Part shown: positions 1 through 64,000 of the stretch, piece by piece
Numbering within the stretch: position 1 is the stretch's first letter
How the letters are laid out: every line of letters starts with the position of its first letter
Position numbers and translations under genes: made by a program
NCBI RefSeq assembly: GCF_006345805.1
Contig: NC_043020.1
Span: 4,092,001 to 4,156,000, forward strand
DNA: 64,000 nucleotides
Direction: 5' to 3'
Source of the DNA: Octopus sinensis
Lineage: Eukaryota
The notes under the pieces: model-generated
What the model saw: the letters and a program-made list of their open reading frames with translations, nothing else
What the model was told of the DNA's origin: nothing
Database searches by the model: none

Positions 1-603
1 AAGTGGAACATATGTAATGATGAATAAATAACACAAAAGAAATCTTCCAATTTCTTGTTTTGTTACATACATACACATACCTGTGTATGTGCACACTCGC
101 ACACCTTTGCTGTTGTTTCTTTCAGTTGGTCAAGCATGCGACCTGGGATTGCTCCAGGTAGATTTATGTCCATTTCTTCTTTTCCTTTAGGTCTTCTGTG
201 TGTGGACATGTGTTTCAATTGTTAAACTTGCTGGTTGTATTTGCTTGTAGCTGATGTTCTCTAGTGTTGAAGGTAGACCAAAGGGAGACACTCAGTTGAC
301 CGGGTGCTTGGACTTTCAGTCTGTCTTTGTGGCACCAGGATTCCAAGTGGTTTACATCAAGCTGATCTCACATCTAGAAAACAATTATGGTAATGTGTTT
401 GGGCCCTTTTACTTATCATATCGTTATTGCTTGTCCCTGGGTGGTTGGGATGAAGCAGATCTATGATCCTATGATCAAACTCTTTCCAACCAAGACCATC
501 CCGAATTTTCTTCAGGCATATTTCACCCATGATCACAACATCTAAAGTGTCCTTCTTTCCAATGACAGCAAAGTTATTTGAAGGATATTGGTATTTATTT
601 CTA

Positions 604-834
604 GGCGGCGAGCTGGCAGAATCGTTAGCACGCCGGGCGAAATGTTCAGCGGTATTTCGTCTACCATTACATTCTGAGTTCAAATTCCGCCGAGGTCAAC
701 TTTGCCTTTCATCCTTTTGGGGTCGATAAATTAAGTACCAGTTATGCACTGGGGTCAATGTAATCGACTTAATCCATTTGTCTGTCCTTGTTCGTGCCCT
801 CTGTGTTTGGCCCTTGTGGGTAGTAAAGAAATAA
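604..834 (+). mobile_element. tRNA-derived SINE, family A (Meta/Sauria-like central domain), full length with TSD
   Basis: Head GGCGGCGAGCTGGCAGAA, B-box GAGTTCAAATTCC, central GCCTTTCATCCTT..GGGGTCGATAAATTAAGTACCAG, tail CCCTTGTGGG..TAAAGAAATA. 14-bp TSD GTATTTATTTCTAG at 591-604 and 835-848. Several near-identical copies in the window. Confidence 0.85.
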
Positions 835-1109
835 GTATTTATTTCTAGTAAATCTACAAAAGGCTCCTTCATGTCCGTGTGTCTTTCCATCTCTAGATTT
901 CAAAGTTTCTCATAACTAATATCTTCAGTAGGACTGTGTTTCGCAAGGGAAATAATGTTTATAAACAAAATTCTGCCTTTAGATCGTTTTTTTTTCTTTT
1001 GGTTTTTGCTTTTAATTTAACAGACAAATCAATAAACATTGCAAAATCGAAAATGGGCCCCTTTTTTCCTTATTTCCCTGATTACGTTTCACATAATGCC
1101 AACTTCCCT

Positions 1110-1650
1110 TCATTGGACATTAAACTCTGCTTGCGAAGACCTGTTGAGGCAAGTGAAATCGAAATTGAACCAAATCCTATGACTGGCACCCGGCTGTTGC
1201 CAGTGCCGCTGGACTGACTCCTGTGCAGGTGGCAAGTAAAGAAACACCGTTTTGACCCTGTGCTTGAGGAGACCTATTGAGTCAAGTACATCAACATCAA
1301 AAATCAATGGAGATTGTAGTTGTGATCCCTGTGCCGGTGGCACATAAAAAGCACCATCCAAACGTGGCCAATGCCAGTGCCACCTTGACTGGTGTCCGTG
1401 CCGGTGGCATGTAAAAAGCACCAACCGATCGTGGCCATTGCCAGCCTCGCCTGGCACCTCTGCCGGTGGCATGTAAAAAGCACCCACTACTCTCACGGAG
1501 TGGTTGATGTTAGGAAGGGCATCCAGCTGTAGAAACATTGCCAAATCAGACTGGAGCCTGGTGCAGCCTTCTGGCTTCCCAGACCCTGGTCGAACCGTCC
1601 AACCCATGCTAGCATGGAAAACGGACCTTAAATGATGATGATGATGATAA
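1110..1650 (+). mobile_element. 5'-truncated RTE-clade LINE 3' UTR with (GAT)n tail
   Basis: Same sequence as the 3' UTR following the RTE ORF2 end at 56640-57990; ends AAACGGACCTTAAATGATGATGATG. Confidence 0.8.
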
Positions 1651-1902
1651 TGTTAGAATAGCCTTGTTTTATTTTTTAATTTATTTCCTCCAACTTGTTT
1701 TAGCTTCCAAAGTTAAGGTTAGCCAGCTTGAAGCAATAATTAACATATTTGTTTATTTTCTTTTGTTTCTCCTTTAATATTACTTAGCAATCAATGTTAG
1801 AGGACCATGCTGGGGCAATAGTCTTAGTTTGAGAAATTGGAAAAAAATGAACACTGCAACATGAAAATAAAAAGTGAAATAAAGCTTTTCTCATGTACAA
1901 AC

Positions 1903-2049
1903 CATATCATCATCTTCTGAGAGGCCAAGTGCAATATAAGATCGATCATTTGTAACTTTCAAGTTGAACTCAAAATTTATGGTTTTGGAGGCCTCATCCA
2001 TTTCCCAAGAAACTTGGCACTCAAATTTTTCACTGCATTTCCATGAATT
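1903..2049 (-). CDS. FRRS1: Exon encoding DOMON domain N-terminus of FRRS1-like protein
   Basis: NSWKCSEKFECQVSWEMDEASKTINFEFNLKVTNDRSYIALGLSEDDDM; the YIALGLSxDxxM motif is typical of DOMON. Donor ATG|GTTTGT at 1902. The 5' boundary is uncertain: phase-0 acceptor GAAG at 2050 or TATAG at 2112. Confidence 0.7.
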
Positions 2050-2703
2050 CTTCACAAGAGGAGAACAAATTAAAATGGTGTGAGATAGAACAATTAGTTT
2101 CATTAACAAAACTATACAAACATAAAAAAAAAATTATAATCAACAAAAAAAAAAATAAACAAAAATGGAATGGCTTCTATGTGGCTGTTTAATCAGTTAA
2201 GAATAGCAGCCAGTCTCTCTCAAAACCACACCCTCCCATCTTGCGAAAATGATACATTGAATAATATAGTCTTAGGTACACTATGTCAAAAACAAAATAG
2301 TGAGAGATAAAATGGGATGGTTACAGGATAGAACCTTTTTGATAATAGGATTGCTGGTTAAGAGTAGACCAGCACTTAACCACCACCACCACCACCTACA
2401 CCAGCCATGGCAGCAGTGGTGGTGGTAGTGGTGATAGTGGTGGTGGTGGTGGTAGAAGTGGTTTTTATGGTGGTGGTGGTGATGGTTTTTACAGCTAAAT
2501 GCCCTTCCTATTGCCGACCTATTTAGTCCCCTCTCATCACACATAGACATATGCTGTGCCTTGTTCTAAAATCAGGCAACACAGCAAGAAGAGGCAGAGC
2601 AATGGTTACAAATGCATTCTACTATCAAGCTACATGCCTTTCTGTTCTGAGTTCAAATCCAGTTGAGTATATCTTTGCTGTTTATGTTCTTTCCTCTCTT
2701 TAA

Positions 2704-2934
2704 GGCGGCGAGCTGGCACAAACGTTAGCATGCCAGGCGAAATGCGTAGCCGTATTTCGTCTGCCGTTACATTCTGAGTTCGAATTCCACCAAGGTCAAC
2801 TTTGCCTTTCATCCTTTCGGGGTTGATAAATTAAGTACCAGTTTCACACTGGAGTCAATGTAATCGACTTAATACCTATGTCTATCTTTGTTTGTCCCCT
2901 CTATGTTTAGCCCCTCATGGGCAATAAAGAAATA
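2704..2934 (+). mobile_element. tRNA-derived SINE family A with TSD
   Basis: Same consensus as 604-834; 15-bp TSD GTT(C/A)TTTCCTCTCTT at 2686-2700 and 2935-2949. Confidence 0.85.
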
Positions 2935-3428
2935 GTTATTTCCTCTCTTGGGGTGATCTATTTGTCTTTCGGGCATCAGCAATCCTACACATCTCTGCCA
3001 AAATCTGAAGAGGCACAAGTATGGCTGTTTGGTTAAGACAAGTACTTGCTCGCAGTCTCTAGTTCAATCCCAACGCACGGCCAACACACAGTACTTGGGC
3101 AAATGTCTTGTAATATACTTTCAGGTCAACCCAAGCCTTGTGAATAGATTTGGTAGACAAGAGCGGAAAGATACCAGTCGTATGTGTGTGTAGATGCACA
3201 TGTACATGTTACTGTCTGTTTACACATGTACTCTTCCCAAAATCACTAACAACAAGTGGTAATGTTGTTGCCATAATTTAATTCAAAGACTTTTAGAAAT
3301 ATTTTAATTGGAAGATCTAAATTAATTTGTTGAAATTTTTGAAAAAATAATAAATAATAAATAAAAATAATAAATAATAAATAAAATAATAAATAAAATT
3401 AAATCAATAAGAAAATTTGAGTTCTTAC

Positions 3429-3470
3429 TCTGCTTTTTCCTGGAACACTGGTGGGGGTTACTGGCATACC
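3429..3470 (-). CDS. Candidate 42-nt linker micro-exon of FRRS1-like gene (GMPVTPTSVPGKSR)
   Basis: Acceptor TTGCTTTCCAAAG, donor AGA|GTAAGA, phase 0-0 fits between the Reeler-end exon and the DOMON exon; Pro/Thr-rich like a linker. Could be chance. Confidence 0.3.
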
Positions 3471-3626
3471 CTTTGGAAAGCAAGCATAAACCATGAAGAG
3501 TTGTAAGAGTCAGGTGCCCCAAAGAGGGAAATAATTGAAGAAAAATAAACAAATTGAGGACGTTTATGAAATGACTGCATCAAAACCAACAGTTTGTTGA
3601 TTATAAATTGATATTTTAATCATTGA

Positions 3627-4340
3627 AAATAACAAATCCCTTTTTTGCAAAACCCTTAACACTTGAACCACTGCAAGCAATATATTCCAGAAAGTGGATC
3701 AATTCTTTAACAAACATGGTATAAAATGTTGGCATGTGTACCTATGGTGCCACAGCAATGCTTGCTTGCCACTCTGGCTTTCAGACAATGGTGAAGGTAA
3801 TGCAATCGGTATGCATTGTTGGTTAAAACAATGCCTGACCATTTGAAGAATGTGGTCAAAGTGGTAAATTTAATCAAAGCCAATTCATGTCTTTTTGCTG
3901 ACTTGTGCAAGGACAAAGGTTCCAATTTTGAAATGTTTTTACTGTACTCTCATGTAAGGTGCTTATCCAAGGGGAGAGTATTGAAAAGAGACTTCATTCT
4001 ACAAAAATAGATCCACGAATTTCTTTGTGGTGCTAAAAAAGAACTTCACAGACAATTCTCCAGTACTCAGTTCCTTATATGTCTCTCCTTTTGGGTCACC
4101 ATTTTTGAATCAGTTAATTCTGTTAACTTAGCACTACAAGGAGAGGACATCACCACTGTCCCCTGCCATGAAAAAAATGACTGCACTTAAAAAGAAGCTC
4201 CATTTGTGGAATTCTAAATTGGAATGTGAGAATTTTGCACCATTTCTGAACCTTAATGCTTTCCAAATTGAGGACGTTTATGAAATGACTGCATCAAAAC
4301 CAACAGTTTGTTGATTATACATTGATATTTTAATAATTGA
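3627..4340 (+). mobile_element. Decayed hAT (ZBED8/GTF2IRD2-like) transposase fragment
   Basis: Translations LKNVVKVVNLIKANS.LFADLCKD..FEMFLLYSHVRCLSKGRVLKR and TASNIFQKVDQFF; frameshifts and stops. Confidence 0.7.
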
Positions 4341-4926
4341 TTATTAAGTAATGACTTGTTAATTCAAGTCAAACTTGAAAACTTAGATTTTCGGGAAAAA
4401 CAAAGATAAAAACAATACTTATAGATTTTGTCGATTGATTCTGTAAATGGAACAATGAAAATATGGAAGACTTTTCTAAAATTTAACATCTTTATAATCG
4501 TTCTTCTCTAAATTTCTTTGATTAAGATTTACTTCTGGGTTAGAAACTAATTCTGATACTCAGATTTCAAAGGATTAAAAAAAAAATGAAATAAAGAAAC
4601 CTACACACATACAGTCATACATGCATACCTACATACATACACTGAGACATGAATAGATATACACATGCATGCATAGTTAAATACATACATGCATAGATAT
4701 ACACATGCAGTAATGTATGCATGTATAGATGCATACATAGATGCATGCATGGATATATAGATAAATGCATACATTCACACATTTACATATATACCTTCAC
4801 ACACACACATACATATACATACATGCATAGATATATATTATACACATGTACAAACACACACACACACATACATGCCGTTAGTAAACTAAAAATTTAAGGG
4901 TCAACTTGTGCCAAACTTCAACAAAA

Positions 4927-5405
4927 TTGCCATATTCTGAACGCCTTACTTCCCTGGGCACGGACACATTGAAACTCCGACATCTGGCAGCTGACTTGGC
5001 AGACACCCATGAAATTATTAACCATCTTACTAACAATAACTCTGAGCACCTTTTCAAACTCCACCTGTCTAACACCCGTGGACATGTTTACAAAGTCAGA
5101 AAACAGCACAGCTCCCATGACTTTCGGAAACATTTTTTCACGCTGAGAGTTGCTGAAGCATGGAACAGACTGCCGGCATCATTGTTAGTTGTCGGAGCAC
5201 TGCATCCTTCAAAACTTCCATGCTTCCTGAGATTCGCCAACACTACACCTGATTTTCTCCCTTCTATACACACACAAGCATGTATCTGACTCATACACTG
5301 TTCACTTCCCAGACATTTGTACATTACTGCATATGCTTTATATGCACTTTTGACAAGTTGTGGTGCACCTGAGCACTGTATACAATAATTTCATAATTAT
5401 CATTA
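4927..5405 (+). mobile_element. CR1-like LINE 3' fragment
   Basis: Near-identical to 25000-25478; LPYSERLTSLGTDTLKLR...HFFTLRVAEAWNRLP; tail TTTCATAATTATCATTATT. Confidence 0.85.
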
Positions 5406-5675
5406 TTATATAAAATCAATCAGTTAATGATGATCAGAAATCAATCAGATTGAATCATTGTGATTAAAACATAAAGATAAGGTAAACCACAACCCTTTTC
5501 TCCACCATTTTAAGGTCATTAATATGCTGGCAAGTTTGATGTTGATCCCTAATGACATGATAAGTGAACTGGGGGGGGGGGTCAGTAGGGAGGCACTGAG
5601 AAACATTGTCTTACTTCATTCATTCAGAAGTCGAGGAATAAAATACAAAATAAAACAGAAAAACAGAATACTTAC

Positions 5676-5745
5676 AGTAGGTGTTGGAAGAAGAGGGGTT
5701 TTCAGATTGGCCCAGAAAACTGAATATGATTCGACAAATGAAGAT
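5676..5745 (-). CDS. FRRS1: Exon: Reeler domain C-terminus of FRRS1-like protein
   Basis: TTTCCAG acceptor, GTAAGT donor; (K)SSFVESYSVFWANLKTPLLPTPT matches the Reeler C-terminal xVxxYxxFW motif; the phase-2 start completes AA|A from exon 7144-7244. Confidence 0.85.
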
Positions 5746-6229
5746 CTGGAAAGACAAAAGATAACGGGGGGGGGGTTTAGAAAAAATGAGTTCCATACAA
5801 AATCTAAAGTAAAAAATATATACTACAGGTAAGATAGATAGGTATGTATGTATGTATGTATGTATGTATGTACGTATGTGTGTGTACATACAGATATACT
5901 CACACACACACATATATATATAGGTAAGCATGTAAAATGCCTCAGGTTATCTGAGGGTTGCTTACTCCTCCTTCATTCAGGGTCCATATCCTGTTGGATA
6001 CGGACGTTGTGTCTCTTTTACTTACATCCCAGATACTGTGTATAGCTTTCCTTAAACAAGTTACCTGTCATTCCGAAATAAATAAATAAATACATATATT
6101 TTATTTATTTATTTATTTATGCACCCTTTTCAAGCCTAGCCCTGCTCATGGGCCCGGTTTCCCAGTTTCTGTGGCAGCATTACTCAAGGAACAGGAAGAA
6201 AGATTAAGAGAAAGTTGGGGTGAATGAGT

Positions 6230-6329
6230 NNNNNNNNNNNNNNNNNNNNNNNNNNNNNNNNNNNNNNNNNNNNNNNNNNNNNNNNNNNNNNNNNNNNNNN
6301 NNNNNNNNNNNNNNNNNNNNNNNNNNNNN
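6230..6329. other. Assembly gap (100 N)
   Basis: Run of 100 n; lies in the intron between two in-frame Reeler exons. Confidence 0.99.
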
Positions 6330-6910
6330 ATATATATATATATATATATGTATGTTTATATGATGCACCCTACACGTATGTATGTGTGTGTTTGTGTGTG
6401 CATGCGTGTTTGTTTATGTATCTAAATGTATGCATGTCATCTAATTCAAAAAGTCAAACACACACACACACACACACAGATTTCTTTTGTCATTTTACAT
6501 TCATTTTCCATGTTAACATAGGTTAGACATAAGCATATTAAGGCATTGTTTCACAGCTGGGTACCATTACTGCCACTAACATTAGCCTAGTTATCAAATA
6601 AGAGATCTTTTCCCATTCCTGAAGTCTTCCGAAGCGCAGAACTAAGAAACAACTTGTTGACAGAATATCAACAAAGCTCATGATTTCTAACTCAGGGATA
6701 TTTTCTTGTGACCACAGAATGTAAACAGTGACAAACACACACACACACGTGATAGGTGTTGGAACATTTTGTCAGCCAAATTTACTCAGTAGAGAAAGGC
6801 CAGCCCAGGGCTACAGTTGTAGAGCTTTCCCTGAGTTGTCATGCAGTGAGACTGAACCTGAAATCAATGCTTACAAAGTGAACTTTTCAACTGCACAACC
6901 ACATCTGCTC

Positions 6911-6945
<35 letters not shown>

Positions 6946-7143
6946 TGTGTGTGTGCATGTGCATGTGTGTGACTGTGTGTGAATGTGTGTGCGTGTGTGC
7001 ACACATGCCTTTATTTGTGTGTTTTGTCCACCCGATAGATAAAACAAGTAGCAAATGGAGAGACAAGTAGAGAGAAAGAGACGAAAGAGAAGGTTTTAAG
7101 GAGAGACCAATAAAAAAGATAAAAGGTTGTGGTGGTTACTTAC

Positions 7144-7244
7144 TTGAAATGTAGGCCAGGAGGAATATCCATTGGTGATGTCCAATTGAAAGATAAACTG
7201 CTTTTTTCAGAACTTGTTGAATGAGTGAGGGCAGAATTGGGTTT
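7144..7244 (-). CDS. FRRS1: Exon: Reeler domain of FRRS1-like protein
   Basis: CTCTTTTCCAG acceptor, GTAAGT donor; KPNSALTHSTSSEKSSLSFNWTSPMDIPPGLHF matches the Reeler LTH...K......WxxP motif; 101 nt, phase 0-2. Confidence 0.9.
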
Positions 7245-7592
7245 CTGGAAAAGAGAAAAAATAGATTAACAGAATAAACCAGTGATGGCCATCTAGTTGA
7301 TAAATGGCAAATGTCAACCCTGACTGTGACCCTTCCTGCAACCATCATGTAGCTAGCATTACCTCATCATGATTTTCTTTCTTTTGTTTTAATTGAATTG
7401 TGTTTTTTTTTATTTAATTGTAACATTTAAATACAAATGAACAAAAAACAGAAAAAGGGAAAAAAAGAAAAAGTGTGGAGTGTTAAACAGCTGAAGAGGG
7501 AAAGGGAGAGGGCAATTGGCCACCCCCACCCCCCAAAACAAATGGTATACTCAGCCACATGCCAAAGTCATGACCATGGCACCACAGAATGA

Positions 7593-7847
7593 CTAGTGAC
7601 ACTCACTGCAGCAGCCACTCCACTTCACAAGGCCCTCTGTTATTTTGATTTTGCAGAGGAAATTAACAGTGTGGTGTTGAAGAACACTTGAGGTCTTGAC
7701 AGCTACCGGCACAAACTGAGAGCAGCCAATGTGGGCCTTGAATTTGCTTATTGTCCTCTCTTCCGCATTACAGGTGGTGATACTCAGGTTTACAGCTGAT
7801 GCAGCAAGGTAGGAACCAAAGAATGTGTCACTGAATTCCATGTCCAA
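7593..7847 (-). mobile_element. CRE-like non-LTR retrotransposon C-terminal (REL endonuclease) remnant
   Basis: DTFFGSYLAASAVN...NAEERTISKF...QFVPVAVKTSSVL resembles the CRE-clade DT...SY...AE..K..KY...FVP.AVET.G motif. Confidence 0.55.
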
Positions 7848-7968
7848 GACTAGGGATCTGCCTCCTTCATATGGGAAGAGGGTTTTCTCTTGGGGTGTTC
7901 ACCATCCCTGTGGTCAAGACCTACTAACTCCTACTAACAGAGATTACTGCAAAATGTTAGAATCTTAC

Positions 7969-8096
7969 CAAACAACTGGACACTGCTGTTGTGTTCGGCA
8001 CAGCTGTAAAAGTGCCGTAGTTTTCATTGCTGTTATCTATTCGAGCCGCAATAACAAATCCTTTGAAAATTCTTCCTGCCGTCCCTTTGACTGTAA
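7969..8096 (-). CDS. FRRS1: Exon: Reeler domain core of FRRS1-like protein
   Basis: TCTCTTCAG acceptor, GTAAGA donor; (V)TVKGTAGRIFKGFVIAARIDNSNENYGTFTAVPNTTAVSSCL contains the Reeler FKGF.I.AR...G.F motif; 128 nt, phase 1-0. Confidence 0.9.
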
Positions 8097-8129
8097 CTGA
8101 AGAGACACGTTTCAAATAATAATAATAAT

Positions 8130-10320
8130 AATGATAAAAATAATAATGCTTTCATTTATTTGCTACAAGGGTGAAGGATGAGGGGGAGGGGTGCAATACA
8201 AAGACAGAGATAAAGTGTTGGGGTTCACATATAATGAAATGATTATCAAAAAAAAAAAATAGTATACATGGTAGACACTGAAAAAGAATGGACATATACA
8301 TCATCATCATCATCATCATCATACATTCTCAGAGTGGTTGGCGTTAGGAAGGGCATCCAGCTGTAGAAACTCTGCGGCGAGCTGACAGAAACGTTAGTGT
8401 GCCGGGCGAAATGCTTAGCAGTATTTCGTCTGCGTTACGTTCTGAGTTCAAATTCCGCCAAGGTCGACTTTGCTTTTCATCCTTTCAGGGTCGATAAATT
8501 AAGTACCAGTTACGCACTGGGGTCGATGTAATCGACTTAATACCTATGTCTGTCCTTGTTTGTTCCCTCTGTGTTTAGCCCCTTGTGGGTAATAAAGAAA
8601 TAGGTAACGATCACGCTCAAATGGTGCCCTTTTACATACATAGTATATAAAGGATTTTAAAAAAAAACAGGACAAGGATGATAGAGATGTAGCTCTCCTG
8701 ATACAGGAAGACCCCTAGGGATAATCAAGGAACCCCACTCTCTGAGATCTCCCTGAACACCAAGAGCAAGTGCTCTCTGTAATTGCTTCTCTCCAATGTA
8801 CAGGTTTACACTTACAGAGGTACCATCCACTCTTGCCATTTTGGCAACTTTTATCCACTCAAGGACAATGCTTCCCTCTCCACTCTCAGTTTCCTTTTCA
8901 AATGAAATTTGAAGAAGTGAATAAGAGCTCTGCCAAAGACGAAAGTGTCTGTCCTCATGCCTTTCAGCCTTGTCCACCAAACAACCTCTTTCACCACAGC
9001 GACCAGGCAAAGGAAACACTGCCTTGCTTGCTCGACAGAAGGAGAGTGGCAGGGCAATTGTCACTGCAGACTCAACTGACAGATGGATTCACCCAACAAG
9101 TGACAGCAACAGTTCGACATAAACCCAGAAATCAGCAATGCCAGGACACTGAAAGAGTGTGTGCAGAATGGTTTCATCACATCTGACAGCACATCCATGC
9201 TTGTAGAGCTTATCACAAACCAGTAGCACCTTCTGGTAGCACTGATGGGCCAAGGACATTTGGAAATTATCCATGATAGTTCCTGACTGGAAAATCCTCC
9301 ACAACAGACTAGTGAGTTCCTTTTTGTCAGTGTCCAGAGTTTCCCTTGCCACTAATCCTCTATAAATTTCTAAAGTGGGACATCCACTGATCCCATTCCT
9401 CATCTTGTAGAGGGTTGTGAGTGCCTGACAACATTCGAGGGGCCAGGCCCTCGGTCTTGGTCTTTTCTTCACCCAGGACTGCAGCTCCATCAAGGAGATG
9501 AGCTGCAGAAAGACAAGCCTCGCAAATGGAGCCCACACATGCTCACCATCCAAAAATCGTTGCAGGTGGCATAACCTAAGAGCATGTCTGCACATTTAGA
9601 GCCACAGTAGACATAATCTGCTATTCCCAGAATGCTGGCAACAGAGTGATAACCTGACCATTGGAACACGTCCCTTCCATAAGAATTTAAATAAGAAACT
9701 CTCCAACCTGGTCAAGCAGTAATTGGGACAAGGCATGATGGTCAGGTGATAAATGATAATGGAGGGAATGTAGGTATTCAACACCTTTGCCTGACCTTTC
9801 ATGGAGAGTTTCTTCTCAGCTCATTTTTGGGTAAGACTAGCCACCCTGTTCACCACCTCATCCCAGTTCTTATCAACCTGAAGGTCAGGACCAAACCAGG
9901 CCCCAAGCAGTTTAACAAGTCCATCAGTCCAGCATCCAATGATGCTGTCTGATGACATAGTCCTGCCTCTTCTGGAGCCCAACCACAAATCCATCAATCT
10001 GTTGGCATAGATTTTAGCCCCTGCAACCAACCCATATTCCTTTAGGATAGGAGCAACCATCCCCACTCCCAATGCATTGTCCACATATGCTGACATTACC
10101 TTTCTTTGTCCCAGTTCAATAGGGAAGTCCCTTAGCTGTTCCAACTTCCACAGCAGTGGCTCAAGTGCCAATACATACAGAAGCGGCAACAGCAAGCAGC
10201 CCTGATGGACTGAGCATGTGATGCCAAATGGCTCCAATAAGGGACCATTTACTTTGACCACTGAACAGGTGTTGCTGTGCTTTTCAGTGATCCAGCCTCT
10301 AAAAACTGCCTAACTTGTTT
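8130..10320 (-). mobile_element. Decayed Tx1/L1-like LINE (RT, zf-RVT-like region, 3' UTR, (ATT)n tail)
   Basis: VHQGCLLLPLLYVLALEPLL...SAYVDN (RT) and RCDETILHTLFQCP (zinc-binding region); multiple stops; interrupted at about 8300-8640 by an RTE tail and a SINE. Confidence 0.75.
8374..8602 (+). mobile_element. tRNA-derived SINE family A nested in an RTE tail fragment
   Basis: Same consensus as 604-834. Confidence 0.8.
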
Positions 10321-10469
10321 AACAATGTTTCCCACAGAATTCAACTAAAAAAACAAAATATCTGCAATAGTAACACTCTTGTAATCCCAGTTGTCCCCTA
10401 CAGTCCAACCCATGCTAGCATGGAAAGTGGACGTTAAACGAATGATGATGATAATGATGAGTTGCAACA

Positions 10470-10740
10470 GCATAGATTGGGACATTAATGAAATAAGGAA
10501 ATCAAGAAACTTCTGAAAAGCAGATGTGGATCACCACTATCTCCCTAAATAAAGTGGAAATAGAGGACTGCTCCAGCTTGGGCTGTCATGCAAAATATCA
10601 ACCATTGGTCTCAAACAATACCTTAAAACTACAGATGACTGGATGCTGAAAATTGTGCAAAACATGAAAGGAAAAAAACTCTGCATTCAATAACAAGAAA
10701 GTTTCAAGACGAATCGGGAATACGTATTCCAAACCTTATA
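10470..10740 (+). mobile_element. R4/NeSL-like retrotransposon remnant
   Basis: Degenerate DVD..YLP...G.RGLLQL and LKTTDDWMLKIV motifs, similar in type to the element at 59150-60190. Confidence 0.5.
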
Positions 10741-11179
10741 AATTATGGTGATTCAAGGTTGCAAAATATTGGCAAAAATTGAAGGTCAATGGAAGCTGTG
10801 CACTGAATGGGAGCCAAAACCATTGCACTGGCAGTATGTCCATCTTAGTAAAGAGCCTGTGGGGGCAACAGAATGGTAAAGTAATGGGAAAGGAAATAAG
10901 AGAGGAAATCTTCCAAAGATCTCTAAACTGCTTGGATCAAATGGTGAAACAGTTAACTTCTAGTGACAGCAAATGTGCTGGGATTAACTACACCTGACAG
11001 AATCCCCTAGAACTGGTTACCTGTTACTGACGGCAAAAGAGCCTTGGTCATCTTCTTGTTAGAATCCATGTATCACTGATGACAACAAACCAGTGATGAG
11101 GATTCACCCCCACCAACATCACAGGACTATTTTCCTTCCTTTCACTAACCTAAGAATGCAGCAAAAACAGGATGCTCAC

Positions 11180-11720
11180 AAAAGCACACATCATCATCAT
11201 CATCATCGTTTAACGTCCGCTTTCCATGCTAGCATGGGTTGGACGATTTTGACTGAGGACTGGTGAACCAGATGGCTGCACCAGGCTCCAATCTTGATCT
11301 GGCAGACTTTCTACAGTTGGATGCTCTTCCTAACGCCAACCACTCCGAAAGTGTAGTGGGTGCTTTTTACGTGCCATCGGCACGGGGGCCAGTCAGGCAG
11401 TACTGGCAATGACCTCACTTGAATCCTTTTACACATTCCACTGGCACAGGTGCCAGTAAGGCGACGTTGGTAACAATCACACTCGAATGGTGCCCTTTTA
11501 CATACCACCGGCATGGAAGGCAGTTGGCTGCTCTGGCAACGATCACGCTTGGATGGTGCTCTTAGCACCCTACTAGCACGGATGCCAGTCATCGAAAGTG
11601 ATATTGATTTCACTTGCCTCAACAGGTCTTCGTAAGCAGAGTTTAGGGATGAAAGAAGGAAAAGGTACACACAAGCAGGCTGGTTACGTTCCTGGCATAG
11701 GCCACAGGTTATGGTCTCAT
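11180..11720 (-). mobile_element. RTE LINE 3' UTR copy
   Basis: (CAT)n-CGTTTAACGTCCGCTTTCCATGCTAGCATGGG on + strand; reverse of 1110-1650. Confidence 0.8.
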
Positions 11721-11783
11721 ACATACCTGTATTAATTGAAATAGAAACTAAAAAACTAAACCAATAAAAGAAATTTGACATAC

Positions 11784-11997
11784 CTGTAATAGTGTCTCCA
11801 CCCTTAAAATCCTGAGGAGAGAAATCAACTGAATAGGGTGGATTTGATGTTTGAGCCGGTTTATGATGATGATGCGGTGTCAAGTCTTCACAGTTTGGTG
11901 CACCACGGGAACGTGATATTACTGTGGGCACATAGAGGCCTACAAGTAAAGGGATCACCAATGCTGTTAAAGGGAGGGCTTCACGACCAGGAGGCAT
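11784..11997 (-). CDS. FRRS1: First coding exon of FRRS1-like protein: signal peptide plus Reeler N-terminus
   Basis: MPPGREALPLTALVIPLLVGLYVPTVISRSRGAPNCEDLTPHHHHKPAQTSNPPYSVDFSPQDFKGGDTIT; GAP.C...P.H...Q....PY is the Reeler N-terminal signature; donor ACAG|GTATGT at 11783; possible acceptor TTTTTGAAG at 12010. Confidence 0.85.
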
Positions 11998-12149
11998 TAT
12001 GGCAGAAAGCTTCAAAAATCCAAAACTAAACTTGTCTTTAAAGTATCCAAGTGTTTTATTTCATCCAGATGACCAACACTACAGAATAGAACAAAGATGT
12101 AAATAAAGAATATTAAATGTAAAAAAGCAACAAGATTATATAAATATAT

Positions 12150-13085
12150 TGCCTCCCAACACCGTGGTTCCAGGTTCAGTCCTGCTGCATAGCACCTTGA
12201 GCAAGTGTCTTCTACTATAGCCTCGAGCCAACCAAAGCCTTGTGAGTGGATTTGGTAGACAGAACTTGAAAGAAGGCTGCGAGCTGGCAGAAACGTTAAC
12301 ACGCAGGGTGAAATGCTTAGTGGTATTTCGTCTATCTTTACGTTCTGAGTTCAAATTCTGCCGAGGTTGACTTTTCCTTTCATCCTTTCAAGAGTTGATA
12401 AATTAAGTACCAGTTACGCACTGAGGTCGATGTAATCGACTTAATCCCTTTGTCTGTCCTTGTTTGTCCCCTCTATGTTTAGCCCCTTGTGGGCAATCAA
12501 GAAATAAGAAACTGAAAGAAACCCATCATATATATATATATATAATGGGCTCTTCCATCATTAGATGAAGTATAGGGGTTTGAGAGTTTCTTATCAAACA
12601 ACCACACAAACGATTTGTTTGCAATGATCAAATGTTTGTGTCCACATAAGCTCACCCCCCCCCTCCATCAAATTGACATTACCTGTACAGGTGCTACATG
12701 TCAGATGACGAAATGATCGCAGAGCAAAGTGAAATGAAGTGCTTTGCTCGAGGACATGACGCAATGCCTGGTCTGGGAATCAAACCCATGATCTCGCAAT
12801 CATGAGTGCAACACCTTAACCACTGAGCCATGTGCCTTCACGCACACACACACACATATTTATGTGTGTGTGTGTTTGTATCTGTGTTTGTCCCCCCAGC
12901 ATGACTTGACAACCGGTGCTGGTGTGTTTACATCCCCATAACTTAGCGGTTCGGCAGAAGAGACCAATAGAATAAGCACCAGGCTTACAAAGAATAAGTC
13001 CTGGGGTCGATTTCTCTGATTAAAAGGCAGTGCTCCAGCATGGCCACAGTCAAATGACTGAAACAAGTAAAAGAATAAAAGAATA
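12150..13085. mobile_element. Nested SINE cluster: CORE-type SINE (family B, +) split by SINE A (12275-12506, +) and a third tRNA-SINE (about 12600-12840, -)
   Basis: Family B GGTTC(C)GGGTTCAGTCC..ACCTTG(A/G)GCAAGTG resumes after the inserts; TSD-like AGAA(C/A)(T/C)TGAAAGAA flanks SINE A; minus-strand head GGCACATGGCTCAGTGGTTAAGG. Confidence 0.75.
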
Positions 13086-13094
13086 CATATATAA

Positions 13095-13900
13095 TCATCA
13101 TCATCATCATCATCGTCTAATGTCTGTTTTCCATGCTGGCATGGGTTGGACAGTTTGACTAAGGGCTGGAGAGCCAGATGGCTGCACCAGGCTCCAATCT
13201 GATCTGGCAATATTTCTACAGCAGGTTGCCCTTCCTAATGCTAACCATTCCGTGAGTGTAGCGGGTGCTTTTTACGTGGCACCAGCACAGGGGCCTGTCA
13301 GGCGGACCTGGCATCGACCACATTGGAGAAAACCTTTGCTCTACAAAACTGATTAAATATGAAGAAAAAGCACATGCATGCATTCCAAAATAGAATGTGC
13401 AGATACGAATTTGGATGAAAGTTGATGACAGGCCATGATGACCATTGGTGTCCATTAGGAAGAATGGGGTTTTACTAATTATTGATCCATACATGCAAAG
13501 GTCAGAGGAAACTCACTCAAAGTAGATTTTCAACAGCCAAATGCCTTTCCTGCTCCCAAGTAAGTATTATTTTTATAGAGCGATACTTAAATATTATGTA
13601 ATACCATCATCATCATCATCGTTTAACGTCCACTTTCCATGCTAGCATGGGTTGGACGATTTTGACTGACGACTGGCGAACCAGATGGCTGCACCAGGCT
13701 CCAATCTTGATCTGGCAGAGTTTCTACAGCTGGATGCTCTTCCTCATGCCAACCATTCCGAGAGTGTAGTGGCTGCTTTTTACATGTCACCGGCACGGGG
13801 GTCAGTCAGGCGATACTGGCAATGACCTCACTCGAATCTTTTTACACATGCCACCGGCACAGGTGCCACAGTCAGGAGGTACTGGCAATGACCTCGCTCG
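13095..13900 (-). mobile_element. Two RTE LINE 3' UTR copies (about 13095-13320 and 13605-13900)
   Basis: (CAT)n tails and the shared RTE 3' UTR sequence. Confidence 0.75.
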
Positions 13901-15017
13901 AATTCAAGAACTTCTTACAAAGTTATCCCCAAAGAGAATATTTACAAAATAAAATCCGAGATACAAACTTTCTGCTAAAAAAAATGTTAATTTACGTTGC
14001 AAGTTTACAACATTCTTTTTCAAATGTAACTGAAACGGGGGCAATGTATTCCAACAGAAATATGGTAACTGAAGAGTTAAAAAACCAATTTAAGATTCCC
14101 TTTGTACTTGATGAAAGCATCAAAACTTATTAAACTGAGATGTTTAGTGACTGTTAATAATTTTAACAAAGAAAACCAAGAAATTACATTTTAACATGAG
14201 AATAATCATCACAATTTATAACTTCTGGCTGATATTAACCATGTTTTGTGTTCACTCACTCACACAGCATTTTAAATCCTCATGAGACATCCTAATTATT
14301 GCATTGTCACAAGCTAAACTCAGAAGGGACCACGTAGTGAGTGGATTATGTCAAACACTGCTATCTGCCAAATAGTTATAGACATTCAAACAGAAGACCA
14401 ATTGAAAGGTCAGTCAATGGACAGTCAAAAAGTTGAGAATAAACTGTTTCAGAGTAAAAACCTGTTAATACAGAACTCTTATATATAAGTTTGGATCACA
14501 TATATATATAAGTTTGGCATGTTAATAAATGAGCTGCAACGTCACTGGTGCCAAGCTGTATCGGCTCCTTTGCCTTTCCCTTGGATAACATCGGTGGCAT
14601 GGAGAGGGGAGGCTGGTATGCATGGGCGACTGCTGGTCTTCCATAAAAACAACCTTGCCCAGACTTGTGCCTCGGAGAGTAACTTTTTAGGTGCAATCTC
14701 ATGGTCATTCATGACCGAAGGGGGTCACAGCACAACATATATATATATAGATATATATATAGATATATAAATGGATGAATGAATTATCTTTTGTTTACCA
14801 TTAACATGGAAAATTCAATAAACAGTTGCCAGGGTAGCAAAATTCATGCAAGTAACAAGGATGTAGCGACCTATTCAAAGGTAGAAACTTCGGGTTAATG
14901 TGCAGTAATTTGTGTAGTATAAGTAAATAAATGGAGTTGAACGCAGATGCTATTCAAATTCTTTTACTTTTGACATATGTTTCAAAGACAACATTGGTTT
15001 CATTCCAAAGGAATAAA

Positions 15018-15378
15018 CGGTGTAAAATGCAATCTTCTCATCAAAAACATACCTTTAGCTCATATAAGTGATTTTTACCAGTCTTTATAGATTGAACATT
15101 TAGTTCAACTTGCACTTTACTTCAATAGAGAAACCTACTTCCAAGCCTTTGAACATTTTTTCAACCAATATATCCCTCTTTATTTGTTCTCTACTTATTA
15201 TTTCTTTATCCCTTCTCTTCCTAGGGTCTGCCTTTGACGTCGGATCTACTAACGTTTTTTTTTTAAATACTTTATAGCATTCTGTTTATCGTTTATGCAG
15301 TCATCAAAATTGTTATAATGTCTTGTTGTTGAGATAGGCTCTCTTTCTTTCCTGATGAGAAGATTGCATTTTACACTG
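15018..15378. mobile_element. MITE with 26-bp TIRs, Tc1/mariner-like
   Basis: C(G/A)GTGTAAAATGCAATCTTCTCATCA at 15018-15043 and its reverse complement at 15353-15378 (1 mismatch); TA on the right flank. Confidence 0.7.
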
Positions 15379-15829
15379 TAAAATATATATATATATATAT
15401 ACAGCTGATGTTAGTATATTTATGTCCCCGTAAGCTTGCAGTTCAGCAAAAGTGACCGATACAATAACTACTAGCTTTACAAAGAATAAGTCCTAGAATT
15501 GATTTGTTCAATAAAAGGCAGTGCTCCAGCATGATTTCAGTCAAGTGACTAAACGAATAAAAGAAGATATATATATATTTATACACACGCGTGTGTGTGT
15601 GTGTGTATCCATGCATGGATATCCACACACATAGAAAGAAACGTGTGAGTGCATGTGAGACTAGCCCTTCCTTTCAGCATTCATTATTAAAACCAACAAT
15701 TCAACATTAAACACTTTATTATTCTTATTGTCATTGTTGCATATATTTCTTCATTTCATAAGTCCTAACATGTCTTTTATGATTGGTTGGGAAGAACAAA
15801 GCATGCTTCTGTGTGTATACATAGATTTT

Positions 15830-16121
15830 ATATATATTTATACATATACATATATGTATACATATATACATACATACATATATATATATACATTATATAT
15901 ATACACATATATATATATACATATATATATATACACATATATATATATACATATACACATATATATATAACATATACACATATACATATACATATATAAT
16001 ATACATATATATTACACATATATATAACATATATACATATATCATCATCATCATCATCATCATCGTTTAACGTCCGCTTGATGATGATGATGATGATGAT
16101 GATATATATATATATATTATA

Positions 16122-16162
<41 letters not shown>

Positions 16163-16680
16163 CATATATACATATACATATATATACATATACAATATAT
16201 ACATATACATATATACATATACATATATACATATACATATATACATATACATATATATACATATACATACATATACATATATATATATACATATACATAT
16301 ATACATATATACATATACATATATATATACACATATATATATATACATATATATACATATATATATATACATATATATACATATATATATATACATATAT
16401 ATATACATATACATATATATATATACATATATATATACATATACATATATATATACATACATATATACATACATATATATATACATACATATATATATAC
16501 ATACATATATATATACATACATATATATATACATACATATATATATACATACATATATATATATATATATATACATATATATAAATATATATACATATAT
16601 ATACATATATATATATATACATACATATATATATACATATATACATATATATACATATATATATACATATATATATATAT
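15830..16680. repeat. Compound (TA)n/(TACA)n microsatellite field
   Basis: About 850 bp of TA/CA dinucleotide mosaic; source of the spurious YI/YM ORFs. Confidence 0.95.
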
Positions 16681-16861
16681 CGAAATATCTTTCCTTTTGA
16701 CACTGTCTTCTCATTTGTCTTGCATTATAACAAATGAGGGTATCTGATCTTTGACAGACACCTGATATTTGTATCATTCAAAAATCCCCTGAAGCTGCTC
16801 GTTGGGGTCAGTTTGTGGTGCATTCGGTGAATTATTATACTATCTTTACATAAGTTTCTTT

Positions 16862-17160
16862 CTCTCAACACTACATCTACAGCAGTGGTTCCCAAAGTGG
16901 GCGGTGCACTCCCCTGTGGGTGGCGGAAAGATCTAGAGGCATGCTGAAGAAAAGTGGGGCAATATTAGGATGATGAAAAGGAGGCGATGGATGTAACCAC
17001 CACTCCCATCCCCCAAAATAAGGGATTAATTAGGTTAAGTTTTATTTGTGAAATACTGTTGCTTTGAATCTTAGCAGAAAGTGGTCCACGCTTGTGGTGC
17101 TGAGTCGGGAGGGGGAGTGCTAAGAATACCGCGCGAGTGTCAAGGGGTGGCAGCCTGTTG
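16862..17160 (+). mobile_element. Partial hAT (Charlie-like) non-autonomous element
   Basis: Begins CAGTGGTTCCCAAAGTGGG, a typical hAT terminus; right TIR not found. Confidence 0.45.
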
Positions 17161-17567
17161 TCCCAGTTTGTATTTTTTTACATATACATAAATATATATA
17201 CATACATATATATATACATATATATATACATATATACATACATATATATATACATATAATAGAAATATTAAAATTATTAAGTCTCTATAATAGAGATTGC
17301 GGCAGCGTTTACTGGAAATTAATTGTTATCGCCATATTAATATGGCATTCTTATAGAAATAAGAATAATCGCTGCTGCTGGTCAGCTCCATGAGGCCACC
17401 GCCATCAAGATAGCTATTGATACACGACTGTATCCATTATAACCTTCGAACATATATATATATATATAAATATATATACATATATATATATATACACACA
17501 CACATAAACACACACACATACATATATATATACATATATATATATACACACACACACATAAACACAG

Positions 17568-17599
<32 letters not shown>

Positions 17600-17604
<5 letters not shown>

Positions 17605-18480
17605 GGTTTATTTTGTCCTTGCAAAACCCCTCAAGATTCTCTTCCAGAGCTTTCTTACAAATGGCAAACTACCAAGCAAGCTGAAGGAGGGAATAATATG
17701 CCCAATACATAAAGGGGGAAGTAGAGCAGATGCCAAAAACTATAGGCCTATCTCTCTGACTTCACACATCAGCAAAGTCATGGAACGGATAGTCAGAAAG
17801 AAACTAATCGCATTCCTTGAGGAAAACAACTTGCTGAGTGATACCCAGCATGGTTTTCGACCCGGTAGGAGCTGCCTGACCCAGCTCTTACAACATTATG
17901 ACTGAGTGTTGAAGCAGTTACTCAACAAATCAAATGTGGACGTAATATACCTCAATTTTGCAAAAGCTTTTGACAAGGTGGATTATGGTATGATATTCCA
18001 CAAACTACGTGACCTTGGCATAGCTGGAAAACTTGGAGTGTGGTTGCATGACTTCCTGAAAGATAGGAGTCAGGCAGTAGTGGTTAATGGAGCCACGTCT
18101 ATGAACACACAAATAGTGAGTGGTGTTCCACAGGGCAGTCTTGGGACCACTGCTTTTTATAATGGCCTTCTCACATATGCCCTAAAATGCCCGGATAGCC
18201 ACCCTTGCAAGCTATACAGATGATACAAAAGTCTCACAGAAAATACAGAACCCCAGCGATGTTGCACACCTGCAGCAGGAGTTGGACTCAATCTACAGAT
18301 GGGCTGAGTATAATAATATGCAGTTTCATGCTGAAAAATTCCAAGCCCTGCGCTACCAGCATCCAAAACTGAATATTAAACTTACAGCGTACACCAGTCC
18401 ACAGGGAATTTCAATCCTAGAGCCTAAGTCAGTGAGGGACCTGGGTATTGACAGGAGTGATGATACTCTTTCCAAGTGCA
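17600..18480 (+). mobile_element. Decayed CR1/Jockey-group LINE RT fragment
   Basis: NYRPISLTSHISKVMERIVRK...QHGFRPGRSCLTQLL...VDVIYLNFAKAFDKVD...SGVPQG; frameshifted. Confidence 0.85.
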
Positions 18481-18493
18481 CATTACCAGGTCC

Positions 18494-18617
18494 TATCAAT
18501 AATAATAAAGGGTAATAATAATAAATAAATAAATCATAAAGGGTAAATGGTCCTTTTAACATGCCGAATACTACTTGGTGGAATTATTAATTAATTAATT
18601 TTACCCTTTATTATTAT

Positions 18618-18622
<5 letters not shown>
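18494..18622. repeat. 129-bp element with perfect 22-bp terminal inverted repeats
   Basis: TATCAATAATAATAAAGGGTAA at 18494-18515 and its exact reverse complement at 18601-18622, abutting (TA)n. Confidence 0.75.
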
Positions 18623-18659
<37 letters not shown>

Positions 18660-18829
18660 ATATATATATTATTTTTTTTTCTTCTCTAATTTCAGCTCAG
18701 AGCTGTGGCCATGCTGATGCACCGCCGTTTTGCTACACTGTTATTACTAGGGGCCTTCTCTAATATGTGGCACTTGGTGAAGAATGGAGTTTGATATAGC
18801 TTTGTAATTGAATGAGTTTTGATTTATTT

Positions 18830-19900
18830 AACTTATGATGATGCTGATGATGATGATGATCATAATAATAATAATAATAATGATGGTGATGATAACTAAT
18901 GATTTCTTACATTTGCCAGGATGAAGAATGAGGGGAACAATACAAAGACAGGCATAAAGTGTATGCATGAGGCGGGGGTTACATATGGAATGATAAAAAA
19001 ATGTTTAAAAAACAGACATTATAGGACCCTAGAAGAAGAGGGAAAGAAAGTGATAGTGATAGGGTCCTGCTGACACAGGAGGATCTCTAGGGATAATCAA
19101 TGAACCCTCATCATCATCACTGTTTGACAGTGGTCGAGACAATGGAATTTACTGTGTTACGCCAGACTTCATGGTCCATCATAGCATTAAGGAGGTCCTG
19201 TTGCTGGATGCCTGTATCCCTGGAGATTACATTAGGGTATCGTGAGCAGATGGCTTCCAGAGGAGAAGAGCAGAAATTACCTCGTTTTCAGCTCTACAAC
19301 AATGTCCAGCAAACCTTTCACGAGAGGTGATACAGGGGGTAGTTTCCCATATGTTTGTACTTTGGTTGGATGACGCTTCCACGAGAGATTCTGAACCCTA
19401 CCATCCAATATCATCCTGAATACCAAGGACAAATGCCCTCTTCAACACCTTTCTTCCAACACACAGGTCTACACTGAGAGTGGTACCACCCTTGCCATTC
19501 TTGCAACATTCACCCACTTTCTGATAAACTCACTCAAGGACAGTACTTCCCTCTCCACTTTCACTTTCCTTTTCAAGTGAAACTTGAAAATGTCGATGTG
19601 GGCTTCACCAAAGAGGGCTGTTTCTGCCCTCATTCCTTTCAGCCTTGTCCATCAGATAACCTCTTTCACCACAACCACCAGACAATGGAAAACTGCCTTG
19701 CCTGCCTGATTAAAAGAGGATGGTAGGAAAATCATCATTATGGACTCAGCTGACAAACACACGTCCCACATGCAAAAGCAGCTGTTCAACGTAACTCCAC
19801 AAGTCAGCAATGCCCAGACACTGAACGAATGCATGCAGTTTAGCTGCGCTGCAAGCACCTCGTACAAGCCTGTCTGACAGCATATTTGTGCCTGTAGAAT
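18830..19900 (-). mobile_element. Tx1/L1-like LINE 3' fragment
   Basis: Similar to 8130-9300 (AACLHAFVQC..IADLW.YVEQLL); 3' UTR and ATT/ATC tail. Confidence 0.65.
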
Positions 19901-20751
19901 TGATCTTGAACCCCCCCACCACCACCACCACCAGTGACAAGATTACTAGCAAATGATAATAACACTCATCCTCATCATTTAACATCCATTTTCCATGCTG
20001 GCATGGGTTGGACAGATTGACAGGAATTAATAATTAGTCCTGGGTATAATGTTAAACTGTATCTGGTTGTGGAGTCTCAGAGTGGGAATAATGGAATCAC
20101 CCTTAGCCATAATAACCTCTAGATCATGGTTGGGCAAGGTGTTGTTTCTGTAAGCCGACCCCAAGACCAGGTTGGCATCTGGTGGAATTAAGTCTGCCAT
20201 ATTGGAGTGGGAGTGTTTTTAACCGTGGTCGGCAACCCCTCTAGAGATGGTGTCTCAATAAAAACACAGATGTCCCCTCATCACCACAACCTTCACTTAT
20301 GAGTGTAAATTTCAAATACAAATATATTGAACAATAGTGTGAATGAGGTTGGAAGTGATAATGGTCAAAAGTTTCTTGTCTGGCAGAGTCCGCTTGGTCA
20401 TAATTGAGCTGAAAGAAAGGAGGACAGACTGACTGAATGCAACTGTGACGGAATATTTCATCCAAAGTGAAGCTAGCAGATTTGGCCAAAAGAACAGAAT
20501 GAGAGAGAGATGGCTTGAAAAGGGAATGTTTGATGTAACCCAGCAAAAAATTAAGTGACCAAAATAAGAAAAGCTGAGTAACAGAAGTAGAAATCAAAGA
20601 AACCCAAAGCAAGATCTACAAGATGGAAAACAGCAATGTGTAGGATATAGATTAGAAGATGTCAATGACACTGAAAGAGCAGAGACATGGCGGTTCAGAT
20701 ATCAAGTGCCGAGGGACCCCTTGAACAGCTAGTTGTTGCTGGTAGACTACA

Positions 20752-20975
20752 TCAGTTGTTAGTTGTCGGAGCACTGCATCCTTCAAAACTTCCATGCTTT
20801 CTGAGATTCACCAACACTACACCTGATTTCCTCCCCTCCATACACACACAAGCATGTATCTGACTCATACATTGTTCGCTTTCCAGACATTTGTACATTA
20901 CTGCATATACTCTATACGCACTTTCTGACAAGTTGTGGTGCACCTGAGCACTGTATACAATAATTTCATTATTAT
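20752..20975 (+). mobile_element. CR1-like LINE 3' end
   Basis: Near-identical to 25255-25478. Confidence 0.85.
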
Positions 20976-20999
20976 TTTTATTTTACATGATATTACCCA

Positions 21000-21930
21000 A
21001 ATAATAAGATGAAAGAAAAAGATTACCATGAATAAAAGTGATGAAAATAAAATAATGAAAGCAGTAGAGATGGTTAATTCTTGGGCAAGACCAGAAGTAC
21101 TGGTACCACCATGACCAATGACTTAATATATGCTGTAGCAGTAATGGAAAGACTTGGGAGTGAAGATATCACAACCCCAAAAGACAGAAAGAGAACCATG
21201 GTGGGAAAGGCAATTTAAGGGACAGGTAGAACAGTTGCCAAAAGATTTTGCGAGGGTAGAGATTATTAGCAATGGAGAAAAGATAAAAACTAGATTCCAT
21301 AAACCAATCCAAAGAAAGTACTGGCAGAAATGAAAAGAGAATAATGGAAGAATAAAAACAAAGGATAAATGCAGAAGTTGCCAAGATGAAGGAGAAAAAC
21401 AAAACTGAAGAGTTGAGACAAAATAAGATTTTTGAAAGAGATCAGAGTAAAGGAACTACAAAAGATGTTAGCACTTAACAAGAAAGAGATAAAGAAATTC
21501 TGGAGGAATATTAGGAGTCATGAAGAGAAACACAAGGGTAATGAAGAATTTCTAAAAAAGATAAATGCAAATAACATAGATTTGCCAAAACAAAAAAACA
21601 GAGACCACAGGAGAAAAGATGAAAGATGTCTTGAAAGGGATGTCAGACTGGAAATTCCATAAAGCAATCCAAAGAAAGTACTGGCTGAAATGAAAAGAGA
21701 ATAATGGAAGAATAAAAATAAGATTTGGTTTAGGGATTTGGACTAAAACATTTTCCTACACTTCATGCTAGAATGAGCAGACAGCTGCATCAAGATAGAT
21801 GTTCCTAAATGGATGAGAAAGGGCAGGGTGGTGCTGATAGTGAAAACTCAAAAGAAAGGAAATATAGCAATTAATTACTGACCAATAACTTGCATTTCAC
21901 TGATGTAGAAGTTGCTAACAAGTGTAATTT
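21000..21930 (+). mobile_element. R4/NeSL-like retrotransposon remnant with internal ~70-bp duplication
   Basis: EPWWERQFKGQVEQL.KDFARV and PKWMRKGRVVLI.K....NY.PITCIS motifs; AATCCAAAGAAAGTACTGGC..AAATGAAAAGAGAATAATGGAAGAATAAAAA repeated at about 21305 and 21665. Confidence 0.65.
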
Positions 21931-22189
21931 TAAAGGATATAAATTTCTCAAGGAGGGAGATCTACAGCCATCTGGTTCGCTAGTCCTCAGTGAAATCGTC
22001 CAACCCATGCCAGCATGGAAAGTGGACGTTAAACGATGATGATGATGATGATGATGACGAATGACAGACAAAGGGATTAAGTCGATTACATCAACCCAGT
22101 GCCATGTGGTTGGTAAGCAAGCTACATACCACACAGGTCCTATAGTCCCAGGAAGACATTCATATCGATCTCCTTCTACACCTATCTAT

Positions 22190-24020
22190 ATATGCTTATT
22201 CAATTAAAAGTTTCAAAACCTGGTTTCTTGCATAAACGGAATTTCCGTCGTTTAAAACATTGGGAAAAAATTTCGAAAAAGCTCGAAATTTTTTTTGGCG
22301 GGGGGGGGGGGGGGGGGAGGATTTTTTTTTCTTTTCATATTCCTAATCTCCGACATCTAAAAAGCAGGAATCTGAAGAAAAAAAAACTTTTTCAAAAAAA
22401 TGCATTTTTCAAGGCGAGGTGCGAAACTGCATTCGACCCCCGATTGCCTGAGAAATAATCTAAAATCACACACACACTGAGGTTTGTCAGATGAAAAAGG
22501 AATTGGTGGGTTGGAGGTGAGGAACGGAGTTGAAGGTTTGGCTAACGAGGTTTGTCTGTCGAATGACAAACAAATGTGAAAATAAGAATACAAGGAATTA
22601 TGTAAACATAGAAGGGCGCTTTTCCTTTTGATTCGATATTTTTTTTAAATCAGTAACAAAAAACCATACTACCTTTGAAATTGTTGCTGTTAACCCTAGG
22701 TCAGCCCTGCGTAAGCAACTATGATCAAAACCAATCCAGGTATGACCAGTGTAGAGAATAATGTGAAGGTTCTCGACACATTTTGTTTCAGAGACTGACG
22801 ACTTTCACGGCGATTTGGCTGTTGTTTCTAGCATTTGAAACGACCACATACAGGCCTCCCCATTAAATAAAATTTCTGACAATAACAAATAATTAATAAC
22901 AAAAGAAAAAAAAATATTTTTTAAACCATGTTGTGAAGCCGTGTCAGTAATGCCTTACTGCCTTTACTCACAAATCTCAACATTGTGAGTTCAAATCCTA
23001 CCCAAGTTAACATTTGCTCATCCGCCCTTTTCGGCCAGAAGCATCAACTCGCCCCTCCTCTGCCAAAATTTGAAACAATTACCGCAGAGCATCGGACAAG
23101 CTTGCAGTGTTTGTTCCTTCCTACCCTTTACGTTCTGAGTTCAAATCACGCCAAGGCAAACGATGTTTTCCATCCTCCTGGGGCTGGTGAAATAAAATAG
23201 CTATCAGTTGGCTGAGTCGAGCCAACTTCTGTTAATTAACTAAGCAAGATTAATTAATATTCTTTGAGCGTCGATAAAAAAAGATGACTTACCTGTTGTT
23301 CAGGTGTGGCCTGCCGTTCTAATCCCCAACAAATCTTCCGGGTACACTCAACGCTTTCCCCTTATTTTGTGTCTCCTTCTTCGAGTGTCTCCGTCTCCGT
23401 CGTCCTTATTGCTTTGCTTGTCGTTGACGTCGAGGACGACGTGGTCGTGATAGTAGGGAGAGCAGCAGCAGCAGCAGCAGCAGCAACAAAAGCAGAGGTT
23501 GTCAGTAGTAGTAGTAATAGTAGTAGTGGTGGTAGTGGTGGTGGTGACAATATTAGTGTGGTTAATTGGGATGGCTATAACGCAAAACGGCTGGTGGAGG
23601 TGGTGGCGGCGACAGTCGTTGTAGTGGTGGTGGTGGTGTTGACAGCAGCAGAGAAGTTGGGGATTGGTTTTGCTGGTGTAACAGGGCAACAACGTTTGGG
23701 ACAAGGCTTTCGTCAAGTCCTTCCACAGTACTTATGTGTGTGTGTGCGTGTGCGTGTGAGTATGTGCGATGGTATGTATAAATGTCAATGTGTGAATATA
23801 CAATTTATATATATATAGTATACACACCTCCGCTCCATTTTTTTGCAAATCATTCTCATTTAATTGTATATATTTTGTTTGTTTATTCATACGTTTCGTC
23901 TCATTCGATACCCTGACCCCAATGTTTGTTACGTCTGTCCTCATATCGTCCCCTCTTTTTCTCAACCTTATGGTAAATAAAGAAATTCTCTATCCCTCCC
24001 TCCCTCCCTCTCTCTCTCTC
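22190..24020. promoter_or_regulatory. CpG-retaining region, candidate promoter / first-exon zone
   Basis: Visibly higher CG-dinucleotide density than the flanks; contains a strong minus-strand donor at 23292 and GA/CT tracts. Confidence 0.4.
23293..23730 (-). other. Candidate non-coding 5' UTR exon of the FRRS1-like gene
   Basis: Perfect donor CAACAG|GTAAGT at 23292; all three minus frames stop before the donor; triplet-repeat-rich and CpG-rich; lies upstream of the ATG exon on the same strand. The 5' limit is unknown. Confidence 0.4.
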
Positions 24021-24237
24021 GTGTGTGTGTGTGTGTGCATTATTCCCCTCCTCATATATACACCTTGCTAATATAAACATAAAGAAAAGGTAGAAAATAC
24101 TTCAGTGAAAGTTCAATATCAAATGCTGAACAGTGGTTAAGTGGTTAAGTGTTCAATGATTATAGCTGATAGTAAAATGTTTTTTTGAAAAGCAACACAC
24201 ATACATATATTTTCAAATCACTGATTGCGGATCCTGG

Positions 24238-25478
24238 GTGGATGTTGTTTACCTGGACTTTGCTAAGGCTTTTAACTCTGTGCCACACAAAAGACTTATG
24301 GTGAAGCTTTCTGCGTTGGGTGTAAGAGACGAACTCTATAACTGGTTGAAGTCCTTTATTTTCGGCCAAAAAGAGGTTGTCACAGTTCTAGGACAGCACT
24401 CTTCACCCTATGAGATGACATCTGGTGTACCACAGGGATCTGTTCTTGGGCCCCTTTTATTTGTTGCATATGTTAATGACATAGATGCCAACTTAAAGAA
24501 TGTCACAGTGCTGGAATATGCAGATGACATCAAGCTGTACCTCGAAATAAAGAGGTCAAATCCTGTACACTATAGATCTCTATTGCAAGCAGACCTGGAC
24601 ACAATGCAGCAGTGGATCATGGACTGGCAACTCAAGCTGGCTGTGGACAAATGTACCACCATGCATTTGGGGAGGAGAAACCCAGCGTCCACCTACTCCC
24701 TCCACAACACTAGTCTCAAAAAGTCTTCATGTGAACGTGACCTGGGTGTTACTGTCGACAGTGATTTGCGTTGGACAAAACACATCGCTAAAATTGTCAA
24801 GAAGGCTGAGGGTGTCTTGGCATCACTCACCAAATCCTTTGTGAGCCGCTCTCCGGCTATCTATCTGCGGCTTTATATAGCTATGGTAAGACCTCACCTG
24901 GAATTTGCATCACCGGTCTGGAACCCCTATCTTGCCCAGGATATCAATCGTCTGGAAGCTGTTCAGCGACGTGCAACCAAAAGAATACCCTCCATCAGGC
25001 ATTTGCCATATCCTGAACACCTTACTTCCCTGGGCATGGACACATTGAAACTCCGAATTCTGGCAGCTGACTTGGCAGACACCCATAAAATTATCAACCA
25101 TCGTACAAACTATAACTCTGAGCACCTTTTCAAACTCCACCCATCTAACACCCGTGGACATATTTACAAAGTCAGAAAACAGCACAGCTCCCATGACTTC
25201 AGGAAACATTTTTTCACGCTGAGAGTTGCTGAAGCGTGGAACAGACTGCCGGCATCAGTTGTTAGTTGTCGGAGCACTGCATCCTTCAAAACTTCCATGC
25301 TTCCTGAGGTTCGCCAACACTACACCTGATTTTCTCCCCTCCATACACACGCAAGCATGTATCTGACTCATACACTGTTCACTTCCCAGACATTTGTACA
25401 TTACTGCATGTACTTTATATGCACTTTCTGACAAGTTGTGGTGCACCTGAGCACTGTAGACAATAATTTCATTATTAT
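24238..25478 (+). mobile_element. 5'-truncated CR1-like LINE with open 363-aa RT C-terminal ORF (24238-25329) and 3' UTR
   Basis: DVVYLDFAKAFNSVPH, SGVPQGSVLGPLLF, YADD, VRPHLEFASPVWNP motifs; uninterrupted frame; (ATT) tail. Confidence 0.92.
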
Positions 25479-25708
25479 TTTATATGCATGTGTGGGTGTG
25501 TGTATCTAATGTGTTAGTCTCTCCTACTGCTTGACAATTGGTGTTGGTTTGTTTACATCCTTAAATGTTAGCAATTCAGCTAAAGCGAGGGAATATCCCT
25601 ACCCACCCCCACTCCCGCATGGCCGGATATGTTTTTGCAGAACATTGGAAATGAATGACACCACTTTGTGTGACAGTGACATTCATTTACAATTATTACA
25701 AAGTCAAG

Positions 25709-25760
<52 letters not shown>

Positions 25761-26923
25761 GACATTGACCTGGCATTAAAGTAGTTCTTAAGTTAGATGT
25801 CATCATCATCATCGTCACCATTTAACGTCTGTTTTCCATGCTGGCATGGATTTCAACAGTTTGATGGGAGCTGAAGGGCTGTTCAAGCTCCCTGTCTGTT
25901 TTGGTATGGTTTCTACAGCTGGATGCCCTTCCTAATGCCAACCACTTTACACAGTGTATTGACTGCTTTCATGCAACACTGGCAAGGTAACTTTTTATGT
26001 GGCACCAGCACTTGTTTTAACCATTTTGTAAAATATTTCTGTTATTAAATCCTAGAACTTCGTATGTCAAAACAAAGACAAACAAATTAATTTTTCCTGG
26101 AAATGGAAATTAAAGTAAAAAAAAATTAACCTTGAAACAGAAAAAGCTTGAAAGAAATGGTAAAACTGTTGAAACAAGGAAGAAATGCCAGAACCAAAAT
26201 ACCTGCAAAAGTTTTATTAAGTTGAAAACATATCATGCATTTATGGTGTAACATTATAAAAACAATGATAAAGATTTCTTATTTTGTACAGAAGTTAAAA
26301 CTCCAAAAGAATTGCCAGCAAATATTTATGAAATACAAATCAGATTGGAACCTGGTGCAGCCTCCTGGCTTGCCAGTCCTCAGTCAAAGCATCCAACCCA
26401 TGCCAGCATGGAAAGCAGATGTTAAATGACGATGACAATGATGATGATGATGGTGATGATGACAAAATCAAATCATTTTAATGAAATTCAAATTAAAAAC
26501 CAAACATCTAATAAACAACATGTTAGATTTTCATGCTAAGAGATGCTGAGAAATCTTTTAAAATCAGTCTTCTGAACTGAGAGTGGTCAAAGGCCAACAA
26601 TTTTTGGGGTAGGAGTACTACCCAACTAGTGTTTATTTTATTGGCCTCAGAAAGATGAAAGCCAAAGTCAAAGTATGCAGAATTTCAACTTACAAGAGTC
26701 AGAAGAAATGCCGCTAAATATTTTGTCCATCAATTCTTCTAGTTTGGTGCTTTAACTCTTCTGGATTATATGAAATTGCAACACAAACATGGAAAACACA
26801 AACATGGAATTTGTGTTACAATTTGCTAAAATAACAGGTTTCTATTTTTGAAACATTTAATGTAATTGAAATCAGTTGATTTTGGAAACAAATACTAAAG
26901 ATATATTTTAAGAATATATCTTT

Positions 26924-27252
26924 GGTCTCCCCTGGTCCGAGAGGGTTGGGAAACCTCTGAACCACCTCCCGTGATAGGGATCAGGGCCTGGAACCAACCC
27001 CGTGAACAAGGAATTCCTGGTAGGCGTGGGTCATCGGACCACGTCGATCACGTCCCTGCCCTTTGTACACACTGCCCGTCGCTACTACCGATCGAATGGT
27101 CCGGTTAAGTCCTCAGATCTGGCCAACAAGTTTGCTTACGTGTGGCGGTGTCCCACGCCGACATTGGGGCATTCTTTGATGGCTCGGAGAAGATGATCAA
27201 ACCCAATTGCTTAGAGGAAGTAAAAGTCGTAGGTGAACCTGCAGAAGGATCA
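26924..27252 (+). pseudogene. 18S rRNA 3'-terminal fragment (dispersed pseudogene)
   Basis: Universal 18S motifs GTCCCTGCCCTTTGTACACAC(T)GCCCGTCGCTACTACCGAT and AGAGGAAGTAAAAGTCGTA..GGTGAACCTGC(A)GAAGGATCA; CpG-type substitutions and a short deletion (ACAAGGTTTCCGTA missing). Confidence 0.93.
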
Positions 27253-27256
27253 AAAA

Positions 27257-27486
27257 GGTGGCGAGCTGGCAGAAACGTTAGCATGCCAGGTGAAATGCTA
27301 AGTGGTATTTCGTCTATCTCTACGTTCTGAGTTCAAATTCCGCCAAGGTTGACTTTGCCTTTCATCCTTTTGGGGTTGATAAATTAAGTACCAGTTACAC
27401 ACTGGGGTCGATATAATCGACTTAATCCATCAGTCTGTCCTTGTTTGTCTCCTCTGTGTTTAGCTCGTTGTGGGTAGTAAAGAAAT
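27257..27486 (+). mobile_element. tRNA-derived SINE family A fused downstream of the 18S fragment
   Basis: Full-length consensus match; its 3' flank carries the second copy of an 18-bp TSD. Confidence 0.88.
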
Positions 27487-27646
27487 AGATATATTTTAAG
27501 AATAAGAAAATACATTTAGAAATTCAAAGTATTTAAAGATCAAATCACATTACTATAATACTGGAATGTGTTAGATGACAGTTTTTGAAAGACTAACCTA
27601 TGGCACAGCAGCATCTAATGGAAACAATGACGGTTTTGAAACTGGT

Positions 27647-27681
<35 letters not shown>

Positions 27682-27939
27682 TACATATATGCACACATAA
27701 CCTGTAATCATTAATCATATTTTTTAAAAAAACAACAGAAAGAAAATTGTTTAAATTTTCTTTCTGTTGTTTTTTTTCATTGACATTATAGTTCAAAACA
27801 TATTCCACTTCTTTTTCATTTTGTAGGGTGACCTGTGGAAGCAATGAATGGACAAAACCGGAGAACAATCCTGTGTGTTTGCATATATGTATTTACACTT
27901 ACATACATACATATGTATGTGTGTGTGTGTATATATGTG

Positions 27940-27993
<54 letters not shown>

Positions 27994-28031
27994 ATATATG
28001 TATATATATGTATATATATATAGAGAGAGAG

Positions 28032-28084
<53 letters not shown>

Positions 28085-28706
28085 TAGCTGTGTGTGTGTG
28101 TGTGTATCAGTGTGGCAGCCATAAGGGAAGTGTGATTAGTCATGGACAGTTGTGTTTGCATATGTACATAGACATATGCATTTGAGTGTGTGTGTGTGTG
28201 TACATGTGTAGTTATATGCATTTGCAAAAGTGTGATGTGTCAATATAATAATGTTGACAAGGTTTAGGCAGACGTGCTTGTGTGTGTGTGTGTGTGTGTG
28301 TGTGTGGTGTTGGACTGAGTGGCGTGGGGGGGGAGACTGCTGTTAAATTTGGAAACGGATGATACATGTGATGCTCAGTTAATTAAAAAAATGCACAAAT
28401 AAAAAAAACCTTTCAAAGAAATGTCAGTAAAATATCACATGACCAGCAACAAGGTGAAGAGAAGGTGTCAATGGTTGGGAAGGAGTTAATGCGTTTTTAT
28501 GATCATGTGTGTATATATATATGTGTGTGTGTGTGTATGTGCATGTATATATATATACATACACATGCACATATCATGTATGTTTGTGTGTGTGCGCTTG
28601 CGCATGTATATATATATATGTATGTATGTATGTGTGTGTGTGTATATATAAATATATAATATATATATATATCTAAGCAAGCTGAACTACATAATGATGA
28701 TGATGA

Positions 28707-28742
<36 letters not shown>

Positions 28743-29029
28743 ACTCCTATGTCCTCTTTTGTTATATTAATCATCAAACATACCTCTATAGTTATTCTTT
28801 CTTTTTTCTTTCCCTATCATTCAAAATTCTTCTCATCTATTCTCTGCCCCTCCCCTCCAATATTTTACGGCTGCACCATATTATTCATTTCTCCCATATT
28901 TCTTTAAAATCCAAAAGTTAGACTGACTTTCTAGAGTAATGACAAGCTCTGTAGTTTTATAAATATACTTGAATCCACCGCCACTCATTGGATCACAACC
29001 ACCCCAAGTTGAAAACCTCGATGTGCAGC

Positions 29030-29310
29030 AGTAAAGAATAAAATACTATTTCGAACTTCATGCAATAAAATTCTTAAATAATACAGTACTCCCGCCTTTG
29101 GTGTGACAACATAAAGACAACCAAGTTTTTCTTCTTTGGAAACATTCAAATGGCCTTCAACTGTTTTTTCCTCGCTTTCTTCTTTACCATTCCTTGTTAC
29201 TTCTGTTCCAAGTAAAATACATGATTACTTCAGCATAAAATAATATTTTTGCAAAGTCATCATTGATGCACAATGAAAAGAATTCTGCCAATGTTGTTCT
29301 CAAAGGCCAT
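29030..29310 (-). mobile_element. Helitron RepHel remnant
   Basis: RTTLAEFFSLCINDDFAKILFYAEVIMYFTWN...W*RRKRG and KLGCLYVVTPKAGVLYYLRILLHEVR match the Helitron post-Rep TTL..FF.LC..D.FA..L.Y / LGR.Y.V.P...YLR.LL motifs. Confidence 0.7.
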
Positions 29311-29719
29311 TCATTGACAGCCATATATTATATCCTCATAATTTTAATGCCACATGAAAAACATTAAATGATGATGGTGATGGTAAGTGGAGATGATGAT
29401 GATGATGATGATGCTGACGGTAGAACCTGTAACCTTCTGGAAGAATTAAGTTTGGTGAAAAATTATTTTACAGAAAATGTTTTTATTGATTTAACTTTAT
29501 TGAATGTCATTGATCTTTTTTTTGTTTTTTTTCAAACTAATTATGAATTTTTGAAGGCCCCGTTTATATTTCTTTATTCACACTTGTAACAATTCTCAGA
29601 AAATTTCATTCCAAATTCTGGCCTGGTGCACATTGATTTGTTTCTATAATCCCTCCTTTCGTGAATGTCAGCTGTGCATACTTTTACCTAAAATTTAGAG
29701 AAGCTATGAAAATTTGTTT

Positions 29720-30190
29720 AGAACCAAATTCGATGACTGGCACCTGTGCCAGTGGAGCGCTAACACCTCCATCCAAGTGGGATCACTGCCAGAGCAGCTG
29801 TCTGGCAGGTAAAGAGCACCATTTGAGCATGATCGTTGTCAGCGTCGCCTCACTGGCACTTGTACTGGTGGCACGTGAACAAAACATTTGAGCAAGGTCG
29901 TTGCCAGTGCCACTGGACTGGCTCCTGTGCAGGTGGCACGTAAAAAACACCATTTTCAAGTGTGGCCGTTGCCAGAACAGCCAGACTGGCCCTTGTGCTG
30001 GTGGCACTTTAAAAGCACCCGCTACACTCTCGGAGTGGTTGGCGTTAGGAAGGGCATCCAGCTGTAGAAACTCTGCCAGATAAGATTGGAGCCTGGCGCA
30101 GCCATCTGGCTTGCCAGTCCTCAGTCAAATTGTCCAACCCATGCTAGCATGGAAAGCGGACGTCAAACAATGATGATGATGGTGATGATC
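29720..30190 (+). mobile_element. RTE LINE 3' UTR copy
   Basis: Shared RTE 3' UTR sequence and (GAT)n tail. Confidence 0.8.
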
Positions 30191-30656
30191 TTTTAGAGTT
30201 TTGATGGATAATAAAATCCAGTTTCTATTTTCATAATTATGTTAGGATACTTGATTGTTAAATGAGAAGAGGAAAAAACAAAAAACACCTGGTTTTTAAA
30301 GTCAACAACAGCAGATAAACATTTATATCTGGACAGAGCAAGGTACAGGTTCACTGAGCAAAGGTTTTCACAGCAAACACCGATTCATTCAAAAAACTGA
30401 TTGATAATTCCTAAATGTTTGTAGGACTTATTCTATAAATGCTCCAAAGTACAAGAAACAGAAAACTGATAGAATAAGTTTTTCCTCTCTCATTTTTTTT
30501 TTTTCTCTATTTTAAATAAACATCATTTTTTAATGGTTTTTGTTTACAAAACTTGCCAGAAGTTCTTTTCTGAAGTCTGAACCTAGGAAAACCCAAGAAC
30601 CCCTTTGTTGCTCAATGCTTCATTTATCAATATTTATAGAATGCATTTGATTTATA

Positions 30657-30856
30657 CTCTTTTACTTGTTTCAGTCATTTGACTGTGGCCATGCTGGAGC
30701 ACCACCTTTAGTCGAACAAATCGACCCCAGGACTTATTCATTGTAAACCTAGTACTTATTCTATCGGTCTCTTTTGCCGAACCACTAAGTTACGGGGATG
30801 TAAATACACCAGCATCAGTTGTCAAGCGATGTTGGAGGGGGAGGGGACAAACACAG

Positions 30857-30909
<53 letters not shown>

Positions 30910-31045
30910 CAACGGGCTTCTTTCAGTTTCTGTCTACCAAATTCACTCACAAGGCTTTGGTCAGCCCGAGGCTATAGGAGAAGACACTTGCTCAAGGTAC
31001 CACATGGTTTGTAAGCAAGCTACTTACCACACAGCCACTCCTGCT
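30657..31045 (-). mobile_element. CORE-type SINE family B
   Basis: Reverse complement of 48140-48560, with internal (TA)/(CA) microsatellite. Confidence 0.8.
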
Positions 31046-31559
31046 CCTATATTTCAGAATCTTTAAGAAATCTTTTTAAGAAACATTATTAAATATTTCT
31101 GGATTTAATATTTATATATTTTTATTTTTAATTCAAGATTTCCAAATTCCAACCTATCAAGTAAAAAAAAATATATATCTATAATCAATAAGTGTATCAT
31201 GTTTATATTAGTAAATATCAATAATTATATGTTTGATCAATAATCAATGAATGTATTGTGCCAGTGTCACGTTAAAAGCACCCAGCACACAGTGCAAAGT
31301 GGTTGGCATCAGGAAGGGTACCCAGCTGTAGCAACCAAGCCAAATCAGACTGGAACCTGGTGCAGGTCTCCAGTGAGCCAGCTTTGGTCAAACTGTCCAA
31401 TGCATGCCAGCATGAAAAATGGACATTAAAAGATGATGATGATAATGACGATGACGAAGATTTTATTTTATTTGGAACTTGAAAAATAATTTTAAACCAC
31501 CTTGTAGCCAGATGTATTTTAAAAATAATTGGATTTCAAAATATTCAAAACCAAGATTA

Positions 31560-32500
31560 TTACAGAGTTAATCTATAGCTACTGCTGTTAATTATATAAT
31601 GAGATAAATGTTAATTATGTTAATGAAATGTCTGTAATACTAACAACTCCAGTGTTGTTGCAAATATATTTTCATGATATTGATGATATTTATACAACAT
31701 AACAATATCGTTTATTGACATCCCCTCACCGTGTCCCTAATAAATTTCCCCTGTATTAGCATCTTAAGTTTCTTAGTGTCTTGCCCCTTTAACTGGTAAT
31801 TAACATCATGATTTAAAATCTATCTCTACCCTGCCTCTCTTTTATAGACAGTTACTTCTATCAAATTGACTCTTGCTAATGTCATATTTCCTTTCTCTTG
31901 GGGGAAAAGGGATACCTATGATAACATTTATGACCCTAGCTAGCCATGAGCTGTCAACTCACTCTTGTTCTTCATTCAAAATAGCAACAGTCTTCTAGTC
32001 TCAGATTTGATAGATGATAAAGAAACAAATAAATTAGAAATGAATTACAACCCTTACAACCCTATGACCCAACTATGCTCCATGCGATTCTAAGAAATTG
32101 TAGTCTATTCTTAGCCACTTTGCTACAATAGCAACAAAATGAATTTCTTCCATTTTCTTACTCTGTTAAAATATTTAATGTCCAAACGTGGCCAACCATC
32201 CAAATGTGGCCAATCTCAGTAACCCCGACTGGCTCTTGTGCCAATGGCATGTAAAAAGCACCAACCAAACATGGCCAATGCCAGTAGCTCCTGACTGGCT
32301 CCCTGTGCCAGTGGCACATAAAGTGCACTAACCGAACGTGATCGATGTTAAACGATGATGATGACGATAATGTGTCCTACTTGTTGAAAAATTCCATATT
32401 TTGTGCAGCTGAAGATAGCACTGCATTTAAATTGATGTAATGATTGCATTGCTTCATTAAATGGAGCCGTTTGAAATGGTCATACTGCATCACTACTTAA
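31560..32500 (+). mobile_element. Penelope-like element 3' terminal fragment (related to 45490-46080), interrupted by an RTE tail
   Basis: Clear similarity to 45500-46080 (ATACAACATAACAATAT..., GCCATGAGCTGTCAACTC..., GTGCAGCTGA.GATAGC); RTE piece at about 32190-32370. Confidence 0.65.
32403..32490 (+). ncRNA. Type I hammerhead ribozyme-like motif with long stem II
   Basis: TGCAG / CTGAAGA / long hairpin / GAAAT-GGTC-ATA / CTGCA: stem I TGCAG:CTGCA, core CUGANGA and GAAA, minimal stem III. Confidence 0.6.
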
Positions 32501-33275
32501 TATCCTGTTGCTTACTTTGATTTTATTCACCTTATTTCATTCTGTGCGGATAATACCAGACTGACTTGGTGCTTCAACTTAAGTACCTAATTCAACTGAA
32601 TCTCAATTATTTCTTTACATATATATATATATATCCCACTATTCTATCCTATTACATTTCTGCTTTTCTTCTCTCTTCCTTTCTCTTATTCTTCTACCTC
32701 CCCTTCTCCCCTCCTGTTTTTTTCTCACTTATCCTGTGTCAAAATTTTTTTCCTCTTCCCTTCACAGTTCTCTGTCTGTCACTCTCTCTCCCTCACCTTT
32801 CCTCCCTTGCTCACGTGGCTCCCATGTGACCATCAGCCATCTTTCTTTTTTCTCCTAATTTGTGTTTCTTTCTCTCTGTTGTAGCTGGATCAAGGAAGAC
32901 ATGTTTTTGTCTGTCTCCTGTCCTAGCTTGATTTACGCGTTCATCACCACAACCTTGTTTAGGCTTAACAGCCCTTCCTGTTTGTTTTCACTGTCTTGTT
33001 TTTGTTACCAATTTTGACCCTTCGCAAAAATCCCAAATTTTATTTAATTTGTTTGTGGAAGCAACTATTTTATCAAAAGCATATGTTATTGTGAATTGCT
33101 CGAAATACTTGAGTAGAAAAAAACACACAACAACTGATGAAGGGTCGTTCTTTGTGTTGTTTGTCTTGTTTTCCATTTCTGTCTTTCATTGTTCAAAAAA
33201 ATAGTTCATATTACATGTACTCATACTCCATATGTTTTGATGTACATGTTTCATGATGTCCTGTGCCCACATATG

Positions 33276-33323
<48 letters not shown>

Positions 33324-33364
33324 GATGTAAGTATGTACATATACGTATGTATATATGCATATAT

Positions 33365-33740
33365 CATCATCATCATCGTCGTCGTTTAGCGTCCGCTTTC
33401 CATGCTGGCATGGGTTGAACAATTTGACTGAAGACTGGTGAGCCTGAAGGCTGCACCAGGCTCCAATCTGATCTAGCAGAGTTTCTACTGCTGGATGCCC
33501 TTCCTAATGCCAACCACTCCGAGAGTGTAGTGGGTGCTTTTACGTGCCACTGGTACAAGGGCCAGTCAAGTGGTTCTGGCAACGACCATGCTCAAATGGC
33601 GTTTTTTACATGCTACCTGCACGGGAGCCAGTCCGGCAGCACTGGCAATGACCACCCTCGAATGTTGTTTTTCACGTGTCACCAGCACATGTGCCAGTAA
33701 GGCGATGCTGGCAACGATCAACCTCAAATGGTGCTTTTTT
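33365..33740 (-). mobile_element. RTE LINE 3' UTR copy
   Basis: Shared RTE 3' UTR sequence. Confidence 0.8.
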
Positions 33741-33792
33741 ATGTGGCATATATATTATATGTGCCATATATATATTATATATTATATATATA

Positions 33793-33924
<132 letters not shown>

Positions 33925-34016
33925 ATCCAAACAAGAAACCACAAAAAAAACACAACCCGAGGACGTGGAACAAATAAAGTATTATTGGACGCTCAGGTAA
34001 GAAGGGAAGAAGGAGG

Positions 34017-34051
34017 GTTTAACGTTTCGAGCGGAGCTCTTCGTCGGAAAC
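34017..34051 (-). ncRNA. Minimal type I hammerhead-like motif, copy 1
   Basis: Minus strand: GTTT CCGACGA A GAGC-TCC-GCTC GAAACGTT AAAC; stem I GTTT:AAAC, stem II GAGC:GCTC, palindromic ACGT stem III. Confidence 0.6.
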
Positions 34052-34396
34052 ATAGGAGAAGGAAAGATCCCGACAAGGGAAGACAGAGGAAAAAAATCGC
34101 CAGCGATACTCACAAGGTCACATATTATATGTATATATACACACACACACACACACTAAAAAAGACAGAAATAGTGAGAGGGAAAGAAAGAGGGGAAGGA
34201 GGAGCAAGTAAAATAGTGAAGAGAGAAGTTAGAGAGGAGTGATGAGTGATGAGTGACACAAAGACACCAGTGTTGGATAAAGAGTGGCACAACACCCCCT
34301 CCCTTCACTCCACAGCAAACAAGTCTAAACTTCAGCAAAACCAGTTTTCTAACTTCTTTGTCATCAAAGAAGAGAAATTCTTCAGTTTTGTTTTGT

Positions 34397-34452
<56 letters not shown>

Positions 34453-34544
34453 ATCCAAACAAGAAACCACAAAAAAAACACAACCCGAGGACGTGGAACA
34501 AATAAAGTATTATTGGACGCTCAGGTAAGAAGGGAAGAAGGAGG

Positions 34545-34579
34545 GTTTAACGTTTCGAGCGGAGCTCTTCGTCGGAAAC
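34545..34579 (-). ncRNA. Minimal type I hammerhead-like motif, copy 2
   Basis: Identical to 34017-34051, offset by 528 bp. Confidence 0.6.
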
Positions 34580-34922
34580 ATAGGAGAAGGAAAGATCCCG
34601 ACAAGGGAAGACAGAGGAAAAAAATCGCCAGCGATACTCACAAGGTCACATATTATATGTATATATATATACACACACACACTAAAAAAGACAGAAATAG
34701 TGAGAGGGAAAGAAAGAGGAGAAGGAGGAGCAAGTAAAATAGTGAGGAGAGAAGTTAGAGAGGAGTGATGAGTGATGAGTGACACAAAGACACCAGTGTT
34801 GGATAAAGAGTGGCACAACACCCCCTCCCTTCACTCCACAGCAAACAAGTCTAAACTTCAGCAAAACCAGTTTTCTAACTTCTTTGTCATCAAAGAAGAG
34901 AAATTCTTCAGTTTTGTTTTGT

Positions 34923-34944
<22 letters not shown>

Positions 34945-34963
<19 letters not shown>

Positions 34964-34983
34964 GAGAGGGAGAGAGAGAGAGA

Positions 34984-35019
<36 letters not shown>

Positions 35020-35345
35020 CCATACCCAATACATTGCAATCTTCTTCTTGCAAACTGTGGTTTAGGATTGTTCTCCTCTCTTCCTTCTCTTTTCTTTTTC
35101 TCTTTTCTTTCTCTCTTCCTTCTCTCTTCCTTCTCTCTTCCTTCTCTCCTCCTTCTCTCTTCCTTCTCTCTTCTTTTTCTCTTCCTTCTCTCCTCCTTCT
35201 CTCCTCCTTCTCTCTTCTTTTTCTCTTCTTTTTCTCTTCCTTCCCTCTTCCTTCTCTCTTCCTTCTCTCTTCCTTCTCTCTTCCTTCTCTCCTCCTTCTC
35301 TCCTCCTTCTCTCTTCTTTTTCTCTTCTTTTTCTTCTTCCTTCTC
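34945..35345. repeat. (AG)n tract followed by ~280-bp polypyrimidine (CTTCTCT-type) tract
   Basis: Directly visible low-complexity runs. Confidence 0.9.
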
Positions 35346-35404
35346 ACTTCCTATTTATAAACCAGGAATCAATTTGTTCAATACTACTTTTTATTTCAAG
35401 ACAG

Positions 35405-35565
35405 ACGCAGGAGTGGTTGCAAGGTAAGAAGCTTGCTTCCAAACCACATGGTTCTATGTTCAGTCCCACTGCGTAGCATCTTGGGCAAGTGTCTTCTACT
35501 ATAGCCTCAGGCGAACCAAAGCCTTGTGAGTGGATTTGGTAGACGGAAACTGAAAGAAGCCTGTC

Positions 35566-35597
<32 letters not shown>

Positions 35598-35790
35598 GTG
35601 TGTGTCTGTGCTTGTCCCCCACCATCGCTTGGCAACTGATGTTGGTGTGTTTACGTCCATGTAACTTAGTGGTTTGGCAAAAGAGACTAATAGAATAAGT
35701 ACTTGGCTTACAAATAATATATCCTGAGATTGATTTGTTTGACTAAAAGGCAGTGCTCCAGCATGGCTGCAGTCAAATGACTGAAACAAG
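35405..35790 (+). mobile_element. CORE-type SINE family B
   Basis: GCAGGAGTGG..GGTAAGAAGCTTGCTTCC..GTTCAGTCCCACTGCG..TTGGGCAAGTG...GCAGTCAAATGACTGAAACAAG. Confidence 0.8.
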
Positions 35791-36359
35791 AAAATAAATG
35801 AGTAAATGAATTGTAAAAGCTGTCAACAGCCAGCATCAGCCAGATGGGTGGTCATGGTTGGCACAGATGAAAGATTTCAGTTTGTGAAAGACCAACGTGA
35901 AGAAAGCTGAGATCAGGCATTGGGACGCCTGGCATGGAAGAGTAGCTCTGGTCTGGGCAAGTTGCCTGACCGGTGCAGGAGGAGGAAGAGGAGGGGAAGA
36001 GGAGGATGATGAAGATGATGATGATGATGATGATGATTGTATATTACAAAAAAATTCAAAGTGTTTCGTAGTGAATTTAATCCTTGACTCAGTTTCTGAC
36101 TTCATCATCATCATCATCATAAACAACACAATCTCAAGGGTATTCTTAAAAAAATAAAGTTGTTAGCGTGTGTTTATAATTAGCATTAATGATTTTCTTC
36201 TTCCCATTTGTGTAATTGTTTCAAACACAGTCAAGTCACCAAACGAGTCCAGTACTGAGAAATGATTGCAGGTATTGTCAAGTTGCAGTCGATGTTGTGT
36301 TGTGTAACTGTGCCGTGAAGGGCGGCAACGATTGGAGGCCACAAAGTTTACAGTTTAAT

Positions 36360-36590
36360 AACACCAACCGATTGTGGCCGTTGCCACCCTCCTCTGGCCC
36401 CTGTGCCGGTGGCATGTAAAAAGCACCCACTACACTCACGGAGTGGTTGGCATTAGGAAGGGCATCCAGCTGTAGAAACACTGCCAGATCAGACTGGAGC
36501 CTGGTGCAGCCTTCTGGCTTCCCAGATCCCCAGTCGAACCATCCAACCCATGCTAGCATGGAGAACGGACGTTAAACGATGATGATGATG
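36360..36590 (+). mobile_element. RTE LINE 3' UTR copy
   Basis: Shared RTE 3' UTR sequence and (GAT)n tail. Confidence 0.8.
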
Positions 36591-38109
36591 AACACATTTG
36601 CAGGGTTGGGCATCAGTTATTAATGAAAAGGGTTTTCTTTAATTTTAGGGCTTTTGTAGAATGTTGTTAGAATTAGCTTTAGGATTTGAGGCTGTTTTAC
36701 TAGAAATTATTAATAGCAAAAAAAGTTGTGACTTCTTGGAATGGTTAGGGAGATGAACTGAATACATTGTGGTATAAGTCCTGAATTTCTGTACTATGAG
36801 TTCAAATCCTACTGAAGTCAGCTTTAGCTTTCATTCTTTTAGGATTCATGAAAACATCCAGGTCAATGGATTGGTAGAATGGTGAGGGTATAGGGTGGTA
36901 TGTCTCACAGTATTTGTTCTGGTTATTTGCATTCTAAAGGCTGTGTCTGTAATGGCATTGGTACTGAGCTGTAGCGGCCTCGTTTTTCCCTTTGAAAATA
37001 TCAATGTCACACAGAGGAACAACTGTTACACATCATCCCTTTTGTTCATTTTTAATTCTTTCCCATTTTGAAACTAAAATCTTCTCCACAATACTTTGCA
37101 ATCATAAATGACAGATTTGCAGAGCATTTTCTACATTCAAACTGCACCACACAGTAAATCTATAATCTCTAAGCTCTTTTTAAGTGCCAATATCAAATAT
37201 ATTATCATTTTTAAGCAGAATGTAAAAATGTGCAAATTCTTCTTTGACATTTTTTTCCAGATTTTTCAGATATGGTTTGACAAGATTATAAAATCTCTTT
37301 ACAATCTCTTTGGGTCTAAACAACTTCATAATGTCTATAAATCGGATCTACTCCTAGTTCAGGCTTTGTTATAAGAAATATTCTGACATGCCTAGGAGTG
37401 TCTGTTCTCTCATGATCTAGACCAGGTACACCTCCCACTGCTGTTTCTTCTGCTGTGAAAAAGATTCCCAGTAAACCCTGCTTGATTGGTAAAAACTAGC
37501 TTCAGGTGATAAAATAGGAACCATGATAGTGTCAGTAGTTAGCACCAAACTTAAAGCTATATTATAAAACAAAAATGGACTTTTTAAACAGGTGAAAGGC
37601 GGTGGTGTAGGTACTGAAGTAGTTGGAGATGTCTCGAATCTTTTTATAGTGTTGAGGGAAAGACAATTAAGACAATTAGCCACTTCAAATGATTTTATTG
37701 CCCTCAAGTGTCATTATGTTAATAATATAAAACTCATCGTTAAAATGACTGCATTCATTGATATGAACAATATTTTTTTTAGCTTTACAACACAACAAAT
37801 CTCCACCCACAATAGCTCAAAAGTCACAAGTGTTTACCTTTTTCAGATGAAATTATCAGAGCCAAACACTGACTCATCAAAAAAAACAAAAAAAAAACCT
37901 CAGCCATCACTGGAAATGAGAATACACCATTTAACGCATCAACTGCCATGGCGGCCTTGCACTGGAACTCATCAGTGACGTCACATATTTCCAATCACAT
38001 ATTTTTTGATTACAAGGAAATGGAAATTTTTGGCATTTTTTCAATATTTCATTATTAAATTTTAATATTTCTACGCATAGGCTGTGAGGTAGATGTTTGC
38101 TTCTGGACC

Positions 38110-38530
38110 ATATATACGTACGGAAAGTGTGTGTATAAAATTATAGAATTATTTTGTTTGTTAATTTTTTCAATTATTTTCGATTGCTTTAGTTTTTTTT
38201 ACACTCGTAACAATTAAATTAATTTAACAATTAAGAAAACAAAAATTTAGGTTTAGGGTTAGGGTTAGGGGGAGGTTTAGGGTTAGTGACAGGATGTTGT
38301 CTCAGTTTTAGATGCAGCAAATGATTTTAGTTCAATGGAGGTAATCGATTGGTTAAAATTGCCGAAATGCTCGGATTTTCAGACAAAATATCTTACAAAC
38401 AATAGAATTTTCTCGATAAAACCAAGAGAAAATGATGTTTTATAAACACATTCTACCAGTATACGAAGTTTAAAACTTTTTAGTTACCTAGATATTATGT
38501 TACAAACTGCCGTTCAAAAGGAAAAGATCC
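38110..38530. mobile_element. Unclassified non-autonomous repeat containing TTAGGG-like units
   Basis: TTTAGGTTTAGGGTTAGGGTTAGGGGGAGGTTTAGGGTTAG at 38246-38286 within a non-coding AT-rich module. Confidence 0.45.
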
Positions 38531-39719
38531 TCTATGTATGTGTATTATGAGTGTGTGTGTGTGTGTGTGTGTGTCTTTGTGTCTGTGTTTATCCCCCACC
38601 ACCACCACCACTTGTCAACAAGTATCGGTGTATTTATATTGCCATAACTTAGCAACTCGGCAAAATTGACTAACAGAATAAGTACCAGGCTTAATGAAAA
38701 TAAGCCCTGGGGGTCAATTTATTCAACTAAAAATTCTTCAAGGCAGTGCCCCAGCATGACCACAGTTTAGTAACTGAAATAAGTAAAAAAAAAAGAGAAT
38801 TTACCCCTCATGTTATTTTGATATTCTGAAAACCATGTCAAAGATACCAAATCATTTTCTCAAATTATGAAAAATGTAGGACTGGTGGTGCATATGGCTG
38901 TTAGTTGAAGTTTGTGATGAACCAGGGTGGCATGTGTGGCAGTTAAAGTGTCAAAATACCGAAAACCTCTGGGAGGTAATCCCACTTGTAATGAGGAAAA
39001 ATTGTTTCTGAGGCAAATGACAAACAGAACATTTTAATGGCAGACATCATAACAATAATGAAAGATGCATGACAATACGTCAGATTAATGAGTGATGGAA
39101 ACATATTCAATATTTTGAAATTGTCTGGATTAACTCAAGATTCAAGGATCGGAGAAGTGAAGAAAATATTTGAAAATATTCTACAAGAACTGAGGAGGAT
39201 AGAAGATGTCCTCTATAATGTAAAACTCTATATTACAGATTGAGAGAGTTGTCACCGAAAATCTAAGGTCAGCACATGGTAAGATTGATAGTATTAACAG
39301 ATGGCAAGTTCAATAGAGGAAGAATAAATATATGAAGAATATTTTTCATGAAATGAACTTTTACATTAATGTTTCAGAAAAGAACAGATGCAGACCTGAA
39401 GTTTATCTTACCACTTCAACAGATGCATGTGGAGAAAGAAGTTAGGAGATACATCCCAAATATTCCCTCATTAATTGTAAAGTAAGAGATATAAAACATA
39501 ATAAAAGATGTCAAAATATAATTATGGACCAGCATCCCCCAAACCTTTGATAGGAAAGACAATTTCGAATCCACACAAAGAACAGTCTTTTTGAAAGGCT
39601 GTTTGGTTTGTGATTTCAACATGACAGATAATATGGACATACTTTGAAACATTATATATATATATCATCATCATCATCATCATCGTTTAACGTCCGCTAT
39701 GTATATATATAAGTGTGTG

Positions 39720-40130
39720 TGTGTATATATATATATATATCATCATCATCATCCTTATCATTGTTTAACGTCCACTTTCCATGCTGGCATGGGTTGGACG
39801 ATTTGACTGAGGACTGGTGAACCAGATGGCTGCACCAGGCTCCAGTCTGATCAGGCAGATTTTCTACAGCTGGATGCCCTTCCTAATGCCAACCACTCCG
39901 AGAGCATAGTGGGTGCTTTTTACATGCCACTGACATGAGGGCCAGTCAGGCGGTACTGGCAATGGTCACACTCAAATGGTGTTTTTTATGTGCCACCTGC
40001 ACTGGCAATGACCTCGCTCAAATATTTTTTTGCGTGCCACCAGCACAGAAGCCAGTCAGCTGCTCTGGCAATGATCATGCTCAGATGGTGCTCTTAGCAC
40101 TCCACTGGCACAGGTGCCAAGCAAACAGTG
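39720..40130 (-). mobile_element. RTE LINE 3' UTR copy
   Basis: Shared RTE 3' UTR sequence. Confidence 0.8.
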
Positions 40131-40164
40131 TCTCTTAATATTCGACTCTATGCTATCTCTCCAA

Positions 40165-40195
<31 letters not shown>

Positions 40196-40699
40196 GAATA
40201 CATAAAAAAACATCAATTTGGAGAGTAGGGGAAAAGAAAAGAAAACAAAGATTAAATGTGAAATACCAAAGCCCCGCCCTCTCCTTACACAAGTCAGTCC
40301 CACATAAATAGAACTGAATGCTAGCCAAAGCATCACATAATTATTTTATGCATCAAAATGACTTGCAAAAGACATTAATCCCATGACAAAATTTTTTCTT
40401 TTATCAAGCAACTGGGTTGTATTGACAGTAATTGTCTCTGCTAAGATCAGCAATTAGAGTGTGACAATGGATCGACATATATTTACGTCAGCCATTTTAA
40501 CCAGCTTAAGACTGGTTCATTTGGTTGTCTGCACGCAGCAATGGTAACCATGCCGATTGAGGTCAGCATTCAATGCGAGATAATATTCAGCGTATATTTA
40601 TGTTTGCCACTTAATGCAAGAACGGTTTATTTACCTAAACTATATCCCTTTCCAGGACACTCATGCAGTATTATTCCTGAATAAGGTCACTCGAATAAG

Positions 40700-41200
40700 A
40701 TCAACTTCCTGTATTTACAATCACGTGAATTCAAAAACTGACTTTAGAGTGAGAATGTCACTATTGGTGCCATCAGAATGGTTTCCCCTTTCAAAGTTTT
40801 TTGCTGTGATGATCGGGCAGCATGGTTTTCCTGTGCATCCTCACAGTCCCACAGGCATTAGTCATCCTTGCCTGCAGCTTCAAGAAGAGGGTCTGGACTG
40901 GAAAACCAGTTGTCCGTATAAACATTGTAGCCTTTGTCAAACAAGTTTTCATTCAACAACAATATCACATCAGTTGATGCTAGAATAGATGCTGGAAGAT
41001 CCATTCTGCCCTGGCTAGTGTAGATTGACATACTTTATATCCAATATGATACCAGGATTGGTTTCTTCTCAATGCCCATCAGTATCAGTGGGACAAGCAG
41101 AATTTCCCCTGTGGTTGGAAACCAATCCCCACCGTGCCTGGGTCTGACTTGCTGGTGATGGTTTTCAGTCATTCGTTTCATCCCCCCACTACACATTGGA
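40700..41200 (-). mobile_element. Decayed piggyBac (PGBD4-like) transposase fragment
   Basis: SMSIYTSQG...ENLFDKGYNVYTDNWFSSPD and, after a frameshift, TNACGTVRMHRK; DN(W/F)FSS and ACGTVR are piggyBac DDD-domain motifs. Confidence 0.8.
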
Positions 41201-41999
41201 ATGTTTCGTCTGTCAAAAACTCGTGGAAGATTTCCAATGGTGAACTTCCATGATGCAACAACAAAGTTGACAGAGCTGGAGTAGGAGGACGCAATGGCTG
41301 TAACTTCAATGAAACAGGATGCAGCGGTGAAGTTGATCGAGTCAGAGTGGCAGGAGCAGCCTATCAGGTTGTGAACATTTACATGGAACATCTAATCAAC
41401 CTATCAGTTGGTAGGTGCACCAGTAATAACCCAGGCAACAAGTCCTAGGTCAGGTGGCATATAATTACGTCAATTTAAAGCATGAACATTGTGATTTAAA
41501 GCGTGTATAGTGGATGCATAATTTTATGTCAACTGTTTTAAAAGGGTCAACCATTTCAGTGTTTCAAGGAGAGTGGAATCAAGAAAGAAATTTTGTGGGT
41601 TTGTAAAGTCCATCCAGTACTAGATCCTCAACAGATCCAGGGACCAGGGTTACACAAGGACGGACAGAGAGAAGTTATAGACATTCTAGAGTTTATTATG
41701 AAATAAACGGAAGGGAGAGGTTATTAGCTTCTGGGTGCCTTTTAAATGACTAACTCTTTCAAGAGATTTCAATATTTTATACATAAATATAAATAAACAA
41801 AACAATACTCAAACACAAATGTATAGCTTTATGGTCGCATAATGTCCTTCCTCGCCCACCACCTTCCTGAAAACAAAAGCACATAAAAAACAGGGTAACC
41901 CAGTTTTGGCCATTTTCTAAACACCATTGATCTATTTTCCATTCAATACTGAATATTTTTCATGTTTTAAAAATTTTTTATTATATTTTTTATGTTTAA

Positions 42000-42000
42000 T

Positions 42001-42085
<85 letters not shown>

Positions 42086-42112
42086 TGCCTGCCTGCCTGC
42101 CTGTGTCTGTCT
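42000..42112. repeat. (CTGC)n microsatellite
   Basis: Directly visible. Confidence 0.95.
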
Positions 42113-42237
42113 GTTTGCCCTTAAGATCGACAGATTTTCTTGAGTATATATTGACTAAGAAAATGCTTTGGGAAAAATAAATGAATAACATTGTTGTAGA
42201 TTATCAAAATACTAAAGGTGGAGTGCATCTGACGTTG

Positions 42238-42279
<42 letters not shown>

Positions 42280-42428
42280 CTGTAAGATAAGAAGCTTGCT
42301 TCCCAACCACATGGTTTCGGGTTCAGTCCCACTGAGTGGAACCTTGGGCAAGTGTCCTCTACTATAGCCTCAGGCTCTGACCAAAGCCTTGTGATTGAAA
42401 TTGGTAACCAGAAACTGAAGGAAGTCCA

Positions 42429-42476
<48 letters not shown>

Positions 42477-42809
42477 GAAAGAAGGTTTGAAAATGCAATT
42501 TTAAAAAGTGTTTATTCACTTGACCGGTTTCACTTTTTTAGAAAAAGATTGTCAAAAGTAAAATGTAAAAGCTTTATAAAATCTTTTTTGTGTTAAGTAC
42601 TGGTTGTCACAAAATATTACAATACATATATACATTCTTTGATAATAATAAGAAAAATGTTAAACCAGTTTACAAGGAAAATAAAAAGTTCATTGAAAAT
42701 ATTAGGATTTCATTAAAAATCATGTTTGTTTGGAAGTATCTGTGTATATACACAGAAAATTATAAGTTCAAAAAGGTCATATTTTGGTAGTATATATATA
42801 TAACGGGAA

Positions 42810-43750
42810 GCTTTATGAAAATAGACAAAAGACGAAGGCAGGTGGAAAACAAACAAACAATTGTATTAGTATGGCGCTCAGGAAATATAAATAAAACAAG
42901 TCTTTAACGTTTCGAGCCCACGCTCTTCAACAGAAAGATACACAGAGAGAAAAAAAACACAGAAAGAAGGAGAGAAAAAATGCGTGCAGTAACTAACGAA
43001 TCAACATGGCGATCTGATTTCGGCCAGAGGTCAAAGATCAAACATGAGACGCGAGAGCGAAATAAGGGGAGATAATAGGGTTGATAATAGGGTTGAATGA
43101 CCCTAGGATAGGTCTGGACAGGCGTATGTAGGGGTTGGTGTATGTATTAGTATGTATTAGTATGTATTAGTACGTATTAGTATGTATAAGTGTGTGTGTG
43201 TGTGTATGAGAGAGTATAAGTGCGTATGAGGGGTCTGGACGTGTGTATGTATAGGGTTGGTGTATGTATTAGTATGTATTAGTATGTATTAGTACGTATT
43301 AGTATGTATTAGTTGGTGTATGTATTAGTATGGCACATCATATATGATGTGATGTGTAAAGTCGTGTGGTGTAGTGAGGAGAAGAGGGGGAGGGGGAAGA
43401 GGAGGGGAGGGGAAGAGGAGGGGAGGGGAAGAGGAGAGTAGGGGGAGGAGGGGGAGAAGGAAGGGGATGAGGAGGGGGAGGAAGGAGGAAAGAGGGGAAG
43501 GGGGAGAGAGAAGGGGAGTGAGGGAGCAGAGAGAAGAGGGAAGGAGGGAGGGAGAAAGAGGGAAGAAGGGAAGGGGAGTAGGGGTGAAAGGATGAAGGAC
43601 TGAAGAAGTAGGGGTCGGGGGGGAAGGATAGGTGAGGAGGGGGGAGAGGGGTTAGATGAGGAGGGGGGGGGAGAGTTGAGACCAAATGGCGTATAAGAGC
43701 GAAGAGAGAAGATTAATTCCTGTTCACGGTCGCAAACGGGAATCCGGATG
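42810..43750 (-). mobile_element. Penelope-like element 3' end (GIY-YIG C-terminus, 3' UTR, hammerhead-like terminus)
   Basis: Minus-strand EAIRIPVCDREQELIFSLRSYTPFGLN (PLE endonuclease end, RE..I..L....P.GLN); ends in (TA)n. Confidence 0.75.
42901..42938 (-). ncRNA. Minimal type I hammerhead-like motif (core variant CUGUUGA)
   Basis: TCTTT CTGTTGA A GAGC-GTGG-GCTC GAAACGTT AAAGA; stem I TCTTT:AAAGA; A6 is replaced by U. Confidence 0.5.
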
Positions 43751-44099
43751 GCCTCTGTGTATATATATATATATAGAAGGAGATATATTTAGGAGTTTAC
43801 AAAGAATTTGTGATAAACTGACCTGTTTTACCATTTTTCATTTTGTGTGAAGCTAAATAAAGGTTGAGAGGTTGGTATGGGTGGGGGGAAGGAGGATCAA
43901 TGTGGGATTGAAAGGAGATTTCACGGTTCAGTGGTTTTTGGGACTGGCTTGAAAGGTCAGGATGGTGTGATTGTGTGTATGTGTTTGTGTTTCTGTGTGG
44001 GGGCTGTTTTTGATTGGTCCCAGGGTTTATTGTGGTGTATGTAAATGTGTCTGTGTCTGTTATTAGGCCAATGTCTAATTAATTTATAAATGTACAATC

Positions 44100-46085
44100 A
44101 TTAACTTTATATATTTAGTATGGAAAAAACATATCAGTAACCATTTTTCATCTTTTAGACTCAAACATAAAGCCAATGTACCTCCTTATCCAGCAAGATT
44201 TGGGAACTGAAGGAATTTAGCCTTAAATGGGATGTAATACGGAAAGTGCAGCCTTATAGAGATATGGGTGTGAGCTGTACTCTATGGAAATTAATGAGAT
44301 TTTGAAGTATAGGAACAAGAACAACCTGATTAATTATAGATTAGACCTAAGGTATCACGCGTGCATAGTGTCACCCCATACATTTAAGTATTTTTGAAAT
44401 TAGCGATTATAGGTGCCATACTTGAACTTTGATGGTGGAAATTAATTCTGGTGTCGTATCCATTGTAAACTTACCCTCTAGTATTAAATATAATAAAATC
44501 ATGGGATATTGAATTATATGGTGAATTAAATTGCATTACATATGTTATAAGCTACATGTTATGGTATTAGGTGAGCTACATGTAATTACTATCCTATGTT
44601 AACTCCTGCTTAGTTAGTCTGACTTCATCATGTTTTTGGTGATTAAACTATTTGTTCCTTTCTATAATGTTTTTACCCTACTGATCATATTATGGTATAT
44701 TTGTAATGGCTTTTATGTAAGTCTCCTATGAAACAACACCTGTAACATTACAACTTATAAAATCTCTTTGGTCTGAATACCTCTCACTGCCCTCACTATG
44801 CCCATACCTACTGCCTCCTCTTTTGGGATTACCTTTATCTCTTCCCTATCTCAAATTTTAATACCCTGTCTCTTTAAATGTAGGTTACATATATTTCTTT
44901 TTATTTTCTATAAATTTGTTTTCTTACTTTCATATCTTTACCTATTAACCTCTGATCCTTTATAAGTTGTTCCTGTTCTTAAATAGAGATTTTTCAGCTA
45001 CTTAGGTCTATGCGAGATGGTTATGCTATATCCGTATAAATGTATAAATAGTTGTATATGTGTTTATATGCATATATGTGCATAACCTATGAACCTCTTA
45101 TCACTTATAAATTGTTATCTTGTTTGTTCATAAATAGATACTTTTTAGATACTGAAGTCTATGTGAGATGGTTATACAATATCTATATAATTGTATAAAT
45201 ATTTGTGTATGTCTGCACATAGATAAATATGTATGTGTATCTGTACACATCTTTATTTTTTCTGATTCTTGGCTTATAATTAATATGTAGATAGCATGTT
45301 TACCTTTCCAGTATTCCATAAGTGAATGCCCTGAGCAGTCTTTATAGAAACCACCTAATAAGTAAATAATTAATTAAATACATGAATGAATATTAAACTG
45401 ATTCTATGTAATCTTTCCTTTTTAATGTTGAAAATTGATATATATACACATTTTACCTATTTGGGTTATGGTAGCATTTTTGATAATCTTAAATTTTATT
45501 TTTATACAACATAACAATATTTATAAACAATCACCCAGAGTACCCCATGGTAAAATTTCCTCTGTATTAACATCATAGGTTTTATAAGCCCCTTTACCTG
45601 ATTAACATCATGATTTAGGGTCTTCCCCTACCTAGCCTCTTTTTATAGACAATTACTCTATGCCCAATTTACTACTCCTAATGTCTTGACAATAATATTT
45701 ATGACCCTACCCAGCCATGAGCTGTCAACTCTCTCTTTCCCCTCATTCCAAACAGGCATAGTCCTCTAGTCTTAGATTTAGGAGTTGATAAAAAGGCAAA
45801 TAAATTGGAACCACAATTGGAACCACAATCCTTTACAAGCTATGACCCCAATGGGCTTCATGCCTTTTTTGGAAGTGTTGTCTATTCTTAGCTACAATAG
45901 CGACAATATGGATTTCTTCCATCTTCTTGCTCTGTTAAAGTATTTGGAAAAAATTATATCAATGTGTCCAACTGATTAAAATTCTATCTATTTGTGCAGC
46001 TGATGATAGCCCTGCATTTAAATTGATGTAATGATTACATTGTTCAATTAAATGGAGACGCTTGAAACAGTCGTACTTATTTTGA
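44100..46085 (+). mobile_element. Penelope-like element: endonuclease C-terminus plus long 3' UTR
   Basis: NHFSSFRLKHK / TSLSSKIWELK..KWDVIRKVQPY / EILKYRNKNNLINYR (frameshifted GIY-YIG C-terminus); terminus carries a hammerhead-like motif. Confidence 0.7.
45995..46077 (+). ncRNA. Type I hammerhead-like motif with long stem II (stem I 3' strand truncated)
   Basis: TGCAG CTGATGA [long hairpin] GAAAC-AGTC-GTA CT; canonical CUGAUGA/GAAA/GUA, but only 2 bp of stem I are retained. Confidence 0.55.
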
Positions 46086-47189
46086 TATATATATATTATA
46101 TAAATTGGACATGGGCGATCATTGTATTCTTTCTTGCCTTGAGGTTCACAGCCAAATGGCTGGGTGGATTCGTGTGAAAGATGACACACAGGTGGAGACG
46201 GGTGCATAGATTGTGCTGTGGTTTGTATTTTTTCCCTAGCCCCCATAGTTACCAAGAAAATTGATTAAAACATTTTCTAATGAAATTCCCTGTTTGTTCC
46301 ACCATTAAAACAACCAGTTGCTCACACAGCCAGCATATACCATTTCGCTAGCAACAAGGGGTGGACAGGATGACAATCAGCCAAAACTTTCGCTATGCTG
46401 TCTCTCTTCTTTCACCTCTTTGTGGGGTTAATAATCTTAATCTTTAGTTACAGTTTCTCATTCAAACTACATAATAGGCAAAATTGTCAGATTTAGACAG
46501 TAGGGTGTTTTGAGGGAGATTTGGCTGCTTTTTCTACCAGGTCTAGCTACCATGTAGAGGTCTTCAAAAATTTAACATAATCTTTTCCATAAATCAAATA
46601 TTGTAAAAAATTTATATGATGACTTCACATTTTCAATGCATGTGTGTGTACCTTAAAGGATTGTCAATCATCATGACACACACCCTCACTCACTCACTCT
46701 ATCTCTCTTTCTCATCCTCTTTCTCTCTCACATACACACACGCATGCACACACACACAAACACACAATGCAAACACATACAAACACACACACACACACAC
46801 ACACGCATACACATGCACATGCACACACACACACATGTCCATTTCATATATCTTCTTTCAATTTCTGCTCTCTGCAAATAAAATGTTTTACGGATACAAC
46901 TGCTTACAAAAATAGGGATTAATACTCTTTACTCTTTTTACTCTTTTAATTGTTTCAGTCATTTGACTGTGACCATGCTGGAGCACTGCCTTTAGTCGAG
47001 CAAATCGACCCCAGGACTTATTCTTTGTAAGCCTAGTACTTATTCTATTTTAGCCGAACAGCTAAGTATTTTCAGTTTGCTTATATTTGGGTAATTTACG
47101 CAAAAAATATAGACATACAACCGTTTACAAAAATAGAGATTAATGTATATTTTTTTCTATGTTCATAATATTTGGTTTAAAATATTTAA

Positions 47190-47330
47190 AAAATATGCCA
47201 GCAAAGAAAAAACGTAATCTCTTCAGAAATACCTACACAGCAAGGAAGAGTGCAGAAAACTGAAGGCGAGAGTCTCAAGAGATAAGGGACAGAAGGGAGA
47301 CTTTCTCAAGATCAGCAAAGGTATGTTGCA
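47190..47330 (+). mobile_element. Possible Helitron N-terminal remnant
   Basis: MPAKKKRNLFRNTYTARKSAEN*RRESQEIRDRR resembles Helitron ORF starts (MP.K.RSNL.R...ES.E.R..RL). Confidence 0.4.
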
Positions 47331-47399
47331 GCACTTAATACTGAATCATTAAAACAACATTTAGTCCACTAGAATAGCTCTCAGAAACAGACCACGTAC

Positions 47400-48849
47400 A
47401 AATCTGTTCTTCACACTTTATTTCTATTTTGACTATTTCGCACTTGTTTTACTTGGGAACAATCATTACGTTTAGTTCCCTCTGGGTCGTGTCTTAATTT
47501 GACTTTCTTTTCACATTCTTCTGACACTTGCTGTAGGATTACATCTTGGTTTTGTTCCAGCTTTGTGGGAATTCTAGCTCTAGCATCTGTGTCCTTTCCA
47601 ACAGTAGGTTCCTGTGTAAAAACCAGGCATTTGAACAGATCTGGCATTAATTCATCCAGCTTAAACTTCTTCTATTCCCTGTTTACTCTACCAGCATATG
47701 TAATGTAGGTCTCACCATTATTTTTCTCTATGTTCAAACACTTCCAATGGGTGTTGAACAATAAGCTTTTTTCCAGTGAAAATTTTTCACAATATATCTA
47801 TTGTGCCATTAAAGTTAATGCCAGAAGGTTTTCTTGAGAGTGCATAATTACTGTATTGTTCATGTTCTACTGCTGCCAGTTTTCTCAAGATTAAGCGCAT
47901 TTTGATCTTGTCTCAATCTTTACATTCTTTCTCCAAGATTTGCTCGTATCTTCTGTTGTATGCTTTGAAGGTAACTCCTTCATCTGATTCGTATTTGAAC
48001 TGTTATGGAGTTCGTGACATTGTTTGATGAGAACACTTTTTCTGACTTACCTCACAACTTCAGTGATTGGAGGATTTGTTGTTGCTGTTGTTGTTGTTGG
48101 TGCCAACAAATTTTCCATAATAAGATTTGCACACCATAGGTGCAGGAGTGGCTGTGTGGTAAGTAGCTTGCTTACCAACCACATTGTTCCGGGTTCAGTC
48201 CCACTGCGTGGCATTTGGGCAAGTGTCTTCTACTATAGCCTCGGGCCGATCAAAGCCTTGTGAGTGGATTTGGTAAACGGAAACTGAAAGAAGCCCATCG
48301 TAATTATGTATATATGTGTGTATGTGTGTGTGTGTATGTGTGTATGTTTGTGTCCCTGTGTTTGTCCACCTAGCATTACTTGACAACCGATGCTGGTGTG
48401 TTTATGTTTCCATCAATTAGTGGTTTGGCAAAAGAGACCAATAGACTAAGTACTAGGCTTACAAAGAATAAGTCCCAGGGTTGATTTGCTCGATTAAAGG
48501 CAGTACTCCAGCATGGCCACAGTCAAATGACTGAAACAAGTAAAAAGAGTAAAAAGAAAAAAGAGTACACCAACTTTGTTGGTTTATCAACTCCTCTTTG
48601 GATTTCCATTAATTCCACAGGAAATGGCTTTTCCTCATTGAGTTTATGAATTCCTCAGGGGTTGTTTAATTCCTCACCACCACAATGATATCCTTACAAT
48701 GTTGTGTTGTTGTAAAGTCCAATTCAGTATACAATATACTTAGTAAAACCAGCAAAAACACAACTATCTCTGACCACACCCTACTACGTACTCTCGAACT
48801 TCCCGTACTTCTTTTCATTTGTTGTAACTATGTTATTCCATTCGTCACA
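47400..48849 (-). mobile_element. Gypsy LTR retrotransposon remnant: 5' LTR (about 48690-48849), PBS-like site, decayed gag
   Basis: FKYESDEGVTFKAYNRRYEQILEKECKD...LFNTHWKCLNIEK...KFKLDELMPDLFKCLVF...TKLEQNQD (K02A2.6-type gag); LTR starts TGTGACG; TGGTGGTGAGGA at 48682-48671 is a deaminated TGGCGACGAGG-type PBS; split by a SINE. Confidence 0.8.
48140..48560 (+). mobile_element. CORE-type SINE family B, full length, inserted in Gypsy leader
   Basis: GCAGGAGTGGCTGTGTGGTAAGTAGCTTGC head, TTGGGCAAGTG core-like segment, tail GACTGAAACAAGTAAAAAGAGTAAA. Confidence 0.85.
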
Positions 48850-49271
48850 TGGGAGTGGTGGACCCTTATTACTGACTCCCTACGACAAAAACAATGTTTT
48901 TCTTGGACGAAATTGACTAAAAAAGCTTCTTAAAGGCAATTGCTCCAGTATGACCTCACTCCAATAACTGAAAACAATAATGGAGGACAATAAGACAAAG
49001 AATAAATAAAGATTTTGTGAAAGTGTTAGAATTAATCACACAGTTTTACATCATCAACAACAGCAACAACAATAACTTGTCCTCATTCCCACATAATAAG
49101 AGGGAGGGGAAGGGGAGTGTAGTATTCACACAGCATAATACATATATATATATATATATATACACCCATTCACACAGCTCATTCAGTGAACTTGTCAAGA
49201 ACGACAATTGCATGAACAAACGTCATTTGGAATATATATAATCCTTTGGTTGGTGGTGGTGTGACAGAAAG

Positions 49272-49310
<39 letters not shown>

Positions 49311-49410
49311 GTGTGTGTGTGTGTTCATAGAAAGAAAAAAAGAGAAATATGAATGAGAAGTTAGATGTGGAAATGTTCTAACATGGAGAGATAAGAATGG
49401 AAGGAAGGGC

Positions 49411-49620
49411 TTGGGAAGACCAGCAGTTGCCCACCTCGAGAATCCAGTTTCCACAAAAACTGTTTGTCGGAAGTTGCACAAAGCCAAATTTCATGGGAGG
49501 ACTGCAATCTTAAAACCACTACCTTTAAAATCAAACATTGGAAAACGTTTAAAGTGGAGTAAGAACCTACAGAATTGGTTCCTAGAGCAGTGGAAGAACG
49601 TTACAACCTCGTCAGAGGTT
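49411..49620 (+). mobile_element. Tc1-like transposase fragment
   Basis: VSTKTVCRKLHKAKFHGRTAILKPL...KRLKWSKNLQNWFLEQWKNV matches the Tc1 HTH-to-DDE linker (VS..TVRR.L...G...KP.L...RL.W...W....W..V). Confidence 0.75.
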
Positions 49621-50221
49621 ATAAGGAACTTTAAAAACATTAATATTAATACATCAAACATGATACACGTATTGTTTAATATATTTAATTATATATTAAA
49701 AAAATATGAACGAGGCCTATGGTTATATATATAAGTACCATATTTTTAAATACCTACAACATCATTATGTTGACAAATATAGGCAATAAAAATAAAAATT
49801 AAAAAAATAACAACTTTTAGCCATAGGCTGAAACAGCTGTAAGAAGTGATTTTAATGATTTCAATAATTTATATTATGACTTTTATAACTTGTATTCTTA
49901 TCTTATATATTATATGTATTGAATTATAAGATATATATGTATGCTATTAAGGTTCTCATTTTGTTAAATGAATAAATAATCCAACATTATAATATCCGAA
50001 AGTTGATGAACAAACTAAATTTGTTTCTCCATTTTCTTATTTGTATTATAAATTTACGGTAAAAATATTTCTTTACCTTCACCTGTTTAATACATTAAAT
50101 GAGTTAATTGCATTGCAATTAAAAACATTTATGTATTAAGAATCTGGGTACTTTACCAACAGTATATTAGATAAATGCTATCCCATAGTGGGTTACACCC
50201 ATAACCCCTATCTTACTTTGA

Positions 50222-50285
<64 letters not shown>

Positions 50286-50427
50286 TATATATATAAAGAT
50301 TGGAGCCTGGTGCAGCCATCTGGTTCGCAAGACCACAGTCAAATCGTCTAACCCATGCTAGCATGGAAAGTGGACGTTAAACTACAATGATGATGATGAT
50401 GATGATATATACATATATACATATATA

Positions 50428-50473
<46 letters not shown>

Positions 50474-50648
50474 GGGAGAGAGTGAGTGAGAGAGAGAGAG
50501 AGAGAGAGACAAACAGACAGATCAGTCAACACAGGACTAGTCAGGTATTCAAGTGGTGCTGTAGGTAAAAATTGAAGTAGATGGAGCCACTTGAGATACT
50601 GAGAAGTGTTGTCAGTTGAATATGTCATCAGAAAAATAGAAGCAGTGG

Positions 50649-50682
<34 letters not shown>

Positions 50683-50990
50683 TGTTATTGGTCCATCACC
50701 CCCACCACCACCACCACCACCACCAGCAGCACAACCACCATTACCTCCATCAAAACTACCATTCCCATTATCATGACAACCACCACTACCACAACTAACC
50801 TACTCATCACTGCTACCACTAACCAAGTCCTACTATCACCATCACCATGACCACCACCACCACCACCACCAGTAACAACAACAACAACATGGAGATATTT
50901 GAATGGATGGGGGTTATTAAAAATAGGACAATAATATTTTATGATTTGGCAATGATGTCATGTTACTTAAATGGTCAAAACCGTGTTTAA

Positions 50991-51211
50991 CCCTTTAGTG
51001 TTCGCATTATTCTGCCAAAATTAATCCTTTTTCATCCACATTGCCTTGAACTAATCAGGCATTATCTTGGTGCTATGAGATTTTGATGAGGTAGCTGTTA
51101 ATTTTTGAAACAACATTGTAGGGTTGGTGTGAGAGACCAGATCTGGCCAGTTTGAACATAAAACAGGCAGAATACTTTTGGCCGGATATGGCCGGTTTAA
51201 ATGCTAAAGGG
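50991..51211. mobile_element. piggyBac-type MITE
   Basis: TTAA|CCCTTTAG ... CTAAAGGG|TTAA with TTAA TSDs at 50987-50990 and 51212-51215; subterminal ATTCTGCC/GGCAGAAT. Confidence 0.85.
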
Positions 51212-51240
51212 TTAAACCATTAGAACTAATATCCATACTT

Positions 51241-52052
51241 CTATCACCTCCCACTTCACCACTATCACCTCCACCCACTTCATCCCTTTCACCTCCTACT
51301 TCACCTCCATCACCTCCCACTTCACCACTATCACCTCCACCCACTTCATCCCTTTCACCTCCTACTTCACCTCCATCACCTCCCACTTCACCACTATCAC
51401 CTCCACCCACTTCATCCCTTTCACCTCCTACTTCACCTCCATCACCTCCCACTTCACCACTATCACCTCCACCCACTTCATCCCTTTCACCTCCTACTTC
51501 ACCTCCATCACCTCCCACTTCACCACTATCACCTCCACCCACTTCATCCCTTCACCTCCTACTTCACCTCTATCACCTCCCACTTCACACCACTATCACC
51601 TCCACCCACTTCATCCCTTTCACCTCCTACTTCACCTCCATCACCTCCCACTTCACCACTATCACCTCCACCCACTTCATCCCTTTCACCTCCTACTTCA
51701 CCTCCATCACCTCCCACTTCACCACTATCACCTCCACCCACTTCATCCCTTTCACCTCCTACTTCACCTCCATCACCTCCCACTTCACCACTATCACCTC
51801 CACCCACTTCATCCCTTTCACCTCCTACTTCACCTCCATCACCTCCCACTTCACCACTATCACCTCCACCCACTTCATCCCTTTCACCTCCTACTTCACC
51901 TCCATCACCTCCCACTTCACCACTATCACCTCCACCCACTTCATCCCTTTCACCTCCTACTTCACCTCTATCACCTCCCACTTCACCACTATCACCTCCA
52001 CCCACTTCATCCCTTTCACCTCCTACTTCACCTCCATCACCTCCCACTTCAC
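51241..52052. repeat. 66-bp minisatellite, about 12 copies, G-free on the + strand
   Basis: Unit ACTATCACCTCCACCCACTTCATCCCTTTCACCTCCTACTTCACCTCCATCACCTCCCACTTCACC; period 66 (51261 to 51327). Confidence 0.95.
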
Positions 52053-52146
52053 ATGCACTCTTCCAAAAGTTGAAGGATATACCCCCACCCTCATTCTTAT
52101 CCCCTGTCACCACCAATTATTATTATTATTATTATTATTATTATCA

Positions 52147-52535
52147 AGTTTTACTTGAAAAGGAAAATGAGAGTAGAGAGGGAATTGCCGCAGCAAATTC
52201 ATTGAAAGGTGGAAGAATGGCCAGTATGTTCCTGACCAATTCTGAGGATACACCTGTAAGAAAAAAAGGTAATATAAAAGGAGAAAAGGGCTCTCTACCC
52301 CCTTTTTGACCAGGCTCCCATGGTTTTTATGGGTTTTTCCACGAGTAACCTTTCGAAGCGCCTCCCCCCATTGGGAGGTTTTACTTGTTATATTTTCGTT
52401 GTTATCTTGCATTTTTACACAGACTTTTCAAACGGACAAAACCCTTTTTGTAACTTTCGTCCTGTATTTTGTCTTTTATTTGATTTTTGTTAGCCCTTGT
52501 GGCCAATGAACGAGAATTAATTATTATTATTATTG
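52147..52535 (+). mobile_element. Tx1/L1-like LINE 3' end with 3' UTR and (ATT)n tail
   Basis: TTACTTGAAAAGGAAAATGAGAGTAGAGAGGGAA is homologous to the ORF2 end of the 8130-10320 element (8870-8910, reverse). Confidence 0.65.
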
Positions 52536-52779
52536 CCATCAGGTTGCAGGGAAGTGAGAGCAAGATTTCAAATGAGTCTTCAAAAGACCTCTAATCCTCA
52601 TCAATTATAATTAATCAAACCATAATTATGATTTGACTCTCATCAAAATATTAGTTTTTGTCAATAAAGAATTTGCTTGCCATAAATTGTTCATTTAAAA
52701 AAATATCACAGCATACAACTTTCTTTTATTTTATTCAAAATTTCAATGACATGATTTTTTTCATTCTCTAATATTTCAT

Positions 52780-53011
52780 GTTGTGTCTGGGGAGAGACAT
52801 TTTCGTTTTGTGCCTTATAATGTAACACACTCACCGGTAAAATTTCCACTTTTTTCTTATTTTTATTTTCTTGAGAGTCAAAACTATTGAAAAGGTTGCA
52901 AGACGCAACGAAAATTTTAGGAAAATAAAAGTAAGAAAAAAGTGGAAATTTTACCGGTGAGTGTGTTACATTATAAGGCACAAAAAGAAAATGACTCTCC
53001 CCAGACACAAC
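52780..53011. repeat. Foldback: 91-bp inverted arms with 50-bp spacer
   Basis: 52780-52870 versus the reverse complement of 52921-53011 differ at 3 positions. Confidence 0.9.
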
Positions 53012-55409
53012 AAAATATGCTTCAACACACGAACTCATATAAAGAATCTTGCAAACCAAATCCAAAACGAAATCTAATATTTCATATTTAAATTAATTAT
53101 CAAAATTCACATCGTTGCTAGGCAACAGAAAATGGGACAAGTCTCTTATGTAAGGACTGTAAGAATAGTTGAATAGGGTTTTTCTGAAGAATCTAAGAGA
53201 GGTGAAAAGGCTTGTTGAGGGAGACAGCAAGAGGATCATATTGGCTCTTGGATGAAACAATCGAGAGAATAATGCATGATGGATAAGGGTCCACTGATAG
53301 AAAGGGCCACATAAGACGATGCAGAGTAGTTCCTAAGTGGGCCTATAGCATGACACAGACTTGATTATTTGCAACAGGTGATATGGGATTGTCTGAACAG
53401 GGTTCCTTTTAAAAGCCCCTACACAGGGGCATTCCACTGTTTGATGCATGAGAGAGAATCTCACCCTCATTCCAACATGCATGTGATTACAAAAGTGATG
53501 AATGTGCCAACAGAAATGAATAACTGTGGTGTATGACATGCGTTATTCTTAAGGAAGAGGACACAACCTTGTATGCGAAAAGGTTCCATCAGGAAAATTG
53601 GCTCAGAATTCTGGACAATATTCCCAGCCAGATAAACCTTTCAAACAGCACCTAATTGCATAACAAGGTAGAATGCAGAAATCCTAGGTACCACACATGT
53701 GGTAACACAATCACCTGAGGGCCTTCTGTTCACAAAAAAAAACCCCCAAAAGAACATGAACCATCAGTGCTGCTGCTGATACAACAACAGCAACAACAAC
53801 AGACATCCAATGAAAATCAACACATCATAGAGGATTGTCAACAGTTGGGGGCAGCAGAGGAGTGTGGCACCTCTGAAACAACCCCACAAATGGCATCAAG
53901 TCTTCCTTATCTTTCTTTCACCACTTAGGGTTGACCAATACCTTGTGAGTGCGATTTGATAGGCAGAAACTGTGCAAACTCATCATGTGTCTGTGTGTCT
54001 GTGTGTGTCTGTGTGTGTGTGTGTCTGTGTGTGTCTGTGTGTGTCTGTGTGTGTCTGTGTGTGTCTGTGTGCTCATGACAATGGTCTGAACTAATGTCAA
54101 GTTACACCTCTTCATATCAGAACTATAACCTAGAGGTTCAATAAATCAAAATCGATAAAAGAAATGCCAAGCTGATACAATTTCTGGTTTCAGTATGATT
54201 GACTGAAATCCAAAAGTCAGTGCTCCAGAAGGGCCACAGTCTAGTGGATGAAATCAGTAACAAAAAAATTATTTAATAGAATTTGGTTTATTTACTTCAA
54301 GGACAAGAAACAGGCCAAAAGTGTTTCTGTTTTAACTCTTTTCTTTTCTCATTTTCTTGTATCGGTTTTAAATACCAACAAATAACAAAGGAAGCTTTGT
54401 GTCTTATTTTTGGTATTTGTGTATTTGGTGTGAAAAAGGTCAGAGGAGTAGAAGGATGAGAGAAAAGGTCAGCAGCACCACCACAACAGTGGTAATAAGC
54501 TGGATGTAAACAAAAACAAATAAAACTACAATCATATAAGTGTCAGCACAAACACAAGCAAAACAACAACAACAACAAAAACGAGAAGAACAGAGATAAA
54601 TCTTCAACTGCACCAATCCCTGAAAGGGGGAAAACTGGCTTTATGAACCAGCACCACAACAACAACACCAAAAGCATGCACAGACGAAGGCAGACAGAAA
54701 TTCCACTCACATCAACCACCAACAAACTCCTGGTCTGGAGACACAACCAGAAATTTACAAGATATAAAGTATGGATTGCTCCAAGACGCAACTGCATTTT
54801 TGACATCAAAATATTGCAAATCCCTTCAAAAGCCTAAGTTGTCCCCTTATTTCAGATGTAAGGTCTTTTACACTTTCTGATTTAAATGACTCACCTGACA
54901 TAATAATCACACCCGTTCACTGTCTAAAAATTTACTGAAGAAACCTGAGAACATGTCTCTGCATCATCAGCCATGCCATGCTCAGTCCATCACTCAGTGG
55001 ATGCTGACGGCAACCTGATGAGTAGAATGCATCCTCTCCGAAGGAAATGGAAGAGCATTGACTTTACCATAAAGCTTTTTCTATTATTTCTTTCTCCAAA
55101 TGAGGGAAGACATACCCCTTCAGGCTTGTTGAAACAAATCTATCAAGAGTAGTGACAAAAATCACAACTTGCCGGTAAGGTTGAAATGGATTCTTCATGC
55201 AAAATACTGACTAGAAACAGATTATACGACATCATCCATTAACAAGGGATGCATCCCCAAAGGAGGAACCAACCTAAGGTCAGAAAGTTGTAAATTGGAA
55301 CAAACTCCTCTGAACCGAGAAATCAACCCTGGCACCTCAAGAGAAGTGATGACAGCATTCCACCCTGTCAGGGTGGAATAAAACTGAGTTGTGTTTCACT
55401 ATCTGGAGA

Positions 55410-55720
55410 GAAATGATAGGGGATAGCACCCATGATTATATTGATGTAAACAAATTAGCCAACGTAATCAGAGATGTCGTGTGTAATAATCATCTAACAC
55501 CGGCCGAATTAGAGACAATAAAATATAATACCAGTAATTAGAGACAATATATTATAATACCAGTGCCATCTCAGAAAATCAATCTGAAGCACAAGGTGCA
55601 GGCGCTGGGAATAATGAAGAGGAAAACACTTCAACTTGTTGAGAGAGACACTCCTGAACACGAGGATGATGCAGGTGAATTAGAAGCTGAAGCAGTAGGA
55701 GTCTGAAGTGAAAGTAAAAT
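55410..55720 (+). mobile_element. R4/NeSL-like N-terminal remnant
   Basis: YIDVNKLANVIRDVVCNNHLTPAELETIK resembles the N-terminal RLA...R.I..N..L...EL..I motif. Confidence 0.45.
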
Positions 55721-55805
55721 AGCAGAAAGTAGGAATGAACTTGAAGCTGCTTAACTTTGGTGATCGGAGGAGAACCTAGGCATTCAACATGATATGGCCG
55801 TGAGC

Positions 55806-55842
<37 letters not shown>

Positions 55843-56639
55843 TTAATGATAATAATAATAGTCAACATTTAACGTCTGTTTTCCATGCTGGCATGAGTTG
55901 GACGGTTTGACTGGAACTGGTAAGCCAGAGAGCTGCATCAGGTTCCAATCTGATTTGACAGGGTTTCTACAGCTGGATGCCCTTCCTAATGCCAACCACT
56001 CTGAGTGTGTGGTGGGTGCTTTTTACATGCCATTGGCACAGGTGCCATTTGCATGACACTGGCACACAACCATGACTATGGTTTCACTTGCCAAGGCCTC
56101 CATCACTTGTTATTGCCTCCTCCATGAGGCTCAACTTTCATTCAGATATCATGTTTCAGCATCTCATCCCTCACCTCCGCTACAAGCAATGGCCATGACT
56201 GCAATTTCACAGGTGTCATTTGTATGATACCAGCAATGGAGAAGCTATACCTGGCCCCTCAACACTACACACTATCCAAAAAATAGCCTTGCTAGGGACA
56301 ACCCACATTCTATGCAAGATACTATCAATTCAATACAACCCAAACAAAACAATCCACATAAACAAGACACACTCAAAGAAGATCAAATAATTGAAACCAC
56401 TATCAATAGACTTTTTCTACAAAAGGTGTGATCTTGTTTATATTTGGAGCTTTTAAGATCCAGCTCTGTGGGACAAACTGATACAATACAACATCAGGAA
56501 GAGTTTGCACACACCCAACAACTGAGAAGAACACACAATAACACCTCCACCCCCAGCAACATGAAAGTGTAGCAGGTGACGCAGCAGAAATTTACTTGAA
56601 GCTACCAAATGTTGAATAATAATAACAAAAAATAATAAT

Positions 56640-57990
56640 AATGATGGCCCTGCTCGATCTGTAGAAAAGGCGTAGGTAGAAACTCTATAAGATGTACCCA
56701 GTGTAAACTATGGACACATAAGAGGTGCAGCAATGTCAAAGGAAGGCTAATTGGGAAGATAGTTTTTGTATGTGGCAGATGCTCAGGAGCAATAAACACT
56801 GAAAACAAGCAGAGAACAACTTCTGTCACATTCCAGGGAAAAAAACTAGAAGTAGTTGAAAGCTTCCGTTACCTAGGTGACCAAGTCAGTAGTGGGGGTG
56901 GATGTGCTGAAAGTTAACTGCTAGAGTAAGAATAGCCTGGGCAAAGTTCAGAGAGCTCTTACCTCTGCTGGTGACAAAAGGCCTCTCACTTAGAGTAAAA
57001 GGCAGACTGTATGATGCGTGTGTACGAACAGCCATGCTACATGGCAGTGAAACATGGGCCTTGACTGCTGAAGACATGCGTAAGCTCACGAGGAATGAAG
57101 CCACTATGCTCCGATGGATGTGTAATGTCAGTGTTCATACTCGACAGAGTGTAAGTACCTTGAGAGAAAAGTTGGACCTAAGAAGCATCAGCTGTGGTGT
57201 GCAAGAGAGATGATTGCGCTGGTATGGTCATGTGGTGAGAATGGACGAAGATAGGTGTGTGAAAAAGTGCCAATCCCTAGCAGTTGAGGGAACCTGTGGA
57301 AGAGGTAGACCAGGTAGACCAGGAAGACCTTGGACGAGGTGGTGAAGCACGACCTTTGAACTTTAGGCCTCACCGAGGCAATGACCTTTGGAAATATGCT
57401 GTGCGTTAGAAGAGCCAGCAGGACAAATGAGTCCATCCCGTGTCCCTTGCCTTTCCTCCCTTGGACACACAAAGACCTGTTGAGGCAAGCAAAGTCGAAA
57501 TTGAACCAATCCTGTGACTGGCACCCGGCCGTTGCCATGGCCACTGGACTGACTCCTGTGCAGGTGGCAAGTAAAGAAACACCATTTCGACCCTGTGCTT
57601 CAGGAGATCCACTGAGTCAAGGACACCAACATAAAAGATCAATGGAAACTGCAGTTATGATACCCATGCCGGTGGTACATAAAAAGCATCATCCGAATGT
57701 GGCTGATGCCAGCGCCACCTAGACTGGCTTCCATGCCAGTGGCATGTAAAAAGCACCAATCCGATCGTGGCTATTGCCAGCCTCACCTGGCACCTGTGCC
57801 GGTGACACGTAAAAAGCACCCACTACACTCTCAGAGTTGTTGGCGTTAGGAAGGGCATCCAGCTGTAGAAACACTGCCAGATCAAACTGGAGCCTGGTGC
57901 AGCCTTCTGGCTTCCCAGATCCCTGGTCGAACCATCCAACCCATGCTAGCATGGAGAACAGACGTTAAACGAAACGAACGAACGAACGAA
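56640..57990 (+). mobile_element. RTE-clade LINE, 5'-truncated ORF2 C-terminus plus 3' UTR
   Basis: LEVVESFRYLGDQVS...LLPLLVTKGLSLRVKGRLYDACVRTAMLHGSETW...LRWYGHVVRMDEDR...GRGRP; stops present. Links the abundant (GAT)n-tailed repeat to an RTE LINE. Confidence 0.88.
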
Positions 57991-58009
57991 TAAGGCATTA
58001 TAAAATCAA

Positions 58010-58630
58010 AACCGCTGACAAATGGTATAAACACCATCCTGAAGCTGTGACTGGGAGAGAAAATGTGTCTATTCTCTGGGACTTCCCCGTACATACCATC
58101 AAACTATAAAAGCTAATAAACCAGATATTATCATAAAAGATCAGACAAAAAGGATGAGTTTATTAATTGACATGAGTATTCCTTGCGATCACAATATAGC
58201 GGCGAAAGAATTTGACAAGATCAGTAAATATAAAGACTTGCTAATAGAAATTGAAAAAATGTGGCATCTCAAGGCGACTACAGTACCAGTGATTGTAGGA
58301 TCTCTAGGAATGATAAAAAAAGGTACTGAAACCTATTTGAAAATGATTCCAAGCTTACCATCCCTACAGGAAGTGCAAAAAATCGTATTAACTGGAACGG
58401 CTCATGTACTGAGAAGAGCATTATCGCTGTGAAAATAACATCCATCCATGAATTTATTTATTTATTAATTATTAAATACATATTTTATCTGTGAATTTGC
58501 ACGTGTAATCTGGGAATGCATACAATGCCCTTCTCTGCCCTAGGTGTATGGAAAACACTCGGCGAGAAACGGAAGAAAATTTGAAGAAAGAAGGAAAAAA
58601 TATAATAATAATAATATAATAATAATAATA
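58010..58630 (+). mobile_element. R4/NeSL-like 3' fragment (REL endonuclease) with (AAT)n tail
   Basis: ILWDFPVHT..TIKANKPDIIIKD...LLIDMSIP...KYKDLLIEIEKMWHLK..TVPVIVGSLG. Confidence 0.85.
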
Positions 58631-58993
58631 ATTTTATTTCTACTATCTTATATCCTTCTGTTTGGATATGGACTTCACTGTGACAGTGTTAGAACACTAC
58701 AAAAACTAAATCAGTAACAAATACATAACAAACTGATATCTCTTCTCAATGACTTCTGCAACTGCCTTGACAGATGCGACTGCACACACCACACTGTGCA
58801 TTGCATTGTCAGTACGCATGCGTCTTTATATGGTTTAGGACAGTTCACTTGCTATCCCACTGGGTTGTCAGGATTTCACCACAACAATAGACACAAGGGC
58901 TGAGACTTTGGAGGAGGGGATAGTTGGTTACGTGGTTCCCAGTATTCAACTGGTACTTGAAAAGCAAATGCAACCTTGGCAAATAATAATGAT

Positions 58994-59027
<34 letters not shown>

Positions 59028-59149
59028 CAACAACAACAACAACAACAACAACAACACAACAACAACAACAACAACAGCAATAATAATAATAATAATAATA
59101 GAAGGAAAACTGATCCAGATAGCAGCAAAACACGAGCAAAACAAAGAAC

Positions 59150-60190
59150 TGTTCTCAGTATTTAAGGAAGCTGACAAATACAAACAAGAAATCAAACCAC
59201 CTAATAAACACGAAGAAGAAGAAGATGATGATGAAGAAACAACAAAAGCTATAAAACAAATGAAATCCAAACTAAAAATAGAACAGCAACGAACCATGAT
59301 AAAAAGATGGCAAGAAAAGCCCCTTCATGGTAAATACTGGACTAAACTAAACGCAAAAGAAATAGACAAATAAAAATCCCAGCAATGGTTGAGAAGCTCA
59401 GGACTCAAAGCAGGAACAGAGGGATTTTTAATTGCAGCACAAGACCAAAGCCTCCCCACCAGAAATTACCAAAAACATGTAATGAAAAGAAATATTACAA
59501 GTAACTGCAGAATATGTGGAGATGGACAAGAAACAATAAATCATATTATCTCTAGCTGCCCAGTCCTGGCTAAGAAGGAATATATTCACAGACACGACAG
59601 AGTTGGAACCAACATACATTGGAAGCTATGCCAACATTATAGAATAACAACAGAAAAAAGATGGTATAGGCACACACCAGAAAAGGTCACAGAAAACGAG
59701 AAAGCAACCATACTCTGGGATATGCCGATACACACAGATAGAGAAATTAAGGCCAACAGACCAGATATAGTTGTCAGAGATCATGAAGAAAAAAAATGCT
59801 TTCTAATTGATGTATCAATACCGGCAGATGACAACGTGTCTCTAAAAGAAATGGAGAAACTCTCAAAATACAAAGACCTGGAAATAGAGGTAACTAGAAT
59901 GTGGAATCTGAAAACAGAAACAATTCCTATCATAGTAGGTGCATTAGGCATGATAAAAAAATATTCAGACAAATACATAACAAAAACACCAGGACTTACA
60001 AACACATATAACATACAGAAAATTGCACTACTAGGCACTGCACACATCCTACGCAGAACACTTTCCATACAATAACCATCAGAGCATCACAACAAATCAC
60101 AGCACATACCCAAGGCACACAGAGCTGCGCTCGGTAGTGAAGTGAAAGCACGCTATAAAAATAAAACTACTGAATAATAATAATAATAAT
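59150..60190 (+). mobile_element. R4/NeSL-like retrotransposon 3' part: CCHC zinc knuckle and REL endonuclease (ORF 59389-60075), 3' UTR, (AAT)n tail
   Basis: EGFLIAAQDQSL, CRICGDGQETINHIISSC, RHDRV, RPDIVV..KKCFLIDVSIP, KYKDL; one stop upstream of the ORF. Confidence 0.9.
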
Positions 60191-60435
60191 AGAAACTTTC
60201 TTATTTAGGCTTCAAATTTTTTGTTCAGATGTGGTGGGGGTGGTAAGAGGTTGAGTTTGAACACTGAATAGAAAATTGCTTTTTGAATGTTTGTATTATT
60301 AGTTACCAATGCATGTAGGATTGGGGAGGGGGAGAGTAGAATAGTAAACTGTCCAGCTGTCTAGTGCAAGACCAACTGATAAGATCAGCCCTAATGCATA
60401 GATAATACTGTATGCTTTGATTAATATGAATATTG

Positions 60436-60478
60436 ATAGATAGATACACAGATAGATAGATAGATAGATAGATTGATT

Positions 60479-60541
<63 letters not shown>

Positions 60542-60601
60542 TGATTGATAGATAGATAGATAGATAGATAAACAGACAGACAGACAGACAGACTGACAGA
60601 C

Positions 60602-60681
<80 letters not shown>

Positions 60682-60815
60682 AACAGACAGACAGACAGAC
60701 AGACAGATTGATAGATAGATAGATAGATAGATAGATACATACATACATACATACATACATACATACATACATACATACATACATACATACATACATACAT
60801 ACATACATAGGTAGA
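60436..60815. repeat. Compound (GATA)n/(GACA)n/(CATA)n microsatellite
   Basis: Directly visible; source of the YLSI ORFs. Confidence 0.95.
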
Positions 60816-60819
60816 TAGA

Positions 60820-62200
60820 TAGATATGCTGATGACCTTGCTCTCTACCAGAACTAGAGATGAAGTTTCAGGTATGGAAGCAAGGTCTAGAAACAAAGGGC
60901 CTTAGAGTCAATCTAGCAAAAAGCAAAGTCTTAGTAAATAGGAAGGAAGACAAATCACAAATCCCTTCAGGTAGGTGGCCCTGCTCAACCTGTAGAAAAA
61001 GGTGTAGGTAGAAACCCTATAAGATGAACCCGGTGTAAGCTATGGACACATAAGAGGTGCAGCAATATCTAAGGGAGGTTAACTGGGAAGATAGTTTTTG
61101 TGTGACATGCACAGGGGCAATAAACATCGAAGATGTACAGAAAACAGATTCCATCACATGCCAGGAGCAGATACTAGAAGTGGTTGATAGCTTCTGCTAC
61201 CTAGGTGACCAAGTCTGCAGTGGGGGTGTACAGTCTGAGAGCAAAGTCACTAGGATAAGAATAGCCTGGACAAAGTTCAGAAAGCTCCTACCTCTGCTGG
61301 TAACAAAGGGTCTCTCGCTCAGAGTGAAAGGTCAACTGTATGATACATGTGTGCTACATGGCAATGAAATATGGTCCATGACTGCTGAAGACATGCCCAG
61401 GCTTGAAAGAAATGAAGCTAGTATCATCCGCTAGTAACATCAGTGACAGAGTGTAAGCACCCTGAGAGAAAAGTTGGACATCAGAAGTATCAGATGTGGT
61501 GTGCAAGAGAGATGTTTGCGCCGGTATGGTCATGTGCTGTGAATGGATGAGGAGAGATGTGTGAAGAAGTGTCACACCCTAACAGTGGAAGGAACCTGTG
61601 GAAGAGGTAGACCCAGGAAGACATGGGATGAGGTGGGGAAGTACGACCTTTGAACGTTGAGCCTTGCAAAGGCAATGACAAGAGACCAAAACCTTTGGAG
61701 ATATGCTGTGATTGAGAAGACTTGGCAAGTAAAGTGAGATCGCAGCCATGACTAATGCCAGTGTCACATAACCAGCCTATTTAAAAGTACCCTAAAATCA
61801 TCAGGTGATATGCTGTGCTTGAGAAGGCCTGTTGGGTCAAGTGAAATTGAAGTTGTGGCTAATGCTTGTACCACCTGATTGGCCCCTGTGCTGGTGGCAT
61901 GTAATAAGAACCATTCGAGCATGGGTCAATGCCAGTGCCACCTGACTGGCTCCACATGCTGGTGGAATGTAAAAAGCTCCATTCGAATGTGGTCAATGCC
62001 AGTGCTGCCTGACTGGCTCCCACGCCAGTGGCATGTAAAAAGTATCCACTACACTCTCGGAGTGGTTGGCATTAGGAAGGGCATCCAGCTGTAGAAACTT
62101 TGCGAGATCAGACTGGAGCCTGGTGCAGCCCTCTGGCTTGCCAGTCCTCAGTCAAACCGTCCAACCCATGCCAGCATGGAAAATGGATGTTAAACAATGA
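60820..62200 (+). mobile_element. Second RTE LINE ORF2 C-terminus plus 3' UTR, decayed
   Basis: YADDLAL...ILEVVDSFCYLGDQV...KGLSLRVKGQLYDTC; paralogous to 56640-57990. Confidence 0.85.
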
Positions 62201-62739
62201 TGATGATGATAATCATCATCATCATCATCATCATCATGATTTCAAGGCACTCAAACATTTGAATAGATTTTCAGAAGCTATAAATTATATTTTTATAATT
62301 CATAGCACAACTTGTATTATCCTTGTGGCACCATCTTTCAGAACTCCTTTGGTTATCTTGTCCGCAGTTCCAGCTGGGAATTGAAACAAAGTTGCTAGCT
62401 GAATTTACCGATTTTACTAGCATCACAGGACAAACATGAGGATTAATATAAGTAATTAACAATATAATGAGAGAAGAGAGATTATTAATTATTGTAGAAA
62501 AAAAATGGTTGGATTTAATCTGCTTCGTCCTTGGCACTACTGCCCTCATAAATTCATATTTGTTTGTATAAGAAATTATTATTTTTATTATTAAATAGCA
62601 ATAAAGAGAATTAATGAAAATTAGGGATTAATGCAGACGAACTCCCCACCTCACCGCCTTCTGTTTGTCCTCTAATATCCCCAGCAGTTGTTTACTTACA
62701 ACTGACATAATATACCAGCACCCTGGGGACAGGGATTGG

Positions 62740-62932
62740 CTGATCCATTAGAGTACTGGACTTGCAGTATTTAGTGAGTTCCTTTTATATTCTGAGTTCA
62801 AACCCCACTGAGATCAACTTGACTTTTATTCTTTAAAGGTCAATAAAATAAAGTATTAATCAAGAACTGAGGTCAGTTGTATTGACCAAAACTCCTCCCC
62901 ATCAAAAATTGATGGTTTTATACCTAAATTAA

Positions 62933-62983
<51 letters not shown>

Positions 62984-63233
62984 TATTATTATTATTTATT
63001 ATTATTATTGAGGTGACAAGCCGGCAGAATCATTAGCATGGCAGCCAAAATGCTTAGCGATATTTCATCCATATTTACGTTCCGAGTTCAAATTCCACTG
63101 AGGTCAACTTTGCTTTTCATCCTTTCAGGGTTGATAAAATAAATATCAGTTGAGTATTGGAGTTGATGTAATTGACTATACCCCTCCCCACAAATTTCAG
63201 GCCTTGTGCCTCTAGCAGAAAGGATTATTATCA

Positions 63234-63289
<56 letters not shown>

Positions 63290-63800
63290 ATTAAGGCAGT
63301 GACTGGCAGAATCATTAGCATGGCTTTACATTTTGCATTCAAAGTCCAGCAAAGTTGATTTTGCCTTTCATCCTTTTGGGGTCAATAAAATAGGTTTGAG
63401 TTGAATTTAGGGGCTGACTTAACCAACTTATCCCCTCCACCAAAATTGCTGGCCTTGAGCCAAAATTTGAAAACATTATTATTATTATTAGATTTTACCT
63501 TAACTGTCCATATTTTTTTTTCCAGTTTTTCATTGTTGCAGTTGCTAGTAAACTCCAAGAGTCAGATAACTTCAAGCAGATTAAAGGAGTTCTAGCCATG
63601 ACCATCACATTATCAAACGTAGTCTTCTAAAGCAAACAACACTGTCTGATATGTTATTGTTTTTTTCAAAACAACAACAGAGAGGAAAGAATTCATTGCA
63701 ACATTCGTTACAACTTTCAATGCTTTCATTCCAAATGCAGTTAAGGTCAGCTTTGCCCTTTCTGTTTAAGGGGTCAATAAAAAAGTACAAATACAAGGTG
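62740..63800 (+). mobile_element. Cluster of old, degenerate family-A-related SINEs and (ATT)n tracts
   Basis: Repeated GAGTTCAAA...GGTCAACTTTGC.TTTCATCCTTT..GGG.T.(G/A)ATAAAAT segments. Confidence 0.6.
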
Positions 63801-64000
63801 GTGGGTAAGCAGAACAGTTTCAGGGTCAAGTATCGCATGCTGGGGTTTCTGTTTTGGCATCACTGGTGCCAAGCTGTGTGACAGCTACACCTTTCCTTTG
63901 GAAGACGTTGAGCGTACTGAGAGAATGGTGTAAAGGCTCACCTGGTGACTCATCTGGTTTCAAGTTGTAATCCTCCTCACAACCACCAGCTTTTTAGGTT

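What the first reader, a model, noticed from the sequence alone, without database searches (positions are those of the whole stretch)
26899..27504. 18S rRNA 3' end fused to a SINE inside one 18-bp TSD: a chimeric retroposon
AGATATATTTTAAGAATA occurs exactly at 26899-26916 and 27487-27504, enclosing both the ~330-nt 18S fragment and the full SINE, so they inserted as one unit (seen). The rRNA part stops at the mature 18S 3' terminus (GGATCA) and is joined to the SINE head by a short A run, with no ITS1. This fits an RT template switch from SINE RNA to mature, possibly oligoadenylated, 18S rRNA. If it is multi-copy with the same junction, it would be a new 18S-headed SINE family. The ACAAGGTTTCCGTA deletion between CGTA microhomologies is a diagnostic marker.
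Basis: partly seen in the sequence, partly recalled or inferred. Interest (0 to 1): 0.8.

Follow-up and report, generated by a model that had tools for sequence, protein, structure and literature searches.

The report
18S rRNA–SINE chimeric retrocopy in octopus
A 3' piece of 18S ribosomal RNA and a complete SINE were copied into an octopus genome as one unit; it is most likely a dead-end by-product of a reverse transcriptase jumping between RNA templates, which is a known process.

Summary
An exact 18-bp direct repeat (26899-26916, 27487-27504) brackets four parts. These are a 10-nt filler, about 326 nt of the 3' end of eukaryotic 18S rRNA (Rfam, 141.8 bits), four A's, and a full-length 230-nt SINE. 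The 18S part lacks 14 nt of helix 45. Neither part has a repeat of its own, so they entered in one retroposition event.

Two corrections are needed. The rRNA stops at GGATCA, 3 nt short of the consensus end GGAUCAUUA. The 18S homology starts at about 26927, not directly after the repeat. The 10 nt in between look like a fold-back copy of the target site.

Four other full-length copies of the same SINE in the window have their own repeats and no 18S head. No other 18S piece is present. The host is an octopus.

Best reading: a one-off template jump from the 5' end of the SINE RNA to the 3' end of a trimmed or oligoadenylated 18S molecule. Chimeras of this kind are known in mammals and fungi, including 5S and 28S rRNA. 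The "new 18S-headed SINE family" idea has no support here. It could not be tested genome-wide. Interest is modest.

The parts
26899..26916 (+). 5' copy of the target-site duplication, AGATATATTTTAAGAATA
   Evidence: Exact 18-mer. The first 1-2 bases (A/AG) could instead be SINE-tail microhomology, so the duplication is 16-18 bp.
26917..26926 (+). 10-nt filler TATCTTTGGT at the 5' junction, a likely fold-back copy of the target DNA
   Evidence: It matches 9 of 10 bases of the reverse complement of 26894-26903. The inverted repeat 26894-26907 / 26913-26926 is 14 nt and 93% complementary, with a 5-nt loop. Only about 1 in 10,000 random 10-mers from the window give such a contiguous fold-back. It could instead be native 18S; this could not be checked.
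26927..27252 (+). 5'-truncated retrocopy of the 3' end of 18S rRNA (Rfam model ~1524 to 1828), ending GGATCA
   Evidence: Rfam RF01960, 141.8 bits, E=2.6e-40; gathering-threshold hits.
27228..27232 (+). Site of the 14-nt deletion (ACAAGGTTTCCGTA, the 5' strand of helix 45) within CGTA microhomology
   Evidence: Gap against model positions ~1795-1809; sequence read.
27253..27256 (+). AAAA linker between the 18S part and the SINE head
   Evidence: Absent from the heads of the other SINE copies. The Rfam consensus has UUA here.
27257..27486 (+). Full-length 230-nt SINE with a B-box-like motif GAGTTCAAATTCC
   Evidence: Alignment with 4 full-length copies. It is 7.4% diverged from their consensus, and 7 of its 16 differences are CpG transitions.
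27487..27504 (+). 3' copy of the target-site duplication

Best explanation
This is a single, dead-end chimeric retrocopy made in one target-primed reverse transcription event in an octopus genome.

The proposed sequence of events is:
1. A LINE reverse transcriptase nicked the AT-rich target and copied a SINE RNA from its tail to its very first base.
2. Instead of finishing, it jumped end to end onto the 3' end of an 18S rRNA molecule. That molecule had lost its last 3 nt and carried a few A's. Alternatively, the enzyme itself added the extra bases.
3. It copied about 340 nt of the 18S and then stopped.
4. The 5' end was sealed after the top-strand DNA end folded back on itself and was extended by 10 nt.
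5. Repair produced the 16-18 bp target-site duplication.

The 14-nt loss in helix 45 arose either by a microhomology skip of the enzyme or by later replication slippage.

The element has no function. The 18S piece lies upstream of the SINE's own presumed polymerase III start, so it would not be passed on.

Shown directly: the anatomy, the single duplication, the full-length SINE, the 18S identity and the lack of an 18S head on sister copies. Inferred: the template jump, the state of the 18S 3' end, the fold-back step and the lack of re-transcription.
For: One exact 18-bp repeat encloses both parts, and it is the only direct repeat in the region.

No duplication flanks the SINE alone.

The junction lies at the exact SINE head as defined by four other copies. 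It reaches the last positions of the Rfam 18S model, and no ITS1 follows.

Both parts are on the + strand.

Sister SINE copies carry their own repeats of 8-14 bp found by exact match (longer if a mismatch is allowed). One of them has 3 extra bases at its 5' junction. So this SINE family moves by the usual mechanism, and untidy 5' junctions occur in it.

Both halves look similarly aged. The SINE is 7.4% from consensus with many CpG transitions. The 18S part shows CpG-type changes at otherwise conserved positions.

Chimeras with the same logic are documented: same orientation, direct fusion and one flanking repeat (PMC2104539). rRNA/LINE-1 chimeras are also documented (PMC13174262).

Short oligo(A) tails on 18S precursor 3' ends and on aberrant rRNA are documented in human cells (PMC5499762).
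Against: Copy number in the genome could not be measured. No tool here holds octopus genomes as searchable DNA.

Ligation of the two RNAs before reverse transcription would give the same DNA.

So three things are not pinned down: the exact 5' start of the rRNA part, its true 3' end, and how far the copy has diverged.

The two adenines of the helix-45 loop are normally dimethylated in mature 18S and are a classical block to reverse transcriptases (my own knowledge). They are copied correctly here. That fits an immature or aberrant rRNA better than a mature one.
Confidence: 0.7

Rival explanations
1. The element is a copy of a propagating composite element, or was copied from a pre-existing fused transcript. 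The source could be an 18S-headed SINE family. It could also be a polymerase I or read-through transcript from a locus or rDNA unit where this SINE already sat next to the 18S 3' end.
For: The structure by itself cannot tell a fresh template jump from the copying of an already fused RNA. The 14-nt deletion could be a feature inherited from a master copy. A SINE derived from rRNA does exist in mammals (SINE28, PMC4994717).
Against: None of the 4 other full-length SINE copies carries 18S, and the window has no other 18S fragment. No SINE copy above 80% identity and no junction were found in 41 kb of Octopus vulgaris and O. sinensis DNA. A SINE landing within 3 nt of the 18S 3' end by chance is unlikely. 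The tRNA-like head features of the SINE (B-box-like motif, acceptor-like pairing) lie 3' of the 18S part, so a polymerase III transcript would be expected to leave it out (inferred). The 18S part starts at an arbitrary internal position.
Confidence: 0.08
2. The two RNAs were ligated end to end before reverse transcription, with the 18S 3' end joined to the SINE 5' end. The fused RNA was then copied in one pass without any template jump.
For: It predicts the same DNA. RNA ligation is discussed alongside template switching as a route to sense-oriented LINE-1 chimeras (PMC13174262).
Against: A primary polymerase III transcript carries a 5' triphosphate, which is a poor ligation substrate (my own knowledge). 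The extra A's at the junction are what an end-to-end jump with non-templated addition, or an oligoadenylated acceptor, would leave.
Confidence: 0.12
3. There were two separate events. The SINE inserted first and made the 18-bp duplication. An 18S cDNA fragment was later captured exactly between the left repeat and the SINE head, for example during repair of a double-strand break. The reverse order is also possible.
For: Filler DNA (26917-26926) shows that some untidy repair took place at the left junction.
Against: It needs a second break at the precise SINE 5' end. It also needs the captured fragment to end at the 18S 3' terminus, in the same orientation, and to leave no duplication or deletion of its own.
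Confidence: 0.05
4. Assembly artefact or a chance repeat.
For: The window is a draft-type assembly with a 100-N gap at 6230-6329.
Against: The gap is 20 kb away. A mis-join would not create an exact 18-bp duplication at the outer borders or a reconstructable empty site. About 0.03 chance matches are expected.
Confidence: 0.02

Closest known systems
Bipartite chimeric retrogenes made by LINE template switching (U6/L1 and others in mammals; WEIRD-MGL 'MINE' and WEIRD-MgSINE in Magnaporthe; PMC2104539)
   Same: Two unrelated RNA copies are fused directly in the same orientation. A single 10-20 bp direct repeat flanks them. The 3' partner is a retroelement that the LINE enzyme recognises. A SINE serving as the 3' partner has a precedent (WEIRD-MgSINE).
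   Different: In the described class the 5' partner is a full-length small RNA and the 3' partner is 5'-truncated at a random point. Here the pattern is reversed. The 3' partner (SINE) is complete, the 5' partner (18S) is a truncated 3' fragment, and the join is end to end. The host is a mollusc, and the partner LINE was not identified.
rRNA/LINE-1 chimeric insertions in mammals (5S and 28S; PMC13174262)
   Same: An rRNA fragment a few hundred nt long (median 269 nt for 28S) is fused in sense to the 5' side of a retroelement and inserted in one event.
   Different: That catalogue lists 5S and 28S, and 18S does not occur in its text. The partner there is LINE-1 itself, not a SINE. The 28S pieces are mostly internal fragments, not the 3' terminus.
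[quoted passage not shown]
   Same: The 3' end of a large rRNA is retroposed into the genome.
   Different: SINE28 is multi-copy, is transcribed by polymerase III and is repeatedly re-derived. Here there is one copy, no evidence of transcription, and a conventional SINE attached.
SINE heads acquired or exchanged by template switching (passerine SINEs, PMC5729268; RTE chimeras with tRNA or 5S mentioned in PMC13174262)
   Same: It is the same kind of event that is thought to create new composite SINEs.
   Different: Those events produced families that spread. Nothing here shows spread.

Membership tests
Chimeric retrogene / retrocopy made in one LINE-mediated event | The whole chimera is flanked by one short direct repeat (target-site duplication) | tested here: met
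   Exact 18 bp at 26899-26916 and 27487-27504.
Chimeric retrogene / retrocopy made in one LINE-mediated event | The parts are joined directly in the same transcriptional orientation, with no separate duplication around either part | tested here: met
   Both parts are on the + strand. Only AAAA lies between them. No repeat flanks the SINE alone.
Chimeric retrogene / retrocopy made in one LINE-mediated event | The 5' part is a full-length cellular RNA and the 3' part is 5'-truncated at a random site (features i-iii of PMC2104539) | tested here: not met
   The 18S part is only the last ~330 nt, and the SINE is full length. The logic is the same, but the jump happened at the template's end, not inside it.
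Chimeric retrogene / retrocopy made in one LINE-mediated event | The 3' part carries the 3' end that the LINE enzyme uses | tested here: inconclusive
   The tail AAAGAAATA is shared by all copies. The partner LINE was not found; the LINE in the window has a different tail.
SINE (the 3' part) | Short, dispersed, multi-copy, and each copy has its own target-site duplication | tested here: met
   Five full-length copies of ~230 nt are in the window. Three of the other four have distinct flanking repeats.
SINE (the 3' part) | Head derived from a small RNA, with internal polymerase III A and B boxes | tested here: inconclusive
   A B-box-like motif GAGTTCAAATTCC and acceptor-like pairing GGCGG/CCGCC are present. 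ARAGORN and Rfam do not call a tRNA.
   None of the 4 other full-length copies carries it, and no other 18S piece is in the 64 kb. The junction is absent from 41 kb of other octopus DNA. Protein-level searches with junction ORFs were empty but are uninformative. Genome-wide copy number cannot be tested with these tools.
   By inference, the boxes lie 3' of the 18S piece, so a polymerase III transcript would start at the SINE head.

The most novel reading that the evidence does not exclude
The copy is a member or founder of a propagating composite element that carries an 18S 3' fragment as its head. That would be the first SINE-like family derived from small-subunit rRNA.

A milder novel reading concerns the 18S molecule that was copied. 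Its end is trimmed by 3 nt and A-tailed, and the two normally dimethylated adenines of helix 45 are read correctly. This may record an immature or surveillance-tagged 18S molecule meeting a LINE enzyme in the nucleus. On that reading such retrocopies are fossils of rRNA 3'-end states.
Probability: 0.05. Interest if true: 0.6.

Novelty: new member of a known kind. Interest (0 to 1): 0.3.

Why it matters
It is a clean example, with a perfect duplication, of an end-to-end template jump in vivo by the enzyme that moves octopus SINEs. The host is a mollusc, well outside the mammalian L1 and fungal MGL systems where such chimeras were described. It adds 18S rRNA to the RNAs seen in such chimeras. 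In what I could read, only 5S and 28S are listed.

It shows the raw material from which new SINE heads could arise. It also preserves details of both junctions: A's at the RNA-RNA join and a fold-back filler at the DNA join.

It does not open a new question, and nothing suggests a function.

Tried and rejected
1. I scanned metagenome contigs with the degenerate junction pattern GGATCA-N(0-15)-GGYGGCGAGCTGGCAG. The 23 hits matched only the 16-17 specified bases. The best one (L020) is an ordinary bacterial coding region. All are chance matches, and that collection holds no octopus DNA.

2. I searched the protein collection with the 73-aa ORF that crosses the junction and found no candidates. 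A six-frame translation of the whole insert gave 3 irrelevant hits. These negatives say little, because ORFs from non-coding octopus DNA are evidently not in that collection.

3. Exact look-ups of the 59-aa junction ORF, the LINE ORF and 10 other window ORFs found nothing. The assembly and species could therefore not be pinned down.

4. I fetched the two octopus loci that encode the closest LINE proteins, hoping for the orthologous empty site. Both are paralogous LINE copies.

5. I looked for the partner LINE. The LINE at 24238-25480 has an unrelated tail.

6. I searched the paper library for the SINE sequence as text and found nothing. The family name of the SINE therefore remains open. From memory its central part resembles the Nin-DC/Deu type domain; this is a lead, not a test.

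7. tRNA detection on the SINE consensus was negative.

8. The Rfam hit that extends to 26700/26789 upstream of the repeat was rejected as an alignment over-extension with low posterior probability.

Full report
**Observation**

The 18-mer AGATATATTTTAAGAATA occurs exactly at 26899-26916 and 27487-27504. Even with two mismatches allowed, only about 0.03 matches are expected in a shuffled window. A third match, with two mismatches, at 31510 is unrelated AT-rich sequence. It is the only direct repeat in 26850-27560, and the similarity ends exactly at the borders of the insert. Removing the insert gives a continuous AT-rich empty site.

**The 5' part**

Rfam's eukaryotic small-subunit rRNA model matches this region at the gathering threshold. 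When the region is searched alone it scores 141.8 bits, E=2.6e-40, and runs to the last model position, 1831. Confident alignment begins at about model position 1524, which is window position ~26927. The stretch that Rfam drags further upstream, across the repeat, has low posterior probability and is not rRNA.

Lineage-specific helices in the fragment still pair. An example is GCGUGG/CCACGU in the helix at model positions 1619-1642. So the source was a working rRNA, not a chance look-alike.

Fourteen nucleotides are missing: GUCGUA[ACAAGGUUUCCGUA]GGUGAACC.

The fragment ends GGATCA and is followed by AAAA. The model consensus ends GGAUCAuua. So the rRNA part stops 3 nt short of the usual mature end, or it carries two adjacent T-to-A changes. 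No ITS1 sequence follows.

**The 3' part**

Positions 27257-27486 are a full-length copy of a 230-nt SINE. Four more full-length copies lie in the window at about 603-832, 2703-2933, 8376-8601 and 12279-12505. They are 85-88% identical to it. Older relics lie at 63011-63177 and elsewhere.

The alignment fixes the head as GGCGGCGAGCTGGCAG and the tail as AAAGAAATA. Three of the four sister copies have their own flanking repeats of 8-14 bp by exact match. One has three extra bases at its 5' junction. None has an 18S head, and the window has no other 18S fragment.

The head has a B-box-like motif and acceptor-like pairing. It is too diverged for ARAGORN or Rfam to call a tRNA.

The focal copy is 7.4% from the consensus of the others, within their range of 5-9%. 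Seven of its 16 differences are CpG transitions. The 18S part shows the same type of change at normally invariant positions: ACCGCC to ACTGCC, GCGG to GCAG, and AACGAGG to AACAAGG. The two halves therefore look equally old, and the insertion is not recent.

**Left junction**

Ten nucleotides, TATCTTTGGT (26917-26926), lie between the repeat and the rRNA. They match 9 of 10 bases of the reverse complement of the target DNA at 26894-26903. Together with the end of the repeat they form a 14-nt, 93% complementary inverted repeat with a 5-nt loop.

Only about 1 in 10,000 random 10-mers from the window give such a contiguous fold-back. About 2% match somewhere in the empty site on either strand.

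I read this as the top-strand 3' end (...AAGAATA) snapping back on itself, being extended by 10 nt, and then switching to the cDNA. Without the host 18S I cannot exclude that these 10 nt are native rRNA.

**Host**

The LINE reverse-transcriptase ORF at 24238-25329 has its best named relatives in Octopus vulgaris (88% identity) and O. sinensis (72%). The two octopus loci I could fetch are paralogous LINE copies, not the orthologous site. They contain neither this junction nor a close copy of the SINE. The LINE in the window is not the SINE's partner, because the tails differ.

**Mechanism**

Three facts point to one target-primed reverse transcription event:
- One duplication encloses both parts.
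- The parts have the same orientation.
- The join runs from the exact 5' end of one RNA to the (near) 3' end of the other.

In that event the enzyme finished the SINE RNA and jumped to the end of an 18S molecule.

The four A's may be an oligo(A) tail on a 3'-trimmed rRNA. Short oligo(A) tails on 18S precursor ends and on aberrant rRNA are documented in human cells (PMC5499762). Alternatively, the enzyme added the bases itself.

Ligation of the RNAs before copying would give the same DNA.

A SINE that had first landed in rDNA exactly at the 18S border and was then co-transcribed needs an unlikely coincidence. Sequential insertion needs several.

The 14-nt loss may be an enzyme skip or later slippage.

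The two loop adenines of helix 45 are normally dimethylated in mature 18S and are a classical reverse-transcriptase stop (my own knowledge). They are copied correctly here. This hints at an immature or aberrant template.

**Comparison with what is known**

Chimeric retrocopies with one flanking repeat, the same orientation and direct fusion are well described in mammals and in Magnaporthe, including one with a SINE as the 3' partner (PMC2104539).

A 2026 catalogue adds 5S and 28S rRNA fragments fused to LINE-1, with a median 28S piece of 269 nt. It does not mention 18S.

The present case differs in three ways. The 3' partner is complete while the 5' partner is truncated, so the jump occurred at the template's end. 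The rRNA is 18S. The host is a cephalopod.

SINE28 shows that an rRNA 3' end can become a SINE (PMC4994717), but that family is multi-copy and is transcribed by polymerase III. Here the presumed polymerase III boxes lie downstream of the rRNA piece, so it should not be re-transcribed.

**Limits**

No tool here holds octopus genomes as searchable DNA. The metagenome scan gave only chance bacterial matches. Protein-level searches with junction ORFs were empty but are uninformative. Exact look-ups failed. Copy number, the orthologous empty site and the host 18S sequence therefore remain to be checked.

**Verdict**

The one-unit chimeric insertion is well supported. The family idea is unsupported and unlikely, at about 5%. 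This is a new member of a known kind, of modest interest (0.3).

Noticed in passing
window 26894-26926: A fold-back (snap-back) filler at the 5' junction. The 10 nt after the left repeat are an inverted copy of the target DNA that straddles the repeat's left edge. The arms are 14 nt, 93% complementary, with a 5-nt loop.
   Followed up: yes
window 603-832, 2703-2933, 8376-8601, 12279-12505, 27257-27486: All five full-length copies of this SINE are on the + strand, and all lie in the first 28 kb of the window. This may be an orientation bias relative to a host gene, or it may be chance (about 1 in 16).
   Followed up: no
window 24238-25480, 4927-5400, 20750-20978; L024 10686-11495: A CR1/jockey-like LINE has a 363-aa open reverse-transcriptase fragment and two further 3' fragments about 95% identical to it. 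In the O. vulgaris paralogue (L024), the last ~125 bp of the coding region is repeated in tandem about 6 times at ~121-bp spacing.
   Followed up: partly
window 26624-26723 (- strand), 23126-23195, 63011-63177, 63324-63395: Older, more diverged relics of the same or a related SINE (70-80% identity). One lies only 180 bp upstream of the focal insertion, on the opposite strand.
   Followed up: no
window 26780-26809: A perfect 15-bp tandem duplication (AACACAAACATGGAA x2) lies 90 bp upstream of the insertion site.
   Followed up: no
window 51204-52116 (- strand): A long minisatellite reads as an open frame of GGDSGEVGGDGGEVGGERDEV repeats. It is probably non-coding tandem DNA.
   Followed up: no
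window 6230-6329: A run of 100 N marks an assembly gap, so this is a scaffolded draft. It is 20 kb from the finding.
   Followed up: no
window 27233-27238: The two helix-45 loop adenines are normally N6,N6-dimethylated in mature 18S (my own knowledge) and are copied as AA. The 14-nt deletion starts just 5' of them and removes the positions that correspond to human m6A1832 and ac4C1842. This may be a clue to the modification state of the template or to enzyme skipping.
   Followed up: no
window 27826-27880: After a polypyrimidine tract and an AG, an open stretch encodes [18 protein letters not shown]. It may be an exon, in which case the insertion would lie in an intron.
   Followed up: no
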